DNA of 64,000 bases from an uncultured Methanomicrobiaceae archaeon (GCA_963826525.1 CAWGXH010000004.1:1472001-1536000), one strand, 5' to 3'; positions 1 to 64,000 are shown, counted from the stretch's first letter. Numbers and translations: made by a program. The notes: generated by a model from the sequence alone, not told the origin.

Positions 1-430
1 GAGTATTTAATCAGAGCAGCAACTGCGAACCTGTCTGGCGGTGAGTGCTACATCGACGCGACGACGGTTGCCGGAGAGACGGTCCGGTGACACGAGCACT
101 ACTTCTCATTCGATACGGGGGCTTCCCGGGCATGGTCAAGTACAGGCCGCGTTCTGGCTCGACAGAATACGAGCCTTGTCATGAATTTGCACGATGGAAT
201 TACCAGTTATCTGAGTAGAACTGGGCGAGGCAACCGAGAGATTTTTGCGTTCCTGTGCAACGAGGGGCTGATCCTCGAAGACCTCGGCACCAGGTCGCGG
301 ACCTTGCAGGATTCAGGGGCATTCTGATCCATGTGTAATGGGGGCTGAACCTTGACGAGGTATATGGTTCTTGATGGATGCGGGGTGCGAAGGAGATATG
401 TTTATTATAAAACGTTATGTACATCAAAGC

Positions 431-1301
431 ATGAAAATTTGTCCAAATTGCGATTTCGATAATTTTGGTAATCTGGAATACTGTGAAGGGTGTGGACGAT
501 CGATTCATAGTGTTAGACCGGAATTTTTTACTATTACTGATTTTGTTAAAAAGAACAGTCAAGTATATGCGATAATTGGAATCTTTCTCGGCCTATTCCA
601 ATATTTTGTTAATTCACCTGATCCTGAATGTAAAGGTTACATCTTTATTTCCACTATTTATATCGTTTTACTTAATGTCTTCATTACTGATAAAGGGAAC
701 TCAAATTGTAATCTCACATCCCGATGAAAACTCATTTAATCGCTATTTTGACGCAAATTCTTTTGAATTTTGGATATTCATGTCCCTGAATATTTCTCTA
801 ATTATTGGGTTAATCTGGAGTGCAGGTAATCAATTTATTCTTTCGATTTGCCTCTTAGTTAGCATTGCGATGATATTTGTAGAATTTAGCAGAAGACTAT
901 CAAATGAAACGGGCTTTACTGTTATGCTAATGTGGCTAACATTACTTCCGATTTTTTTTATTGAGGTAGGATGGTTAGTTTTTCAAGTCCTATTAACACT
1001 AATCAAAAATCTAACGGACCCAATGCTATTTTTTTGGGCGTATATGGCTCCATTGTTTTTATTATTTTTGGGTATCGGAACTGCTTATGCGAGCATGTTT
1101 ATTCTCATTTGGCTAATTATTGCAGGAAGACAACGTGATGTTGAGATCAAAACACGGTGCTCGTGGGCATCACTATGTGAAATATTCTCTCATTACCGTA
1201 AACCATTCCAAGATGATATTCGCATGACATTTTTTTTAGGATTGATCATTTTAATGGGAATTGGGATTCTGTTAACTAATAGCCCTTCCTTAAAAATTTA
1301 A
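431..1301 (+). CDS. Zinc-ribbon domain multi-pass membrane protein (AT-rich; one frameshift near 630)
   Basis: ATG at 431 gives MKICPNCDFDN...YCEGCG (two CxxC). It continues after a frameshift into the hydrophobic ORF 576..1301. The sequence is visibly AT-rich relative to the window. Confidence 0.6.
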
Positions 1302-1814
1302 CTCCTTCTTCAATCGTTGAATGGTGATAAGATATTTCCATCTTCCCCCCTTCCCAAAACACACTGTGATTTTCACCACAGTGCGCTCGTACATGTCACA
1401 GTCTGGTTTTCGGGCAGCGTAGAGCAAACCTACAGTCCCGCCCATTCCTAACGAGGCTCACAAAAATTGACTGGATTTAGACTTAAATTCCGAACGGAGT
1501 AAATCTCATGGAGAAATTTTATTTTACTCGTTATGTGTATGCACCTAACACATAACGAGACTCGGTATTTCAGAATACTAATAATCTCTCAACTAAATAG
1601 CAATCAAAAGCAGATAATACGTTATTATTCTCCACATCGTTATGTGTCACCGGGAATCCAGGAGCAAAGGGAGATGATTTATTTCCCTCCAAAAATCCCA
1701 TCTCTTATCCTCCCGAATAGAATTTTACGAAAGCGCGGGCGAAAGATGCTGATTTCATTAGCACCTTGATGTAATGTGGCGCACCTCTCTGCAAAAAGAA
1801 GAGGAGATCTTCCC

Positions 1815-4154
1815 TTAATTATTAGTTATGGTGAAACCATTCACGAGTGTTCCGGATTGTCCGTCACTGTTAGTCACGACAACATTCCAGTCTCCTGTGG
1901 GATTTCCATTTGGCAAGGAAATCTTGCAACCTATTGATGTAGAACCGGTAATGTATATGTTCGTTGCAATGATGTCCGACTCCCCTGATCGAGTTAATTT
2001 CACTGTTGCTCCACTCATGAACGTCAATTCCCCGTGATCGTTGGCCACACATTATTGTTTTTCTTCCCGCTGTTTGGAGAAATCCCCGTCACTGTCGTGG
2101 GCCGCTCCAACCTGGAGTGCATAATCCTCCGCCCCGCCCACATAGTAGACCCGGTCGCTGCCCGGATTGATGAGTTGCATCAGTCCACCGCTGTTGGGCC
2201 GAATGTTATGGAGGGTAATCTGGTGATTGTCGTTTACATAGTTGTACAGGGTCGATCCATCGTAGACTGAAGTACGTGTTCGCCATACCTGATGCGACAA
2301 CCATTGTGAGGGTCGAACTGAAGGAATCGCTGTTGCTGATGTATATGCCATCGATAGTTCCTCTCCCAACTTCTACGCCGTTAATGTGCATCATGACATC
2401 ATCGAACGAGAACGAATTAATATCCTGGCCGCCATGTTTGCATAGATGTTCCCTTTCCCGTCTGGTCCCGATTGTCAGGCGAACGATATTCCCTCCGTTT
2501 AACTGATGCTGATGGCCGGCTACGGTAACGTAACTGTCGGCTCCGGTCACCCGGAACTGGAGGTAACCTCCGGGCCGGAGCGCTCCTGACTTATACGTGT
2601 CAAGCGTAACCGACTTTACGCTCACCGGTGCCGTAACCGTCACATATCTGACCTTCGTCTCGGTGTCGCTCCCACCTGCATTCGTCGCTGTCAGGGTGAC
2701 CGTATAGGTTCCAGCAGATGCGTAGGTGTGGCTCGGGTTCTGCAATGCTGACGTCCCGACGTCACCGAAGTTCCAGAGCCACGAGGTCGGGGTGCCGGTG
2801 GAGGCATCGGTGAACTGGACGATAAGCGGTGCGGTTCCCGACGTCGGGGTGGCAGAGAAGTCCGTTGCCGGCGGTGGGACGGTCACGGTGATGTATCCCG
2901 CCTTCTCTTCGGTATCGCTGCCGCCTGCGTTGGTGGCGGTCAGGGATACCGTGTATGTCCCGGCTGCAGCGTAGGTGTGGCTCGGGTTCTGCAGGGTTGA
3001 CATCCCCCCGTCGCCGAACGTCCAGCTCCAGGACGTCGGTTCATTTGTCGAGGCATCGGTGAACAGGACTGCGAGCGGTGCGGTTCCGGTCGTCACGTTC
3101 GCGGAAAAAGCGGCGGTCGGGGGCTGTGTCGGCTCCGTAACGATAATATAGCCTGACCTTTGTCTCCGTGTCGCTGCCGCCGGCGTTCGCTGCCGTCAGG
3201 GTGACGGTGTACGTCCCGGCCGCAGCGTAGGTGTGCGAGGGGTTCTGCAATGTCGACGTCCCGCCGTCGCCGAACGTCCAGCCCAGGATGTTGGCGCATT
3301 CGTCGAGGTATCGGTGAACTGGACGATGAGCGATACGGCTCCCGAAAGCGGTGCCCAGTGAAATCCGCAACCGGTGCAGGGGCACGTTCACGGTGATGTA
3401 ATCGGTCTTCGTCTCGGTGTCGCTGCCGAATGCGTTGCTTGCCGTCAGGGAGACGGTGTAGGTGCCGGGGGCTGCGTAGGTATGAGTCGGATGCTGCAGG
3501 GTGGACGTACCGCTGTCACCGAATGTCCACGACCATTCTCTCACCCCTCCCGTCGAGGAGTCTGTGAACTGGACGGTGAGCGGGGCGGTGCCCGATGTCG
3601 GGCTTGCGGAGAATGCTGCGACAGGTGGAACTCCCGGAGTGGCTGGTGGAATCGTGCCGGTCCAGTTGTACGATGCGTAGAAGAGGGACTGTTCCCCACC
3701 CTGACCCGCGTAAATTATTGCAACTTCTGGCGGTGCATCTCCCTCACATAATCTCCCGGATCGTATACGAGGGTTTCGCCGATATGCCACGTATTCCAGC
3801 CGTGGTGCCGTCGATCGTCGAATATATTGCGTTATGTCTTCGACACTCTCCCCATCATCGACGTAGAACTGGAGGAGATTATATGGAATGGATTCCCCCC
3901 CGAGATGGTGGATATACACCTCTCCCCCTGAACCGTAGGAGACGTTAAAAGTGAGATACCGGAGGATCTGAATCTACCGGCTGCAGCACGACTCCGGCGA
4001 CGAAGATGGAGACGCCCACCGATATGATCGTGATGAGCAGCATCGTTCCCACGGCTTCGGAGATGCCGTCTTCACGAAGATTTCTCCGTATCGGTACTCT
4101 GGCATACCGTTTTGCTCGTGCCCTCGTGTGAGGGGTTCCGCTTCGGCTTCCCAC
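1815..4154 (-). CDS. Archaeal type IV pilin-like adhesin with 4 PKD domains and a C-terminal Ig-like (IPT/TIG-like) domain; several frameshifts; start approximate
   Basis: Class III signal REDG|ISEAVGTMLLI in ORF 3945..4154, then HLGGE motif. PKD repeats (WSWTFGDG..STLQNPSHTY..AGTYTVxLT) in ORFs 3041..3919 and 2206..3096. Tail GDWNVVVTNSDGQSGTLVNGFTI in 1815..2048. Confidence 0.8.
2630..3625 (-). repeat. Four tandem ~250-bp PKD-coding repeats
   Basis: Recurring DNA such as cgtaggtgtggctcgggttctgca and cgtctcggtgtcgct at ~250-bp spacing. Confidence 0.8.
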
Positions 4155-4182
4155 CCGGTCTTTGTCGCATTCACTCCGTCTC

Positions 4183-5270
4183 CTATGGATATATTTGCGT
4201 GTTCCCCCGCATCACCGTCTTCGCCTTCCCGACGAAGTAGACGCCGTTGCCGAGTGCTCCCGTCGAAGCGTACTGCATGATGAGCAGGGTGGGGTGTGCG
4301 GGCTCTATCTCGTAAAACTCAAATGTTTCACTGTTCTGGCCGTCAAGTATGGTCACGTTATTGATGATCAGGCGGGTGTGTTCGGTTCCGCCCTTCACGC
4401 TGAAGTTGAGCGTGGAGGCAAAGTCGCTGTAGTCCGTGATCCAGCTCTCAGTCAGGTCGCCGTTTCCGCTAATCTCCAGCCCCCAGACGCCGTTGTGTCT
4501 CACGTAGATACGGAGATCGTTCACGCCGTCGCCCTGTGCCTGGATGCTCCACCCCTTGTTCCCGAGCATGAAGAACATCAGATCCGGTGTCTTTCCCTGG
4601 ATGAATTCCATCCTGACCGCATCTCCGACGGCAAGGTTCGTTCTGGGATTGCTGCCGATCACCAGGTACGAGCCGGGTGCAGATATCGTGAACTGCAGGG
4701 TACCTTCGAATGTTCCCTGTGATCCACGTTCCGCACGAGTAAAGTAGACGGAGTCTCTCTCGAGTTGTCCCACGAATTGCTCGACGACGAACGTATCGAG
4801 TTCGTCCTGGTCGTCAAAGTGGATGTCGATGTCCCTTCGCTCCTGCCCGGGTGCATCTGGGCCTCCTGTTCGGATTTCGCCGCCCAGCGCCGCCGACTTC
4901 AGGAGCACCGATCCGCCTCCGCCGGTATACACGATGGAGACCCGGTGTGGAACAGCCGTCACCGGGTATGCAGCGTCTCCCCGACAACCCATGGCCATGC
5001 TCCGTCTCCACCGGTAATGGTTGCACCGCTGTTTGGTATGGTGGTGCCGTCGACGACGACCGAAAAGTCACCTTCCTGCAACGGGTCGCCGCCGTTATGC
5101 TTGATCAGGACGGTCGAGGAGGTGTTCCCGACGAGGACATTGATGTTCGGAATCTCGTCTGGCAGCGGCTGGGAGGTTATCGTGACCATGATGATGCCGA
5201 CACCGACGACCAGTACACCGAGCAGGAGGACGATGGCGATGATCTCGGAGACTGCGTTTTCATTCATCAT
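4183..5270 (-). CDS. Archaeal type IV pilin N-terminal domain protein (frameshift near 4990)
   Basis: MMNENA|VSEIIAIVLLLGVLVV class III signal and HNGGDPL motif. Continues in ORF 4183..4998. Confidence 0.8.
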
Positions 5271-5974
5271 TGCTTGTACGCCCCCTCTGCTGCTGGTGCG
5301 ATTCTTCCCTTCCTGTGTTATGAAGTATGGATGGCGCAATTCTCCGCATTGCCCGTGCATCAGAAATCTGCGTCCTGATTGTCAGGGCTTTTGAGATTCG
5401 AGCCTGTTGTGCCGTGTCGCGTCGATCGGGGTGACTTTGTCAACGGTGATGTCCACCTGCCGGTTTCACCGTGGGACAATGAAAATACGCCTTATGGCGA
5501 AGTTGTCGTATAAATGGATATATATTTCGCTGGTCGCCGCTGCTCCCTGTATTTATATTTTATATGGTTTGAAACTGTTAAACCCAAGTTTGCCATTTGG
5601 CTTCTGGAGGTGCTTCATGCCCCAAAAATGTCAAGATAGCCAGAATAGAATTTGACAGTTGAGTTAAATTTGTGAGTGAAATGCACGTTTTATTATCAGA
5701 ATACCAGATCTGTCTGAAATTCAAGGTCAAAATGAGGAGATTTCGGGAGATATTTTTCCAAATACTTGGAACTGTCAAATTGTGTTCCGTCACAATCTGA
5801 GAGATTTGAGTGGAGTGGCAAACTTAGGGTTAAACAGGCTGAACTCGCCCAAAGAGGTTGATTTTTCCAAGCTATGCGACACCCCCTCGGATGATGATCT
5901 ATGGAAGATTACGATTAAGAAGGGCGCTGCCATGAGTGATGGAGTGACAATGCAGCATCCCGGGTAAAAAGAGA

Positions 5975-7387
5975 TTAGAAGGGATAATCGTCGGGGTCGT
6001 CGATAAACAACCCAATATTTTTGAAGGTGACTGTAGATCCACCCTGTTCGTCAAAGAAACCATCCCGTGTTATAGCAACCCCTTCAAATGATTTACCCTT
6101 AAATGCAACCTTTCCTCGCGGGGCAATTAAAATCCCGGTGAGATATTTTCCTTGCATATGTGTTAAACTAATATCCCCATTGTATGCTATGATTATGACA
6201 TTATATGCGGTATTCTGATCCTCTTGGGGAGGTGTATAACTTTCGGCATAAATCTTCAGGTTGCTGGTCAGGGTTCCCCCGGATGAATAGCCCTTGGCCG
6301 CATACCAATCTGCGGATTTTAAAGACGGTATCTCAATATCCGGTAATTGAACTCCCGGAATGGTGACCCATTTGATGCATTTGGATATAACCGATTCGGG
6401 CACGCCGGAACCGTAGGTAAAGATTCCCGTATAGTAAATACGGGCATTATCATCTATACTCATATGTCCCGGCCCTATGTCGAGATTGCCGTCAACATAC
6501 ATGTTCCCATGAATGTTTGGACCTTTAAGGTAGCAATCACCATTTACGTAAACTGTACCGTAAATATGGCGTTGCCCTTCCTTTAAGGTCAGATCTCCGT
6601 TCACATGAATTTCGCCCGGATGGGTTGGGGATCCTAAATCCTCGTCTCCATTAGGTAAATCCACGTATCCGTTGACATAAATATTGGTGACGTAAGTATC
6701 TGGATTGCTTTTTAGTTCGTTCTTGTCAAGATTGCCATCAGTCAGGATAACCGTCGCACCGGGGCCATTTATCGAATTTCCTTCAAAGTGCAACCTTTTT
6801 CCCAAAATGAAGACGTTCGCATCGATAAAGTCTTGAATTCCGGGTGTCGGCGTCGGCGTAGGAGTCACAGTAGGACTTCCCGTAGGTGTCGCCGTTGGTG
6901 TCCCGGTTTCATCCACGAAAACGTCCTGTGGGATATCCTCTTCATTATCAGGCACGCGAAGGTCGAGCGATTTGAGCATGGCACCCGCTGATCCTGCGGT
7001 ATACATGATCAGGATGGAAGCGGGTTCGTCGTCGGCAATGAAGGAGATTGTATTGCCAATCGACCAGGCGTCGTCGGACGATCCTCCACAGGACCTCACG
7101 TGTATCTCTTCCCTTGCTACATTGTATGCCTGGATCTCAAACTCGCTTGCAGAGATCGTGTCTCCGCCGTTATGGAACAGGGTAAGATCGTACTCAGATG
7201 TGTTCACCGGGCTCTGATCACACCCGATGATAATATCGAGGTTCGGCACCTCGTCGGGCGTGTCCTGGGATGTTACCGTCACCCCGACGACGGCGATGCC
7301 TATCACCGCGACAGTGATGATCAGCATGACGCCGATATTTCCGGAGATCCCGTCCTCGTTTTTGAATTTCATGTGCATTCTCTTCAC
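5975..7387 (-). CDS. Archaeal type IV pilin N-terminal domain protein with Pro/Thr linker and beta-rich C-terminal domain
   Basis: KNEDG|ISGNIGVMLII signal, HNGGD motif, TPTPTPTP linker, intact 470-aa ORF. Confidence 0.8.
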   Translation of the reverse strand: MKRMHMKFKNEDGISGNIGVMLIITVAVIGIAVVGVTVTSQDTPDEVPNLDIIIGCDQSPVNTSEYDLTLFHNGGDTISASEFEIQAYNVAREEIHVRSCGGSSDDAWSIGNTISFIADDEPASILIMYTAGSAGAMLKSLDLRVPDNEEDIPQDVFVDETGTPTATPTGSPTVTPTPTPTPGIQDFIDANVFILGKRLHFEGNSINGPGATVILTDGNLDKNELKSNPDTYVTNIYVNGYVDLPNGDEDLGSPTHPGEIHVNGDLTLKEGQRHIYGTVYVNGDCYLKGPNIHGNMYVDGNLDIGPGHMSIDDNARIYYTGIFTYGSGVPESVISKCIKWVTIPGVQLPDIEIPSLKSADWYAAKGYSSGGTLTSNLKIYAESYTPPQEDQNTAYNVIIIAYNGDISLTHMQGKYLTGILIAPRGKVAFKGKSFEGVAITRDGFFDEQGGSTVTFKNIGLFIDDPDDYPF

Positions 7388-7413
7388 TTCCGTCTGTTTG
7401 TCAGAATCTTCCG

Positions 7414-8347
7414 CTATGCCGTTGTAATCTCCTGCAGGATGGCGCTGTACGAGCCGGTGGTCGTCTCGAGGTTCACCGCTCCCGGTTTCCCGATATCGAT
7501 CATTGTGGAATGGCCATCACCCGCGACGGTGATGGTGTAATCGGAACTGTCGAGGCCGCCGCGGGCAACGGCGTCTGAGAAGACGTGCTCCCAGAGTTCT
7601 GCCGTCCCCTGATTGTCCCAGACATCCCGTGCGTCGTCGTCGTCTGCGGAGATTGTGATAGTGACATTGTTCGCACTGGAAACGGGGGTGGTCGTTTGCA
7701 GACCGTTCTTCAGCCGCGTATCGAGCCGTGCGACGCCCCTGCCGGCAGTCTCCTGGTAGCCGTACATCTGGAGGACTGCAATCTCTACGGTGATGTCTCC
7801 GCCGGTGGTTTCATAAATGGAGATGGGCGGCGAGAGCCGGATGGTTGACCCCTCGTCCTGGGCAAGGAACAGCCCTCCCGTCTGGTAGTAGTAGGTCTGT
7901 TGGAGCCAGTAGTTGTTATCGGATCCGAATTGAACGGCCCCAGTGCTCTTTTGGAAAACCTGAAAGCGTGTGTGACGTGCCGTCATCGTATTCTATTGTA
8001 ATATTCTCGGTCCCGCGCCGGTTCACGTTAATAGCGCCCGACGATGGGATCGGTGCGAGCACCGGGAAGATCATCCCGCCGCCCTGGGTGTAGCCGCCTT
8101 CGGTGGAGAGGTCGAAGGAGGTGCTGAGGGTTGTACCGATCTGGTTATTCAGCCACAGCGAATCGAGGCTAATCTTATAATCGATGAACCGGTCTTTCAC
8201 CGCGTTCATATGGAGGATCTCGTTCTCGCGCCCGATCGCCGGCACGCCGTAGAGCTGGTACATCGAAAGGGCAAGGACGATGACCCCCAGTATCAGCACG
8301 AATCCGACAACTTCCGAGAGACCGTCGTCACGGTGGGCGGGCGGCAT
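7414..8347 (-). CDS. Archaeal pilin/flagellin-like class III signal protein (frameshift near 7950)
   Basis: RDDG|LSEVVGFVLILGVIV and E..HMNAVKDRF. C-terminal YYYQTGGLFLAQ segment in ORF 7414..7986. Confidence 0.75.
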
Positions 8348-8566
8348 AAGAGATACGTGAAATTTCAGCAGGGCGCTATATAACCCTTCTGGAAAGATCC
8401 ACGACGTTTCCCCGGACGTTTTATAAAAACCGTTTCCAAGAATCCCCTATTTTCGATCGAAATGCCCACCTCAGGGCCGCTCCAAGGTTTTTTGATATCA
8501 GGCGTGCAACCATTACGGATGTCTATGGGAGAGGTTCCGCGGCTTGCCTGCGAGAAGGACGGGGTG

Positions 8567-9540
8567 ATGCTCTCGAGCGGGTGCGTCCTCTGCCACGAGG
8601 GTGCGAAACTGGTGCTCTTCGTGACGGGGCGCTGCCGCCGCACCTGCTGGTACTGTCCGCTCTCCCGCGAGCGGAAGGGCAAAGATACCGCCTATGCGAA
8701 CGACCGGCGCATCGAGACGCCGGAGGATATCATCGCCGAGGCGGAGATCATGAGCGCGCTCGGCACCGGGGTCACGGGCGGCGAACCGCTGCTCGTTCTC
8801 GACCGGGTGATCGAGTACTGCACGCTCCTCAAGGATACCTACGGATTCAGCACCAGATCCACCTCTACACCGGAATAGCCCCCGATGAAGAAACGCTTCG
8901 GCGGCTCTCCGGGCTCGTCGACGAGATCCGCCTCCACCCGCCGGAGGAGGACTGGCCCACGATCGCCGAAAGCGAGTGGGCGGCATCCGCGAAGATGGCG
9001 CGGGAGATGGGCTTTGAGATCGGGATCGAGGTGCCGGCACTGCCCGGCCTTGCGCACCTCGAAGCAATCCTGCCGCTCCTTGACTTCCTGAACATCAACG
9101 AACTCGAGTGGGGAGACACCTGCGCCGCCGCGATGCGCGAGCGGGGGTACGAACCCGAGGACGGCTTCCACAACGCCGTCTCGGGCAGCCGCTCCTGGGC
9201 GGAGACGCTCGCGAAGAATCCGAAGGTGCACTGGTGCGCGTCGTCGTTCAAGGACTCGGTGCAGCTACGGGAACGGTTAAAACGTATTGCAGGCAATACT
9301 GCCCGACCGTTCGACGAGATCACCGACGACGGGACGATCGTCTACGGCGTGCTGGAATCCACCCGCCCGCTCGAGGAGATAATCCCGCTCCTCGAGGAGG
9401 AAGGCTACGAGCGGGTCGGCGACCGGATCGAGACGGCATGGTGGCTGCTCGTCGAACACGCCGATGAGTTTCCCGGAAAGAAGGAAGTCGTCGAACGCTA
9501 TCCGAACGGAGGAATGATTGTGGAGGTGACCCCGGTCTGA
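8567..9540 (+). CDS. Radical SAM protein (archaeal PFL-activase-related family; frameshift near 8845)
   Basis: GCVLC..GAKLVLFVTGRCRRTCWYC (CxxxCxxC), TGGEP, HLYT, LDEIRLHP-like and NINELE motifs. Confidence 0.85.
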
Positions 9541-9554
9541 AGGCGCGGAAGGGC

Positions 9555-10325
9555 ATGGAGGCGCTGTACGAACGTCTCCTGCGGCTGCAGATACGGTACG
9601 TGCCCCGGCACATCGCGGTGATCCAGGACGGAAACCGCCGCTTCGCGAAGACTCACGGCATGCAGAACGCCGAAGGGCATAAGCTCGGTGCCGACACCAC
9701 CGAGAAGGTCCTCGACTGGGCGTCGGATCTCGGCATCAAATACATTACGCTCTACGCCTTCTCGACCGAGAACTTTCGGAGGGAGACGGACGAACTCGAC
9801 GCCCTCTTCGCTCTCTTCAAACAGAAGTTCCGTGCCGTCATGGCCGACGAACGGGTGCATCGGAATAGGATCCGGGTGCAGATGATCGGCGACCGCTCCC
9901 TCCTCCCGGCCGATCTCCTGCAGACGGTGAAGGAGGCCGAGGATACCACCCGGGAGTATACCGGCTACTACATAAACATCGCTCTGGCGTACGGCGGCAG
10001 AAACGAGATCGTGCACGCCGCCCGCTCCATCCTCCGGGAGGTGGAGGACGGCCTGCTCACGGTGGACGATATCGATGCCGACCTCGTGGAGGGGCACCTC
10101 AACCGCGGCATGCGTATCCCCCCCGTCGACCTGATCGTCCGGACCGGGAACGACTGCCGGACCTCGAACTTCCTGCCGTGGCTTGCAAACGGGCACGAAT
10201 CCGCGGTCTACTTCTGTGCCCCCTTCTGGCCGTCGTTCCGCAAGATCGATCTCCTGCGGGCGATGCGGGTCTACGACCAGAGGATGCGCCTAAAAGAACG
10301 GCTGCAGACTCCCGGCATCGAATAA
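9555..10325 (+). CDS. uppS: cis-prenyltransferase (polyprenyl diphosphate synthase), catalytic subunit
   Basis: HIAVIQDGNRRF, YAFSTENF, YGGR.EI and RT....RTSNFL motifs. Confidence 0.95.
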   Translation: MEALYERLLRLQIRYVPRHIAVIQDGNRRFAKTHGMQNAEGHKLGADTTEKVLDWASDLGIKYITLYAFSTENFRRETDELDALFALFKQKFRAVMADERVHRNRIRVQMIGDRSLLPADLLQTVKEAEDTTREYTGYYINIALAYGGRNEIVHAARSILREVEDGLLTVDDIDADLVEGHLNRGMRIPPVDLIVRTGNDCRTSNFLPWLANGHESAVYFCAPFWPSFRKIDLLRAMRVYDQRMRLKERLQTPGIE

Positions 10326-10344
10326 CGCCGCCCGGGTGTCGGTC

Positions 10345-10935
10345 TCACGTTCCGAAACGGCGGGCTCGTGACTGGTAGTCGCGCAGTGCCCGCAAAAAAT
10401 CTACTTTTCGAAGCAGCGCCCAGTTGACGTCGAGGAAGAAGAGCTCCGAGTACACCGACTGCCAGATGAGAAAATCGGTCAGGTGGTCGCCGCCGGTCTT
10501 GATGACGAGATCGGGCTCGTACGAAAAGGTGAGGCACGACTCGATCAGTGCTTCGTCGACATCCTCGGGATTCACCCCGTGCTGTGCCATCTTCCTGATG
10601 CAGGTTGTGATCTCCTCCCGTCCGCTCTTCCCGATCGCCACCGTCACGTCGATCCCGCTGCCGGTAACCTCCTGCTGCTCTTGATAGTGTATGGTCAGGC
10701 GGGCGATAGCCCCGATGGAGCGAATCCCGGGGAGGTGCCCTGCGAGCCGCTCGGGCTCCTCCGTGCTGACATGGAACATAACGTGATCGATACCGAGCTC
10801 GATGCACCACTCGGTGATCGTATACAGGTTCTCCGGCGCCCCGGCCAGATCCTCTCCGGTGATCATGAAACAGACCTTCTCCGGAAGCGTGGAGAGGTTC
10901 CTTCGAAGGATCTTCTCGTACAGCCAGTAGATCAC
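10345..10935 (-). CDS. Undecaprenyl diphosphate synthase family, degenerate partner subunit
   Basis: EPDLVIKTGG..LTDFLIWQSVYSEL and C-terminal RRFG. Lacks the DGNRR motif. Confidence 0.85.
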   Translation of the reverse strand: MIYWLYEKILRRNLSTLPEKVCFMITGEDLAGAPENLYTITEWCIELGIDHVMFHVSTEEPERLAGHLPGIRSIGAIARLTIHYQEQQEVTGSGIDVTVAIGKSGREEITTCIRKMAQHGVNPEDVDEALIESCLTFSYEPDLVIKTGGDHLTDFLIWQSVYSELFFLDVNWALLRKVDFLRALRDYQSRARRFGT

Positions 10936-10938
10936 GAT

Positions 10939-12639
10939 TCACCACTCCAGCAGCTTGGCAAGCGGGTAAGTATTGAGAATATCGGGAGCCGTGCACCATC
11001 CCCGCCGTGCGAGCGTGATGCCGTAGTGCATATTGGAAAACTCCGGCGTCCTGTGGCTATCTGTTCCTACTGCCAGTTTCACTCCTTTTTCCTTGGCTTG
11101 TCTGATATAAATATCATCCAGATCGAGTCGGTGCGGGGAGGCGTTGATCTCGAGTGCCGTCCCCACCTCCGCCGCCCGTTCGATCACCCGCGCAAGGTCG
11201 ACCGCGTAGGGCGGTCTCCGACCGAGGAGCCTGCCGGTCGGATGGCCGATGATATCGACGTGCTCGTTCTCGACCGCCGAGAGGATGCGTCGGGTAATCT
11301 GATCCTCCTCCTGCTTGAAACCCGAGTGGACCGAGGCGATCACGAGGTCGAGATCGGCGAGTATTTTCCCGGCAAGGCCGAGGGATCCGTCGCCCATGAT
11401 ATCTACCTCGACGCCGGAGAGGAGCGTGCAGGTGTGCCCCCTGTTGGTATGCTCGATCTCGCTCTGCTGCCTCTGCAGGGCGTCGGTGCCGAGTCCGTGG
11501 GCGACGCCGAGGCTCGAGGAGTGATCGGTGATGAGGATATACTCGTAGCCGAGTTGGTCGCCGCGGGATGCGATATCTTCGAGCGTCTGGCGCCCGTCGC
11601 TCCATACCGTATGGCAGTGCAGATCGCCCCGCACGTCCGGGAGATCGACGAGGGCGGGGAGCGCATCCGTGAGAGCGAGCTCGACCTCCCCCCTGTCCTC
11701 GCGGATCTCGGGGGGGATGTACCGCATCCCGAGCGCCCGGAAGAGATCGCCTTCGTCCGCGAAGGCCTGCAGCCCCCCCGAGTTCCGCTCCTCAAGACCG
11801 TACTCGTTCAGGGTGTACCCTCCGGCATTGGCAACCGCCCGTATCCTGATATTGAAGGCCTTCGACCCGGTCAGGTAGACGAGCATCGCCCCGTAGACAT
11901 CGGGGGTGGTATATCGGATATCCACCCGCCTGCCCCTGACGCGAAGCGACGTCTTTCTGCTGCCGTCATCGATCACCTCATCGGCAACGGCCGTAAGCCG
12001 GGGTCTGACGACATCCCGGCTTTCCAGCGTCACGATATCGATATCGCCGACGGTGGAAAGCCCGCGGCGGTAGCTTCCGGCGACGGTGAAGGTGTCCGGG
12101 AGAAGCACGCTCGTAACGATACGGACGATCGCATCTGCTTCCGCCCGGTTCATGCGCTCGTCCTTCTGCCGGAAACGGCTGACCGCACGGAGCATATTCT
12201 CCTCCTTCTTCGCTCCGAATCCCTTCAACGCCCGAATCCGGTGGTTCCTCGCAGCCCTGTCCAGGTCATCGATGCTCAGAATGCCGAGTTTCTTCCAGAG
12301 GACGTTGATGGTCTTCGGGCCGACGCCGTCGAGCTCCAGAAGTTCGATAAGCGTGCCCGGGATCTCCGCCCGGAGTTCCTCGAGCTCGCGGAATGTTCCG
12401 GTCTCTTCGATCTCTTTGATCTTCCGGGCGATCTGGCGCCCGATACCCCGAAGCGCAATGAGTTCCTCTTCGTCTCTTCCTGCCACGGATTCGCTCTGCC
12501 GCTCGATCTCCTGGGCCGCCCGGTAGTATGCCCTGACCTTGAATGGGTCGTCCCCGGAGATCTCGAGAAGCTGACCCATAAAGGTGAGAATCCCGGCAAC
12601 ATCCCGGTTCGTGACCTGCTGCGGATCGGAGCGCTCCAT
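10939..12639 (-). CDS. polX: Family X DNA polymerase with PHP domain
   Basis: HhH GIG/GVG motifs, AGSYRR...GDIDI, TGSK.FN, and PHP motifs HCHT.WSDG, TDHS, HPTGR, TDSH. Confidence 0.95.
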   Translation of the reverse strand: MERSDPQQVTNRDVAGILTFMGQLLEISGDDPFKVRAYYRAAQEIERQSESVAGRDEEELIALRGIGRQIARKIKEIEETGTFRELEELRAEIPGTLIELLELDGVGPKTINVLWKKLGILSIDDLDRAARNHRIRALKGFGAKKEENMLRAVSRFRQKDERMNRAEADAIVRIVTSVLLPDTFTVAGSYRRGLSTVGDIDIVTLESRDVVRPRLTAVADEVIDDGSRKTSLRVRGRRVDIRYTTPDVYGAMLVYLTGSKAFNIRIRAVANAGGYTLNEYGLEERNSGGLQAFADEGDLFRALGMRYIPPEIREDRGEVELALTDALPALVDLPDVRGDLHCHTVWSDGRQTLEDIASRGDQLGYEYILITDHSSSLGVAHGLGTDALQRQQSEIEHTNRGHTCTLLSGVEVDIMGDGSLGLAGKILADLDLVIASVHSGFKQEEDQITRRILSAVENEHVDIIGHPTGRLLGRRPPYAVDLARVIERAAEVGTALEINASPHRLDLDDIYIRQAKEKGVKLAVGTDSHRTPEFSNMHYGITLARRGWCTAPDILNTYPLAKLLEW

Positions 12640-12813
12640 GCATAACAATCATCAGAAGGTGTATATAGTCGTTCACGGCGAAGAGGGGAGGTTCGCATCT
12701 CCGGTATGCCCGCTTCTCCCGGATCGCATCCCGGCACCGAACGTTGCCCTCTCCCGCCGGGCGCATGTCTGCATCCAAATCCATAACATCGTTGACGACG
12801 AAAAAATGAGAGA

Positions 12814-13443
12814 ATGCACCCCTCGACCTGCGAAGACTACCTTGAGGCGATCCACAATGCCGCACTGGGGAATCAGCGCCCGGTCACATTCGCCGAGATA
12901 GCGGAGGCGCTCGATGCCGATCAAGCGGCCGTCGAGGCAACAATTCCGGCACTGGTCGAGGAAGGCTATCTTCTCCTGCACGGGGATGGCGAAGTCCTGC
13001 TGACCGAGAAGGGCATGCACCGTGCGGCGAAGGTGGTCAGAAAACACAGCGTCCTGCAGTGTTTCCTAACCGAGATGCTCGGGATCGACACCGATGCTGC
13101 CTCACGGGAAGCGTGCACGCTCGAGCACGAGATCTCCGACGAGACGATCGATCGCCTCTCTTCGTATATCGACTGCCGGAAACCGGGTCATGGACCCCGG
13201 CGGCGGTGCGGCCGGGTGGCGGCATCGCTCCTTGACTTCGACGAAGGAGATACCCTCCGGGTCACCATGCTCAAAAGGCCCGGGTGCAATCGCCGGCTGA
13301 TGGATCTCGGCATCCTTCCCGGCGAAGTTATCGAGCTTCGGAGAAAGCTCCCGAACCGGTCGGTCATGGTGCGGGTAAAAGGGTGCGATATCGCCATCAG
13401 CCCTGAGATTGCCGCATCGATCTTCGTGGAGCCGTGCCGATGA
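12814..13443 (+). CDS. DtxR/MntR-family metal-dependent regulator with C-terminal FeoA domain
   Basis: EDYLEAI, RKH, EAC.LEH.IS and RRLMDLGILPG (FeoA). Confidence 0.9.
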   Translation: MHPSTCEDYLEAIHNAALGNQRPVTFAEIAEALDADQAAVEATIPALVEEGYLLLHGDGEVLLTEKGMHRAAKVVRKHSVLQCFLTEMLGIDTDAASREACTLEHEISDETIDRLSSYIDCRKPGHGPRRRCGRVAASLLDFDEGDTLRVTMLKRPGCNRRLMDLGILPGEVIELRRKLPNRSVMVRVKGCDIAISPEIAASIFVEPCR

Positions 13444-15293
13444 AGGCCGCCCTTCTCGGCAACCCCGGCGTGGGGAAATCCCTGATCTTCAACCAGCTGA
13501 CGGGGCTTGGCGTGGAGGTGAGCAACTACCCGGGAACGACGGTGGAACTCCAGCGGGGCAATACCTGCTACCGGCGCGAGATCATCGAACTCATCGACCT
13601 CCCGGGAGTATACTCGCTCGACGGCACCTCCGACGAAGAACTTCTGGTGCAGCGGTTCCTCGGGCAGGATGGAGCCGACGTGATCATCGCCGTGCTGAAC
13701 GTCACCCGGCTCGAAAGAAATCTGTACCTGCTCCTGCAGGTTGCCGAGTACGGCCTGCCGATGATCGTCGTCCTGAATATGATCGACGAGGCGGCAGACC
13801 GGGGCTTTGAGGTCGATGCCGCGGCACTCCGGGATATCCTCGGGGTCGAGGTGCTGCTGACATCCGCTCTCGAAGGAAAGAACATCGACCGGATCGTCCC
13901 GTCCGCACTCTCCGACGCACGGCCGTCGACCGTAGAGGTTCCCTACGACCACCATATCGAAGCGGCCGTCCGGAGCCTTGCCAAGATGCTCGGCGCTGAG
14001 AGGGTCGAGAGCATGCAGGCGCTCGAAGGGATCGGCGACGATCCCGATCTCCTGGAAGCGGCGAAGACGATCGCCGATGAGATCGAGAGCCGTCACCGGA
14101 TGACCATCCCCCAGATCATCGCGGCCAACCGGCATAACTTCGCCCGGCAGATTGCGGATGCCATCACCGTGAAGGTCGAAGAGCCCGCGCCGGTCTTCGA
14201 CCTCGACCGTATCTTCACCCGGGTCGTCCCAGGCATCCCCGTGCTGATCGGGATCCTGCTCTCCATGCTCATCACCGTCTTCGTCGTCGGCAGCTGGATT
14301 GAAGAACTGATCGTCACCCTCTTCGAGACCTGGGTGATAACGCCCTTCATCGGCCTTGCCCTTCCGCCGTTCATCGAGACAATCGGTCTCTCGATCCTGC
14401 TTGCGCTCCAGGCAGGGTTCGGGATTGCGTTCCCGTATATCCTGCTCTTCTACATATTCATCTCGATCCTCGAGGACTCCGGGTACATGACCCGGGCGGC
14501 ATTCCTCGCCGATAAAGCGATGCACCGGGTCGGGATGCACGGGGGAGCGATCATCCCGATGACGCTTGCCTTCGGCTGCACCGTGCCCGCCGTAATGAGT
14601 ATACGGACGCTCAGGAGCAGGCGCGAGAGGATGATTGCGGCCTTTCTCGTCACCATGGTGCCCTGTTCGGCACGAACGGTCATTATTGCGGGTATCGTAT
14701 CGAGTTTCGTCGGGATCGGGGCTGCATTCAGCATCTACGGCATCGTCTTTACGCTGATTCTCATCACCGGTCTTCTGCTCTCCCGGGTGACGCCGGGCGA
14801 GCGGTTCGGGATGATCATGGAGATGGCTCCGCTCCGCCGGCCCGACCCGAACCTGGTGCTGAAGAAATCCTGGTCGCGTCTCTCCGAGTTTCTCTTCATC
14901 GCCATGCCGCTGCTGCTCATCGGCAGTGTCTTCCTCGGGCTGTTTGAGTTCTTCGGCCTGATGAACTCCTTCGCGGCGCTTGTCGCTCCCATCATGGAGG
15001 GTCTTTTAGGCCTTCCCGGGTATACTGCGACGGCGCTCATCTTCGGAATCCTTCGAAAGGAGATGGCATTCGAGACACTTGCGATCCTCGCCGGGACTGC
15101 CGATCTCGGTGCGGTGCTGACCGGCCTGCAACTCTACGTCTTTGCCATCGTCACGGTGCTCTTCGTTCCCTGCCTCTCCACGATCACCGTCCTTCACCGG
15201 GAGGTCGGGTCGAGGATAACCCTTGCGGTGACCCTGTACACGGTCTCGCTCGGGCTCATCGTCGGAGCACTTATAAATCTGGTCCTCGCGTAA
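13440..15293 (+). CDS. feoB: Ferrous iron transporter B
   Basis: GNPGVGKS, NYPGTTVE, DLPG, NMID and membrane gate motifs GC.VP and PCSAR. The ATG overlaps the upstream stop. Confidence 0.95.
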   Translation: MKAALLGNPGVGKSLIFNQLTGLGVEVSNYPGTTVELQRGNTCYRREIIELIDLPGVYSLDGTSDEELLVQRFLGQDGADVIIAVLNVTRLERNLYLLLQVAEYGLPMIVVLNMIDEAADRGFEVDAAALRDILGVEVLLTSALEGKNIDRIVPSALSDARPSTVEVPYDHHIEAAVRSLAKMLGAERVESMQALEGIGDDPDLLEAAKTIADEIESRHRMTIPQIIAANRHNFARQIADAITVKVEEPAPVFDLDRIFTRVVPGIPVLIGILLSMLITVFVVGSWIEELIVTLFETWVITPFIGLALPPFIETIGLSILLALQAGFGIAFPYILLFYIFISILEDSGYMTRAAFLADKAMHRVGMHGGAIIPMTLAFGCTVPAVMSIRTLRSRRERMIAAFLVTMVPCSARTVIIAGIVSSFVGIGAAFSIYGIVFTLILITGLLLSRVTPGERFGMIMEMAPLRRPDPNLVLKKSWSRLSEFLFIAMPLLLIGSVFLGLFEFFGLMNSFAALVAPIMEGLLGLPGYTATALIFGILRKEMAFETLAILAGTADLGAVLTGLQLYVFAIVTVLFVPCLSTITVLHREVGSRITLAVTLYTVSLGLIVGALINLVLA

Positions 15294-15310
15294 GATCTGT
15301 ACAAGAATCA

Positions 15311-16027
15311 ATGTACCGCTATACGACGGGCATCCCGGTGGTGGACAACAACTTCCAGGGGCTCAAGGCAACCGGCAACATCCTCATTCTAGCCCCCCCG
15401 CTCTCCTACGCCGAGCAGATAGCATACCGGCTCGCATGCCCGGCGGAAGGGGAATGGACGATCGTCATGTCGACCGACGAGCGGGCAAGCGATGTTGTTA
15501 CGGACCTAAAGCGGCAGGGGGCGGATAAAAACCGGATCGGCGTCATCGATGCCATCACGAAGTGTTCCGTCCCGACCATCTCCGATACCTCCCGGGTGAA
15601 GTTTGTCACAAGCCCCATGGACCTCACCGGGATGGGGATCAAGTTCTCAAAGATGGCCGAGGATATGTGGAAGGAGAGCGTGACCATGGAGCCTCCCGGG
15701 CCGATGCCTCCGCCGATCCGGTTCTGCATCAACTCGGTCTCGACACTGCTCATGTACTTCCGCCTCGAGGTGACCTACCGGTTCCTCCACGTCATTACAA
15801 ACCGCGTGAAGAAACTCGAGGGGCTCGGGATATACCTCCTGAACAACGAGTCGTTCGACGACAAGACGCTCTCCACCATCAAGCAGCTGATGACCCTGAT
15901 CCTTGAGGTGAAGACCGTCGATGTCGGGATGGCGAACCAGTGGTACTTCAGGATCATCGGGATCAACGGGACGACCACGCAGTGGATCCAGTATCATATC
16001 GTGGACGGGCAACTCGTCTTCATATAG
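15311..16027 (+). CDS. KaiC/RAD55-like RecA-fold protein with degenerate Walker motifs
   Basis: YTTGIP..D, ILILAPPLSY in place of GxxGxGKT, SPMDLTGMGIK and NSVSTLLMY. Confidence 0.75.
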   Translation: MYRYTTGIPVVDNNFQGLKATGNILILAPPLSYAEQIAYRLACPAEGEWTIVMSTDERASDVVTDLKRQGADKNRIGVIDAITKCSVPTISDTSRVKFVTSPMDLTGMGIKFSKMAEDMWKESVTMEPPGPMPPPIRFCINSVSTLLMYFRLEVTYRFLHVITNRVKKLEGLGIYLLNNESFDDKTLSTIKQLMTLILEVKTVDVGMANQWYFRIIGINGTTTQWIQYHIVDGQLVFI

Positions 16028-16104
16028 AAATGCCGTGCAGGGAGATCGGTGAGTGAATGCTTCCGGTGATGGCGATCTCCTGATGGATAATCGAAGGTGA
16101 ACAG

Positions 16105-16857
16105 ATGCTGACGTTTGTGGGTCTTGGACTCTTTGATCTTAAGGATATCTCCCTGAAAGGGCTCGATGCCGTCCGGAAAGCGGATGCTGTCTTTCTTGAA
16201 GCGTATACCTCCCGGATGATGGGCTCGGGCGTTCCCGAGATGGAAGAGGTCTTTGGAAAAGAGATTGTCCTTCTCGGGCGGGATGATGTGGAACAGCACC
16301 CGGATGAGGTGATCCGCCGGGCCCGGGACGGCGATGTGGTCTTCCTCACCGGCGGCGACCCGATGGTCTCGACGACCCATGCGGATCTCAGAATCCGCGC
16401 GGCCGAGATGGGCGTTGCGACGTCGATCATCCACGCCTCGTCCATCTCGAGCGCCGTCTGCGGACTTTCCGGGCTGCAGAACTACCGGTTCGGAAAATCC
16501 TGTTCAATTCCGTTCCCGGCGAAAGGCTGGTTTCCGACGACCCCGCTTCAGACAATCCGCCAGAACCTCGACCTCAATCTGCATACGCTGGTGTACCTCG
16601 ATATCCAGCCTGACCGGTATATGCAGGTAGGGGAGGCGATAGCGATCATCGAGCGGATGGCAGAGACCCTGGAAACTCCTGCTCCGTCGCTGTACGTCGG
16701 GATCGCGCGGGCAGGCTCGGAGCACCCGCGGGTGGCGGCGGGAACGGGCGATCTGCTCAAAGCGGTGGACTTCGGACCGCCGCTCCATATCCTGATCGTA
16801 CCGGCCGACCTTCACCCGGTGGAGCACGAATACCTCCGGATCTTCGCGCGACTATGA
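16105..16857 (+). CDS. dph5: Diphthine synthase
   Basis: [40 protein letters not shown] and FGPPLH motifs. Confidence 0.95.
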
Positions 16858-17429
16858 AATTATCGGTATTTGGGGAGCGGTATTGCCATCGGGTGGCGGG
16901 GGCGTGCCCGACCCCTCCCGAAGCGAGCATGCTGCGTGGGGTCGCCGGAGAGGTTCTGGAGATGGCCGCCGCCTACGGGAGTGACGGGTGCACCTTCCTT
17001 TGCACCGGTGACCGGGTGAATGCGCTGGCAAGTTTCACCTACGGGCTCGGGTGGCTCGATGCCGGCTGCGCTCTCGGGCTCATCCGGTCTGCCGGGAGCG
17101 AACGACTGCACCCCGGCAGCATCTCCGATCCGATCCCGGAAGCGCTGGCTGAGCACCTCCACGAGAAGACGGCCCGGTACGAGCGTATGCTCGCAGAAGC
17201 GATCTCCGCCGTCGAGGTGGGGCCCGATCGGGCAAGCCCGCTCTTTGGGGCGGCGGAGACGTTTGTCGCGGAAGCAAGCCGGGGGCACCTCTTCGGGAAC
17301 CTGCACCTGCGGGACGGCGAGTACGCGACTGCGCTTGCTCTCTTCAGTTACGGGTATGGCTGGCTCGATGCCGGCGTCCGTGCAGGTCTGCTCCGGATCA
17401 CCGGGCGACGAGGTCTCTTCACCGTCTAG
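16854..17429 (+). CDS. DUF357 family protein (two tandem copies of the domain)
   Basis: YGLGWLDAG and YGYGWLDAG repeats. Overlaps the dph5 stop, a typical archaeal pairing. Confidence 0.8.
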
Positions 17430-17682
17430 GAATGGGGCGGCTCCTCCGGTTTCGACACGTGCCCGGAACCGTGCTCCGACCGGATGATGCGTATCTCCGA
17501 CAGAGGTGCAGCCCCGTTCGAAAGGTGCGTACCGGGCGACGAAAACAGCGTTAAATAGTATCCGGAAGATACCATAATGGTTCAGCCTCTGATTATTCTG
17601 GTTGTACCCCCCGGCGTCAGCGGTAACCTGATCCCGTCCCCGCGGCTCACGATTCGGTCGGCGGTGTTCTGGAGCGTAGTAC

Positions 17683-18714
17683 ATGAAAAAGTCTCAGTGG
17701 AAGTGGCTCCTGGTCTCGGTCAGTTTCAGCACGCTCGTACTTATCCTAGTTCTCTACTTCACCGTCGACGAGACGACCCTTGAATACCTCAAGCAGGTTA
17801 ACCCCCGTTATCTCATCCTCGCGCTGCTGTTGCACGTCGGCGCCCTTGGTTTCTGGGCGCTCCGCATCCAGAAGATGACCGGGTCGCTCGGCTATCATGT
17901 CCGGTTCGGGCATTGCCTCAACCTGGTCTTCGCCAACCTGCTGGTTGCGTCGATCACACCGTCGCAGGCGGGCGGCGAACCGGTGCGGATTCACGAACTT
18001 TACCGTGCCGACGTGAAACTCGGCGATGCAACCGCCGTCGTCATCATGGAACGCGTGCTCGACGGCATCGTCCTCGGTGCGGCCGGTGCATTCGCGATGC
18101 TCTTCCTCGGGGGTTACTGGAGCAGCCTTGCTGCCGGTGTCAGCATCCTGATGTATGCGGCGTGGGGCTTCATCACGCTCTTCGTGCTCGTCTTCGTCTT
18201 CTCCGTAAAGAACCCCGACCACCTGAAACGCTTTTTAAGATGGATCTCGACGTGGATCGGGAGGAAATGGAAAATGAAGCGGCTTGAGAGCCTCCTCGCG
18301 ACGATCGACCGGGAGGTCGATAACTTCCACGAAAGTCTCGTGCGCTTCGTCAATCACGGAAAAGTAGGTCTCCTCTGGGGTTTCCTCTTCACCGGTCTCT
18401 TCTGGTCGGCGGAGTTCTTCATCGCATCCCTGCTTCTCCTCGGGCTCGGTCAGCCCCCCTTCTTCATCGAGTCGTTCGTCGTGCAGCTGATCATCGCGAT
18501 CATCATGATGCTTCCGCTCACCCCGGGCGGATCGGGGATCGCAGAGATCAGTGCCACGTCGCTCTACGGGCTCTTCGTGAACTCATCCATCGTCGGGGTC
18601 TTCGTCCTCCTCTGGAGGCTTATCCTGTACTACTTCAATATCGCCCTCGGCCTCCTTGCAAGCCTCTCGATCGTCCGGCGTGAGATCGTCGTGAGAACCG
18701 AGAAGGTACGATGA
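17683..18714 (+). CDS. Flippase-like / lysylphosphatidylglycerol synthase TM domain protein (UPF0104)
   Basis: TPSQAGGEP, ERVLD, TPGGSG.AE and LWR motifs; multi-TM. Confidence 0.9.
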   Translation: MKKSQWKWLLVSVSFSTLVLILVLYFTVDETTLEYLKQVNPRYLILALLLHVGALGFWALRIQKMTGSLGYHVRFGHCLNLVFANLLVASITPSQAGGEPVRIHELYRADVKLGDATAVVIMERVLDGIVLGAAGAFAMLFLGGYWSSLAAGVSILMYAAWGFITLFVLVFVFSVKNPDHLKRFLRWISTWIGRKWKMKRLESLLATIDREVDNFHESLVRFVNHGKVGLLWGFLFTGLFWSAEFFIASLLLLGLGQPPFFIESFVVQLIIAIIMMLPLTPGGSGIAEISATSLYGLFVNSSIVGVFVLLWRLILYYFNIALGLLASLSIVRREIVVRTEKVR

Positions 18715-18760
18715 TTCACCCCAAGTTTTAAACCCGATAAGGAGTATGTCAGGTGATCAC

Positions 18761-19207
18761 ATGTCTTCTCAGAGTTGCCACGTACAAGGGGTTTTCATGT
18801 CCGTCAGTGAGATGGGGGCCGCCCCGACGGTTGTGCTCGATGCTGACGGAAAAGGTACTATCCCGATCTACGTCGGGCTCTGGGAGGCTATCTCCATCAG
18901 CAACGCACTGAATATGGAGATGCTGCCTCGTCCCATCACGCACGATCTCATCATCGAGATGCTCAGAAGTTTCGGAATCTCGCTTGATGCCCTTCACATA
19001 GACTCGCTTGAGGAGGGCGTCTTCTATGCAAAACTCATTCTGAGGCAGGAGAGCCGGACAGAGGTGATGGACTGCCGGCCGAGCGACGGCATAGCGATTG
19101 CTCTGCGGTACGGGGCTCCCATTCTGATCGAGCCGGAGGTCATCCAGACGGCGTCGGTGAAGAAGGAAGAACTTCCGAAGATGGTCGATCTGAAAGAATA
19201 CCTCTGA
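18761..19207 (+). CDS. Bifunctional nuclease family (DUF151)
   Basis: IPIYVG..EA, PRPITHDL and DCRPSDGIAIALR motifs. Confidence 0.9.
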   Translation: MSSQSCHVQGVFMSVSEMGAAPTVVLDADGKGTIPIYVGLWEAISISNALNMEMLPRPITHDLIIEMLRSFGISLDALHIDSLEEGVFYAKLILRQESRTEVMDCRPSDGIAIALRYGAPILIEPEVIQTASVKKEELPKMVDLKEYL

Positions 19208-19301
19208 TCCGGACGAGAACTTCTGCGGGGCGGTCAACCGGGGGGCGGGAAAAATGGTGGCCCGCGGAAGGCCATGCGTCGTCTGCCGCGGAGCCGGGAG
19301 A

Positions 19302-19595
19302 TTATCTACGCCGCTCGGCAAGCTCGGCGAGTATCTCGTCGATATCGATATCCGATGCCCGCAGGGCCACGAGGAAGTGGAACAGCAGGTCGGCACCTTC
19401 GGATACGGTTCGTTCCCTGACCTGATTCTTTGCGGCGAGGATGAACTCCACCGCCTCTTCGCCTACCTTTTCGAGTGCTTTATCGACGCCCTTGCGGTGC
19501 GTCAGAATACTGCTGACATACGAGTCTTCGGTAGGGTTCTCTGCACGCTCACAGATAACCCCCCAGAGCTCGGCGAGCACGTCATACGTCTGCAT
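19302..19595 (-). CDS. hisE: Phosphoribosyl-ATP pyrophosphatase
   Basis: KVGEEAVE and EGADLLFH motifs. Confidence 0.95.
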   Translation of the reverse strand: MQTYDVLAELWGVICERAENPTEDSYVSSILTHRKGVDKALEKVGEEAVEFILAAKNQVRERTVSEGADLLFHFLVALRASDIDIDEILAELAERRR

Positions 19596-20028
19596 TCTCT
19601 TCCTCCCTTACCTGAATGTCGCCGAGTTCCCGTCCGAGGAACCGTGCTATGAGGAGCCGTGCTTTCTCTATCATGCATCCCCCTTTCCCGATGGCGATGC
19701 CGAGATCGCTTTTCCTGACAAATACGTCGGTGCGCCCTTCGGCGGCGGATTGCACCGCCAGAATCTCCGCCGGTTTGAATACGTTCTGTATGAATGCAAC
19801 GGGTTCCTGGGCGAACTCTACCATCTCTACCCGGCGCCCGAGGACTTTCTGCATCTTCTTGATATTTGCCCCCTTTCTGCCGATCGCAAGCCCCATGTCC
19901 CCTTCCCTGATGACATAAATGATGCGATCGAAGCGTTCGTCGATAATACAGTCAACGGCTGTAGCTTTTGTGAGAATCCGGAGCTCTTCGATATATCGTC
20001 TTTCTTTAAAGCATATCGTTCGATTCAT
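19582..20028 (-). CDS. nusA: Archaeal NusA-like transcription factor (two KH domains)
   Basis: GLAIGRKGANI and GIAIGKGG KH motifs. Confidence 0.9.
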   Translation of the reverse strand: MNRTICFKERRYIEELRILTKATAVDCIIDERFDRIIYVIREGDMGLAIGRKGANIKKMQKVLGRRVEMVEFAQEPVAFIQNVFKPAEILAVQSAAEGRTDVFVRKSDLGIAIGKGGCMIEKARLLIARFLGRELGDIQVREEENADV

Positions 20029-20129
20029 TGAATTAATCCCCAATGGGCATGGTGTGAGATCATATGGTCGCTGAGATGATAAATAGGGTAAGTACGGTGT
20101 ATGTTAAAACCGGATTGGGGCGCCAACCT

Positions 20130-21599
20130 TCAGCATTTCTGAAGGATGATCTTGATGGCCGCCCCTTCCCCCGGTTTTCCGGGAACACGATCTGCTGCCC
20201 AGACTCTGCCGCCGTACTGATCGACCAGTGTCTTGACGATATGGAGGCCGAGGCCGCGGCTCCCCGGCGTCTGTCTTCCTCCTCGCGTGAAACGGTCAAA
20301 GATGTTCGGTTTTAGGGGATCGGGGATGCCGATGCCGTTGTCCGCAACGGTGAGGGTTACAATCTCTTCGGTCTCGAGAGCGGAGATCTCGATCACTACC
20401 TTCATTCCGCCGTACTTGATGCTGTTGCTGATCAGGTTGGAGATGATATGCTCGAGGAGCGGGTTAGCCCAGACGGTGCAGTTGCAGCCGTGGTAGCGTA
20501 TGTGAATTCCGCTATAGCGTCTGATCTGTTCCCGCATGAGTGCATCGAGATCGACGGGGCCAAGCGACGTCCGGTGCTGGTTGAGGGTATTGAGCAGCTC
20601 GACGTTCTTGATGATATTGATGTTCTGCTCGATGGTCGTCTTGACACGCTGCGCAAGTTCCTCCTCTTCGCCATCGAGCCGTTCCCGCAGCATTTCGATG
20701 ATCGTCGCGGCAACCATGCTCGTGTTGTAGATGTCGTTGCTCAGAAGGTCGAGGTACAGACTGGAGACCTGATTGGTCTCCTGCACCGTTCTTTCAAACC
20801 GCATGCGGTTTGAGATGTCGCGACTGACACCGGTTGCCGCGACGATTTTTCCCGATGTATCGTGGAGCGGATGAAGGGTTGTCTGGAATGCCCGCTCCTC
20901 GCCGTGCCACAAAAACCTCCTCTCCTGTGAGACGATCTGTCCGGTATCGATCACCTGCCGGGCGGCGGCCACAATATACTCGGCCTCCTCCTTCGGAAAC
21001 AGGGCATCCGGTCCTCTGCCGACGAGATCTCCGGGGTCGATGCCATATCTCCGGGCATCGTTCCACGAAAACTCGAGAAATGTCCCGTCACGGTGTATCG
21101 TAAAGAACATGTCGGGGAGAGAGTGTATCAGGGTCCGGATCTGTTCTTCAGAACGTCGGAGAGAGTTCTCTGCCGCCCGCTTCTCGGTTATGTCAAAGAG
21201 TGTCTCGACCGCCCCGATGCGTCTCCCGCTGCTGTTGTAGAGCGGACCTGCGGTGCACGCGACCTGTCTCCCGTTCGTTAAGGGAACACAGGATTCGGCA
21301 TATACCTGATCTCCGTTCCTGATAAGGTTTCGATACAACCCGTCGCCCGGGGTGCCCTGACCGAGTATTTCGTCGACCAGCATCGGGCGCCGCTCGCCGA
21401 AGAGGATCCGGCTGTGCTCAAACTCTCCCCTGCCGACGATATCCCGGGCGCGGACGCCGGTGAGGTCTTCCATGGTGTGGTTCCAGACAAGAACGTTTCC
21501 CTCAGTATCGAGCGCGAATGCCGGTCCCGGGATCTGATCGATGATGCCAATATCCATGCTGCCGTTCGTCATAATCTCCCTGATTCTCTGTTGATTCAT
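20130..21599 (-). CDS. PAS-PAS sensor histidine kinase-like protein (H-box His replaced by Asn)
   Basis: Two PAS domains ending DIT/DIS; NLISNSIKY, DNGIG and GLGL boxes; H-box reads LLSNDIYN. Confidence 0.85.
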   Translation of the reverse strand: MNQQRIREIMTNGSMDIGIIDQIPGPAFALDTEGNVLVWNHTMEDLTGVRARDIVGRGEFEHSRILFGERRPMLVDEILGQGTPGDGLYRNLIRNGDQVYAESCVPLTNGRQVACTAGPLYNSSGRRIGAVETLFDITEKRAAENSLRRSEEQIRTLIHSLPDMFFTIHRDGTFLEFSWNDARRYGIDPGDLVGRGPDALFPKEEAEYIVAAARQVIDTGQIVSQERRFLWHGEERAFQTTLHPLHDTSGKIVAATGVSRDISNRMRFERTVQETNQVSSLYLDLLSNDIYNTSMVAATIIEMLRERLDGEEEELAQRVKTTIEQNINIIKNVELLNTLNQHRTSLGPVDLDALMREQIRRYSGIHIRYHGCNCTVWANPLLEHIISNLISNSIKYGGMKVVIEISALETEEIVTLTVADNGIGIPDPLKPNIFDRFTRGGRQTPGSRGLGLHIVKTLVDQYGGRVWAADRVPGKPGEGAAIKIILQKC

Positions 21600-22311
21600 T
21601 CTCACGCTCTCGTCACTCCATGAGATTCTCTACCCCTTCACTGCCTGTAACCCGGGCTTCGTCGGTGGTTGATCTTCGGTGTACCTGGCGGGGCATAATT
21701 AGTGTATCGGTTCCCGGTGCCTGATCGCCGGCGGATGGGGACAGATGACGGCACGTCCGACTGCATACGCACGGTGAATGATGCAAATACCTCTGTGTGC
21801 GCCTGTATCTGACCGCGTCCGGCGTGTTTTACACGGTATTTGCGTGATCAAATGTCGTGAAGAGACGCTTAAAACTGTATCTATTTATCTGTCTTGAAAT
21901 ATATCAGGATTCATATGCTGTACTTATGCTTTGTTATTCTCTCTCTCCCCTGAGAGGAATGTGAATACCTTTTTTCGGGAATATCCTACCCTCCTGCTGA
22001 TTTTACCCGATGCATACGCGGCGATGAAAGGTTCAACGGAACGCGAGGGAGAGAGGCCGGGGGCGGCGGGGGATGCAGGGGCGTGGGATAAACCCCGGTG
22101 CCGATCTGCCCGCATCGGCCGAAACCCGGGGAATTGCATGCTCTCCGAACGGGTCGCGGTGAGGGCCATCCCGCACCGGGCGCTTCCGTTGACCAACCCG
22201 CTTTCCGGCCGTGAATGTGCGGCAAATTGCCTTGAAATCTGCTAAAATCTGTTAATTAAAGTATTTTTTTGGGCGGGAACTTTAATATGGAGTATCGTCA
22301 GTACTCTAGTA

Positions 22312-23016
22312 ATGTTCGGGCGGTACGACTATACGTTTCACGTCGAAGACGGGAGCATTAAGGCCGAAATTGAGCGGAAAGACGGCCTCTACTGCTATCG
22401 GAGAACGTGTGGCGAAAAAAGGTTCGAAAGGCTTCTGGCATCCGAGTCGGGGGGAATAATCGTCAATCCGGTCGAGCCGCTTAGCCTCCCGAAAGAGATC
22501 ACGAACTACCTGCTGATAGAGTTCGATCCGATAATTATCGAACCGGGCTCGGTCAACCGGTTCTACCTGACGTTTCCGGTTGAGATCGGCGTCTTCGTCG
22601 AATCAAAGCGTGATATCGAGGTGCTCGACGTCTTCAGCCTCGTTCACCAGAAATACACTCTCTACGGTTCGGCGAGCGACGGTGTCATCGCCCGATGGTA
22701 CCATAGCGAGATCTACCCGGATATCCCGGAGGTGCATCCTCTGACGGAGGGGGTGATGGAACTCACCATCCGGAACACCTGCCGTGAGTGGGTTACGGTA
22801 TCACAGGCGGTCTTTGAGAGTTACGATATGAAGATCTACTACAACGATATCGTCTCGATGACCGCCCAGATGCGGATCATCACGAAACGTCAGGCGGAGA
22901 CGGACATTCTCGACACACCGCTCAAGCCCGGGATGAAGAAGTCGATCGAGCTCTATACTGCCCGGGGTATTCCGTCAATCAAGAAAGGATTTCTCATGGA
23001 GTGGGGATTGGCGTGA
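22312..23016 (+). CDS. DUF432 family protein
   Basis: NPVEP, FYLTFPVEIGV and KYTLYG motifs; lies upstream of mscS as in other archaea. Confidence 0.8.
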   Translation: MFGRYDYTFHVEDGSIKAEIERKDGLYCYRRTCGEKRFERLLASESGGIIVNPVEPLSLPKEITNYLLIEFDPIIIEPGSVNRFYLTFPVEIGVFVESKRDIEVLDVFSLVHQKYTLYGSASDGVIARWYHSEIYPDIPEVHPLTEGVMELTIRNTCREWVTVSQAVFESYDMKIYYNDIVSMTAQMRIITKRQAETDILDTPLKPGMKKSIELYTARGIPSIKKGFLMEWGLA

Positions 23017-23858
23017 ACGTAACGTCGGTCCTGGAGGTCCCGATCGGCTACGGCACCCTGACCGTCGGGAGCATCCTCTCCGTCATTCTCATCCTCATCG
23101 TCGGCATAGTGATCGCAAAGGTCGTGGCGCTCAACCTCAGGAGGGCACTGCACGAGAGAGTTCCGAAGAACGACCTTGAGGTTCTCGCAAAGATCGTTTA
23201 CTACGCCATCGTCGTCGGGGCGGTCATCATCGCGCTGCCGTACCTGAACATCGACCTCTCCGGCCTTCTCGTCGCAGGGGGTATCGTCGGTCTTGTGATT
23301 GCTTTTGCCAGTCAGAGTGTCGTCTCGAATCTCGTCTCCGGCCTGTTTCTCGTGATCGAACGGCCGATTAAGATAGGCGATAACATCGGCTTCGATGGCG
23401 TGTCGGGCAACATCGAGGATATCCGCATTCTCTCGACCGTCGTCAAGACGTACGACGGGATTTACGTCCGGATCCCGAACGAGAAGGTCTTCACATCGAA
23501 TATCACGAACTACGTGCAGAACGTCGCCCGGCGGTTCGACTACACCGTGGGGATCCGCTACCAGGACGATGCCGACAGGGCGGTCGCGGTCATAAAAGAG
23601 GTCATCTGGAGCCACCCCTTTGCGTTGAAAAGCCCTGCACCCTCGGTCTACGTCGACTCACTCGGTGATAACAGCGTCAATATCAGCGTCAGGATCTGGG
23701 CGCCGTCCCGGGAGTGGTGGGATGTCAGGACGGATCTTCTCTGGAAGATAAAGACCGAACTCGAACAGAACGGCATCGAGATACCGTTCCCGCAGAGGAC
23801 GCTCTGGTTTGCGAACGAGCTGAAGGGAGAGGTATCGGGAAGGGACACCGGGAGATAG
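23013..23858 (+). CDS. mscS: Small-conductance mechanosensitive channel
   Basis: FASQSVVSNLVSGLFL, ERPIKIGD, IPNE and GIEIPFPQR motifs. Confidence 0.9.
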   Translation: MNVTSVLEVPIGYGTLTVGSILSVILILIVGIVIAKVVALNLRRALHERVPKNDLEVLAKIVYYAIVVGAVIIALPYLNIDLSGLLVAGGIVGLVIAFASQSVVSNLVSGLFLVIERPIKIGDNIGFDGVSGNIEDIRILSTVVKTYDGIYVRIPNEKVFTSNITNYVQNVARRFDYTVGIRYQDDADRAVAVIKEVIWSHPFALKSPAPSVYVDSLGDNSVNISVRIWAPSREWWDVRTDLLWKIKTELEQNGIEIPFPQRTLWFANELKGEVSGRDTGR

Positions 23859-23872
23859 ATTCCTTTCGTTTC

Positions 23873-24538
23873 CTACTCGATCCGGTGAACTTTTCCCGCT
23901 CCTCCCGGGTGGAATGCATCCGGATAGCGCTTCTGCAGCTCTTCGATCCGGTCGGTGCAGTGTGAGGCGGAGAGGTAGGAGACCGCCCCGAGGGCGTCGA
24001 TATCCTCCGGCGATACGGTGTGAAGCCCGCCGATGACCCCTAAGACCGCCCCCCGTTCTGCAACCGCGCTGATGATCCTTGCTATATGCGGGTGGGCACA
24101 CCCCGTAACGATCAGAAATCCGCCGGCTCCTTCGACGACGAGCGCCTGTTCGGGAATCTCGTCGCCGAGCGGCCCTGTCGAGAAGACGCCTTCTGCAAGG
24201 GGACTCCATTCTTCGACGATCCGTGGCGGTGTATGGGCATCGAGCAGGTCGAGGGTCTTCTTCGAGAACCCTGCAGGCACAAAGACCTCTATGTCCGGGT
24301 TTGCACGAAGGACGGCGGCCGCTCCTCCGGTATGGTCCCAGTGATCGTGCGAGAGAACCAGTCGCCTGACGGATGCGGGGTCGATGCCGAGACGCTGCAT
24401 ATTCCCGAGCAGTACGTCTCCTCGGCCTCCGGTATCAAAGAGTATGCCCGTCTCCTGCAGAAAACAGGAGAACCCTTTGGCCGTGACGAGACCAGGGTCG
24501 TATCCTATGTTGTTGTAGACCTCAACGATAGTTGCCAT
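23873..24538 (-). CDS. Metallo-beta-lactamase fold hydrolase
   Basis: LFDTG, SHDHWDHTGG, TGCAHP, GGLH and SHCT motifs. Confidence 0.9.
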   Translation of the reverse strand: MATIVEVYNNIGYDPGLVTAKGFSCFLQETGILFDTGGRGDVLLGNMQRLGIDPASVRRLVLSHDHWDHTGGAAAVLRANPDIEVFVPAGFSKKTLDLLDAHTPPRIVEEWSPLAEGVFSTGPLGDEIPEQALVVEGAGGFLIVTGCAHPHIARIISAVAERGAVLGVIGGLHTVSPEDIDALGAVSYLSASHCTDRIEELQKRYPDAFHPGGAGKVHRIE

Positions 24539-24626
24539 GCGCGACCACCATACGCACCGATTGTATTCCGACTGCGATAATGGTTGCCCTGGCCTGTCCG
24601 GGAGAAGAAAGAAAAGAAGAGGGGTA

Positions 24627-25367
24627 TCAGGCAATGATGTAGGTGATCGAGACCGTTGCGGTCACGTCCATCTCACCGACTTCGATCGGGGTGGGCACGC
24701 CCATCGCTTTCTCGGCGGTGCCGCTGTAGGACATTGCCGAGTCATACCTGACGGGGATGTAGCTACCGCCGACGTTGACCTCTTTCACGTCGACGATGGT
24801 CTTACCGAGTGCTGCCGCCACCGCATCGGCATCGTTCCGTGCCTGCTGCACGGCTGCGGTCAGTGCCTGGGTGCGGAGCTCCTGCTGCCGGTCGTCGCTG
24901 ATGGTGAACTCGATCTGGTTCACCCGGTTTGCACCGTTTGCAATGGCGATATCGATGATCTCGCCTGCCCGGTTCACGTCGTCCAGCGTTACCCGCACTG
25001 TGTTCGTTACCCGGTAGTACTTGACCTTCGCACTCGACCAGGTGGCGCTGACGGTGTCTTCGGTCACCGGGGTGATGGTGTACCCGGTCGTCTTGATATT
25101 CTCGGCTGGGATTCCCGCTGCCTTCAGGGCGGCGATGACTGCGTCCATCCGCTTTGCATTCTCCTGTTGCGCCGTCGCGACGTCGGCGTTCTCGGTCTCG
25201 ACAGCGAGCGAGACGGTTGCCTGGTTCGGGGTCGTGGTCACTTTTCCGGTACCGGAGGTGTAGATGACCTTCTCTTTTATGTCTTCAGACTGTGCTGCAA
25301 CGTTGCCGATGACTGCAACGGAGAGCACCAGAAGAGCTGCTGCCAGTAGCGCAAGTTTTACCCGCAT
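24627..25367 (-). CDS. SIMPL domain (DUF541/BP26-like) secreted protein
   Basis: Signal peptide; SGTGKV..TP, AGIPAENIKT, GANRVNQIEF and A+AAALG motifs. Confidence 0.9.
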   Translation of the reverse strand: MRVKLALLAAALLVLSVAVIGNVAAQSEDIKEKVIYTSGTGKVTTTPNQATVSLAVETENADVATAQQENAKRMDAVIAALKAAGIPAENIKTTGYTITPVTEDTVSATWSSAKVKYYRVTNTVRVTLDDVNRAGEIIDIAIANGANRVNQIEFTISDDRQQELRTQALTAAVQQARNDADAVAAALGKTIVDVKEVNVGGSYIPVRYDSAMSYSGTAEKAMGVPTPIEVGEMDVTATVSITYIIA

Positions 25368-25468
25368 AAGTATCGATCAGATGTTGCTTTCGGAAAAATA
25401 AATATCTTCCTTTAACTTCGAGAATATTCGCAGTTATTTTTCGTCCTTTTTCAAAAATAAAGGTAATT

Positions 25469-26197
25469 TCACTTTTTCTGCTCGGCATCACCATCCTGCT
25501 CGGACGACCTGCCGAGAGACCCGATCAGCCGTGAGATGAGGACGGCGACGTAGAGGACTCCGCTCACCGCCTCAAGCATGGCGAGCGACCGTGCCTGATC
25601 GGTTACCGGGGTGATGTCCCCGTACCCGAGCGTCGTCATGGTAACGAAGCTGTAGTAGAGGAGATCCTGGAATGCTAACGAGCCGCCCGGGTCATGCACC
25701 GTGCTGGCATAGAACGACCCGGGGTAGACGGTTTCGATGAAGGTATACCCGTTTGCAAAAGTCAGTCCAATGAGGAGGTAGACAGAGACCGCTCCGTAGA
25801 TGGTATCGGTGGTGATCGTCCGCGACCGCAGGACGACGCTGAGAATTATGATGGTGGTATATGCGTAAAATACGAGAGAAATCGCGTTTTCAGCGGTATT
25901 CAGCGTGGGGATGCCGGTAACGACGTACAGCCACCCGGAGAGCAGCGCCGCCGATGCAAAGAGGCCTGCAACAACCAATGCCCTTCTGCTGTCGCCGACG
26001 GCATGGACCCCGGCGATGAGCACGATGGAGGTAAGGACCTTAAAGAAGATCTCCCCGCCGTCTTCCGGGCCTACGTAGGGGTAGAGTGCCAGCAGCAGGA
26101 TAAGGGATGTTAAGAGGACGAGGAATTTGCGGCGCACACCGTCGCGACGAATCCTGATCAGCCCCGCCCGCAGCGTATCGGTCGTACTGCCCATCAT
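25469..26197 (-). CDS. Potassium channel family protein (Ion_trans_2)
   Basis: YYSFVTMTTLGYGDITP selectivity filter; multi-TM. Confidence 0.9.
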   Translation of the reverse strand: MMGSTTDTLRAGLIRIRRDGVRRKFLVLLTSLILLLALYPYVGPEDGGEIFFKVLTSIVLIAGVHAVGDSRRALVVAGLFASAALLSGWLYVVTGIPTLNTAENAISLVFYAYTTIIILSVVLRSRTITTDTIYGAVSVYLLIGLTFANGYTFIETVYPGSFYASTVHDPGGSLAFQDLLYYSFVTMTTLGYGDITPVTDQARSLAMLEAVSGVLYVAVLISRLIGSLGRSSEQDGDAEQKK

Positions 26198-26257
26198 CGC
26201 CTCTCCCGGCGATAACCTCGCTCCTCCCACTACAAAACTCTTGCCACTCGCCCCGGG

Positions 26258-27675
26258 TTATGCTCTCTCCTCACCGTGCTCCCCGAATGCGAGGGCGGCA
26301 AGATCGGCCGCCAGGTCGGCGGCAGTCTGATATCTGCGGCCGGGGTCTTTCTCGAGGCATTTTCTGACGATCGCATCGAAGGGCTCGACGCCGGGACGGA
26401 TCGCCGACGGAGGCACCGGTTCGGTCTCGAGAAGAGCGGTGCTGAACCCGGCGATATCCTCTCCCGGGAAGGGAACCGTGCCGGTCAGGAGTTCGTACAG
26501 GATGACCCCGAGTTGGTAGATGTCCGTCCGCTCATCCGTTCTGCCGAAACGCCCCGGAGCGATCTGTTCCGGGGCGGCATAGACGAGTGAGAATCCGAGC
26601 ATACTCGTCGCACGTCTCTCTGCGAGGATCGTACCCATCCCCCAGTCGGTAATCTTCGGCACTCCGTCGTTTGCGATCAGAATATTGTGAGGCTTGATAT
26701 CCCGGTGGATGACTCCTTTGGCGTGAGCGTAGACGAGTCCCTCGGCAATCCCCATGGCGATCGAACGGCACAGAGCAGGGTTTAACGGTTTTCTCATCTC
26801 TTCAAGCGATCCTGCGACGTACTCCATCTCCACGAAGGGGATGGGAAGGATGTTGACCGAATAGACCTCGACGATATTGGGGTGGACGAGTCTCTCCCAG
26901 AACCGCATCTCATTTAAGAACGATCTTCCCGTGGCTTCGTCGAAGGCGATGGGTATCTTCACGGCGACGATCGCACCGTCGCCTCTTCGCTCTGCCTTGA
27001 AGACCATGCCGAGGCCGCCTTTCCCGATAAACTCACTATGGCTGTACTTACTCTGCAGCCCGGCCGGGATCTCCGGCGCGTGGAGCACTGCCGGGGTCGT
27101 CCCTGCCTGCGGCGTCCCGGGGTCGGCCCGTATGGTTGCCGCTGCATTCGTCTCCGGGACCTTCCTGTTCCGCTCCCGGTGGTAGTACCACACGAAGACG
27201 GCAAGGGCTGCGAGGAGAGCGAGCAGAGCGAGCAGAAGGAGGGTTGCATCACCCGCCGCTCCCCGTTCCGGCGTACCCCGGATCTGTTCTGCTGCAGAAA
27301 CCGACACGACATCGCGGTCGCCTGCACTACCGGTGTGCCCGGGGTAGCGGTTTCGGATTGCCCGGGTACCGGCGTATCCAACAGATCCGGAGATGCCACG
27401 TCTTCATTATCTGCCCTGTTGCTGCCGGGGGTGTCCTTCGATCCGGAGATCTTCTTCCCCCGGGTCGTGCTGCTCTCTTCCTGAACGGTAGTATCGTCAG
27501 CTGCAAGGTCGATCTCCGCCTGGATCGACTCTGCATTCGTGCCCGGTGCGCCGACGGTGTTGGTTGCGGCAAGCGCACCGGGAGCACAGGCGGCAAGGAG
27601 CAGCAGGAGAAGAAGGGTCGTAAGGCAGCACTGTCGTGCCCGGGTGTGGCCCGGTCTGCCGCCGCCGCGGGTCAG
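26258..27675 (-). CDS. Membrane-anchored Hanks-type Ser/Thr protein kinase (signal peptide, low-complexity ectodomain, TM, kinase; frameshift near 27310; start approximate)
   Basis: GKGGLG.V, VAVK, HRDIKPHN, DWG, YAAPE and TDIYQLG motifs. The upstream frame reads LTTLLLLLLLAACAPGALA and overlaps the FHA gene stop. Confidence 0.85.
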
Positions 27676-28472
27676 GACTCCACCCCCCGACTTTCGGTTC
27701 CCCCGACGAAGACGAAGGATGCTCCGAAGATACCTTTTGCAAGTTCTATGAGATCGCCGTCTTTGAGTGCAGATCTCCGGTGAGGAACGAGTACGGTACC
27801 GTTGATAAACGTACCGCCGGTGCTCCCGCAGTCCTCGAGGTGCCAGATTCCGCTCTGCAGAATAAAGACGGCATGCGGTTTTGATATGCGGGTCACGGCA
27901 CCGTACTCCTCGGAGAGTATGATGGCGGAGCCGGGATCGTACGCCGCCGGAGTATCCCGGTCGACTCTGCCGACCGCAATGCGGTTTCCCTTGAGCGGGA
28001 AGGAAGTCCCGTCATCAGGCCCGCCGAGGAGCGTGACGGCCGGTGCCGACCCTGCAAACTCTTCCGAAACCTTGCCGCGGACTGCCGCGAGCCTGACCGT
28101 GAGGTCGGCGTCGGTAATGGTAAGTTTCATGTTGGAGAAGAGGCCGAGATTTCTCACGATCGCCTCCATCCCCCCGGGCACGAGCGAATACTTCCAGACC
28201 GGATGAATACCTCGTGCGGTCTCTCGCGACAGCCCCGCCTCTTTCCGGACAACGCCGATGCTGAGAAGCTTATCCATATGCTTCTTTGTGTTTTCGTAGC
28301 TCGACTGGATCTCCGATGCGATCCGGCGGATCTCCTTCGGTTTTCTCTCGATGATCTTGAGGATCTTAAGCCGCGTGGTGCTTGAGAGGACGTCCAGATA
28401 CTCGGAGAGTTCCTGCAGTGAATCCGCATCTTCCGGCAGAATGATTGTTTTTCCTGCTTCGTCCCCGTTCAT
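27672..28472 (-). CDS. ArsR-like winged-HTH fused to FHA domain
   Basis: N-terminal LSSTTRLKIL...HMDKL..IGVV HTH. C-terminal VGR, ISKPHA and DCGSTGGTFING FHA motifs. Confidence 0.85.
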   Translation of the reverse strand: MNGDEAGKTIILPEDADSLQELSEYLDVLSSTTRLKILKIIERKPKEIRRIASEIQSSYENTKKHMDKLLSIGVVRKEAGLSRETARGIHPVWKYSLVPGGMEAIVRNLGLFSNMKLTITDADLTVRLAAVRGKVSEEFAGSAPAVTLLGGPDDGTSFPLKGNRIAVGRVDRDTPAAYDPGSAIILSEEYGAVTRISKPHAVFILQSGIWHLEDCGSTGGTFINGTVLVPHRRSALKDGDLIELAKGIFGASFVFVGGTESRGVES

Positions 28473-28690
28473 AGACCTCCCCGCTCCGGCCACCCGGCCA
28501 TGTACTCCTATGGGTGAACTGTTCCCAATAAGATTGCGAAATTATCCGCATCCCTGTTGAACCGGCAATGGTAAGAGTAATTTCCCTGTACCCTGGATAA
28601 GTCTCTTCGATCCCCGGGATGCAACTTTTCGGATGAGTCTCGATCATCCGGGATCACGTTTATTACCACTCATGGTATCTCCAGAGGAAC

Positions 28691-28951
28691 ATGATGAACG
28701 GCATGACATCCCTGCAGCAGAGGCAGGTAATGGCACAGATCGAGGAGATGATCCAGTCGAACCCCGACTACTCGGGCGTGAAATCCGAACTTGAATCGCT
28801 CAATTTTATTCCGCAGACCGACAGGCCGGAGTATGCGGTCTGGGTTCAACCGGATCTTCAGATCCTTGTCTTTCTCAGAATAAACCTCGGCGGGGGGTAT
28901 TCAGGGTACCGCATCGCATCCTTCGACGAAGTGGCGCCGGCCAGGCGTTGA
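28691..28951 (+). CDS. Hypothetical protein
   Basis: 86-aa ORF with gagga upstream and plausible composition. Confidence 0.6.
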   Translation: MMNGMTSLQQRQVMAQIEEMIQSNPDYSGVKSELESLNFIPQTDRPEYAVWVQPDLQILVFLRINLGGGYSGYRIASFDEVAPARR

Positions 28952-29256
28952 GTGCATCGCAACCGTGGACTGCCTTTCACCACCTCGAAAATACTCCTTA
29001 CCTGATTCTTGAGTGCAAGATGCACTCAACGCCGGGTAGCGCGACGGGCATGCCGCTGCCCTCGCCGGCCTCAGGTTTATGCAGGCTGCATAACCTCAGC
29101 TTCCGTGCTATGGAGGATACGCCCGGTTTTGCCCGGTGGGAGAGCCGTGAGTATGAACTCGTCGTCCTGGTCCGGATGGATCCGGAGACGCAGGCTATAA
29201 CCGAAGCGAAAGTCTTTGCATCCGGTGAGCCGGGAGCGGAGACGTTTCCGCGATAA
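28948..29256 (+). CDS. Hypothetical protein
   Basis: TTG start overlapping the previous stop. Confidence 0.5.
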   Translation: MSASQPWTAFHHLENTPYLILECKMHSTPGSATGMPLPSPASGLCRLHNLSFRAMEDTPGFARWESREYELVVLVRMDPETQAITEAKVFASGEPGAETFPR

Positions 29257-29268
29257 TCTCTGCCAGGG

Positions 29269-29835
29269 CTATCTCTTCCCGAACTCTTCGCGGATCTTCC
29301 TGACCACGTCTTCACCTATTCTCCGGAAGTCTTCTCCTATCTCGTCCCATGTCCTGTCCGTGCTGCTGTCTCTCCCTTCTTTGCCGTTCTGCGCTTTGCC
29401 GTCGGCGTCGGCGGAAGAGGTGGCGATTCCGATGAACCCCCCGATCAGGACGATGAGGAAGACCGCCGGATAGATGAGGAATGCAAATTCCTGGAGGAGC
29501 AGGAACACGCCGACGCCCGAGATCACGGCGACCAGTCCGAAGAGCCGGATCAGAAACGCTACCAGAAAGACGGCACCGATGGCATTGAACAGTGGCGCGG
29601 GAATATTTGCGGGGAACCGCAATGTTCCGAAGATATCTCCGATGAGGAAGAATGCCGTTATGATAACGATTAGTCCGAGACTGGCGTTCAGGAAGAGAAC
29701 GATCTGGAGATAGAGTGGGGCCTGAAACGATTCCGCAACGATATTCAGGACGCCGAGGACGATCAGGAATATAATAAGGCCGATGATGCGGGAGAGGGTA
29801 ATTCCGACGATCGATCGGCGGTTGCGTTCTGTCAT
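29269..29835 (-). CDS. Hypothetical 4-TM membrane protein
   Basis: Hydrophobic helices and a charged C-terminal tail. Confidence 0.75.
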   Translation of the reverse strand: MTERNRRSIVGITLSRIIGLIIFLIVLGVLNIVAESFQAPLYLQIVLFLNASLGLIVIITAFFLIGDIFGTLRFPANIPAPLFNAIGAVFLVAFLIRLFGLVAVISGVGVFLLLQEFAFLIYPAVFLIVLIGGFIGIATSSADADGKAQNGKEGRDSSTDRTWDEIGEDFRRIGEDVVRKIREEFGKR

Positions 29836-29931
29836 GGACTGTATTCGTCTTATACAGGTTCCCTTATGTACTTTCCCCGGAAGAGCCGAAAAAGGGGTTT
29901 GGTGTTTGGTCTCTTGCCGGCGGTCAAGTGT

Positions 29932-32327
29932 TCACTGCACGATGAAATCACCGGTCATGATGGTGGGGTGCACGTCGCAGCGGAAGAAGTAGGTCCCTGG
30001 TTCCTCCGGCGCCGTGAAGGTGTAGGTTATGCTCCCCCGATTGATGATCTCACCGACAAAGATCGGGTCGTTTGCGGCGGAAGTGGTGTACACCGCCAGG
30101 TTGTGCGGGACGTTGTCGAGGTTCGTGAAGTCTACCGTCACGTTCGCACCGGCGGGCACGGTGATGGTATTCGTATCGAAGGCGATGTTCTCAGCCGTCA
30201 GGTTGACCGTTACATTTGCGGGCTGTGCCGGTGTCGTTATCGGGGTGGGGGTGGCATTGCCTGCCTCTTCCCCGGCAGTCACGTAGACTATGGCGGTGAC
30301 CGGTGGATCGAGCGGCGTATGATCGTTGTTGACGAGCTGCACGGAGAAGTTGTGCATGCCGGCCGTGACGTTCTCCCAGGTATAGGAGGTATTGGTGCTC
30401 ACGGCGTAGGATCCATTCTCCGGGACGGCGGGCTTGCCCTGCTCGGTCGGGATAGCGGTATCCATGTAGTAGTGAATATGTCCTTCACCGGGGACGGCTG
30501 CCTGTCCGAGTTTTTCGACAACGGTGAAGTTTGTAACATTCACCTCGACCGTCACATTGCCGACGGAGACGGTCGATCCGTTCTCCGGCATGGTAATGGT
30601 CACGTTCGGCATCCCGGTCATGTTGCCCATAGTCTGGTTTCCGGTCATGTTCCCGGTCGCGTTGCCCATAGTCTGATTCCCGGTTACAGTTCCGGTAACA
30701 TTACCCATGGTCTGATTCCCGGTGGTAACGTTGCCCATGGTCTGGTTTGCGGTCGTGTTCCCGGGCACCGTGACATTGCCGCCCTCCGCCCCCAGCCGAA
30801 GCGCTACCAGCACGGGCTGGTCACCGGAACCTGCGGGCCAGACAATGGTATCGTTCACGACGGCTGGCCAGGCGTTGATGCCTGCGGGGGCCGTCCAGTT
30901 CCAGACTTCCTCGCCGTTCATCCGGTCGAAGGCATAGATGACGCCGTCGTTGGTCGCCGTAAATACGAGATCGTTGACGATCGTAGCGCCGCCGAAGTTC
31001 GGGGAGTCAAACTCCTTGCCCCAGAGCATTTTGCCCGTATCCGCCTCGATAGCGGTTAACCTGCCGACGGACGCGTTGAGGGGCTCCTGGCCGGCTATCC
31101 TGGTGGAGGTGTAGTTGACGGAGAGGTCGAGACTCGGTACATAAACGATGCCGTCGGCATAGGCCATAGGCGTTTCAACCCCGCCGAAGTACCCGGGGGA
31201 GACGGTAACTGTCTCGTTCGGCGGAATTCCGGCAAGCTGGTCGTTCTGGTGCTCGCCGATCACCGCTACCCAGAGAAGTGCTCTGCTGTCGCGGTTGAAG
31301 GCATACACGCGTCCCATCTTACCGGCGCCAATGACGATATCCTGCGCTTCGCCGTTGACGTTCGCGGTGGCGAGGATCGGTGGGATCTGGAGATCATAAT
31401 CGAAGAGGTCGTGCGGAACTGCCTGCGTGTACCACTCCAGGCTTCCGTTCCCGGTTTCGAGGGCCACGATATTGTTGGTATAGAGGTTAGGGGCTGGTCT
31501 GCTCGTTCCGTTCGGCCACTCCTCCGTGCCCGGCCACGGTGCCGGGTTGCCGATACCCCAGTAGGTTACGTTGCGTTCGGTATCGACGGCAGGTGAATAC
31601 CAGGCCCCGCCTCCGCTGTTCACGTCAGGATTGCCCCAGAGGTCCGGCGAGTCGACGGTGCTGAAGCTCCAGGCCACCTCGCCTGTTTCCTGGTCGAGGG
31701 CGTAGATAACGCTAATACCTCCCGGCTGATAGAAGACGTCGCCGGTTCCGGGTACCGTCGAGGTGAGCACCTGACCGCCGTAGACGGACGGTTGGATGTC
31801 GATCCCTTCACCGATAAGTGTACCGGTTTCGTTGACCTTGAGTACAAGTTTCGTCGCCCAGAGTTCCTCACCGTTTGTTGCGTTCAGGGCTGCCATGTTG
31901 AACGGGTCTTTTGCTACGAAGACCTTCCCCCAGCCGACGGCAGGGCCGTTCGGGCCGATAATCGATGCGCCCAGATCTCCGACCCGTTCCGGAGGTCGAG
32001 TGCAAAGACACTGGCGTTGAGGTCCTGGAAGTAGACGGTGTCGCCCATCAGGATTGGGTTACTTGAGGCGGCGCCATACGCACTGGTGGCCGGAATCGCA
32101 AACGCCCAGGCGACCCCGAGATCGTTGACGGTACCGGCGTCTATCGCTGAGTTCATGGTCGCCCGTGAGTTTGCATAGTCATAGTTCGGTAGCGGCCAGT
32201 TCCCTGCGTACGCGATAACCTCGGGAGGAATGCTCCCGGTGGCGTTCGCAGTCTCGTTCTCCTGGGCGCACGCACCCAGCGGAACGATCATCTCCAATAA
32301 GGCGATGGCAATTAGTATTCCTTGCAT
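29932..32327 (-). CDS. Secreted PQQ-dehydrogenase-like beta-propeller + His-motif Ig-like domain + C-terminal cupredoxin (frameshift near 31960)
   Basis: Signal peptide, W..docking repeats (GEELW, GEVAW, GKMLW, GEEVW), GGGAWYSPAVD, GIGNPAPW, NLYTN, PHDLFDYD, GEGHIHYY, and PHN...CDVHPTIM. Confidence 0.85.
30615..30770 (-). repeat. Tandem GNQTMGN(V/A/M)T-coding repeats (sequon-rich linker)
   Basis: Four copies of (g/a)tt(g/a)cccat(a/g)gtctg in the DNA. Confidence 0.75.
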
Positions 32328-32664
32328 TTTTATACCTGCGACCGCATCGATAGCGGCACGGATCTCTTCTGCCCCGATCAGACGAGGGCGCAGGATGGCG
32401 GAGAAGCAGTTCAAGGCGGCAGGAAAACCCGGTGATACCGGGCTGCTATTGTTCTTGGGGAAAGTGGGTATCATAGGATGACGGAATATAGACCTCTGGC
32501 GAGTCCCTCCCCTCGTCGAAAGCAGTCCGGGGCGGAGGTGACCGACATTCACTCGCAAGCCCCCGAGCGCTTCGCTACGAGGGACGGGTGCCTGAAAAAA
32601 AGACGTGAATCGGATCTGCACCGGCAGGATACAAACCCTGGAATACGCCAGGTTCGGAATGCGG

Positions 32665-33114
32665 TTATGCCGTGATGCTCTCGGGCGGGTTAACTTCGAC
32701 GAGCCGGATCTCGAATGTCAGATCTTTGCCTGCAAGTGGGTGGTTGGCATCCAGGGTCACACTCGACTCGGAGACATCACTGATCGTGACGAAAAATGTT
32801 CTGCCGTCAGGCTGGCTGATCTGCAGTTGCTGGCCGGTTTCAGGCTGGATATCCTCCGGAAACTGTTCGCGTTCCACTTCGAGCAGCATCTCGTCACGGT
32901 GAGAGCCATACGCCTCATCCGCAGGGACGGTGGTGGTCTTCGTCTCCCCGGGTTCCATCCCGACAACCGCCTGTTCGAAGCCCGATATGACCTGCCCTTC
33001 GCCGATCGTAAACTCTATCGGCTCTCTCTCGTCCGAACTGTCAAAAACCGTCCCATCCTGTAATTTTCCCGTGTAATGCACCTTAACGGTGTCTCCTTCT
33101 TTTGCCTGTGCCAT
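32665..33114 (-). CDS. slyD: FKBP-type peptidyl-prolyl isomerase (SlyD-like)
   Basis: [19 protein letters not shown] and [13 protein letters not shown] motifs. Confidence 0.9.
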
Positions 33115-33330
33115 GCTACTCACCGCCCCCCCGAGGGGAGACCAGATTATAAATAAATTTTGATACCGTGTGTAAAGTAATTATCCCTTTAAAATGATGT
33201 TTCTCTGCCGTATCCCGCATCGGACGCCTCGACCGGCCGTCCGGCCGTGGAGAGTGCAGACACGACCCGGAGAAGCCAGAGGGGATACCGGTCGTGCGGC
33301 ACGAGGGGTGGATTGTAGCCTCCTCCCTGC

Positions 33331-33911
33331 TCACCGCTCGCCGGGCTCGACGCTGTACATGCCCGGGTGACCTGAAGGCCCCGGGGTGTACTCTCCATTC
33401 TCAAGGTCCGGCCACCTCGGGATGGTTCCATCGGTATCTTTGAGCGGCACCGGGGGTGCGATGCCTGGGTGAGCGTCGCCACTCCATACATCGCGATCCC
33501 CGAGACAATCACGGGAACGAAGGTGAAGAAGACCGTCCACGCATTGTCGGGCGGGGTGACGACAACCGCCCCGGCCTCGACTGAGGGGGAGATGCACCCG
33601 AGGACGACCGTTGCAAACCCCGAAAGCATCGACGCGATACCTGCCGGGGCGTTTGCTCTCTTCCGGAAGAGCCCGCAGACCACTGCCCGAAAGAGACCGG
33701 CGAAGAGCAGTGCAAACCCGAAGATCACAATCTCGTAGATTCCCGGGGCTCCAAGGCCGATGCCGATGCAGAGGAGACCTATCCCCACGACGAGGAGGCG
33801 GGTGAACCTGAGGACGCACTTTTCATCGCAGGGGTGATCGGAGACTGCACCGTGGATGAAGTCGGTCGAGAGCACTGCCGAGAAGGTACAGGGCGATGAT
33901 GAGTGCTGCAA
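33331..33911 (-). pseudogene. C-terminal remnant of a sodium:solute symporter family protein
   Basis: STDF...RFTR..V, GLF.KRAN..G.IASML.G motif. No N-terminal half present and the sequence is degenerate. Confidence 0.55.
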
Positions 33912-34100
33912 GGTCCATCTGAAAATCAGTATCTGGCTTCGCGCAGTATCTTAAAGAAATGTTGATTTAATCCTATCTGCTCGCTCAATGCTGAATTTTA
34001 CCCGCTAAAATCCCGATTTTTTCGGGATTCCCCGATTATTGCATGGAAACCGGTGAGCGGCCAGAGGTATCCCGGATCTGCCGCCTCTCCTGACGGAGCC

Positions 34101-36144
34101 TTACCGGAACCGCTGCCAGAGGATTCTCCCCATAACCCGGAAGGTGAAGTCCAGTTCCTCGAAACTTGGAATCCCGTTCTCCTTCAGGATATCACGGCCG
34201 CGCTGCATCGAGTCGCCGCCGAGGAGTGCTCCGACGACCATATTCTCGGTCTTCTCTGCAAACAGGACGGTCTGGTTTGCCAGCTGGTCGGATTTCATCA
34301 CGAGGTTCGGGAACCCGATGATGAACGCGATATCCCAGGCATCCTGGTGGCGGATCAGCGCATCGAAGACCTTCTCAAATCGCTTCTCGCCGGCATCCCC
34401 GAGGAGATCCATGGGATTAGCGTGGTTCCAGAACTCGGGCAGGAACTCATTGAGTTCTTCGAGGAGCGTAGGCGGTAGATCGATGAGGTCGATACCGTAC
34501 CGCTCGGCATAGTCGGAGGAGAGAACCGAGAAACCGCCTGCGTTCGTCACCACAACCGCCCGTTTCCCCCGTGGATACCCCTTTGGGGATGCAAGCATCT
34601 CGGCAACCTGGAAAGCTCCCGTCAGGGTGTGGACAGGGATGACGCCTGAATTCCGGAACGCTTCCATGTAGACCTCATACGACCCGGAGAGCGATCCCGT
34701 ATGCGAGGAGGCGGCTGCCTGCCCCTTCTGCGAGGAACCCGACTTTATTGCAACGACCGGTTTGCTCTTCGAGACCTCGCCGACCACCTTCGTGAAGGTC
34801 GTGCCGTCCTGGATCTCCTCGATGTAGAGGATGATGCCCTTCGTCTTCGGGTCGCGCTCCACGAACCGGAGGTAGTCTATGAAGTTAAGGTCTGCCTGGT
34901 TGCCTACCGAGACGACCGCGGAGAACCCGATGTCGTGGGCGATGCTCCAGTCCACAACGGTGTTGATGATCGCACCGCTCTGGGAGATGAATGCGATGCT
35001 GCCGGGCTTTGGAGACTCGTGCACGTAGGTCGTATCGATCCCCCGCGGGGGAATGATCAGGCCGAGACAGTTCGGCCCTACGATTCGGGTACCGTACCGC
35101 TCTGCTATCTCGACGATCCGATCCTCGAGCGCCTTTCCGGTCTCGCCCATCTCTTTGAACCCTGCTGTAATGATGACGGCGATGGCAACCCCTTTCTGCC
35201 CGCATTCCTCGATCACTGCGGGGACGTGGTTTGCGGGAACGGTGATGACCGCCATATCGACCGGGCTCTGAATGGCAGCGATGGAGGGATAGGCTTTCAG
35301 TCCCTGGATGTCCGCGCGTTTGTTGTTCACAGGGTAGAGTTGTCCCGGGAAGTGGAGGAGGTTGTGCAGGACGGCGTACCCCATCTTCTTCGGGTCCGAG
35401 GAGGCGCCGACGACGGCAATAGACCGGGGGGCGAAGTACCTCGAGCGGGACAAGGGGTCGCTCCTGTACCCTCTGCTCCTCGGCTTCGTCGTCAACGAAT
35501 ATCCGGGCATCGACGATGCAGGCGCCGGACTCGTAGAGGCGGAGCGGGTTGATGTCGAATTCCACGACGTGGGTATTCTCCGCGAAGAACCGGTGAACCG
35601 CAGAGATGATCTGCACAAGCGTTTCCTCGTCCTTGGGTTTCATTCCCCGGTACCCTTTGATGACGGGATAGCCGTTGATCTCCCTGACCATCTGGCGAAT
35701 CGACGCCTCGTCGATGGGGAGGATCCGCAGCGTGACGTCTTTCATCAGTTCGACGAGCGTTCCGCCCATCCCGAACGTCAACACTTTCCCGAAGGCCGGG
35801 TCGGTCTTGCCGCCGATGATAAGCTCGAGTCCGGGCGCGGCCTGCTGCTCGACGATGACTCCTTTTATCCCGGCATCGGGGTTGTATGCCTTCGCATTTG
35901 CAACGATTCGATCGAATGCCTCGAGGGCTGCCTCTTTCGAACCTATACCGACGATCACGCCGCCGGCATCGCTCTTATGAATGATCTCCGGAGAGTAGAT
36001 CTTCATGACAACCGGATAGCCGATCTTCTCCGCCGCTTCGCCTGCCTCCGCGGCCGACTCTACAATGCTGTAATCCGGCACCGGAATTTGGTACTGCTGT
36101 AAGAGATCGTATGACTCGTATTCACTCAACATGTGTCGTGACAT
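34101..36144 (-). CDS. ADP-forming acetate/acyl-CoA ligase, fused beta-alpha type (frameshift near 35440)
   Basis: GYPVVMK, HKSDAGGV and DINP (ATP-grasp); then SIAVVGAS, GPNCLG, SQSG, SHTG and NPMD. Confidence 0.9.
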
Positions 36145-36364
36145 GGTATGGTACCTCGGAGTATGAGTACGTCAGTTTCCGGCATTACTGCCAATTTCAT
36201 TCAAGAAAGAGCAATGAATAGTCTCTGAATGAACCATACCTATATGATGGGAAGTACATTAAACGTTCTGGATTTCGGGCGGCCTCTTGATGATTGGCAT
36301 GCCGGTATTCTGATGAAAAGAGGATGCACCTGTCCGGATCGCCTCTCCAATGAGGGGCGGGGGG

Positions 36365-36994
36365 TTAGATAACCCGCTCCATGCGGCGGGTCACCTCGTC
36401 CCAGTTGACGATGTTCCAGAACGCGTCGACGAATTGACCCCTGTTGTTCCGGTAGTCGACGTAATAGGCGTGTTCCCAGACGTCGAGGACCATCAGGATC
36501 GGGGCGGAGGGATAGACATCGTTGCTGTGTTTTTCGATCTGCATGATGAGCGGCCTGCCGCTCAGGGGCTCCATCACAAGAGCCGCCCATCCCGACCCTT
36601 CGACGCTGGATGCGGCCTGTGAGAATTCCTTTTTAAACCGGTCGAAACTGCCGAACTCCCGGTCGAGTGCGTCCGCGAGAGCCCCGCCCGGTGTTCCGCC
36701 GCCTCCTTTGCCTGCCGGTGCCATCGTAGGCCAGAAGAGCGAGTGGAGGCTATGTCCGCCGATGTTGAACGAGAACTCCTTAAGCGCCGCTTTCTCGTCG
36801 ATATCGGCATTATCCCGCCGTGCCTGCTCGATCTTCTCGAGATTCGTATTGGCACCTTTCACGTATCCCTGGTGGTGCTTGTCGTGGTGGAGGGAGAGTT
36901 GCTCCCGGGAGATATACGGTTCGAGGGCGCTTGTATCGTAGGGGAGAGCGGGAAGTTCATACTTCTTCTGCATCTGCATCTGTTCCTGTGCCAT
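36365..36994 (-). CDS. sod: Fe/Mn superoxide dismutase
   Basis: LHHDKHH, GGH.LH and DVWEHAYY motifs. Confidence 0.97.
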   Translation of the reverse strand: MAQEQMQMQKKYELPALPYDTSALEPYISREQLSLHHDKHHQGYVKGANTNLEKIEQARRDNADIDEKAALKEFSFNIGGHSLHSLFWPTMAPAGKGGGGTPGGALADALDREFGSFDRFKKEFSQAASSVEGSGWAALVMEPLSGRPLIMQIEKHSNDVYPSAPILMVLDVWEHAYYVDYRNNRGQFVDAFWNIVNWDEVTRRMERVI

Positions 36995-37514
36995 TCACGT
37001 ATCACCTCATGGTACGATACCGGAAAGAGAGTACTCGGGCATTATTAGCGTGTCGGTGCAGGCGGGAGATCCGGCTGAAACCGTGGGGTTGCTGATCATA
37101 CGGGTTGAAACTGCGGTGTTCATCAGTTCCACCCATTCCTCCGGCAGGTACGGGTGCCGGGCTCTCCGGCAGTTTTCAGAGTCGCGAAGGGGATCCAGTA
37201 CCTGCTGGATTTGTACAGCTTCGCTGGATTTGTACATCCTTGCTGCATATCATTTCACAAATGTTAAGTACTCGCTTCTGTCAATCTTCCGACACCGGAC
37301 CGTTGTACTATTCCGAGCCTTCAGGTGGCTTCAATCACGTCCCGGGCAGGGGAGAACCGGGTATTGTGGCATGAAACGCGAACAGATGGTTCTTGTCCCT
37401 GGTCGGTACCCGTCACCGTCCGGGATGCGCCGTGCCGTTTTCTCCAGGCACGGGCGCCGGCTGATCCATAGTCGAAGAAGCGGTGTGTGCCGCTCTGAGT
37501 GTGTATGTGATACC

Positions 37515-40224
37515 ATGCAGAAATATGAACGAAGAATTGGCCTGCTCCTAATTGCCCTGATCTCGATCGCGCTCATCTCCTCCCCGGCCGCAGCCCGGGA
37601 CGGACTCAAGGGAATCTATTCTGGCGATACGATCTATGCCGGCGAGGAAGACCTTGACCTGACCGGCGTCGCCCCCGGCATCACCCGTCTCGTCCACTAC
37701 TACGACTTCACGGCCGGAACCGTCGACAACATGATCGATGTGGCGAGCGCGAACAACTTCGACCTCTCCGCAGCGTATGTCGGCGGCATCACCGGCACCT
37801 ACTATGCATGGGACAACGCCGGCCTGATCGCCGGAAACCCGTTCGTCGTCGTCACGGTCCCGGCTGTGACCCTCGACGTCGTCCTGAATGACTCCCGGAC
37901 CGTCTCGGTGAACGGCAAATCCGTCTCCTGCGGCACGCCGCTCGCCTTCGCGCTCCAGAACAACGTTGGTGGGCTGTATGCCACTCCGGCGGTCGCCTTC
38001 ATGGACGTCGAGGTCACCACCCCCGCTGGCGGGAAGCTCATCCAGTTCGGCGGCGTCGGTCCTGCGGGCGTCCCGATCAACGCGTCCAAAATTTACGTAG
38101 GCGGCATAAACCTCGCCAGCGTTGAAGCCGGTATCTACACTGCTCAGGCACGGTGGAACGATGCGACCGGTCTTGCCGACAAGGGGTATGACTCGAACAC
38201 CGTCAGTTTTCAGGTTACCGTTCCGGCTCTCACGATGGAGGCCAACAAGGAGAGCGTCATCCGCGGCAACACCTTCGTCGTGACCATCATCGGTGAGTCC
38301 GGGAAGGCTTATTGGCTTTACGTCAGGGATGCGGGGCTCGCGAGCAATCAGTATCCCCTGGTCGCACCCGGGCAGCCGGGTGTCGTCCCCGGGACGAACC
38401 TGCCCGGCGTCACCGACGCTGCAGATGTCCTCTACACCCGGGCTCAGATCACTACCAACGCCGCCGGCACCCGAACGGTCATGTTCAACACCACCACTGC
38501 CACGGACGAGCGGCGTTTCACGATCAAGGTCGTCGACCCGGACGACACCTCCGTATCCGATACGGTCATGGTGGCGGTCGAGCGGGGAGTTGTCACCCTG
38601 ACGGCATCCGGCACCGGCGTCTACTATGTGGGTGAAGAGATCGTGCTCTCCGGCACCAACACCGACAACACGACGACCTATCTCTTCCTGACCGGCCCGA
38701 ACCTCCCGGTCGGCGGTGTCAGGCTCGACAATGTGACTGCTTCCGTCGTGGATGACTCGGCCGCCTCGTTCACCCTGGCCGGCGTCCGGTACGACGACAT
38801 CTGGGAGTACCGGTGGGATACATCGGCGATCGGTCCATCGCTGGATTCCGGCTGTTACACCATCTACGCCGTCTCCGCGCCGAGGTCAAAGGGAAACCTT
38901 GCAGACGCAGAGTACTCGACCGCGTCCGTCGTCCTGAAGACCCCCGGCATCGAGGCAACGGCAAGCGCGAGCACCGTTGCCAGGGGTGACTCGCTGACCA
39001 TCTCCGGGACGGCGGAGGGCAACCCGGACAACATCTACATCTGGATCTTCGGCAGGAACGACCGCCTGCTCGGCGAGCCCGTGACCGTTGCGCGCGACGC
39101 CTCCTTCGAATACAAGATCAACCATTTCGGGGCTGATGCCTATCTCTCGGGCCAGTACTTCGTCGTCGTCCAGCACCCGATGATGAACGGCCTGCAGGAC
39201 GTCCACCTGGTTGCAGGAACGACCGCGACCATCACCTCTCCCGGCATGACCAACATCGACCTCGCAAACCTGCAGGCATCCGACGCGGCGACCGCCCTCA
39301 TGACCGCTATGAACTCACCGAATGTGGACGATACCTACACCAATCTGACCTTCTACGTGGAGGAGTCCTGGATCCGGATCGATCCTCTTGAGAACCTGAC
39401 CGTCGGCAGCACCTTCGCCATCTCCGGCACCACCAACCTGGCGCCCGGCGACGAGCTGCTGATCGACGTGACGAGCGCATCCTTCCACCCGGACGAGAAT
39501 ACCACGAGTCTACGATTTCAGCGGCGCTTCCGGCACGGTGACCGTCCAGCAGGGTGAGCCCGATAACACCTGGTTCTTTATGGTCGATGCCTCCGCATTC
39601 CTGCCCGACGACTACATCGTCAACGTCGTGAGCGTGGAGACCGGTGCATGGGAGACCACGACCTTCACGCTGGGTGATGGGCCCAATCCGCCGCCGCCCT
39701 CCTCTGACACTGTGATAAACCTCGCAAAAGGCTGGAACTTTGTCTCGGTCCCGAAACGGCTTGCCGACGGGAACAACACCGCAGCCCTGGTCTTCGGAGC
39801 CGTCGATATGGCGGGGCACTCGCTCTTCCGCTACGAGGCGGCGACAAAATCCTGGAGCGCTCTCGATGCCGGCAGCGTGATTGAACCCCTGGACGGCTAC
39901 TGGGTCTACGCGAATAGCAGCACCTCTGTCGGCCTGTTCTTCGCGGGCGGCGGTATGACGGCGCCGCCGTCAAAGACCCTCTTGCAGGGCTGGAACGCGA
40001 TCGGGTTCTCAAGCCCCGTTTCCGCCACGGCACGCGACGCACTCTGGTCGGTGGCAGGATCGTGGACAAACGCCATCGGCTGGGATGCTGAATACCAGGG
40101 ATACGGGCTTGCGATCATCAACGGCGGCAGCGGTGCGTACAGCGACAGCCGCACGATGGAGCCGGGGTGGGGCTACTGGCTTTTCATGACCGAAGGAGGG
40201 GAGCTGGCAGCTCTTACGGGATAG
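37515..40224 (+). CDS. S-layer glycoprotein-like protein (MEMAR_RS02690/DUF3821-like) with C-terminal GWN-repeat domain (frameshift near 39510)
   Basis: Signal peptide; GEEIVLSGTNT, YLFLTGPNL, GQYFVVVQHPMMN, SPNVDDTY and ISGTTNLAPGD; tail LAKGWNFVSVP and LLQGWNAIG. Confidence 0.8.
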
Positions 40225-40225
40225 C

Positions 40226-41134
40226 ATGACACGATTCGCAGTTATCCGCTGGCTTCTGGCGTTCTGCCTCGTCTTCGCCGGTATCGGAGGGGCTGCTGCG
40301 GCTCCTCCGCTTCCCCCGCCCTTGCCCTGCAGTTTCTTCGGCAACGTCACGGTGAACGCCGATCCGGCACCGGCCGGGACGGTCGTCACCGCACTGATCG
40401 GCGGGAGTGAAAGCGGCTCCCTGACCACGACCGAATCCGGGAAGTACGGCGGAAGCGAGGCATGGGACACGAAACTCCTCGTCCAGGGAGCCGAGACCGA
40501 TGTGGGGCAGACGATAACCTTTCGGGTGAATGGCGCTGCTGCCCGCGAGACCGCGACGTATACGCCGGGCGCCGTTCAGGCTCTCGACCTCACCGTCGCG
40601 GCCGGCAGCATTGTAGTGAGCAGCCCGGTGGCGTCCCCGTCCCGTATCCCGACTGACGACGACGGCACGCCGGGATGGGGCGAGACGGCGAACCTCTCCG
40701 TGACGGTGACCGGTGCGGGTGTCGCATCGGTGACGGTCGATCTCTCGGTGATCGGCGGTTCGGCAGCGTCGATGGCCGACGACGCGGGGGACGGCATCTG
40801 GACGGCGGGCACGGCCGCCACCGTCCCGTCGCCGTTCGAGGATGGTGTCTACCTGCCGGTGTACCTGTCCGTGAACGCGACCGATACCGCCGGCAACAGC
40901 AGCACGACCGCCTCGATCCCGCTCACGGTCGTGAAGAACGGGGATGCGAACGAGGATAACCGGGTCTCGCTCTACGACGCCGTCTACATCGCCCGGCACA
41001 CGCTCGGGACGGAGGGCTACCCGATGACGGAGAGCGTCGGCGAGGTCTCGGGCGACGGTGAGGCGTCGATCAACGATGCGATGTACCTCGCAAAGCACGT
41101 GCTCGCGATTCCCGGGTTCGAACACCTGCACTGA
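40226..41134 (+). CDS. Secreted protein with C-terminal dockerin-like duplicated EF-hand
   Basis: Signal peptide, PPLPCSFFGNVTVN domain, GDANEDNRVSLYDAVY and GEVSGDGEASINDAMY. Confidence 0.8.
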   Translation: MTRFAVIRWLLAFCLVFAGIGGAAAAPPLPPPLPCSFFGNVTVNADPAPAGTVVTALIGGSESGSLTTTESGKYGGSEAWDTKLLVQGAETDVGQTITFRVNGAAARETATYTPGAVQALDLTVAAGSIVVSSPVASPSRIPTDDDGTPGWGETANLSVTVTGAGVASVTVDLSVIGGSAASMADDAGDGIWTAGTAATVPSPFEDGVYLPVYLSVNATDTAGNSSTTASIPLTVVKNGDANEDNRVSLYDAVYIARHTLGTEGYPMTESVGEVSGDGEASINDAMYLAKHVLAIPGFEHLH

Positions 41135-41408
41135 GAAGGGACTCTCTCTCCTTTTTACCGCTCCGGCATCATGACGGCGTTCATTATGAGGCCTCCGGGT
41201 TGCTCTGGTCAGCGGGTCTTCCGCCGGAAAGGTGCCCTTCGTGAGGGCAAAGGTCGAGGTACCCCTCTCCCAGTGACTACTTCCTCTGCGGCCAGCTGTT
41301 CGAACGAATGATTGGGCGGTCGCTCTTCGGATACAGGTGCTGAACCGAAACGGCGGAACGAAAATCAGCGTTTATTAATACTTTTTTTTATAATGACCCT
41401 TGGGATAT

Positions 41409-43557
41409 ATGCAGAAAACCATTTCCGGAATTATTCTGTTAGCAGGATTTCTGTGCCTTGTTCTTCTTATCGCCGTCTCTTTTCCGGGCGGTTTCGGGGA
41501 GGCGAACGATATGCGGCAGGAGGAGACAGTAGTGTGGACGATGCCCGAATTGCCGGTGCCAGACCCAAAAGAACCTATCCGTTCTGAGTATGAACCGGGG
41601 GAGATCACCCGGCTCTGCGAGAGCGCATTCGCGTCTGCAAACGCATCGCTCGATGCGATCGCAGATACACCTCCCGAGATGCGGACGGTCGACAACACCC
41701 TGATCCGGTTCGAAAACACGATGGGCGACCTCTCGGATGCGACGGGCCCCCTGATCCTAATGGGATACGTCAGTCCCGACCCTGAGATTGCGGAGGAAGG
41801 CTCTGCCTGCGAGGAGAGAACGGCTATATTCTCCACGCAGATTTACACGCGCCGCGATCTCTACGATGCTATCCGCGGTCAGACTCCGCGGAATGCCGAT
41901 GAGGCACGGCTCTACAATAAGACGATCGAAAAGTTCGAAAAGAACGGGCTGATGCTCCCCGACGACCGGCTGGCGCACGTGCGGGAGATGAGGGAAGATC
42001 TCTCGACGCTTGAGAATCAGTTCTCGACGAACCTGAACAACGACAATTCAAGTCTAGAGTTTACCGCAGAAGAACTCGCAGGCGTGCCCGACGGAGTGCT
42101 TGCGACGTTCCGGAAGACCGACCGGGATACCTATCTCGTCACCACGAAGTCTCCGGATTACATTGCCGTCATGCAGAATGCGGACAACGACGAAACCCGC
42201 AGGAGGATGCACGCCGCGTACGTCAACCGGCAGGCTGAGGAGAACACGCGGCTTCTTGAAGAGGCGATTCTCCTTCGGCAGCAGATAGCACACGAACTCG
42301 GTTACGATACCTGGGCTGACTACCAGACAGACGGCAGGATGGCAGAGAACAAGGAGAATGTGGCGAAATTTTTGTCTGCCCTGAAAGAGCCGGTACAGGA
42401 GAAGACCGGGCAGGAGACGGCAGAGCTTCTTGCGGTAAAGAAAGAGTACGATCCTCGGGCGACGTCTGTGGATGCCTGGGATATTCTCTATCTTCAGGAA
42501 AATCTCAGAAGGGAGAGGTATTCTCTCGACGACGAGACTGTCAGGCAGTATTTCCCGCTCGATTCTGTGATGGGGGGAATGTTCGACCAATACTCGGACC
42601 TTCTCGGCATCCGGATCGCCGAGGTAAAAGATGCAAAGGTCTGGGCGGAAGGTGTGCAACTCTACAGGATAGATAACGCGACCTCTGGAGATACGATTGC
42701 CTATTTCTACACCGATCTCTTCCCGCGCGAGGGGAAGTACGGTCACATGGCGATGTTCGGGCTTGTTGCCGGATGGGCAGGTCCTAACGATTCGTACAAC
42801 ATCCCTGTAGGTGCCATTGTCGGCAACGTGCGTGCACCGGACGGTGAAAAACTCTCCCTCCTCTCACAGTCCGATATCGAAGACGTCTTTCACGAGTTCG
42901 GGCACACGCTCCACTGGTGCCTGACCCGTGCACCGTATGCGACTCTCTCGGGCTACAACGTCGAGATGGATTTCGTCGAAGCGCCGTCGCAGGCGCTGGA
43001 GGAATGGGCGTGGCAGCCGGATGTTCTCCGCGAGATCTCCGGCCTGTACACCGATCCGACACAAAAGATCCCGGACGATCTGCTGGAGTCCATGATCGAG
43101 GCACGCGATATGGACATGGGGCTGACCTATTCCAGAATGCTGCGAATCTCGTGCGAGGACATGGAATATCATACTGCAGACGGGCCGGTGAATGTGACGG
43201 AGCTATCCGATGTGCTGTATGAAGAGATGATGGGGATACCGTCGATAGAGGATGATCATGAGCCTGCGACCATCGGGCATTTCATGGGTGGATATGATGC
43301 CGGCTACTACAGTTATCTCTGGTCGAAGGTGTATGCCCTGAATATCTACGACCGGTTTGCGCGTGACGGTCTTCGAAACACAACGACCGGTCGTGAGTAC
43401 CTGTACGTGGATTCTCGAACAGGGGAACATGCAGGACGCAGGCGTTCTGCTGAAAGGTTTTCTTGGAAAGGAGCCGGGCTCGGACGTATTGTATGAGCGG
43501 CTCACCGTCGGCACCTCTCCGGGTGCGGAGGTCGCCCGAGCAGGCAGTAGGTCATGA
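41409..43557 (+). CDS. M3 family (thimet oligopeptidase-like) zinc peptidase with N-terminal signal/anchor (frameshift near 43400)
   Basis: DLFPREGKY, FHEFGH, DFVEAPSQ and GYDAGYYSYLWS motifs. Confidence 0.9.
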
Positions 43558-43947
43558 TACAATCGTGTCCGCTCCTGCACCCCCGCCTGCCGGGCCGTGA
43601 GAGGCGGCGACCTGGAGAGCGTCTTTGCCCCGGGTGATCGCCGCGGAATAGTCGCCCGGTTCCCGCCATCTCGGGCGCCCCTGAAACGCGACCGGCGGCG
43701 CCGGAATTTCGACCCTCACAGAAGCCTCCGCTCGCTCGATCTCGGGGCGAGCCAAAACATCCTTCGGAAGATTACTCGTCCTCATAGCGCCGTTATAATC
43801 CTGCGGTTCTGCCCTGTTTCGGGAATCCGGGCAATCTGATTCGGTTAATTCCGATTGGCCGGATCCAGCCTCGGATGAGGACGCAAAAAGAGAAAAATAC
43901 CGCCAATTTGTCCGTATTTTTCCGGGGGGTTGCCACGCCACCCTCTG

Positions 43948-45157
43948 TCATGCCGTCCGGTCGCGCACGGAGAGGGCAAAGAACCCGCAGGCTGCTGCGG
44001 CGATACCAAAACTTGCAAAAAATCCAATGCCGAAGCCGCTGCCGGCAATAAGGACTCCCGTGACGAGCGGACCTGCCGAATGCCCGATATCCATGATGGA
44101 GGAGAGTGCTCCCATCGAGGCTCCCAGGTGTTCTTTCTCTGCGATGTCCGCGACATACGCACTGGTAGCGACCGTAGAGAGCGACATGCCGAGCCCGAGA
44201 ACGGAACTTATGAGCAGGAACTCTGCAAACGCCGATGCTGCCGGGAGAGCGGCTACTGAACACCCGAGAACGAGAAGACCTATGACGATCTGAACCCGTT
44301 TGTCAGCCCGGTCGGCGATCCTGCCGAAGAACGGTTTTGTCACCGCGATGACCAGCACCTGGATGGTAAAGATAATCCCGGTCTGGTACGCATCAACCCC
44401 CCGGGAGAGGAGAAGGAGCGGCAGGAATGTCTCAAACGCCCCGAACGCAAAGTAGGTTGCCATATCCGCGAGGGCCGTTGCCCGCAGTCTCCGGTTCGTA
44501 AAAAACGTGACAAAACTTTCGCGAAACAGAGAGAACGGGAGAATCGTAATCCTGGCCGGATGCTCCTCCCGGTACATGAGGGTCAGGATGACGACCGGCA
44601 CTGCGGCGAGTGCTGCAGCCAGATATACGATCCTGTAGGGGATGAGCCCGGGGTAAAAGACGAAGTACGAGATGATGATCCCGCCGACCAGCGGTGCAAG
44701 CGTCCGCCCGACCAGGGTTGCGGAAGAGGTACTGCCCCAGCATCTCCCCCTTCTTCTCCGAAAATCGCTCGGCGATCATTGCCGAGACTACCGGCCCGAG
44801 GATCGCGGTTGCCGTACCATGGAAAAACCTGACCGGGATCAGCCAGAATGGATCGGAGATGAAGAGGTAGATCAGGGGTGCAGAGAGGAATACCGCCCCT
44901 GAAGCGATGAGCAGCCTTCTCCGTCCCATATGATCGGAGAGGACTCCTATCGGGAACGAGAACAAGATCCCTGCGAGCGGGGAGACCGCGGCAATCAGGC
45001 CGATGACTGCATCACCGGCACCAAGGGCCTGCGAGAACAAGGGCAGCACCGGGTTCTTTGAGATGGTTGTCGAAAAGATGGCGAAAAATCCGAGCAGGAA
45101 GATTGAATACATCGTCCGGCGGTCCAGTGTAGAAGAAGTACGGGGTGCATCCGGCAT
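43948..45157 (-). CDS. MFS transporter (frameshifts near 44600-44730)
   Basis: GVLSDHMGRRR and GRIADRADKR motif A; 12-TM pattern. Confidence 0.9.
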
Positions 45158-45921
45158 GCTATGGATCAGGGTTGAGGAGGAAAGAGGGATAAAGGTGCCG
45201 TAGATCTCCTGATCATTCATCTATCACTTTTCCGGCCCGCTTACTCCGCCTTCCTCCTTTTCATGACACCCTCACGCACCAGTACTCCGCTCCTCCAATC
45301 CATCCGCATAGTTGGCTCCAGGTTATACTCCGTGCATATTATGAGGGGGACATTCGCCCTATCTCTGCACGAGGTATCGATCACGCTGGCATGGGAAGAG
45401 ATCTGTTTGTGCTCTCCTCCTGCCGAATGAGGCCGTAATGTCCGGGAGCTTTCCTGTCGGTCTCCTGGCAGGCGAGGTGAGTGAAAGGCTGGCGAACTAT
45501 CGGTGGTAAGGATCGATAGGATGGAACACTCTGTTCCGGGTTGGTACCGGGACATTCTCCTGCAAGGGAGATCAGAAGAGAGTCTGAAAGCGTTTAACGA
45601 AAGATCTTAAAAACGGAATGCTGCTATGGAGTTTTCCAGATTAGGGCTTAATTCCGCCCCCGATTGAAATTTTGCCCGCGTTGCCGATCTGTAATATATC
45701 AGCAAAGGAGAAAAACTTTGTGCGCGTAAGCTCGCATCGCCAGTCCTCTTGATTCCCATCTGTTTTCACGGAAATCACTGCTCCGCATTGAATTCTCATG
45801 CCACTGATTTGCTGCCACCTAATCGTCGCCCAACCTCGTTCATAGGACGTGCCGCACCTGCCGCACACTTTCGCCCCGCTTCTGCTCAGAATGTTTAAAT
45901 CCCGTCGCCGACGCTAACCGC

Positions 45922-46797
45922 ATGGAGCAAGACCAGCCACACAAGAGCCCGACGCTCTTCCGGGACCCGGGCGTCTTTGCCGCCGACTACCTTCCCGAAC
46001 CGGCACCCAGTCGGGCGGCCCCGATGGAGCAGCTCGCCTTTAACCTGCGGTCGGGCATGGTCGGCGCAACGCCGGACAATGTCATCTGCAGGGGCCCGCC
46101 GGGCACCGGGAAGACCGCATGCGTGCGGGCGCTCTTCGCCGATATCGAGGAGATGACCGATCGCTTCATCCCCGTCTACGTCGACTGCCGCGTCGACCGG
46201 ACGGAGCACGCAATCTTCTCGCGGATCTTCTCGAAGCTGACCGGCCGGCCGCCTGCGGAAGAGATGGCCGAGTGGGAGATCCGGGGAGCCGTAGCGGACC
46301 TGCTGCGGGAGCGTAAGGCCGTGCTCGTCGTCTGCCTCGACGAGATCGCCTGCCTCGGCAGCAAAAGCGAGATCAACCACCTGCTGTACGTGCTGCTGCG
46401 CATGTACGAGAGTTATCCCGGCACCAGGATCGGCGTGGTCGCTACCGTCAGCGACCTTTCCTACAATCTCCCCGCCAATCTGGATCCTTCCGTCTTCTCG
46501 GTCTTCCACCCGGTCGAGATCTTCTTCCAGCCGTTCGGCGTCGGCGAGATCCGCGGGATCCTCCGTGACCGGGTGCAGCAGGGGCTCGCTCCCCGCGCAG
46601 TCCCGGTCAAGGTGCTCGAGATGGTCGTGGAGCGGACGAGAGCATGCGGTGACATCCGTGTGGGTCTTGACCTCCTGAAGAGGGCGGCGATGTTCGCAGA
46701 GCAGGACGGTCGGAGGGTGGTAGGCCGGGAGGATGTTTCTATGGCGTATGAGCATTTCAATGATGGATCCACGGTTGCAGGGGATCCGTTTGTTTAG
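45922..46797 (+). CDS. cdc6: Cdc6/Orc1-family AAA+ paralog lacking the C-terminal winged helix
   Basis: LFRD..VF..DYLPE, GPPGTGKT, LDE and GDIRVGLDLL.RAA motifs; only 291 aa. Confidence 0.8.
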   Translation: MEQDQPHKSPTLFRDPGVFAADYLPEPAPSRAAPMEQLAFNLRSGMVGATPDNVICRGPPGTGKTACVRALFADIEEMTDRFIPVYVDCRVDRTEHAIFSRIFSKLTGRPPAEEMAEWEIRGAVADLLRERKAVLVVCLDEIACLGSKSEINHLLYVLLRMYESYPGTRIGVVATVSDLSYNLPANLDPSVFSVFHPVEIFFQPFGVGEIRGILRDRVQQGLAPRAVPVKVLEMVVERTRACGDIRVGLDLLKRAAMFAEQDGRRVVGREDVSMAYEHFNDGSTVAGDPFV

Positions 46798-46907
46798 ATG
46801 AACTGTACCCCATCTGTTTTCAGAACCCCTCTGCGCCCTTTTCTGAAAACAGTGCGCCGATCTGCTGCTACACCAGATCCGCCGCACAAATCAAGAGGAG
46901 ATACGAA

Positions 46908-48805
46908 TTACGCCGCAATGCCGTGCGTGACAGCTTCTCCGTTCTGCGGTGCGGCTTTTTGAAGCGTGAACCGGAACGCCGCCCCCTGCTCCGGCCGGCC
47001 GGTCACCCGGTCGTCCGCCCAGACCTGCCCGCCGTACCGCTCGGCGAGTATCTGCACGAGGAAGAGCCCGAGCCCTTCGCCGACGCCCCGTTTCTTCTGC
47101 TCGTACCGGTGGAAGATCGCATCCTTGTCCGTATCCGGCACGCCGGGGCCGGTATCCTCGACCGAAACCAGGACGGTTTCGCCCGCATCCTCGACCCGGA
47201 CGGTGATCTCGACGCCGGGACCACCATGCTTCACGGCGTTGCTGATGAGGTTGTTGAAGACCACGGAGAGAAGATCGTCTGCCCAAACCCGGTAGTGCAG
47301 CCCGTCGCAGAGAATGGTGCTGCACGGGAAATCTTTCGTCACCCCCCGGATCACCGCATCGAGATCCATCGGTTTGAGCTCGAACGACTCCCGGTGAATC
47401 CGGCGGATGGTAGAGACAGTCTTCAGGATCTCGATACTCTTCTGGACGCTACGCTGCAGCTTTTTCACATACCCGACTTCCTCCCCCTTCCCCTGCAGGC
47501 TGTCGATGAGCAGGTCGGCGTAGAGGTTCGAGACGTTCTCGGTGTTGCCGATATCGTGGGTGAGGATGTCCAGGTAGAGGTTCGCCTCCCGGTTCGCGGC
47601 CACCAGTTCCCGCTGAAGCGGGTGAGCTCTTCAGTGTGGCGCATAAGCGCTTCTTCCGCCTGCTTGCGTTCGGTGATGTCCCTGATGTTAACGGTGGTAA
47701 TCGGATTTCCACGGACAAAGCCATGCGCGAATGAAGTCTCAAGCCACACCTCCCCACCATCCCGGCGCCTGAAGAAGAACTCCTTTTGCTCCTGCGTCCC
47801 GGGATTCTCCGGCAGCCGGATGCCTGCCAGATCCTGAAGCGGCCTCCCCACCGCCTCGTCGCTGCTGTAGCCGAGGATACTCTCGGCGGCGGAGTTCCAG
47901 ATCAGCACGGTTCCCTCTGCATCAAGGCCGATGATCGCGTCGGGAGATGCCTCGATCAGAAGTCTGTATCCTTCGCCGGAGGGAGGGAAGATCCTGTCCA
48001 GCATCTGGTGAACGTCAGTCTGGCGGTTGCGGGAGAGGTACAGCAGCAGGATCAGGGCTATCAGGAAGTAGAGGGAGGCACCCCACTGCCCCGCTCTGCC
48101 TACCCAGGCCATGATATCCCCGCTGGATACAGTCACCAGGTACGCGAGCTGACCGAGGCTCAGGAATGCCAGCGCCAGACTGTACATATACAGGAACGAC
48201 GAGCGTGCCCGGACGTGCTGCACGAATATCAGCAGGGCGGAGGCCGCAAACAGGATCGCAGCGAATCCGATGACCACCTGCCGGATCGGGGTGCCGCCCT
48301 CGCCGGCGATGAAAAAGGCGGGGAGCCGCTGCGCCGTACTTGCGAGGACTACCAGCAGTACTGCCGCTATCCCGCCGCCATAGCCCGCTGCGAGAGCAAT
48401 TACCCGCTGCCGCATGTCAGCCCTCATCAGGCCGATAGATAAGAGGGCGGTCAGGGCGCCGATGAAGTGCAGGGAACCGGCGAGGAGGGCGCCGATATTC
48501 TGTATCTGCACGCCGGCATTCAGGCTGATCGGGGTTCCGAACAGGTTCGCCATGAGGATGGCCAGCCCCAGCACGAGGATGCCGGACCCCATCCAGACGA
48601 GCTGCAACCGGCCGGTCTTCACCACGGCCCATGCAACGAGCACGGCGAGAACGATGAACCCGATGTTCAGGAAGATGTTGAACCCTGCCTGAAAGGGAGC
48701 AATAAAATCGAGAGGGACGTTTGCAAAGACCTGCACGACGAAAACCAGTGCCAGCAGAAGAACGGGCGCGGCAGCAAGCAGGCGCCAGGTATGCTGCACG
48801 TTCAT
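46908..48805 (-). CDS. Multi-TM PAS sensor histidine kinase (frameshift near 47610)
   Basis: About 8 TM, a PAS domain, YLDILTHDIGN H-box, and NAVKH, DTGPG, GLGL boxes. Confidence 0.9.
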
Positions 48806-49100
48806 GGTCCGCCACTGCTGTCTGCTGCTGTCATGTGATTTGCCTGCTATGAATACTCTTTCTGTGAATGCATTATCAGCATTGGTTGCTCAGCCCCGGC
48901 GTTGCTTAACGGATATTAACTACGATTAATCTGATCAAGTATAACTTTTCCCATTCGGTTATTACGCACCGAGCGGTGGCAAAAGGAGTTTTGCACGGCT
49001 TACGAGAGGTTTTATGGCGTAATCTCACGTGTGAGTGCCCCCTCTGCCACAACAGCCGGCTACCGCTGTATTCTCTGTCTTCCTTCGCCCTCCGGAGCGT

Positions 49101-49395
49101 CCCACCTCCGCCCGCTCCCTCCGGTCGCTCCGCCCTCCTCCCAGGGGAGGAGGGCAGTCCGGTGCGATACCCCGTGTCCCGGGCCAGCCTCCACTGCCAG
49201 GGCGGGTAACGGTAGCGAGTGCCCGACCTCCAGCCGCGAGCATGCCCGGCGGAGCCGGTGATGCGAGCGGCGGGCCGGAGCAGCCGTCACGCTGCGAGGC
49301 CGCGCCGAGCGAGTGAGGGCGCCCGCGGTCCCGGACACCGCGAAGAACCAGGGCGACGTTCCGAAGCGAGCACCGCGAGCGAGGAATCTCGCCCG
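49101..49395 (-). repeat. Structured ~290-bp repeat, copy A (inverted relative to B and C)
   Basis: Its reverse complement aligns along its length with 51298..51569. Confidence 0.9.
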
Positions 49396-49415
49396 TCGGC
49401 GGGGCCCGGCAAATG

Positions 49416-49571
49416 TTACTCTTCCTCGACCGGATCGAGCAGGATGATCTTCACTCTTTTACCGACCCACGAGACCGGCACCATAACATGGCCGCTGTTC
49501 CCGGTTTTGGTAACGGTCTTCTCCCGCACTTCGTATCCGCTGATAGTGAGTTCCACTTTATCCATACTCAT
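49416..49571 (-). CDS. DUF2080-family small protein (AbrB-like, mobile-element associated); missed by the ORF track
   Basis: Manual translation: MSMDKVELTISGYEVREKTVTKTGNSGHVMVPVSWVGKRVKIILLDPVEEE* (GNSG..VP..W.GK.V pattern). Confidence 0.8.
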   Translation of the reverse strand: MSMDKVELTISGYEVREKTVTKTGNSGHVMVPVSWVGKRVKIILLDPVEEE

Positions 49572-49607
49572 TATGTAATCTTTGTATCATATAAAATCTA
49601 ACTTAAA

Positions 49608-49645
49608 TTATACATTGTATATACAATGTATAAAAGTTTAAATAC
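49608..49645. promoter_or_regulatory. Perfect 26-bp palindrome abutting a BRE/TATA-like box in a divergent promoter
   Basis: ttatacattgtatatacaatgtataa (49608-49633) followed by aagtttaaata. Confidence 0.75.
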
Positions 49646-49702
49646 TCAGCCGTCCTATACTATAATAGTGAGCGGAGAGGCGCTCACTGGAGGAATAGAC
49701 AG

Positions 49703-49966
49703 ATGACATTCAAGAAAATCGGAAGGCTGGCCCTGCACGACGGCCGGCTCCGGGTCGAGATCGACACGGTCGGATCGTTCACCTTCGACGATCACTGCCT
49801 GGTCGGCGAGGACGGCCGGCGGCACGGCTACGCGATGCCGAGCACGACGGGAAAAGCGATGAACCTGCACCTGACGGACGGAGCGCTCTGCACCGTGATC
49901 AAGTCGCAACTCCTGCAGGTCGTCAGCGGGAATATCGGAAAAGCAGCAGTGTTCGAGGTGGCGTAA
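49703..49966 (+). CDS. Hypothetical protein
   Basis: 87-aa ORF with ggagg RBS; first gene of the ardC operon. Confidence 0.75.
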   Translation: MTFKKIGRLALHDGRLRVEIDTVGSFTFDDHCLVGEDGRRHGYAMPSTTGKAMNLHLTDGALCTVIKSQLLQVVSGNIGKAAVFEVA

Positions 49967-50286
49967 ATGTCCTGGACAGACGCCGACAGCCACCCCGAAC
50001 CCCTGCACAGAGAAGATCGGCGGGCAGCCCCTTAACCCTTCCGGGCGCCCCCTCTCGTTCACCGACGCGATCCCGTACCGCGACCTCCGCCGGATGGCCG
50101 ACCTCGATGAGCGGGCGATGGAGATCGGCGCCGAGAGAAACCCGCTCTCGCAGCGGGTCGCCGCCCACCTCTTCAAGCAGGCCGAGGAGATCCTGCAGCA
50201 GGTACCGCGACCTGGTCGCGGAGCACGGCCTCGAGGCATGCGCACAGTGGGCGGCCGAGGCCGACGCACGGAGGGGACTTCTGATG
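49967..50286 (+). CDS. Hypothetical protein (frameshifted; boundaries approximate)
   Basis: ATG directly after the upstream stop. Readable as ...FTDAIPYRDLRRMADLDERAMEIG...QAEEILQQ/YRDLVAEHG across indels. Confidence 0.5.
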
Positions 50287-50433
50287 CCGGCGACCTGCGA
50301 CGAGTGCGGCGCCGAGGTGCCGGACGACTGCTGCCGGATGAGCCGCGAGCGGGAAGAGTTCTGGGGTGCGCCGTGTTCCTACACGGTGATCACCGGCTAC
50401 ACCTGCCCGGAGTGCGGGCATGAGGAGGTATGA
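50284..50433 (+). CDS. Small zinc-finger protein (CxxC...CPxCG)
   Basis: MPATCDECG...YTCPECGHEEV*. Confidence 0.7.
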   Translation: MPATCDECGAEVPDDCCRMSREREEFWGAPCSYTVITGYTCPECGHEEV

Positions 50434-50436
50434 CGG

Positions 50437-51406
50437 ATGGTCTCCGTCTACGAGGTGGTCCGGGACCGGATCATCTCCTCCCTTTCAGCCGGCACGGTGC
50501 CCTGGCGGCAGACCTGGCAGAGCATGTCCCCGATGAACCTCGCCACCGGCCGGCCCTACCGGGGGATCAACCGGATCCTGCTCGCGGGGCATCCCTGGTG
50601 GGGCACCTACAACCAGATCAAGCAGCCTCGGCGGCTACGTCCGGAAGGGCGAGAAGGCATCCGGGATCGTGGTCTTCTGGTCGTTCGACGAGACCCGGCG
50701 GACGGTGAGCGAGAACGGCGACGAGGTCGCGGTGATCATGCAGCGGGAGCGGCCGCTGGTGCGCTACTACAAGGTCTTCAATCTCTCGCAGTGCGACGGG
50801 ATCGCCGTGGAGGACGTCGGCGAGGTGCAGCCGATCGCCTCCTGCGAGGACGTGATCGCCCGGAACGCTCCCCGGGTGATCCCGGGCGAGCCGGCCTACC
50901 TCCCGAAGAGCGACCGGATCGCGATGCCGGCGCCGGACCGGTTCACCTCGGCGGAGGCCTACTACGCGGCCTTCTTCCACGAGCTCGCCCACTGGACCGG
51001 GCACGCCTCCCGGCTCGACCGGCCGGGGATCACGGAGCCGATCCGGTTCGGCAGCGAGGAGTACAGCCGCGAGGAGCTGACGGCGGAGATGGGCGCCGCG
51101 TTCCTCTGCGCGATGACCGGCACCGATCTGCCGGTGCTCGAGAACCAGGCGGCCTACATCGCCGGGTGGCTGAAGCATATCCGCGACGGTTCGGCGGTCG
51201 ACGTGATCCGGGCCGCGGCGGATGCCCAGCGAGCGGCGGACTTCCTCACCGGGAACGGTGGGGAGGAGGCCTCTTCTTTTTCGAGGGCGGGAGCGGCCGG
51301 GCGAGATTCTTTGCTCCCGGTGGTCGCTGCAGAACATCGCCCTGGTTCTTCCCGGTGTACGGGATCGCCGGCGCCCTCACTCGCTCGGCGCGGCCTCGCT
51401 TCGTGA
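50437..51406 (+). CDS. ardC: ArdC-like antirestriction protein (ssDNA-binding N-domain + zincin-like MPTase); frameshift near 50625; natural stop probably near 51270
   Basis: PWRQTW, N..TGRPYRGIN, WGTYNQ, VFN.SQ, FHELAHWTGH.SRLDR, YSREELTAEMG, AAYI.GW and AQRAADF motifs. Confidence 0.9.
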
Positions 51407-51569
51407 CGGCTGCTTCCGCCCGCCGCTCGCATCGCCGGCTCCGCCGGGCATGCTCGCGGCTGTTACCTGTCCTGTCGATAGAGGCTGCCGGGGATACGGG
51501 CTATCGCACCGGACTGCCCTCCTCCCGGGGAGGAGGGCGGAGCGACCGGAGGGAGCGGGCGGAGGTGGG
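51298..51569 (+). repeat. Structured repeat, copy B
   Basis: Shares gccctcactcgctcggcgcggcctcgc, ccggctccgccgggcatgctcgcggctg and the gccctcctccc...ggaggagggc hairpin with copy A. Confidence 0.9.
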
Positions 51570-51634
51570 GCAAACGCACCATCCAAAAATGGTGCAGCGG
51601 CCGTAAGCAGGAAGGTATTCCATTCCGGACCGTC

Positions 51635-54062
51635 TTACGCGACTTTCTGCAGCGTGAACCGGAAGGCCGCCCCTTCCTCCGGCCGGCCCGGGACCCGGTC
51701 ATCGACCCAGGTGCGCCCGCCATAGCGCTTGACCAGCGTCCGGACGATGTAGAGTCCAAGCCCCTCCCCTTTTCCTCTGGCCACGCCACGCTCGAACCGG
51801 GTGAAGAGCTTCTCTTTCATCTCGTCCGGCACACCGGGACCGGTGTCCTCGACCGAGACCCGCACTTCGCCGTTCTGCTCCTCGAAACCGATTACGATCT
51901 CCACGTCAGGTCCGCTGAATTTGACGGCGTTGCCGATGAGGTTCGTGAAGATCACCGGCAGGAGACCGTCTGCGAGCACGTCGACCCTTCGGCCGTCGAA
52001 CTGGATCGATGCACCGGGGAAGTTCTCAATTTCCTCCTTGATGATCGCATCGAGATTCATCGGTATCAGGCGATCGGATTCCTGCTGCAGCCGCCGGATA
52101 GTGGCAACGTTTCGGAGGATCTCGCTGCTTCGCTGGATGGCGTCCCGCAGTTTCCGGGCGTAAAGCCACTGGTCGCCGGCGAGCAGTCGACCAGGAGGTC
52201 GGCGTACATGCTCGGAGACGTTGTTCGCGTTCCGGACATCGTGGGTTATGATGTCCAGGTACATGTTCGTCTCATCGCGTGCTGCCTTGACTTCATGGTT
52301 GAGCCGGATGAGGTCGTCGGTGCGGCGCACAAGCACTTCTTCAGCCCGCTTACGCTTGGTGATATCTTGAATCGTGCCCATAACGCCAGGCTCGCTTCCG
52401 AACACTATCGGTGCACCACCCATTGATCCCCAGACTGCGGTGCCATCTTTTTTCCGGAGTTTTGCCTGAAAATCTCGGACGACTCCATCCTTTTTCATGA
52501 TATTTAGCCAGGCGTTTCTATCTTCGGCATTCCACCAAATGTCAGATGCCTTCGTACCCACCATCTCACCTGGCCCATAACCTACGATACGCTCAAAGGC
52601 TGGATTGGTGTACCGAAGCACGCCATCCATCGAACTTATGCCTGCTCCGATTGGAGTAACTTCGCTCAGTGCTTTAAAGCGCTGTTCACTCTCTTGTAAA
52701 GCTTCTTCGGCCCGCTTGCGCTCGGTGATATCGATATAAGCTCCTACCGCACCATATGGCCTCCCGTTCTCGTCCAGTAACGGCACGGCATTACCGAGCA
52801 GCCGATGCATCGTCCCGTCATCAAAGACCAGATCGAGCTCGGCCAGCTCCGCCGTCCGGCCGGTGGCGGCGGCCTTCTGCACGGGCAGTTCCGCCGGCGG
52901 GACCTCGATGCCGTCCTGCATCACCCGGAAATGCGTCGGCCGCTCTCCTTCGGGACCCGACTTTGAGAGGTTGCTTCCCTGCGGCAGGCGGAGAAGATCG
53001 TACGTCCTGCGGCTGCCGAGCATGGTCAGGCATTCGGGATCGACCGCGATGAAGACCGCTGCGGGTACCGCTTCCATGATCGCCTGCAGCTCCGCTGCCC
53101 GCCTCCGTTCTCGGGCCTCGCTCTCCCGCAACTCCGCTTCTGCACGCTTGCGCTCGGTGATGTTGCGTGCATTCACGACGAAACCCCGAACGGCAGGCTC
53201 TTCCAGGAGATTGACACCGGTCACATCAAAGTACTGCCAGCCTCCTGAGCTGTCCCGGATCCGGGCTTCATAGTAACCTTCTCTTTCGGATGGGCGGCAA
53301 GAGTGCGCAGGCCGTCCATCGCCAGCGGCAGATCGTCGGGATGAATCAGTTTAAAGCCGCTTCTCCCGATAAGATCTTCGGCCGCATACCCCCCGACCTG
53401 TTTCGCCGAAGGAGTTTTATACCGAATATGTCCTTCTGCATCGAGAACGACGACGATATCCGAGGCATTCTCGGTGAGCAGCCTGAATCGCTCCTCACTC
53501 TTCCGTAATGCCTCTTCCACCCGTTTGCGTTCGGTGATCTCCTCGACAACGATATTGATCGCGACGACCCGCCCCCGGTCGTCCTTGAGCGGCCACCAGT
53601 TTTCCTTCCAGCAGCGGGCTACGCCGGGCTGTGCCGGCGTCTCTCCCCGAATCTCGAGATCGAGAACAGGTTCACCCGTTTCAACCACCCTTCGGACGAG
53701 GTCTTCAGCCACGTCCGCAAGATCCGGGACAAGTTCACGGACTCTCTTCCCGATATGTTCCTCGACGGAAAGCCCGTTCAGTTCGGCAAGTTGCCGGTTG
53801 ACACGGAGGTACCGGGTATCCGTGTCGAGCAGGCAGAGCCCGATCGGTGCCGACGCATAGATGACATCGAGCTCCAAGTGATCTTTCGCATAGTCCTCGT
53901 TTCCCCAAGAAGCTCTTTCAAAGCGTTTCAATTGTTCATTCTCACGTCGAAGGGTATCAATCTCCGCCTGAAGTCTTTGACTTCGGCGGAGAGATCCCGT
54001 GCCGCTTCGTCCCGCCTGGTGGGATCGGTTTTTTCCTGTTGGGTTCCTGGGGGTGCTGGCAT
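51635..54062 (-). CDS. Multi-PAS histidine kinase (frameshifts; start approximate)
   Basis: Four PAS domains with DITERKR linkers, YLDIITHDVRN, and NAVKF/DTGPG/GLGL boxes. Confidence 0.85.
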
Positions 54063-54259
54063 CAGAATCGGGACTCCTATTTAAAGCAGTATCAGTGAAT
54101 TTCCCATGCAGGGTAATAACAATAGCACTCTACGTGCATGCGTAGGGACACCCCGAGTAAGGTTATAGCAACTGCTTGTCAGCAAACAAAGGTCTGTTTT
54201 TTAAAATTATCGTAGTCAGGACGGCAAATGCAAGAATCTGGATGTTAACCAGCGAACGA

Positions 54260-54419
54260 CCGGGCGAGACTCCTCACTCGCGCTGCTCGCTTCGGAACAT
54301 CGCCCTGGTTTTTCCCCGGTGTCCGGTACCGCGGACGCCCTCACTCGCTCGGCGAGGCCTCGCAGCGTGACGGCTGCTCCTGCCCGCCGCTCGCATCACC
54401 GGCTCCGGCCCGGGCATGC
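54260..54419 (+). repeat. Structured repeat, partial copy C
   Basis: Matches the 5' ~160 bp of copy B. Confidence 0.85.
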
Positions 54420-54725
54420 ATCAAGGCTGCTGTTCGGTAAAGCAATCCTTAAATACCCGTAATCCCGGCCGAATCCGCCGAAAAAACCACCCTCACAGAA
54501 GCCCACAGACGGCCGATCTCGAGGCGAGGCAGGGTATCCATCCTCCGAAAATTACTGCCCCTCATATGGCCATTATACCTCGATGAATCTGCCGTATTTC
54601 TGGAATCAGGCCGATATGCTTTGGTTTCTATATCGGCTGGAATCCGCCTCTCTGGAATCAGCGTTAAAATCTGAAAAGGGCGGCAATTTACCCTTCTTTC
54701 AGGACGGGGTGAGGGGCGTTCCCTC

Positions 54726-55947
54726 TCACGCCAGATCGTTGCGCCGGAGGAACTCCCGGATCGCCCGGGACTCGACCCATCCCTGGTCGAGCTGCCTGAC
54801 GATATCGTTGATTCGCCTCACCTGCGTCTGGATACTCGCGGCGGTCTCCTCGTCGGCCATGAGATCCGCCCTGGCCATGATCACCTGCAGCGGGTGGCGG
54901 ACGTGGTCGCCGAGGATCGCGAACTGCTCCATGTTCTGCTCTATCTGGGCATACGCCTGCCGCCGGATCGCTTCGTGATGTTTCCGATCGGTGATGTCGT
55001 ACATGATGCCGTGGCTCGATACGGCCCTGGCCGGCGGCATCGCAGGCGAACCTGCGGACCGAGTGCATCCAGCGCACTTCGCCGTTCGGCAGGCAGACGC
55101 GGTAGTCCATCACGAAATCCTTCCGGTCACGGATACTCCGCTCGAGCTCCGCGAGGACGTGTTCGCGGTCTTCGGGATGCAGCCGGTCAACCAGAGCGGC
55201 GTGGCCTGGTTCGACGCTCCCGGGTGCATATCCCAGCAGCTCGAACTGCCGGGGGTTCCACTCCGACCTGTCGTTCTCGAGATCCCAGAACGATACCCCG
55301 GCCTGTATGGCGTCCAGTGCCAGTGCCAGCTTGTCACGGCTTCTGCGCAGTTCACGTTCAGCCATTTTGCGCTCGGTAATATCTGAGAAGACGGCGACAC
55401 CGTACCGGGGAGCGCCTCCCGAGCAGGTGACGGGTGCGGTGCTGACCTCCATGTACCTGGTGGTGCCGTCTGCCCGGAGGAATGCGATCTCTTCATCCGT
55501 GACCCGCTCCCCGGTAGCGATCGACCGGGAGAGAGGCCACTCGTCAGGCCGGTACGGCCGTCCGTCAGGGTGAAACCCGATATCTCCGAATCGCTCCTGC
55601 GCTTCGTCGGCGGGGAGGTAATGACGCCGCAGGATGCGGTTTACCTGTTTATTGCCGAGGACAAACTCCCCGGACGGCGCTTCGACGATAAGCACACCGG
55701 CCGGCATCTGGTCGATCACCGCCCGGAGCATGCCACGCTCGGTCTCGACCTCATCCACGAGACGCTCGCACTCCCGCTCGGCTTTGTGGGCACGCTCTTT
55801 AAGTGCATCTGCACATTCTTCGAGTGCGTTGATCCGGCCTACAAGAGTATCGATGAGGCGGCGATCGGCAGGATCAGCCCGTTCCCGGAGTTTCTGCAGG
55901 GCTGCATGTGCCTGTTCATCTGCGTGCGTATCGGCGGACCCGTTCAT
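54726..55947 (-). CDS. PAS-PAS protein ending in a HisKA-like helical hairpin, without an ATPase domain (frameshift near 55030)
   Basis: PAS with PDGRPY..EWPL.R and a PAS_3-like domain; tail QFAILGDHVRHPLQVI...LDQGW.ES. Confidence 0.8.
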
Positions 55948-56023
55948 GCATATACCTCGTGTATCCCTTGTTCTTCACCGTCGGCCCTCATGGCCTTTCT
56001 GCTTCGGGTACAGTGCCCTTCGC

Positions 56024-58403
56024 TCAGGCATGATCCGCCTTCCGAAGCGTGAATTTGAACGCCGCTCCTTCATCAGGAGAGCCCGGCACCCGGTCGTCGA
56101 CCCAGACCCTCCCGCCGTAGCGTTCGACCAGTGTTCGGACGATGAAAAGCCCGAGCCCCTCTCCGCTTCCCTCGGGCCATGCCCCGTTCGAACCGGTGGA
56201 AGAGTTTCGCCTTCACCTCGTCCGGCACGCCCGGGCCGGTGTCTTCGACCGAGACCAGCACCTCGCCGTCCCGCTCCTCGACCCGGACGGTGATTTCGAC
56301 GTCGGGACCGCCGAACTTCACGGCGTTGCCGATGAGGTTCGTGAAGACGGTCGGGAGGAGGCCGTCTGCCAGCACCTCGACCGGAGGATCGATCGTACCG
56401 GATCGATGCATCGGGGAAGGCTTCGATCTCACTTCGGATGACGGCATCGAGGTTCACCGGCACCAGGATGACCGGATTCCTGCTGTGCCCGCCGGATGGT
56501 GGCGACGTTCCGGAGGATCTCACTGCTCCGGTCGATGCTGTCGTGCAGTTTCTCTGCATAGGTCTTCAGGTCTCCTTCCGCCAGGTCGGCCAGGAGATCG
56601 GCGTACATGCTCGAGACGTTGTTCGCGTTCCGGACATCGTGCGTCATGATGTCGACGTACATGTTCGCCTCGTCGCGTGCCGCCTCAACCTCCTGACTCT
56701 TCCTGATAAGGTCGTCGGTGCGGCGCCGGAGCGCTTCTTCCGCCTCTTTGCGCCTGGAAATGTCACGCATCACCAGCATTGAGGCAGGTTTGCCTTTGTA
56801 CCTGATCTGCACTTGGGAGTTCTCTACATCTGCTCTCTGCCCGTCCAGGCGGATGATCTCGACCTCCACGGGCGAAACGCTCTCCTTTGCCAGGCTCTCT
56901 CGAGACCGTGCATCGATGAGTGCGTGGTACTCGGGGTGGACGAGGTCGAAGATGGTTTTGCCGGCGAAGTCCTCCGGCGACGATGCGCGGAAGAGACGAA
57001 CCGCTGCCGGGTTTGCGTAGATGTAGTCCTCGTCCTGCTGGAGCAGAATTGCCTCCGGGGAGAGTTCGACCAGAATGCGGTAGCGCTCTTCGCTCTCTTT
57101 TAAGGCTATCTTCCGCCCTCTTCCGGTCCGTATCATCGTACATATAGGCACGTGTTCCAACGAGTTCTCCGGTATCGTCAAAGATGCCTGTCAGGTTCGC
57201 AACGATATTGACCAGCCGGCCGTCCCGGCGGCGCAGGGTCATTGTGTGATGGTAGAGTGTTCTCTCCTGCCGGAGCCGGCTTAGGAGATCGGCTCTCTCC
57301 TGGGGGTCCGGGTAGAGCAACGCGATGTTGCTCTCGAGAGCCTCGTTCAGGGATGTAAACCCGAAGATTGCGAGAAATGCAGGGTTACAGGCCTGAATCC
57401 GCCCGTCGACAGAGACCTGGCTGTCGCCGGTGAGGTCGTCCCAGAAGAACCGGGCGTACTTCTCCTCGCTCTCCCGCAGGTCCTCTTCCGCCCGCTTGCG
57501 TTCGGTGATATCCTGGGTTATCCCGAAACCTCCGAGCAGCCCGCCGGCATCGTCGAACTCCAGGTAGGCCTTCTCCCGCACCCATTTTACACGCCCGTCC
57601 ACCAGAATGCGGTGCTCGATGTCGTAGGGCTCGCCAGAGAGTCCCGCCTTCCATCGGGTGTCCACGTACTCCCGGTCATCGGGGTGGACTAAACTCAGGA
57701 ACGTCTCGTAGGTTAGCGGTGTCCCTCGTGGCACTCCGAATATGCGGTGATTCTCGTCCGACCATGTCAGGACGTTCCGGTCGATATCCAGCCGCCAGCT
57801 TCCAATCTGGCCGACGGTCTGTGCCCGGTCAAGATCTTTCCGGCTCTCCCGCAGTGCCTCTTCCGCCTGCTTCCGCTTGGTGATATCGGTGGCGACGACC
57901 CGGAGCCGGGGCGTATCGCCGCCTGCGACGCTCTTCCCCTCGAGCAGCACCAAGGCGGGTTCGCCCTCCGCCCGCTTCAGCCGGACGTCGCAGGCCTCTT
58001 TCATATCCGAGGTCATCGCCCGGGCAAGGAACTCGTTGAACTGTTTGAGACTCTCCCGTTCGAGGAAGAACTCGAATCGCGCTCCGATCAGCCGCCCGCG
58101 TACCCTGCCGAGCAGCGACGCCCCGGCGAAGTTCGTCTCCAGGATCTCGCCGTTCAGATCCAGCGTGAAATACCCGATCGGCGCGAACTCGTAGAGGTCG
58201 CGGTACTTCTCTTCGGAGGCCTGCAGATCGCGCTGCAGATCCTGCAGCGCCTCGTTCTGGAGCTCGAGCTCGACCTGGTGCACCTCGAGCTCGTGATAGA
58301 GTCTCCGCACGTCCTGCTCGGGGAGGTCTCCGGCGTGTCCTTTCTTCCGCACCTCGTCCTCGGCGCGTCGCCGGAGGTCTGGGTCTGACGATCTCTCCGG
58401 CAT
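56024..58403 (-). CDS. Multi-PAS histidine kinase of the type found after CheB/CheR fusions (several frameshifts)
   Basis: LRRRAE...HELEVHQVELELQNEAL leader, 4 PAS domains, YVDIMTHDVRN and NAVKF/DTGPG boxes. Confidence 0.85.
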
Positions 58404-58413
58404 GGTGATCAGT

Positions 58414-58826
58414 TCACTCGGGTGCGGTTTCCTCATGTGTTCCACCGGCCTCTGCTTCCGGACGGCCGGTGACGTCCTTGATGGCGAGCGGGATCAGGTT
58501 GGGCCGGTTGCGAAGGGGATCCGCCGGCATATGCGTGAAGAACTGTTCGAGCGCCTGCAGCCCTCCCGACGATGCCCCGATCCCGACGATGCCCCGATCC
58601 CGACGATGCCCCGATCCCGACGATGCCCCGATCCCGACGATGCCCCGATCCCGACGATGCCCCGATCCCGACGATGCCCCGATCCCGACGATGCCCCGAT
58701 CCCGACGATGCCCCGATCCCGACGATGCCCCGATCCCGACGATGCCCCGATCCCGACGATGCCGATGACTTCGCTCGATCGACCTCCGGATTCGTGTGTG
58801 TTCCTGGTCTCTGTATTCTGCGTCAT
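58414..58826 (-). pseudogene. cheB: CheB/CheR-PAS fusion remnant (N-terminal CheB motif joined to a PAS C-terminal tail)
   Basis: IVGIGASSGGLQALEQFFTHMPAD followed directly by LIPLAIKDVTGR. Confidence 0.7.
58565..58763. repeat. Perfect 17-bp tandem repeat (cccgacgatgccccgat), 11 full copies + 12 bp
   Basis: Counted directly; units start every 17 bp from 58565 to 58752. Confidence 0.97.
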
Positions 58827-59398
58827 GGGTCGTTTCCCGAAAAATTTTGCCGAAGGTTTCCATCTCCCCTTGCCGTGCACCACCGCCGGTGGAAGGGAGG
58901 TGCCGGGTTGGTATATTAATCTAGAGTGGGTGGGCGATGCTTCTTTAACTCTTCGTTCGCACCACACCTCTCCTCCGAGATGCGTTCTCTGGGAGAAAAA
59001 CTCTGCAGGACGGCCTGCGTAGGGGAACAGAGCGTTTCGAGGGACAGGTTTGCGTTTTCCCCCGACGCTTTCGCTGCACACGGAAAATGCGCCCCTCGTG
59101 GGGGCGGCAAAAGAATGTTCGCAGAATAGCCTTCTTTCAGGACGAAAGAGAGGGGTGTTCCCTCCCTCACCCGAGCGCCGGCATGCCGTCCGCCCAGGTC
59201 TCGACCGTGGTGCGGATAGCGTCGTCCTGGTAGGACGTGACATACGTAGATCTCGCCGGACGGGTCGTGGCACGTGAGCCGGCACGAGTAGGTTGCCCAC
59301 CGTGTCACTTGGTGCCCGTGCAGAGAGCGGGCCTGTGTTGGAGAAGGGATCTGCCGGTGCTCGAAAACTATGCAGCCTACCAATGCCCATAGGCATCT

Positions 59399-62300
59399 TC
59401 AACGTCGTCTTGGATCACGCAGCCTCTTCTCCGGGAATTGCATCACGAACACCATACCATCCTCCGAATCGATCGCCAGCGTTCCTTTCAGCTGAGATGT
59501 GACCAGCCGTTTGACCAGTTTCAGGCCGAGTGAACTCGCTGAATCACTGTCATAGTTGTGAGGGAGCCCTCTGCCGTCATCCCCGACAATGAGCGTGAGC
59601 ATGCCGTTATTGTCCCGTGACAGAGCGATACGGATAGTCCCCTCCGATCGGCCGGTGAATGCATACTTGATTGCATTCGTCATCAGTTCGTTGATAATAA
59701 GGCTGCAGGGAATAGCCGTATCGAGGTCCAGGGAGAGATCCTCAATCTCTGTGTCAAGCCGAATATGCGTTGTAGTGCTCTCGGAGTAAAGAAGATTGGT
59801 AGCAAGGTTTTGGATGTGTTCACGGGCATTGATGCGGGCGAGATTGCTGGACTGATAGAGGCTCTCGTGCACCATTGCCATGGCCATAATCCGGTTTTCG
59901 CATTCGCGGAGGTAGTGTATGATTCTCGGATCGCCGATGCACAGGGATTGGAGGTTGAGCAGCCCGGATATGATCTGGAGGTTATTTTTGACGCGATGAT
60001 GGATCTCCATCAGGAGAACCGACTTCTCATCGATTGACGCCTGCAGACTGCGTTTCATAGTTCTTTCGTTCGGTGATGTCGCGTGCCGCCGCAAAGACGC
60101 CGGTGACCTTCCCGTCTTCACTGCGGTAGACGGTTGCATTATAGAGCACCGGGGTCGTATGCCCGTCCCGGTGCCAGATTTCCAGTGGGTAGTCCCGCAC
60201 CCGCCCCTCCGCAAAGACTTTCTGGTATCCAGCCCTCGCCTCTCCGGGATTGGTGAAGTAGTCGGAAAAGTCGGTCCCGATCAGTTCGTTGCGTGTGTAT
60301 CCGGTCACCTGCTCAGTGGCGGTATTCACGTCGGTGATTCTTCCGTCGAGACCGATGGTAACGAGCGGGTCAAGATTGGCCTCGATGAGGCTGCGGTTAT
60401 AGGTATTTGCTGCTTCAAGGGCCTCTTTTGCCCGTTTTTGCTCGGTGATGTCGTTAAAGACCCCTACCGCACCATAGGAGTTGCCATTCTCATCCAACAA
60501 TGGCACGGCGTTGCCGAGCAGGTATCGTATCGTCCCGTCGTCGAAGACCAGATCGAATTCGGACTGATGTAATGGCTGACCGGTGGCGGCGGCTTTTTGC
60601 ACGGGCAATTCTTCCGGCGGCACCTCGGTGCCGTCTTTCAGCACATAGTAATGCGCTGGCCGTTCATCGTCGGGTGCTGATTTTGAGAGATTGCTTCCCG
60701 GCGGCAGGCGAAACAGATCGTAGGTCCAGCGGCTGCCGAATATGAAGCGGCATTCAGGATCGAGCGTGATAAAGACCGTAGCCGGAACCGCCTCCATGAC
60801 CGCCTGCAGTTCCGCCGCCCGCCGCCGTTCCCGCTCCTCGCTCTCCCGGAGCGCCTCTTCCGCCCGCTTGCGTTCGGTGATATCCGTGAACATAGCAAAT
60901 GAGCCGATGACGTTACCGTTTTCATCCCTCTTTGGTGTTGCCGACACCAAAACCCATCGGGCTGTTCCGTTTCTGTGTTTTAAACGGCATTCATACTTGC
61001 CACGATGGCCGTCCTGCCGCTGTGCCTGGAGGGCGGTATGGAGTTCCTTGATATCCTCCTCAAAGAGAAACTCCGGCACTGGCCTACCGACCATCTCATC
61101 AACGCCGTAGCCCAGCATCGCTGCCATCGTGGGATTGACTCGCAGGGTGACGTGCCGGTCATCCTGCTCCCATATTCCCTCACTGGCGGTCTCGACAATC
61201 GTACCGGTAGCTCTCCTCGCTCTTCCGCAGTGCCTCTTCCATTTCTCTCTTTTCTGTTATGTCCAGGAATGTTCCGATTGCTGCCGGTTCGCCGTAGTAC
61301 GTCATTGTAGTGCCGTAAACCTGCAGAACGATCTTCCTGCCCGATGCTGTGATGCCGCGCACCTCGCACTTGAGCGAATCCTCGTTCTTCTTCCCCTCTC
61401 GACGATACTGCTCGTAGAGCGCTGCCAGATCGTCGGGATGCACCCAGGATTCAAAGGATCTTCCGAGCAAGGCGTCCTTATTGGCACCAAGTATCTTCGC
61501 ACCGCGAGGATTGATGTAGTGTATCACCCCGTTCTGGATGAGATAGGTGCCGACAAGTGACTTTTCGACCGGCTTTTTGAACAGCTCATTCATTGTGGTG
61601 CGAATAATGGCAGAGCCGATGATCGTGGCCGCTGCACGCAGGGCATCTATCTCGGTCTGCGTCCATTTCCGCTCGATGGTGCAGTCATCGAACCCTATAA
61701 AACCCCACCAGCGCGAGTCAACGAAAATAGGGAGCACAATGAGTGAAAGGGTGCCCTGCGGTTCGAGATGGGCTCGTTCGCATTTTGGGAAATCCCTGAT
61801 CCGGCCGCAGATCGATTTGCCCGATGAGAGAGTCTCATACCAACGGAACAGATCTCCCTGATAGGGGACGTTCTGCAGTTTGTTTTTCCCTCCTAGGGTG
61901 GAAACTCCCGGTTTTGTCCATTCCCAACGGAAACTGGTGCTGGGGAATCCTGTGCGCGGATCGGTGCGGTTCTCAAAGATGTATGCCCTGCTGGCACCGG
62001 CAGCCTCACCGAGGTTTTGCAGGACTTCGTCAATGCGGTTGTTCCAGGTATCGTCGCTCAAAAAACGTTCTGCTGCGAAGCTCACCGCACGCAATATCGC
62101 ATCGCGCCTGTGCAACGCTTCCTGTGCATGTGTTCGCTCGGTGAGATCCCGAACAATCCCAAAGATTACGTCCTCATCGTCCCAGCGCCCGGTGGAAACA
62201 CGCGTCTCGACCGGCAGTGCCGTACCGTCTCTCTTCATCACCGGGAGCGTACAGAAGTGGCATGTTCCCTGGAGCATATCTTCAAAAATCTGTTTTGCCT

Positions 62301-63309
62301 CATTCTGCAGATCGGGGGGATGCAGATCGGGGAACGTTAAGGCCTGCAACTCAGCGGGTGTATACCCAAGAGTGCTGGCGGCGGCAGGGTTCGTATAGAG
62401 TATCTGTCCCTTTTTGTTGGCAACGAGTATCACGTCATCCAGCCTCTCAAAGAGCGACTGGAGATAATTTTTATATTTGAGGACCGCCTCCTCCGCCGAG
62501 ATCCGTGCGATGACAGCACCGATCATCGGGGAACAGGCTTCGAGATCTGCCCTTCTATTTAGCGGAACCTCTTCAGCGGTGTACGAGCCGATATTGAAAC
62601 AGCCGATAACTCTCCCTTTATTCCGAATCGGAATAATTGCAATCGCTTTGAGATCTTCGGATGCTGCGGGTTCGTGAACCAGAGCCGATACACCTGCACC
62701 GGTTGTATAGATAGGCCTTCCCTGCAGTACGACCTGTACGTGACCGGAATCCGCCGGATACCACGAAGCACGTTTTCGGAAATCTTCCGATAGATTCACT
62801 CCGTGGATGAGATATAGGTTCCCGGAGACAGGATTCCGGAGATAGAGGGCGCCGCAGTTCATGCCGGAGATCGCAAGGGCTGCTTTCACGCAGAGATCTG
62901 CTGCCTCTGCGATCGACGACGTTGCTGCGAGAGCGATGCCAAGCTCCCGCTGGATCGCTTTCCGGCGTTTGGCAGATTTTTTTTCGGAGAGATCTCTGAG
63001 GGTAATGAGATGCGCATTCATTCCATGGAATGGTATTTCTGTTCTGTGCCCTTCGACCCACCGTTCACTTCCGCGCAGATCGGTGAAGCCGAATCGGAGT
63101 TTCCCGGAATCATGGGCCCAGCACGCAGGTTCCGCACATCGAGAGAAGTTTATTCCGACAAGTGCTGCGGGACGGTCCGCTCCGGCGAGGGATGCGGCGG
63201 CAGAATTGGCAAAGAGCACTGCTCCGTCTGGATCAACAATGAAAACAGCATCAGGCATCGCATCGGCGATGCGCTGTAGGATTGTCTCCTGGTCGTCGGT
63301 GTTGCTCAT
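59399..63309 (-). CDS. Large PAS/GAF histidine kinase, HisKA_2 type (frameshifts near 61180 and 60060)
   Basis: PAS-GAF-PAS-GAF-PAS-PAS-PAS-PAS; [28 protein letters not shown] and SLGL motifs. Confidence 0.85.
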
Positions 63310-63414
63310 GGGTATCCCGAAAGAACGATTGTATTCCCAGCCTGCGGAGTCGCCCGGTGCAAGGGTGGAGCTGACCTGGCGATCCGCCATGTGTCCCGGT
63401 TACCCTAGGTCACC

Positions 63415-63710
63415 TCAACCGGGTTGGTGCACGCGATACGCAGCATGATGCTTGGAGACAGACTTCCTGATCGTATCCGATTCAAGTGCTCCCCGGTCAA
63501 GCCGGTAAATCACGGCGTTTATCTGTTGCACCTGCTCATGTATCTTTTCTGCGGTTTTCTGATTGCCTGTAACATCTGTCCATCCGAGGAACGCCTGGAG
63601 GGGATGGCAGTTATTGTCTCCGAAGATAGCAAACCGTTTCAGATTCTGTTCAAGTTGGTGCAGCGAGGTCTCATGCCGTGCCTGAGAGCATTCTGTGTGA
63701 TCTTCATGCC
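63415..63710 (-). pseudogene. Degenerate remnant of the same HisKA-like tail as 54726..55040
   Basis: QLEQNLKRFAIFGDNNCHPLQ...QVQQIN...LDRGALES. Confidence 0.55.
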
Positions 63711-64000
63711 TACCTCTCCTGCGACGCTGTCGGGAAGGCTCTCCGATCGGGAAAACGGCCTTTCGTTGCATTTCGGCTGTTCCTCCCGGCAACAGATCTC
63801 AACCCTCGCGGCGGCTGGCAGGGAGGTGTTGATCACCCCTCGATTGAGCGTGGAAGTCCATGCACCTGCTGTCATAAGCATACCAGCAAGGTGCGTGCAC
63901 GCGATATAAAGGCAGGGACGTTTTTCAAAAATTGAAGCAGTGGATATATACGTGACGTGCGGGAATAGCACGGCTCCCGGGTGGTTCAGAGAGTGCAGTC

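Follow-up and report, generated by a model that had tools for sequence, protein, structure and literature searches.

The window analyzed here is a stretch of 64,000 nucleotides from an uncultured Methanomicrobiaceae archaeon (genome G000), and its positions 49101 to 51569 hold a discrete unit of 2469 bp comprising a DUF2080/AbrB-like gene, three small open reading frames and an ArdC-like gene (Table 1). The ends of this unit are two mutually inverted copies of a long repeat, A (49101-49400) and B (51293-51569), which enclose positions 49401-51292; a third, partial copy (C) lies downstream. The genes form two divergent transcription units, each reading into an arm: the DUF2080/AbrB-like gene on one side, and h87, the small reading frames and the ArdC-like gene on the other. 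Between them lies a perfect palindrome that is likely an operator, and its self-inverted match is also present in a second carrier genome, G052. The orthologue of the DUF2080 gene in G052 is identical in length and scores 64 bits on NCBIfam NF033496, while the predicted structure of h87 gave no clear fold match. The ArdC-like gene belongs to an anti-restriction type, its product being an ssDNA-binding metallopeptidase by similarity. The frameshift in this gene occurs only in the G000 assembly, and the reading frames for orf104 and the zinc ribbon are intact in G052 and in two further loci (L070 and L051). The open frame of the ArdC-like gene extends 113 nt into arm B and stops at a conserved TGA, with no codon periodicity in the tail that lies inside the arm.

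Table 1. Features of the cassette and its repeat arms, in window coordinates
Feature	Position	Strand	Remarks
Arm A, outer (terminal) module	49101..49230	+	Starts CCCACCTCCGCCCGCTCCC; contains 10-bp hairpin 49132-49155
Arm A, 165-nt core	49231..49400	+	H3 three-tier palindrome 49233-49271; imperfect hairpin H1 49351-49394
DUF2080/AbrB-like small gene, 51 aa	49416..49571	-	Pfam PF09853, E 6e-7; 3' end towards arm A
Perfect 24-nt palindrome TATACATTGTATATACAATGTATA	49609..49632	.	AT-rich divergent promoter region
h87, 87-aa all-beta protein, family not known	49703..49966	+	Conserved; predicted structure pLDDT 92
orf104 and ~50-aa zinc-ribbon ORF	49967..50433	+	Frameshifted in G000 assembly
ArdC-like gene (ArdcN + MPTase-PolyVal)	50437..51406	+	Domain matches; frameshift near 50640-50669
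Arm B, core	51293..51462	-	H1 51298-51341; H3 51422-51460
Arm B, outer module	51463..51569	-	Hairpin 51516-51538; ends ...GGAGGTGGG; 21-nt deletion relative to A
Copy C, solo, core-only	54254..54437	-	Orientation as B; L003: neither ArdC nor DUF2080 adjoining

The three diverged copies reported in the first-pass annotation were borne out by direct reading and a repeat search, and their similarity is far above chance level. Arms A and B pair over the core (49231-49400 with 51293-51462; 170 nt, 89% complementary), at the outer end (49101-49146 with 51524-51569; 46 nt, 98%) and in a third inverted match between the two (49145-49184 with 51487-51526; 40 nt, 93%). Copy C matches A in inverted orientation in two pieces (49250-49347 with 54310-54407, 98 nt, 93%; 49342-49395 with 54261-54314, 54 nt, 91%) and B in direct orientation (98 nt, 87%). 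Global alignment of A with the reverse complement of B yields 249 matches, 28 mismatches and 23 gap columns in indel runs of 1, 1 and 21, that is, identity at 249 of 277 aligned positions. The repeat is built of two modules, an outer one of about 130 nt, patches of which are conserved in another family, and a core of 165 nt. Copy C carries the core only, and its outer side abuts an unrelated and abundant dispersed repeat. The motifs described earlier could likewise be read directly: the gccctcctcc/ggaggagggc hairpin of both outer modules, the ccggc-tcc-gccgg mini-hairpin, the gggcga...tcgccc stem, and the swap between GCGAGC-acc-GCGAGC in A (49366-49380) and GCGACC-acc-GGGAGC in B (reverse of 51313-51327).

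The repeat family occupies about 10 places in the G000 genome, and the core was found in 18 of the 55 genomes of the taxonomic family and, through a 22-base pattern search, in 43 metagenome contig stretches. Among 65 distinct copies (loci L001-L103), 21 lie at the 3' end of an ArdC-like gene, 10 at that of a DUF2080 gene and 34 are solo; many are truncated. In all 31 gene-adjacent copies (21 ArdC, 10 DUF2080) the 3' end of the gene points towards the inner end of the core, and an ArdC-like gene was always linked to the arms in the loci examined. Complete two-armed cassettes are present in three metagenome contigs (L067, L070, L074) and one-armed or partial ones in three more (L064, L081, L094); G031, L070 and L074 share one common block with the same end points. 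In Methanoculleus-type genomes the cassette is located in variable regions, and a number of these resemble defense islands.

The outer limits of the unit are sharp. Homology between the window and G052 spans 49101-51569 (93.5% over 2500 columns) and ends exactly there, with no further match between the remainder of positions 47500-53500 and 20 kb of G052; in G051 and G035 homology ends at the same outer nucleotide as in G000. All six termini of the elements in G000, G052 and G051 begin with CCCACCTCCGCCC, whereas the six flanks are mutually unrelated. Both flanks differ between G000, where the cassette sits between paralogues of a PAS histidine kinase, and G052, where its neighbors encode NERD-UvrD, GIY-YIG, HNH, trypsin-HEAT and Cdc6 proteins. 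G000, G051 and G035 all have a short Orc1/Cdc6 gene with the DUF2080-side end on the same side of it, and these three therefore do not represent independent insertions; clearly different contexts are given only by G052 and the metagenome contigs.

Cores on the ArdC side are 86-94% identical across genera, as compared with 82-88% for the ArdC gene itself, and are under purifying selection. Within the family, the arms group according to side and not according to element. Strict symmetry of the ends is not always kept: in one genus (g4) the arms on the DUF2080 and ArdC sides are only 61-62% alike, and just one side has the outer module. Cassettes from two other families of the order also carry long flanking inverted repeats of 260-420 nt and mostly different sequence, as in G091 (2537-2959 and 5021-5409, in pieces of 83-96%) and G062 (1951-2212 and 3808-4213). 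These arms were missed by the core profile, and the sequence in common is limited to short patches. The inverted-repeat architecture recurs in at least three families with differing arm sequence.

The reading that we favor, with a probability of roughly 0.55, is a discrete mobile gene cassette of about 2.5 kb that is not autonomous, with A and B as its two long inverted-repeat ends and with C as a solo end that decay or recombination left behind. Mobile insertion cassettes (MICs) and MITE-like elements carry passenger genes between IS-type inverted ends and are moved in trans. The unit described here resembles them in being discrete, in lacking a transposase of its own, in being bounded by inverted copies, in presenting identical end nucleotides in unrelated flanks (G000 and G052) and in the dispersal of solo or partial ends. 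It departs from them in the length of its ends (165-420 nt, against 15-40 nt), in the absence of target duplication and in the lack of an autonomous partner with matching ends in the genomes searched. Inspection by eye of the six ends of the three elements, and of the ends in G091 and G062, showed no target-site duplication. The cassette also resembles the pdif modules of Acinetobacter plasmids, in which genes flanked by inverted XerC/D sites are moved by host recombinases: these too are small modules with inverted bounding sites, no recombinase of their own and no target duplication, but their sites span 28 bp in a XerC-spacer-XerD layout, whereas the arms here are long and modular.

Searches with Pfam, PHROGs and NCBIfam returned no recombinase or transposase domain in the cassette, nor any cognate enzyme in cis; no copy of the terminal module adjoins a transposase, and we know of no transposase for the repeat. 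The only DUF2080 gene in G000, a genome 87.6% complete, is that of the cassette. Nearby recombinases amount to the truncated N-terminal part of a tyrosine integrase that abuts one terminal module (contig C15); in G021, an integrase gene is located at a distance of 3.5 kb from a core copy. Relatives yielded no empty site: searches with the flanks gave only paralogues or larger island differences. If the cassette is mobile, a recombinase supplied in trans may move it or exchange it as a block. Such an enzyme would recognize the two ends, each inverted relative to the other. The candidate recognition sites are the palindromic modules conserved in each arm, one being the terminal hairpin of 10 bp and the other the three-tier palindrome of 39 nt around GCGAGCATGCCC; they could be read as duplex dyads or, more likely, as extruded hairpins, since loop lengths vary.

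The arms do contain local hairpin-forming palindromes, but the earlier proposal of a folded single-stranded nucleic acid finds support at this local scale only. With an energy model that gives sheared G.A pairs no bonus, the 39-nt H3 palindrome (z -3.2/-2.8 in A, -1.8/-1.9 in B) and the terminal hairpin (z -3.6/-3.9) form more stable folds than dinucleotide shuffles do, H1 ranges from z -0.1 to -2.1, and whole arms (z -0.5 to -1.4) are not unusual in their overall foldability. The two proposed local helices are 94.5% paired over 34 copies, and 8 of their 28 pairs change on both sides, against 3.2 ± 1.0 in shuffles and 1-6 in slid controls, but these changes belong to just two or three haplotypes in linkage. 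Length variation is seen in the apical loop of the mini-hairpin, whose stem is preserved, and the half-site spacer ranges from 12 to 16 nt, with a stem of at least 4 bp retained in 18 of 24 variants. Over the whole core, RNAalifold gave a covariation term of -0.03, with 2 of 32 predicted pairs changing on both sides. Wobble pairs show no strand bias: G.T and A.C departures at stem positions number 77 and 70 over 87 copies, and the folding strand therefore cannot be named.

Among other explanations, a shared 3'-UTR RNA appears unlikely, even if several observations would suit it. Both divergent mRNAs would end with the same RNA of some 170-300 nt in the same arm orientation, which could act in stability, termination or protein binding, or be the source of a 3'-derived small RNA. 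The uniform orientation of the gene-adjacent copies, the ArdC frame that enters the arm and closes at its conserved stop codon, the conservation of the ArdC-side core as strong as that of coding sequence and the partial compensatory change in the local hairpins all agree with such an RNA. So does the clustering of arms by side, which is also compatible with two 3' flanks under separate selection and to that extent argues against a mobile cassette. Against an RNA, however, stand the outer ends that are sharp at the DNA level and the 34 copies without an upstream gene; the whole-core covariation term is -0.03, the sense strand has no excess of G.U over A.C, and a search of positions 48000-55500 on both strands against Rfam 15, a check the first-pass annotation had also suggested, gave no match at E≤1.

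A signal acting in single-stranded DNA, the other option raised by the first-pass annotation, seems improbable to us. The purine-rich strand of the arm would fold into hairpins with GNA triloops and tandem G.A pairs. In an ssDNA intermediate of transfer or replication, these would provide a site for priming, a promoter or a fold-back resembling a telomere, and the ssDNA-binding N-terminal domain of ArdC may bind them. In bacteria, single-strand initiation sites (ssi) and ssDNA promoters (Frpo) are found in the leading regions of conjugative plasmids, near ardC, ardA, psiB and ssb. The arms share with them the linkage to an ArdC-type gene and hairpins that are rich in GC and, on one strand, contain GNA loops and G.A mismatches. 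Where the sense strand has conserved T.C/C.T positions, its complement shows tandem G.A in a CGAG context. The core has 7 GCGAG motifs on one strand and 1 on the other; shuffles average 2.2 and reach at least 7 in 3 of 2000 cases. The hairpins are real, two of them beat shuffles, and their stems persist as loop length varies. On the other hand, distant arms lack this strand bias (3 vs 2 and 0 vs 2), and the arms lie downstream of genes and in both orientations, so that there is no single active strand. By contrast, ssi and Frpo are found upstream of genes, on the strand that a conjugative element with a relaxase transfers. No relaxase, Rep or transfer gene was found among the Pfam hits of window positions 40-58 kb and of the 20-kb neighborhoods in G052 and G035, in this case in an archaeon, and the whole arm is no more stable than shuffles. 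The repeat forms the inverted-repeat end of a gene cassette, and its reading as a stand-alone ssDNA signal or structured RNA is not supported.

Other systems with hairpin-bearing ends offer partial parallels. The terminal inverted repeats of linear replicons, such as Streptomyces telomeres and parvoviral ITRs, are packed with palindromes. They resemble the arms in their length of a few hundred bases and in their several hairpin palindromes with loops closed by purine-purine pairs, but the unit here is integrated, spans only 2.5 kb, has no polymerase, terminal protein or Rep gene, and its whole arms fold no better than shuffles. IS200/IS605 ends, PATEs and REP/RAYT elements also combine subterminal hairpins, non-autonomous derivatives and a lack of target duplication. 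This assignment was rejected: the Y1 (HUH) transposase (PF01797), whose absence also disfavors an ssDNA signal, was detected in 0 of 5 carrier genomes, with the control positive in 6 of 14 genomes, each end here repeats the other in inverse orientation, and the six junctions share no conserved target tetranucleotide. It is conceivable, if doubtful, that the arms are the hairpin-folding ends of an undescribed class of archaeal mobile cassettes that would move or replicate by way of an ssDNA or cruciform intermediate, their folds recognized by the ArdC-like protein or by the small AbrB-like and zinc-ribbon proteins. Such a class would explain why the inverted-repeat architecture persists around ArdC cassettes across the families of the order despite the turnover of arm sequence.

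It is very improbable that the arms are initiator-binding repeats around an AT-rich cassette center, as part of an integrated replicon's Orc1/Cdc6-dependent replication origin. The short Orc1/Cdc6 paralogue (291 aa, without the winged-helix part) does adjoin the DUF2080-side end in G051 and G035 and lies 2.3 kb from it in G000, further Cdc6 genes occur within 10 kb in G052 and G035, and the cassette includes an AT-rich stretch of 120 bp. Origin recognition boxes, nonetheless, surround an unwinding element, whereas the arms here are separated by 1.9 kb and by four or five genes; the cassettes in G052, L070 and L074 have no adjacent match to the short Cdc6 gene, and none of three loci with more distant homologues of it has the repeat alongside. 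An inverted duplication that survives as a relic without function, or a coding fragment that has decayed, would fit the frameshifted genes of G000 and the many truncated copies, but is largely refuted by the recurrence of the architecture across families with unlike arms and by the identity of orthologous arms across genera. The first-pass annotation had itself considered a decayed coding or IS fragment: the latter comes close to the mobile cassette that we favor, but the repeat is non-coding, with variability of 0.088, 0.104 and 0.096 at codon positions 1, 2 and 3 over 25 copies and one-base indels separating copies. The repeat of a diversity-generating retroelement was rejected as well, with no reverse transcriptase among neighborhood Pfam hits and with the 28 mismatches between the arms falling once at an A of copy A and 10 times at an A of copy B.

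ArdC-type proteins are early anti-restriction factors of bacterial conjugative plasmids, and a gene of this type lies between two of the three repeat copies (A, B and C) that the first-pass annotation had noticed and that direct sequence reading and a repeat search confirm. Copies A and B are inverted with respect to each other (pieces of 170, 46 and 40 nt, respectively 89, 98 and 93% complementary in the repeat search), and global alignment of A with the reverse complement of B yields 249 matches, 28 mismatches and 23 gap columns, the latter in indel runs of 1, 1 and 21. The partial copy C is inverted relative to the inner 165-180 nt of A (98 nt at 93%, 54 nt at 91%) and in direct orientation to B (98 nt at 87%). 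The fine structure described for these copies (the 10-bp hairpin, the ccggc-tcc-gccgg mini-hairpin, the gggcga/tcgccc stem and the GCGAGC/GCGACC...GGGAGC swap) is likewise borne out by the sequence, at the positions given. The repeat family occupies about ten places in this genome (G000). The copies represent the long inverted-repeat ends of an ArdC-type cassette that is conserved and lacks a recombinase, together with one solitary end. We consider it somewhat probable (roughly 55%) that they act as ends at the DNA level, their palindromic modules being recognised by a recombinase acting in trans or by the small DNA-binding proteins of the cassette itself.

Coordinates of the cassette, its surroundings and related loci (window positions unless a genome or contig is named)
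Feature	Position	Strand	Remarks
Orc1/Cdc6 paralogue	45922-46797		291 aa; ends right after the lid domain, without the winged-helix part
PAS/HATPase histidine-kinase paralogues	46891-48805, 51635-54060, 54688-58445		tandem array; 61-87% alike in parts
Cassette	49101-51569		2469 bp
Arm A	49101-49400		outer module of ~130 nt plus core
Core of arm A	49231-49395		165 nt
DUF2080/AbrB-like gene	49416-49571	minus	51 aa
Perfect palindrome	49609-49632		24 nt; in AT-rich divergent promoter region between DUF2080-like and h87 genes; kept in related genome G052
h87		plus	conserved 87-aa ORF
orf104		plus	~104-aa ORF
Zinc-ribbon ORF		plus	~50 aa
ArdC-like gene	after the small plus-strand ORFs		ArdcN + MPTase-PolyVal; G052 orthologue matches PHROG 'anti-restriction protein', E 3e-64
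Arm B	51293-51569		
Copy C	54254-54437		
Abundant dispersed repeat	54425-54735		~300 nt; immediately outside copy C
Arms in G091 (other family)	2537-2959 / 5021-5409		pieces of 33-165 nt at 83-96%
Arms in G062 (other family)	1951-2212 / 3808-4213		pieces of 47-97 nt at 77-84%
Inverted repeat in G061 (other family)			only 33 nt at 82%
Cassette locus L039	G035:C11:355000-374999		amid defence-type genes
Cassette locus L040	G052:C5:535000-554999		amid defence-type genes
Terminal-module locus L007	G000 C15:3773-4318		between a kinase 3' flank (paralogous to the arm B flank) and a tyrosine integrase fragment

The boundaries of the cassette are sharply defined by comparison with related genomes. When window positions 47500-53500 are aligned with 20 kb of G052, the match is confined to the cassette (93.5% over 2500 columns), apart from cross-matches between arms, and in G051 and G035 the element stops at this same outer nucleotide wherever a side is present. 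The terminus is of the CCCACCTCCGCCC type: all six termini of the G000, G052 and G051 elements start with CCCACCTCCGCCCGCTCCC, their six flanks are unrelated and no target duplication accompanies them. Searches with the flanks from G000, G051 and G091 for an empty site turned up nothing beyond kinase or Cdc6 paralogues, or larger differences in the islands, and the contigs of four DNA runs break at the repeats and give chimeric arm alignments, no joined or empty form being readable. In G000 the cassette is set between PAS histidine-kinase paralogues. The short Orc1/Cdc6 gene of the window, separated from the cassette by one kinase gene, adjoins the DUF2080-side end in G051 and G035, where its short form is conserved, and G052 and G035 also have full-length paralogues of 375 aa in the vicinity. 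The presence of this gene on one side in G000, G051 and G035 implies that these three loci are related there and do not stem from independent insertions.

The arms enclose 1.9 kb with five features. No recombinase or transposase domain was found in the cassette with Pfam, PHROGs or NCBIfam, and ArdC is the sole cassette protein with a match in PHROGs, as an anti-restriction protein. The 24-nt palindrome is a candidate operator for the AbrB-like protein. Neither h87 nor orf104 has Atlas neighbours; the predicted structure of h87 (pLDDT 92) finds weak best matches in the PDB (Foldseek E 0.15 to a LytTR domain, VIA Z 6.0). Both orf104 and ArdC are frameshifted in the G000 assembly, and their orthologues are free of these frameshifts; since the flanking kinase genes are likewise split, assembly error is as likely as decay. 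Kinase paralogues of the array have dozens of relatives across G000. Several members of the array are split by apparent frameshifts, as are ArdC and orf104, which suggests assembly indel errors or widespread decay. The DUF2080 gene was also considered as a transposase marker and set aside: the cassette protein is of a weakly scoring AbrB-like kind, with one relative near a PemK toxin gene, and thus provides no evidence for a transposon origin. Strong DUF2080 matches elsewhere in the order adjoin IS66, IS4 or rve-type transposases; at two loci of other genera (L117 and L119) high-scoring DUF2080 genes sit directly next to IS66-family transposase genes, with five identical copies in G087. Such proximity fits the family name 'transposase-associated', unlike the weaker AbrB-like member of the cassette.

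Matches to the 165-nt core occur in 18 of the 55 genomes of the taxonomic family, in three of its six genera, and a 22-base pattern search recovers the core in 43 metagenome contig stretches and in no viral contig. Known plasmid and phage collections match only a short stretch of the ArdC-like gene (the conserved peptidase motif), leaving the arms unmatched, and the exact terminal 23-mer retrieves from public genomes a single named record, Methanoculleus frigidifontis (order Methanomicrobiales), with both inverted ends. Complete two-armed cassettes are found in three metagenome contigs (L067, L070, L074), and one-armed or partial ones in three others (L064, L081, L094); G031, L070 and L074 carry one common block with identical end points. 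The parts of the literature consulted on DUF2080, archaeal ArdC and Methanoculleus mobile elements hold no account of such a cassette.

When 151 genomes of the order were searched with a DUF2080 profile, cassettes with the same gene order came to light in other families, again flanked by long inverted repeats. The core profile does not detect their arms (G091, G062, G061), which have in common with those studied here the patches CACCYCCGCCCG..CCTCCTCCC..GGGGCAGTC..TGCGAT and GCGAGCAT(G/C)CCC and nothing more; hence, the arrangement as inverted repeats is more durable than the sequence itself. The family presents a different picture: ArdC-side cores from different genera are 86-94% alike, and DUF2080-side cores of four elements 87-92%. 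The two arms within a single element agree to 83-89% in four cases and to 61-62% in two, and G051 has a derived variant common to both arms. By these identities, the arms mostly form two lineages that evolve under purifying selection and occasionally exchange sequence.

An unlikely alternative to DNA-level ends is that the arms encode a shared 3'-UTR RNA. Both transcription units run into an arm, and among 65 distinct core copies reaching the inner end, 21 lie at the 3' end of ArdC, 10 at that of the DUF2080 gene and 34 are solo, without either gene beside them; copy C, whose outer side meets an unrelated abundant repeat, is one of the solo copies. The structured RNA entertained in the first-pass annotation gained nothing from an Rfam scan of 48000-55500, which gave no match, or from RNAalifold on 20 cores (covariation term -0.03). 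A structure combining the closing-stem hairpin (H1) with a 39-nt three-tier palindrome (H3, GCCGC-GA-GCAT-GC-CCGGC-GGA-GCCGG-TG-ATGC-GA-GCGGC) pairs 94.5% of cells on 34 cores, as against 33-50% when slid, with 8 pairs changed on both sides versus 3.2+-1.0 in shuffles (0 of 500 reach 8) and 1-6 when slid. This count is weaker than it appears, because the structure derives from one of the sequences counted, because the strongest signals come from six fully linked columns in two haplotypes, including non-complementary column pairs, and because neither strand is favoured. A third haplotype adds T-A to A-T and, twice, C-G to T-A, few events in total. Stem departures number 77 for G.T and 70 for A.C, so that neither strand is preferred.

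A single-stranded DNA signal, the other proposal made from the sequence alone, seems more doubtful still. Whole arms folded as DNA do no better than dinucleotide shuffles (z -1.33, -0.47, -0.89, -1.41). H3 reaches z -3.2/-2.8 in A and -1.8/-1.9 in B, and the terminal hairpin -3.6/-3.9; H1 is present as described, with z of -0.1 to -2.1. The GCAT/ATGC half-sites of H3 are spaced by 12-16 nt, and a stem of at least 4 bp is kept in 18 of 24 variants (74 of 81 occurrences, overlapping loci included), a combination that speaks for a folded hairpin more than for a site bound by a dimer as duplex. The core is enriched in GCGAG, with a strand bias (7 versus 1; shuffles reach 7 in 3 of 2000) that is absent from distant arms. 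No relaxase or Rep gene was found in the neighbourhoods examined.

Further readings were also tested. The repeat is not a diversity-generating retroelement, neither an adenine-specific mismatch pattern nor a reverse transcriptase having been found; IS200/IS605-type mobilisation is not supported, a Y1 transposase being present in none of five carriers; and a decayed coding sequence is largely refuted. The reading frame of ArdC continues for 113 nt within arm B, to a TGA conserved in four elements, and the variability of this tail (0.088, 0.104 and 0.096 at codon positions 1-3 in 25 copies) has no codon periodicity; together with the one-base indels by which copies differ, this identifies the arms as non-coding.

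Concerning an enzyme for the proposed DNA-level ends, Cas1 is present in all five carriers and is thus uninformative on a casposase. A tRNA scan of 38000-64000 found no tRNA gene. The integrase fragment on contig C15 comprises the N-terminal ~158 residues and breaks off exactly at the terminal module, full-length forms being found on C9 and in G021, where the distance between an integrase of this family and a core copy is 3.5 kb. Nothing else hints at an enzyme, and these hints are weak.

The ArdC-like gene occurs in methanogenic archaea within a small, conserved, recombinase-less cassette with unusually long inverted-repeat ends, which in some genomes has defence genes around it. Should the ends be recombination sites, the cassette would constitute a compact vehicle moving anti-defence genes between archaeal islands, and this would help to find more of its kind. 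Should the hairpins function as folded DNA, they would provide an archaeal case of structure-specific DNA recognition tied to a single-stranded DNA-binding protein. Annotators can take the ~165-nt core as a marker of these cassettes and should avoid labelling the repeat an RNA gene.

Around the cassettes of L039 and L040 are found type I restriction subunits, a CARF-like HFX_2341 regulator, NERD-UvrD, GIY-YIG, HNH, trypsin-HEAT with Trypco1 and DUF499; the G052 surroundings comprise the NERD-UvrD helicase, GIY-YIG, HNH, a trypsin-HEAT pair, Cdc6 and DUF499. The dispersed repeat outside copy C has 49 blastn matches in G000 on both strands (47 are 100 nt or longer and 25 are 250 nt or longer), and its junction is common to arm copies C, E (C3:226 kb) and I (C4:1007 kb). 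The part of this repeat covered by the Rfam scan gave no match. A MITE is one possible identity for it, a conserved intergenic element another.
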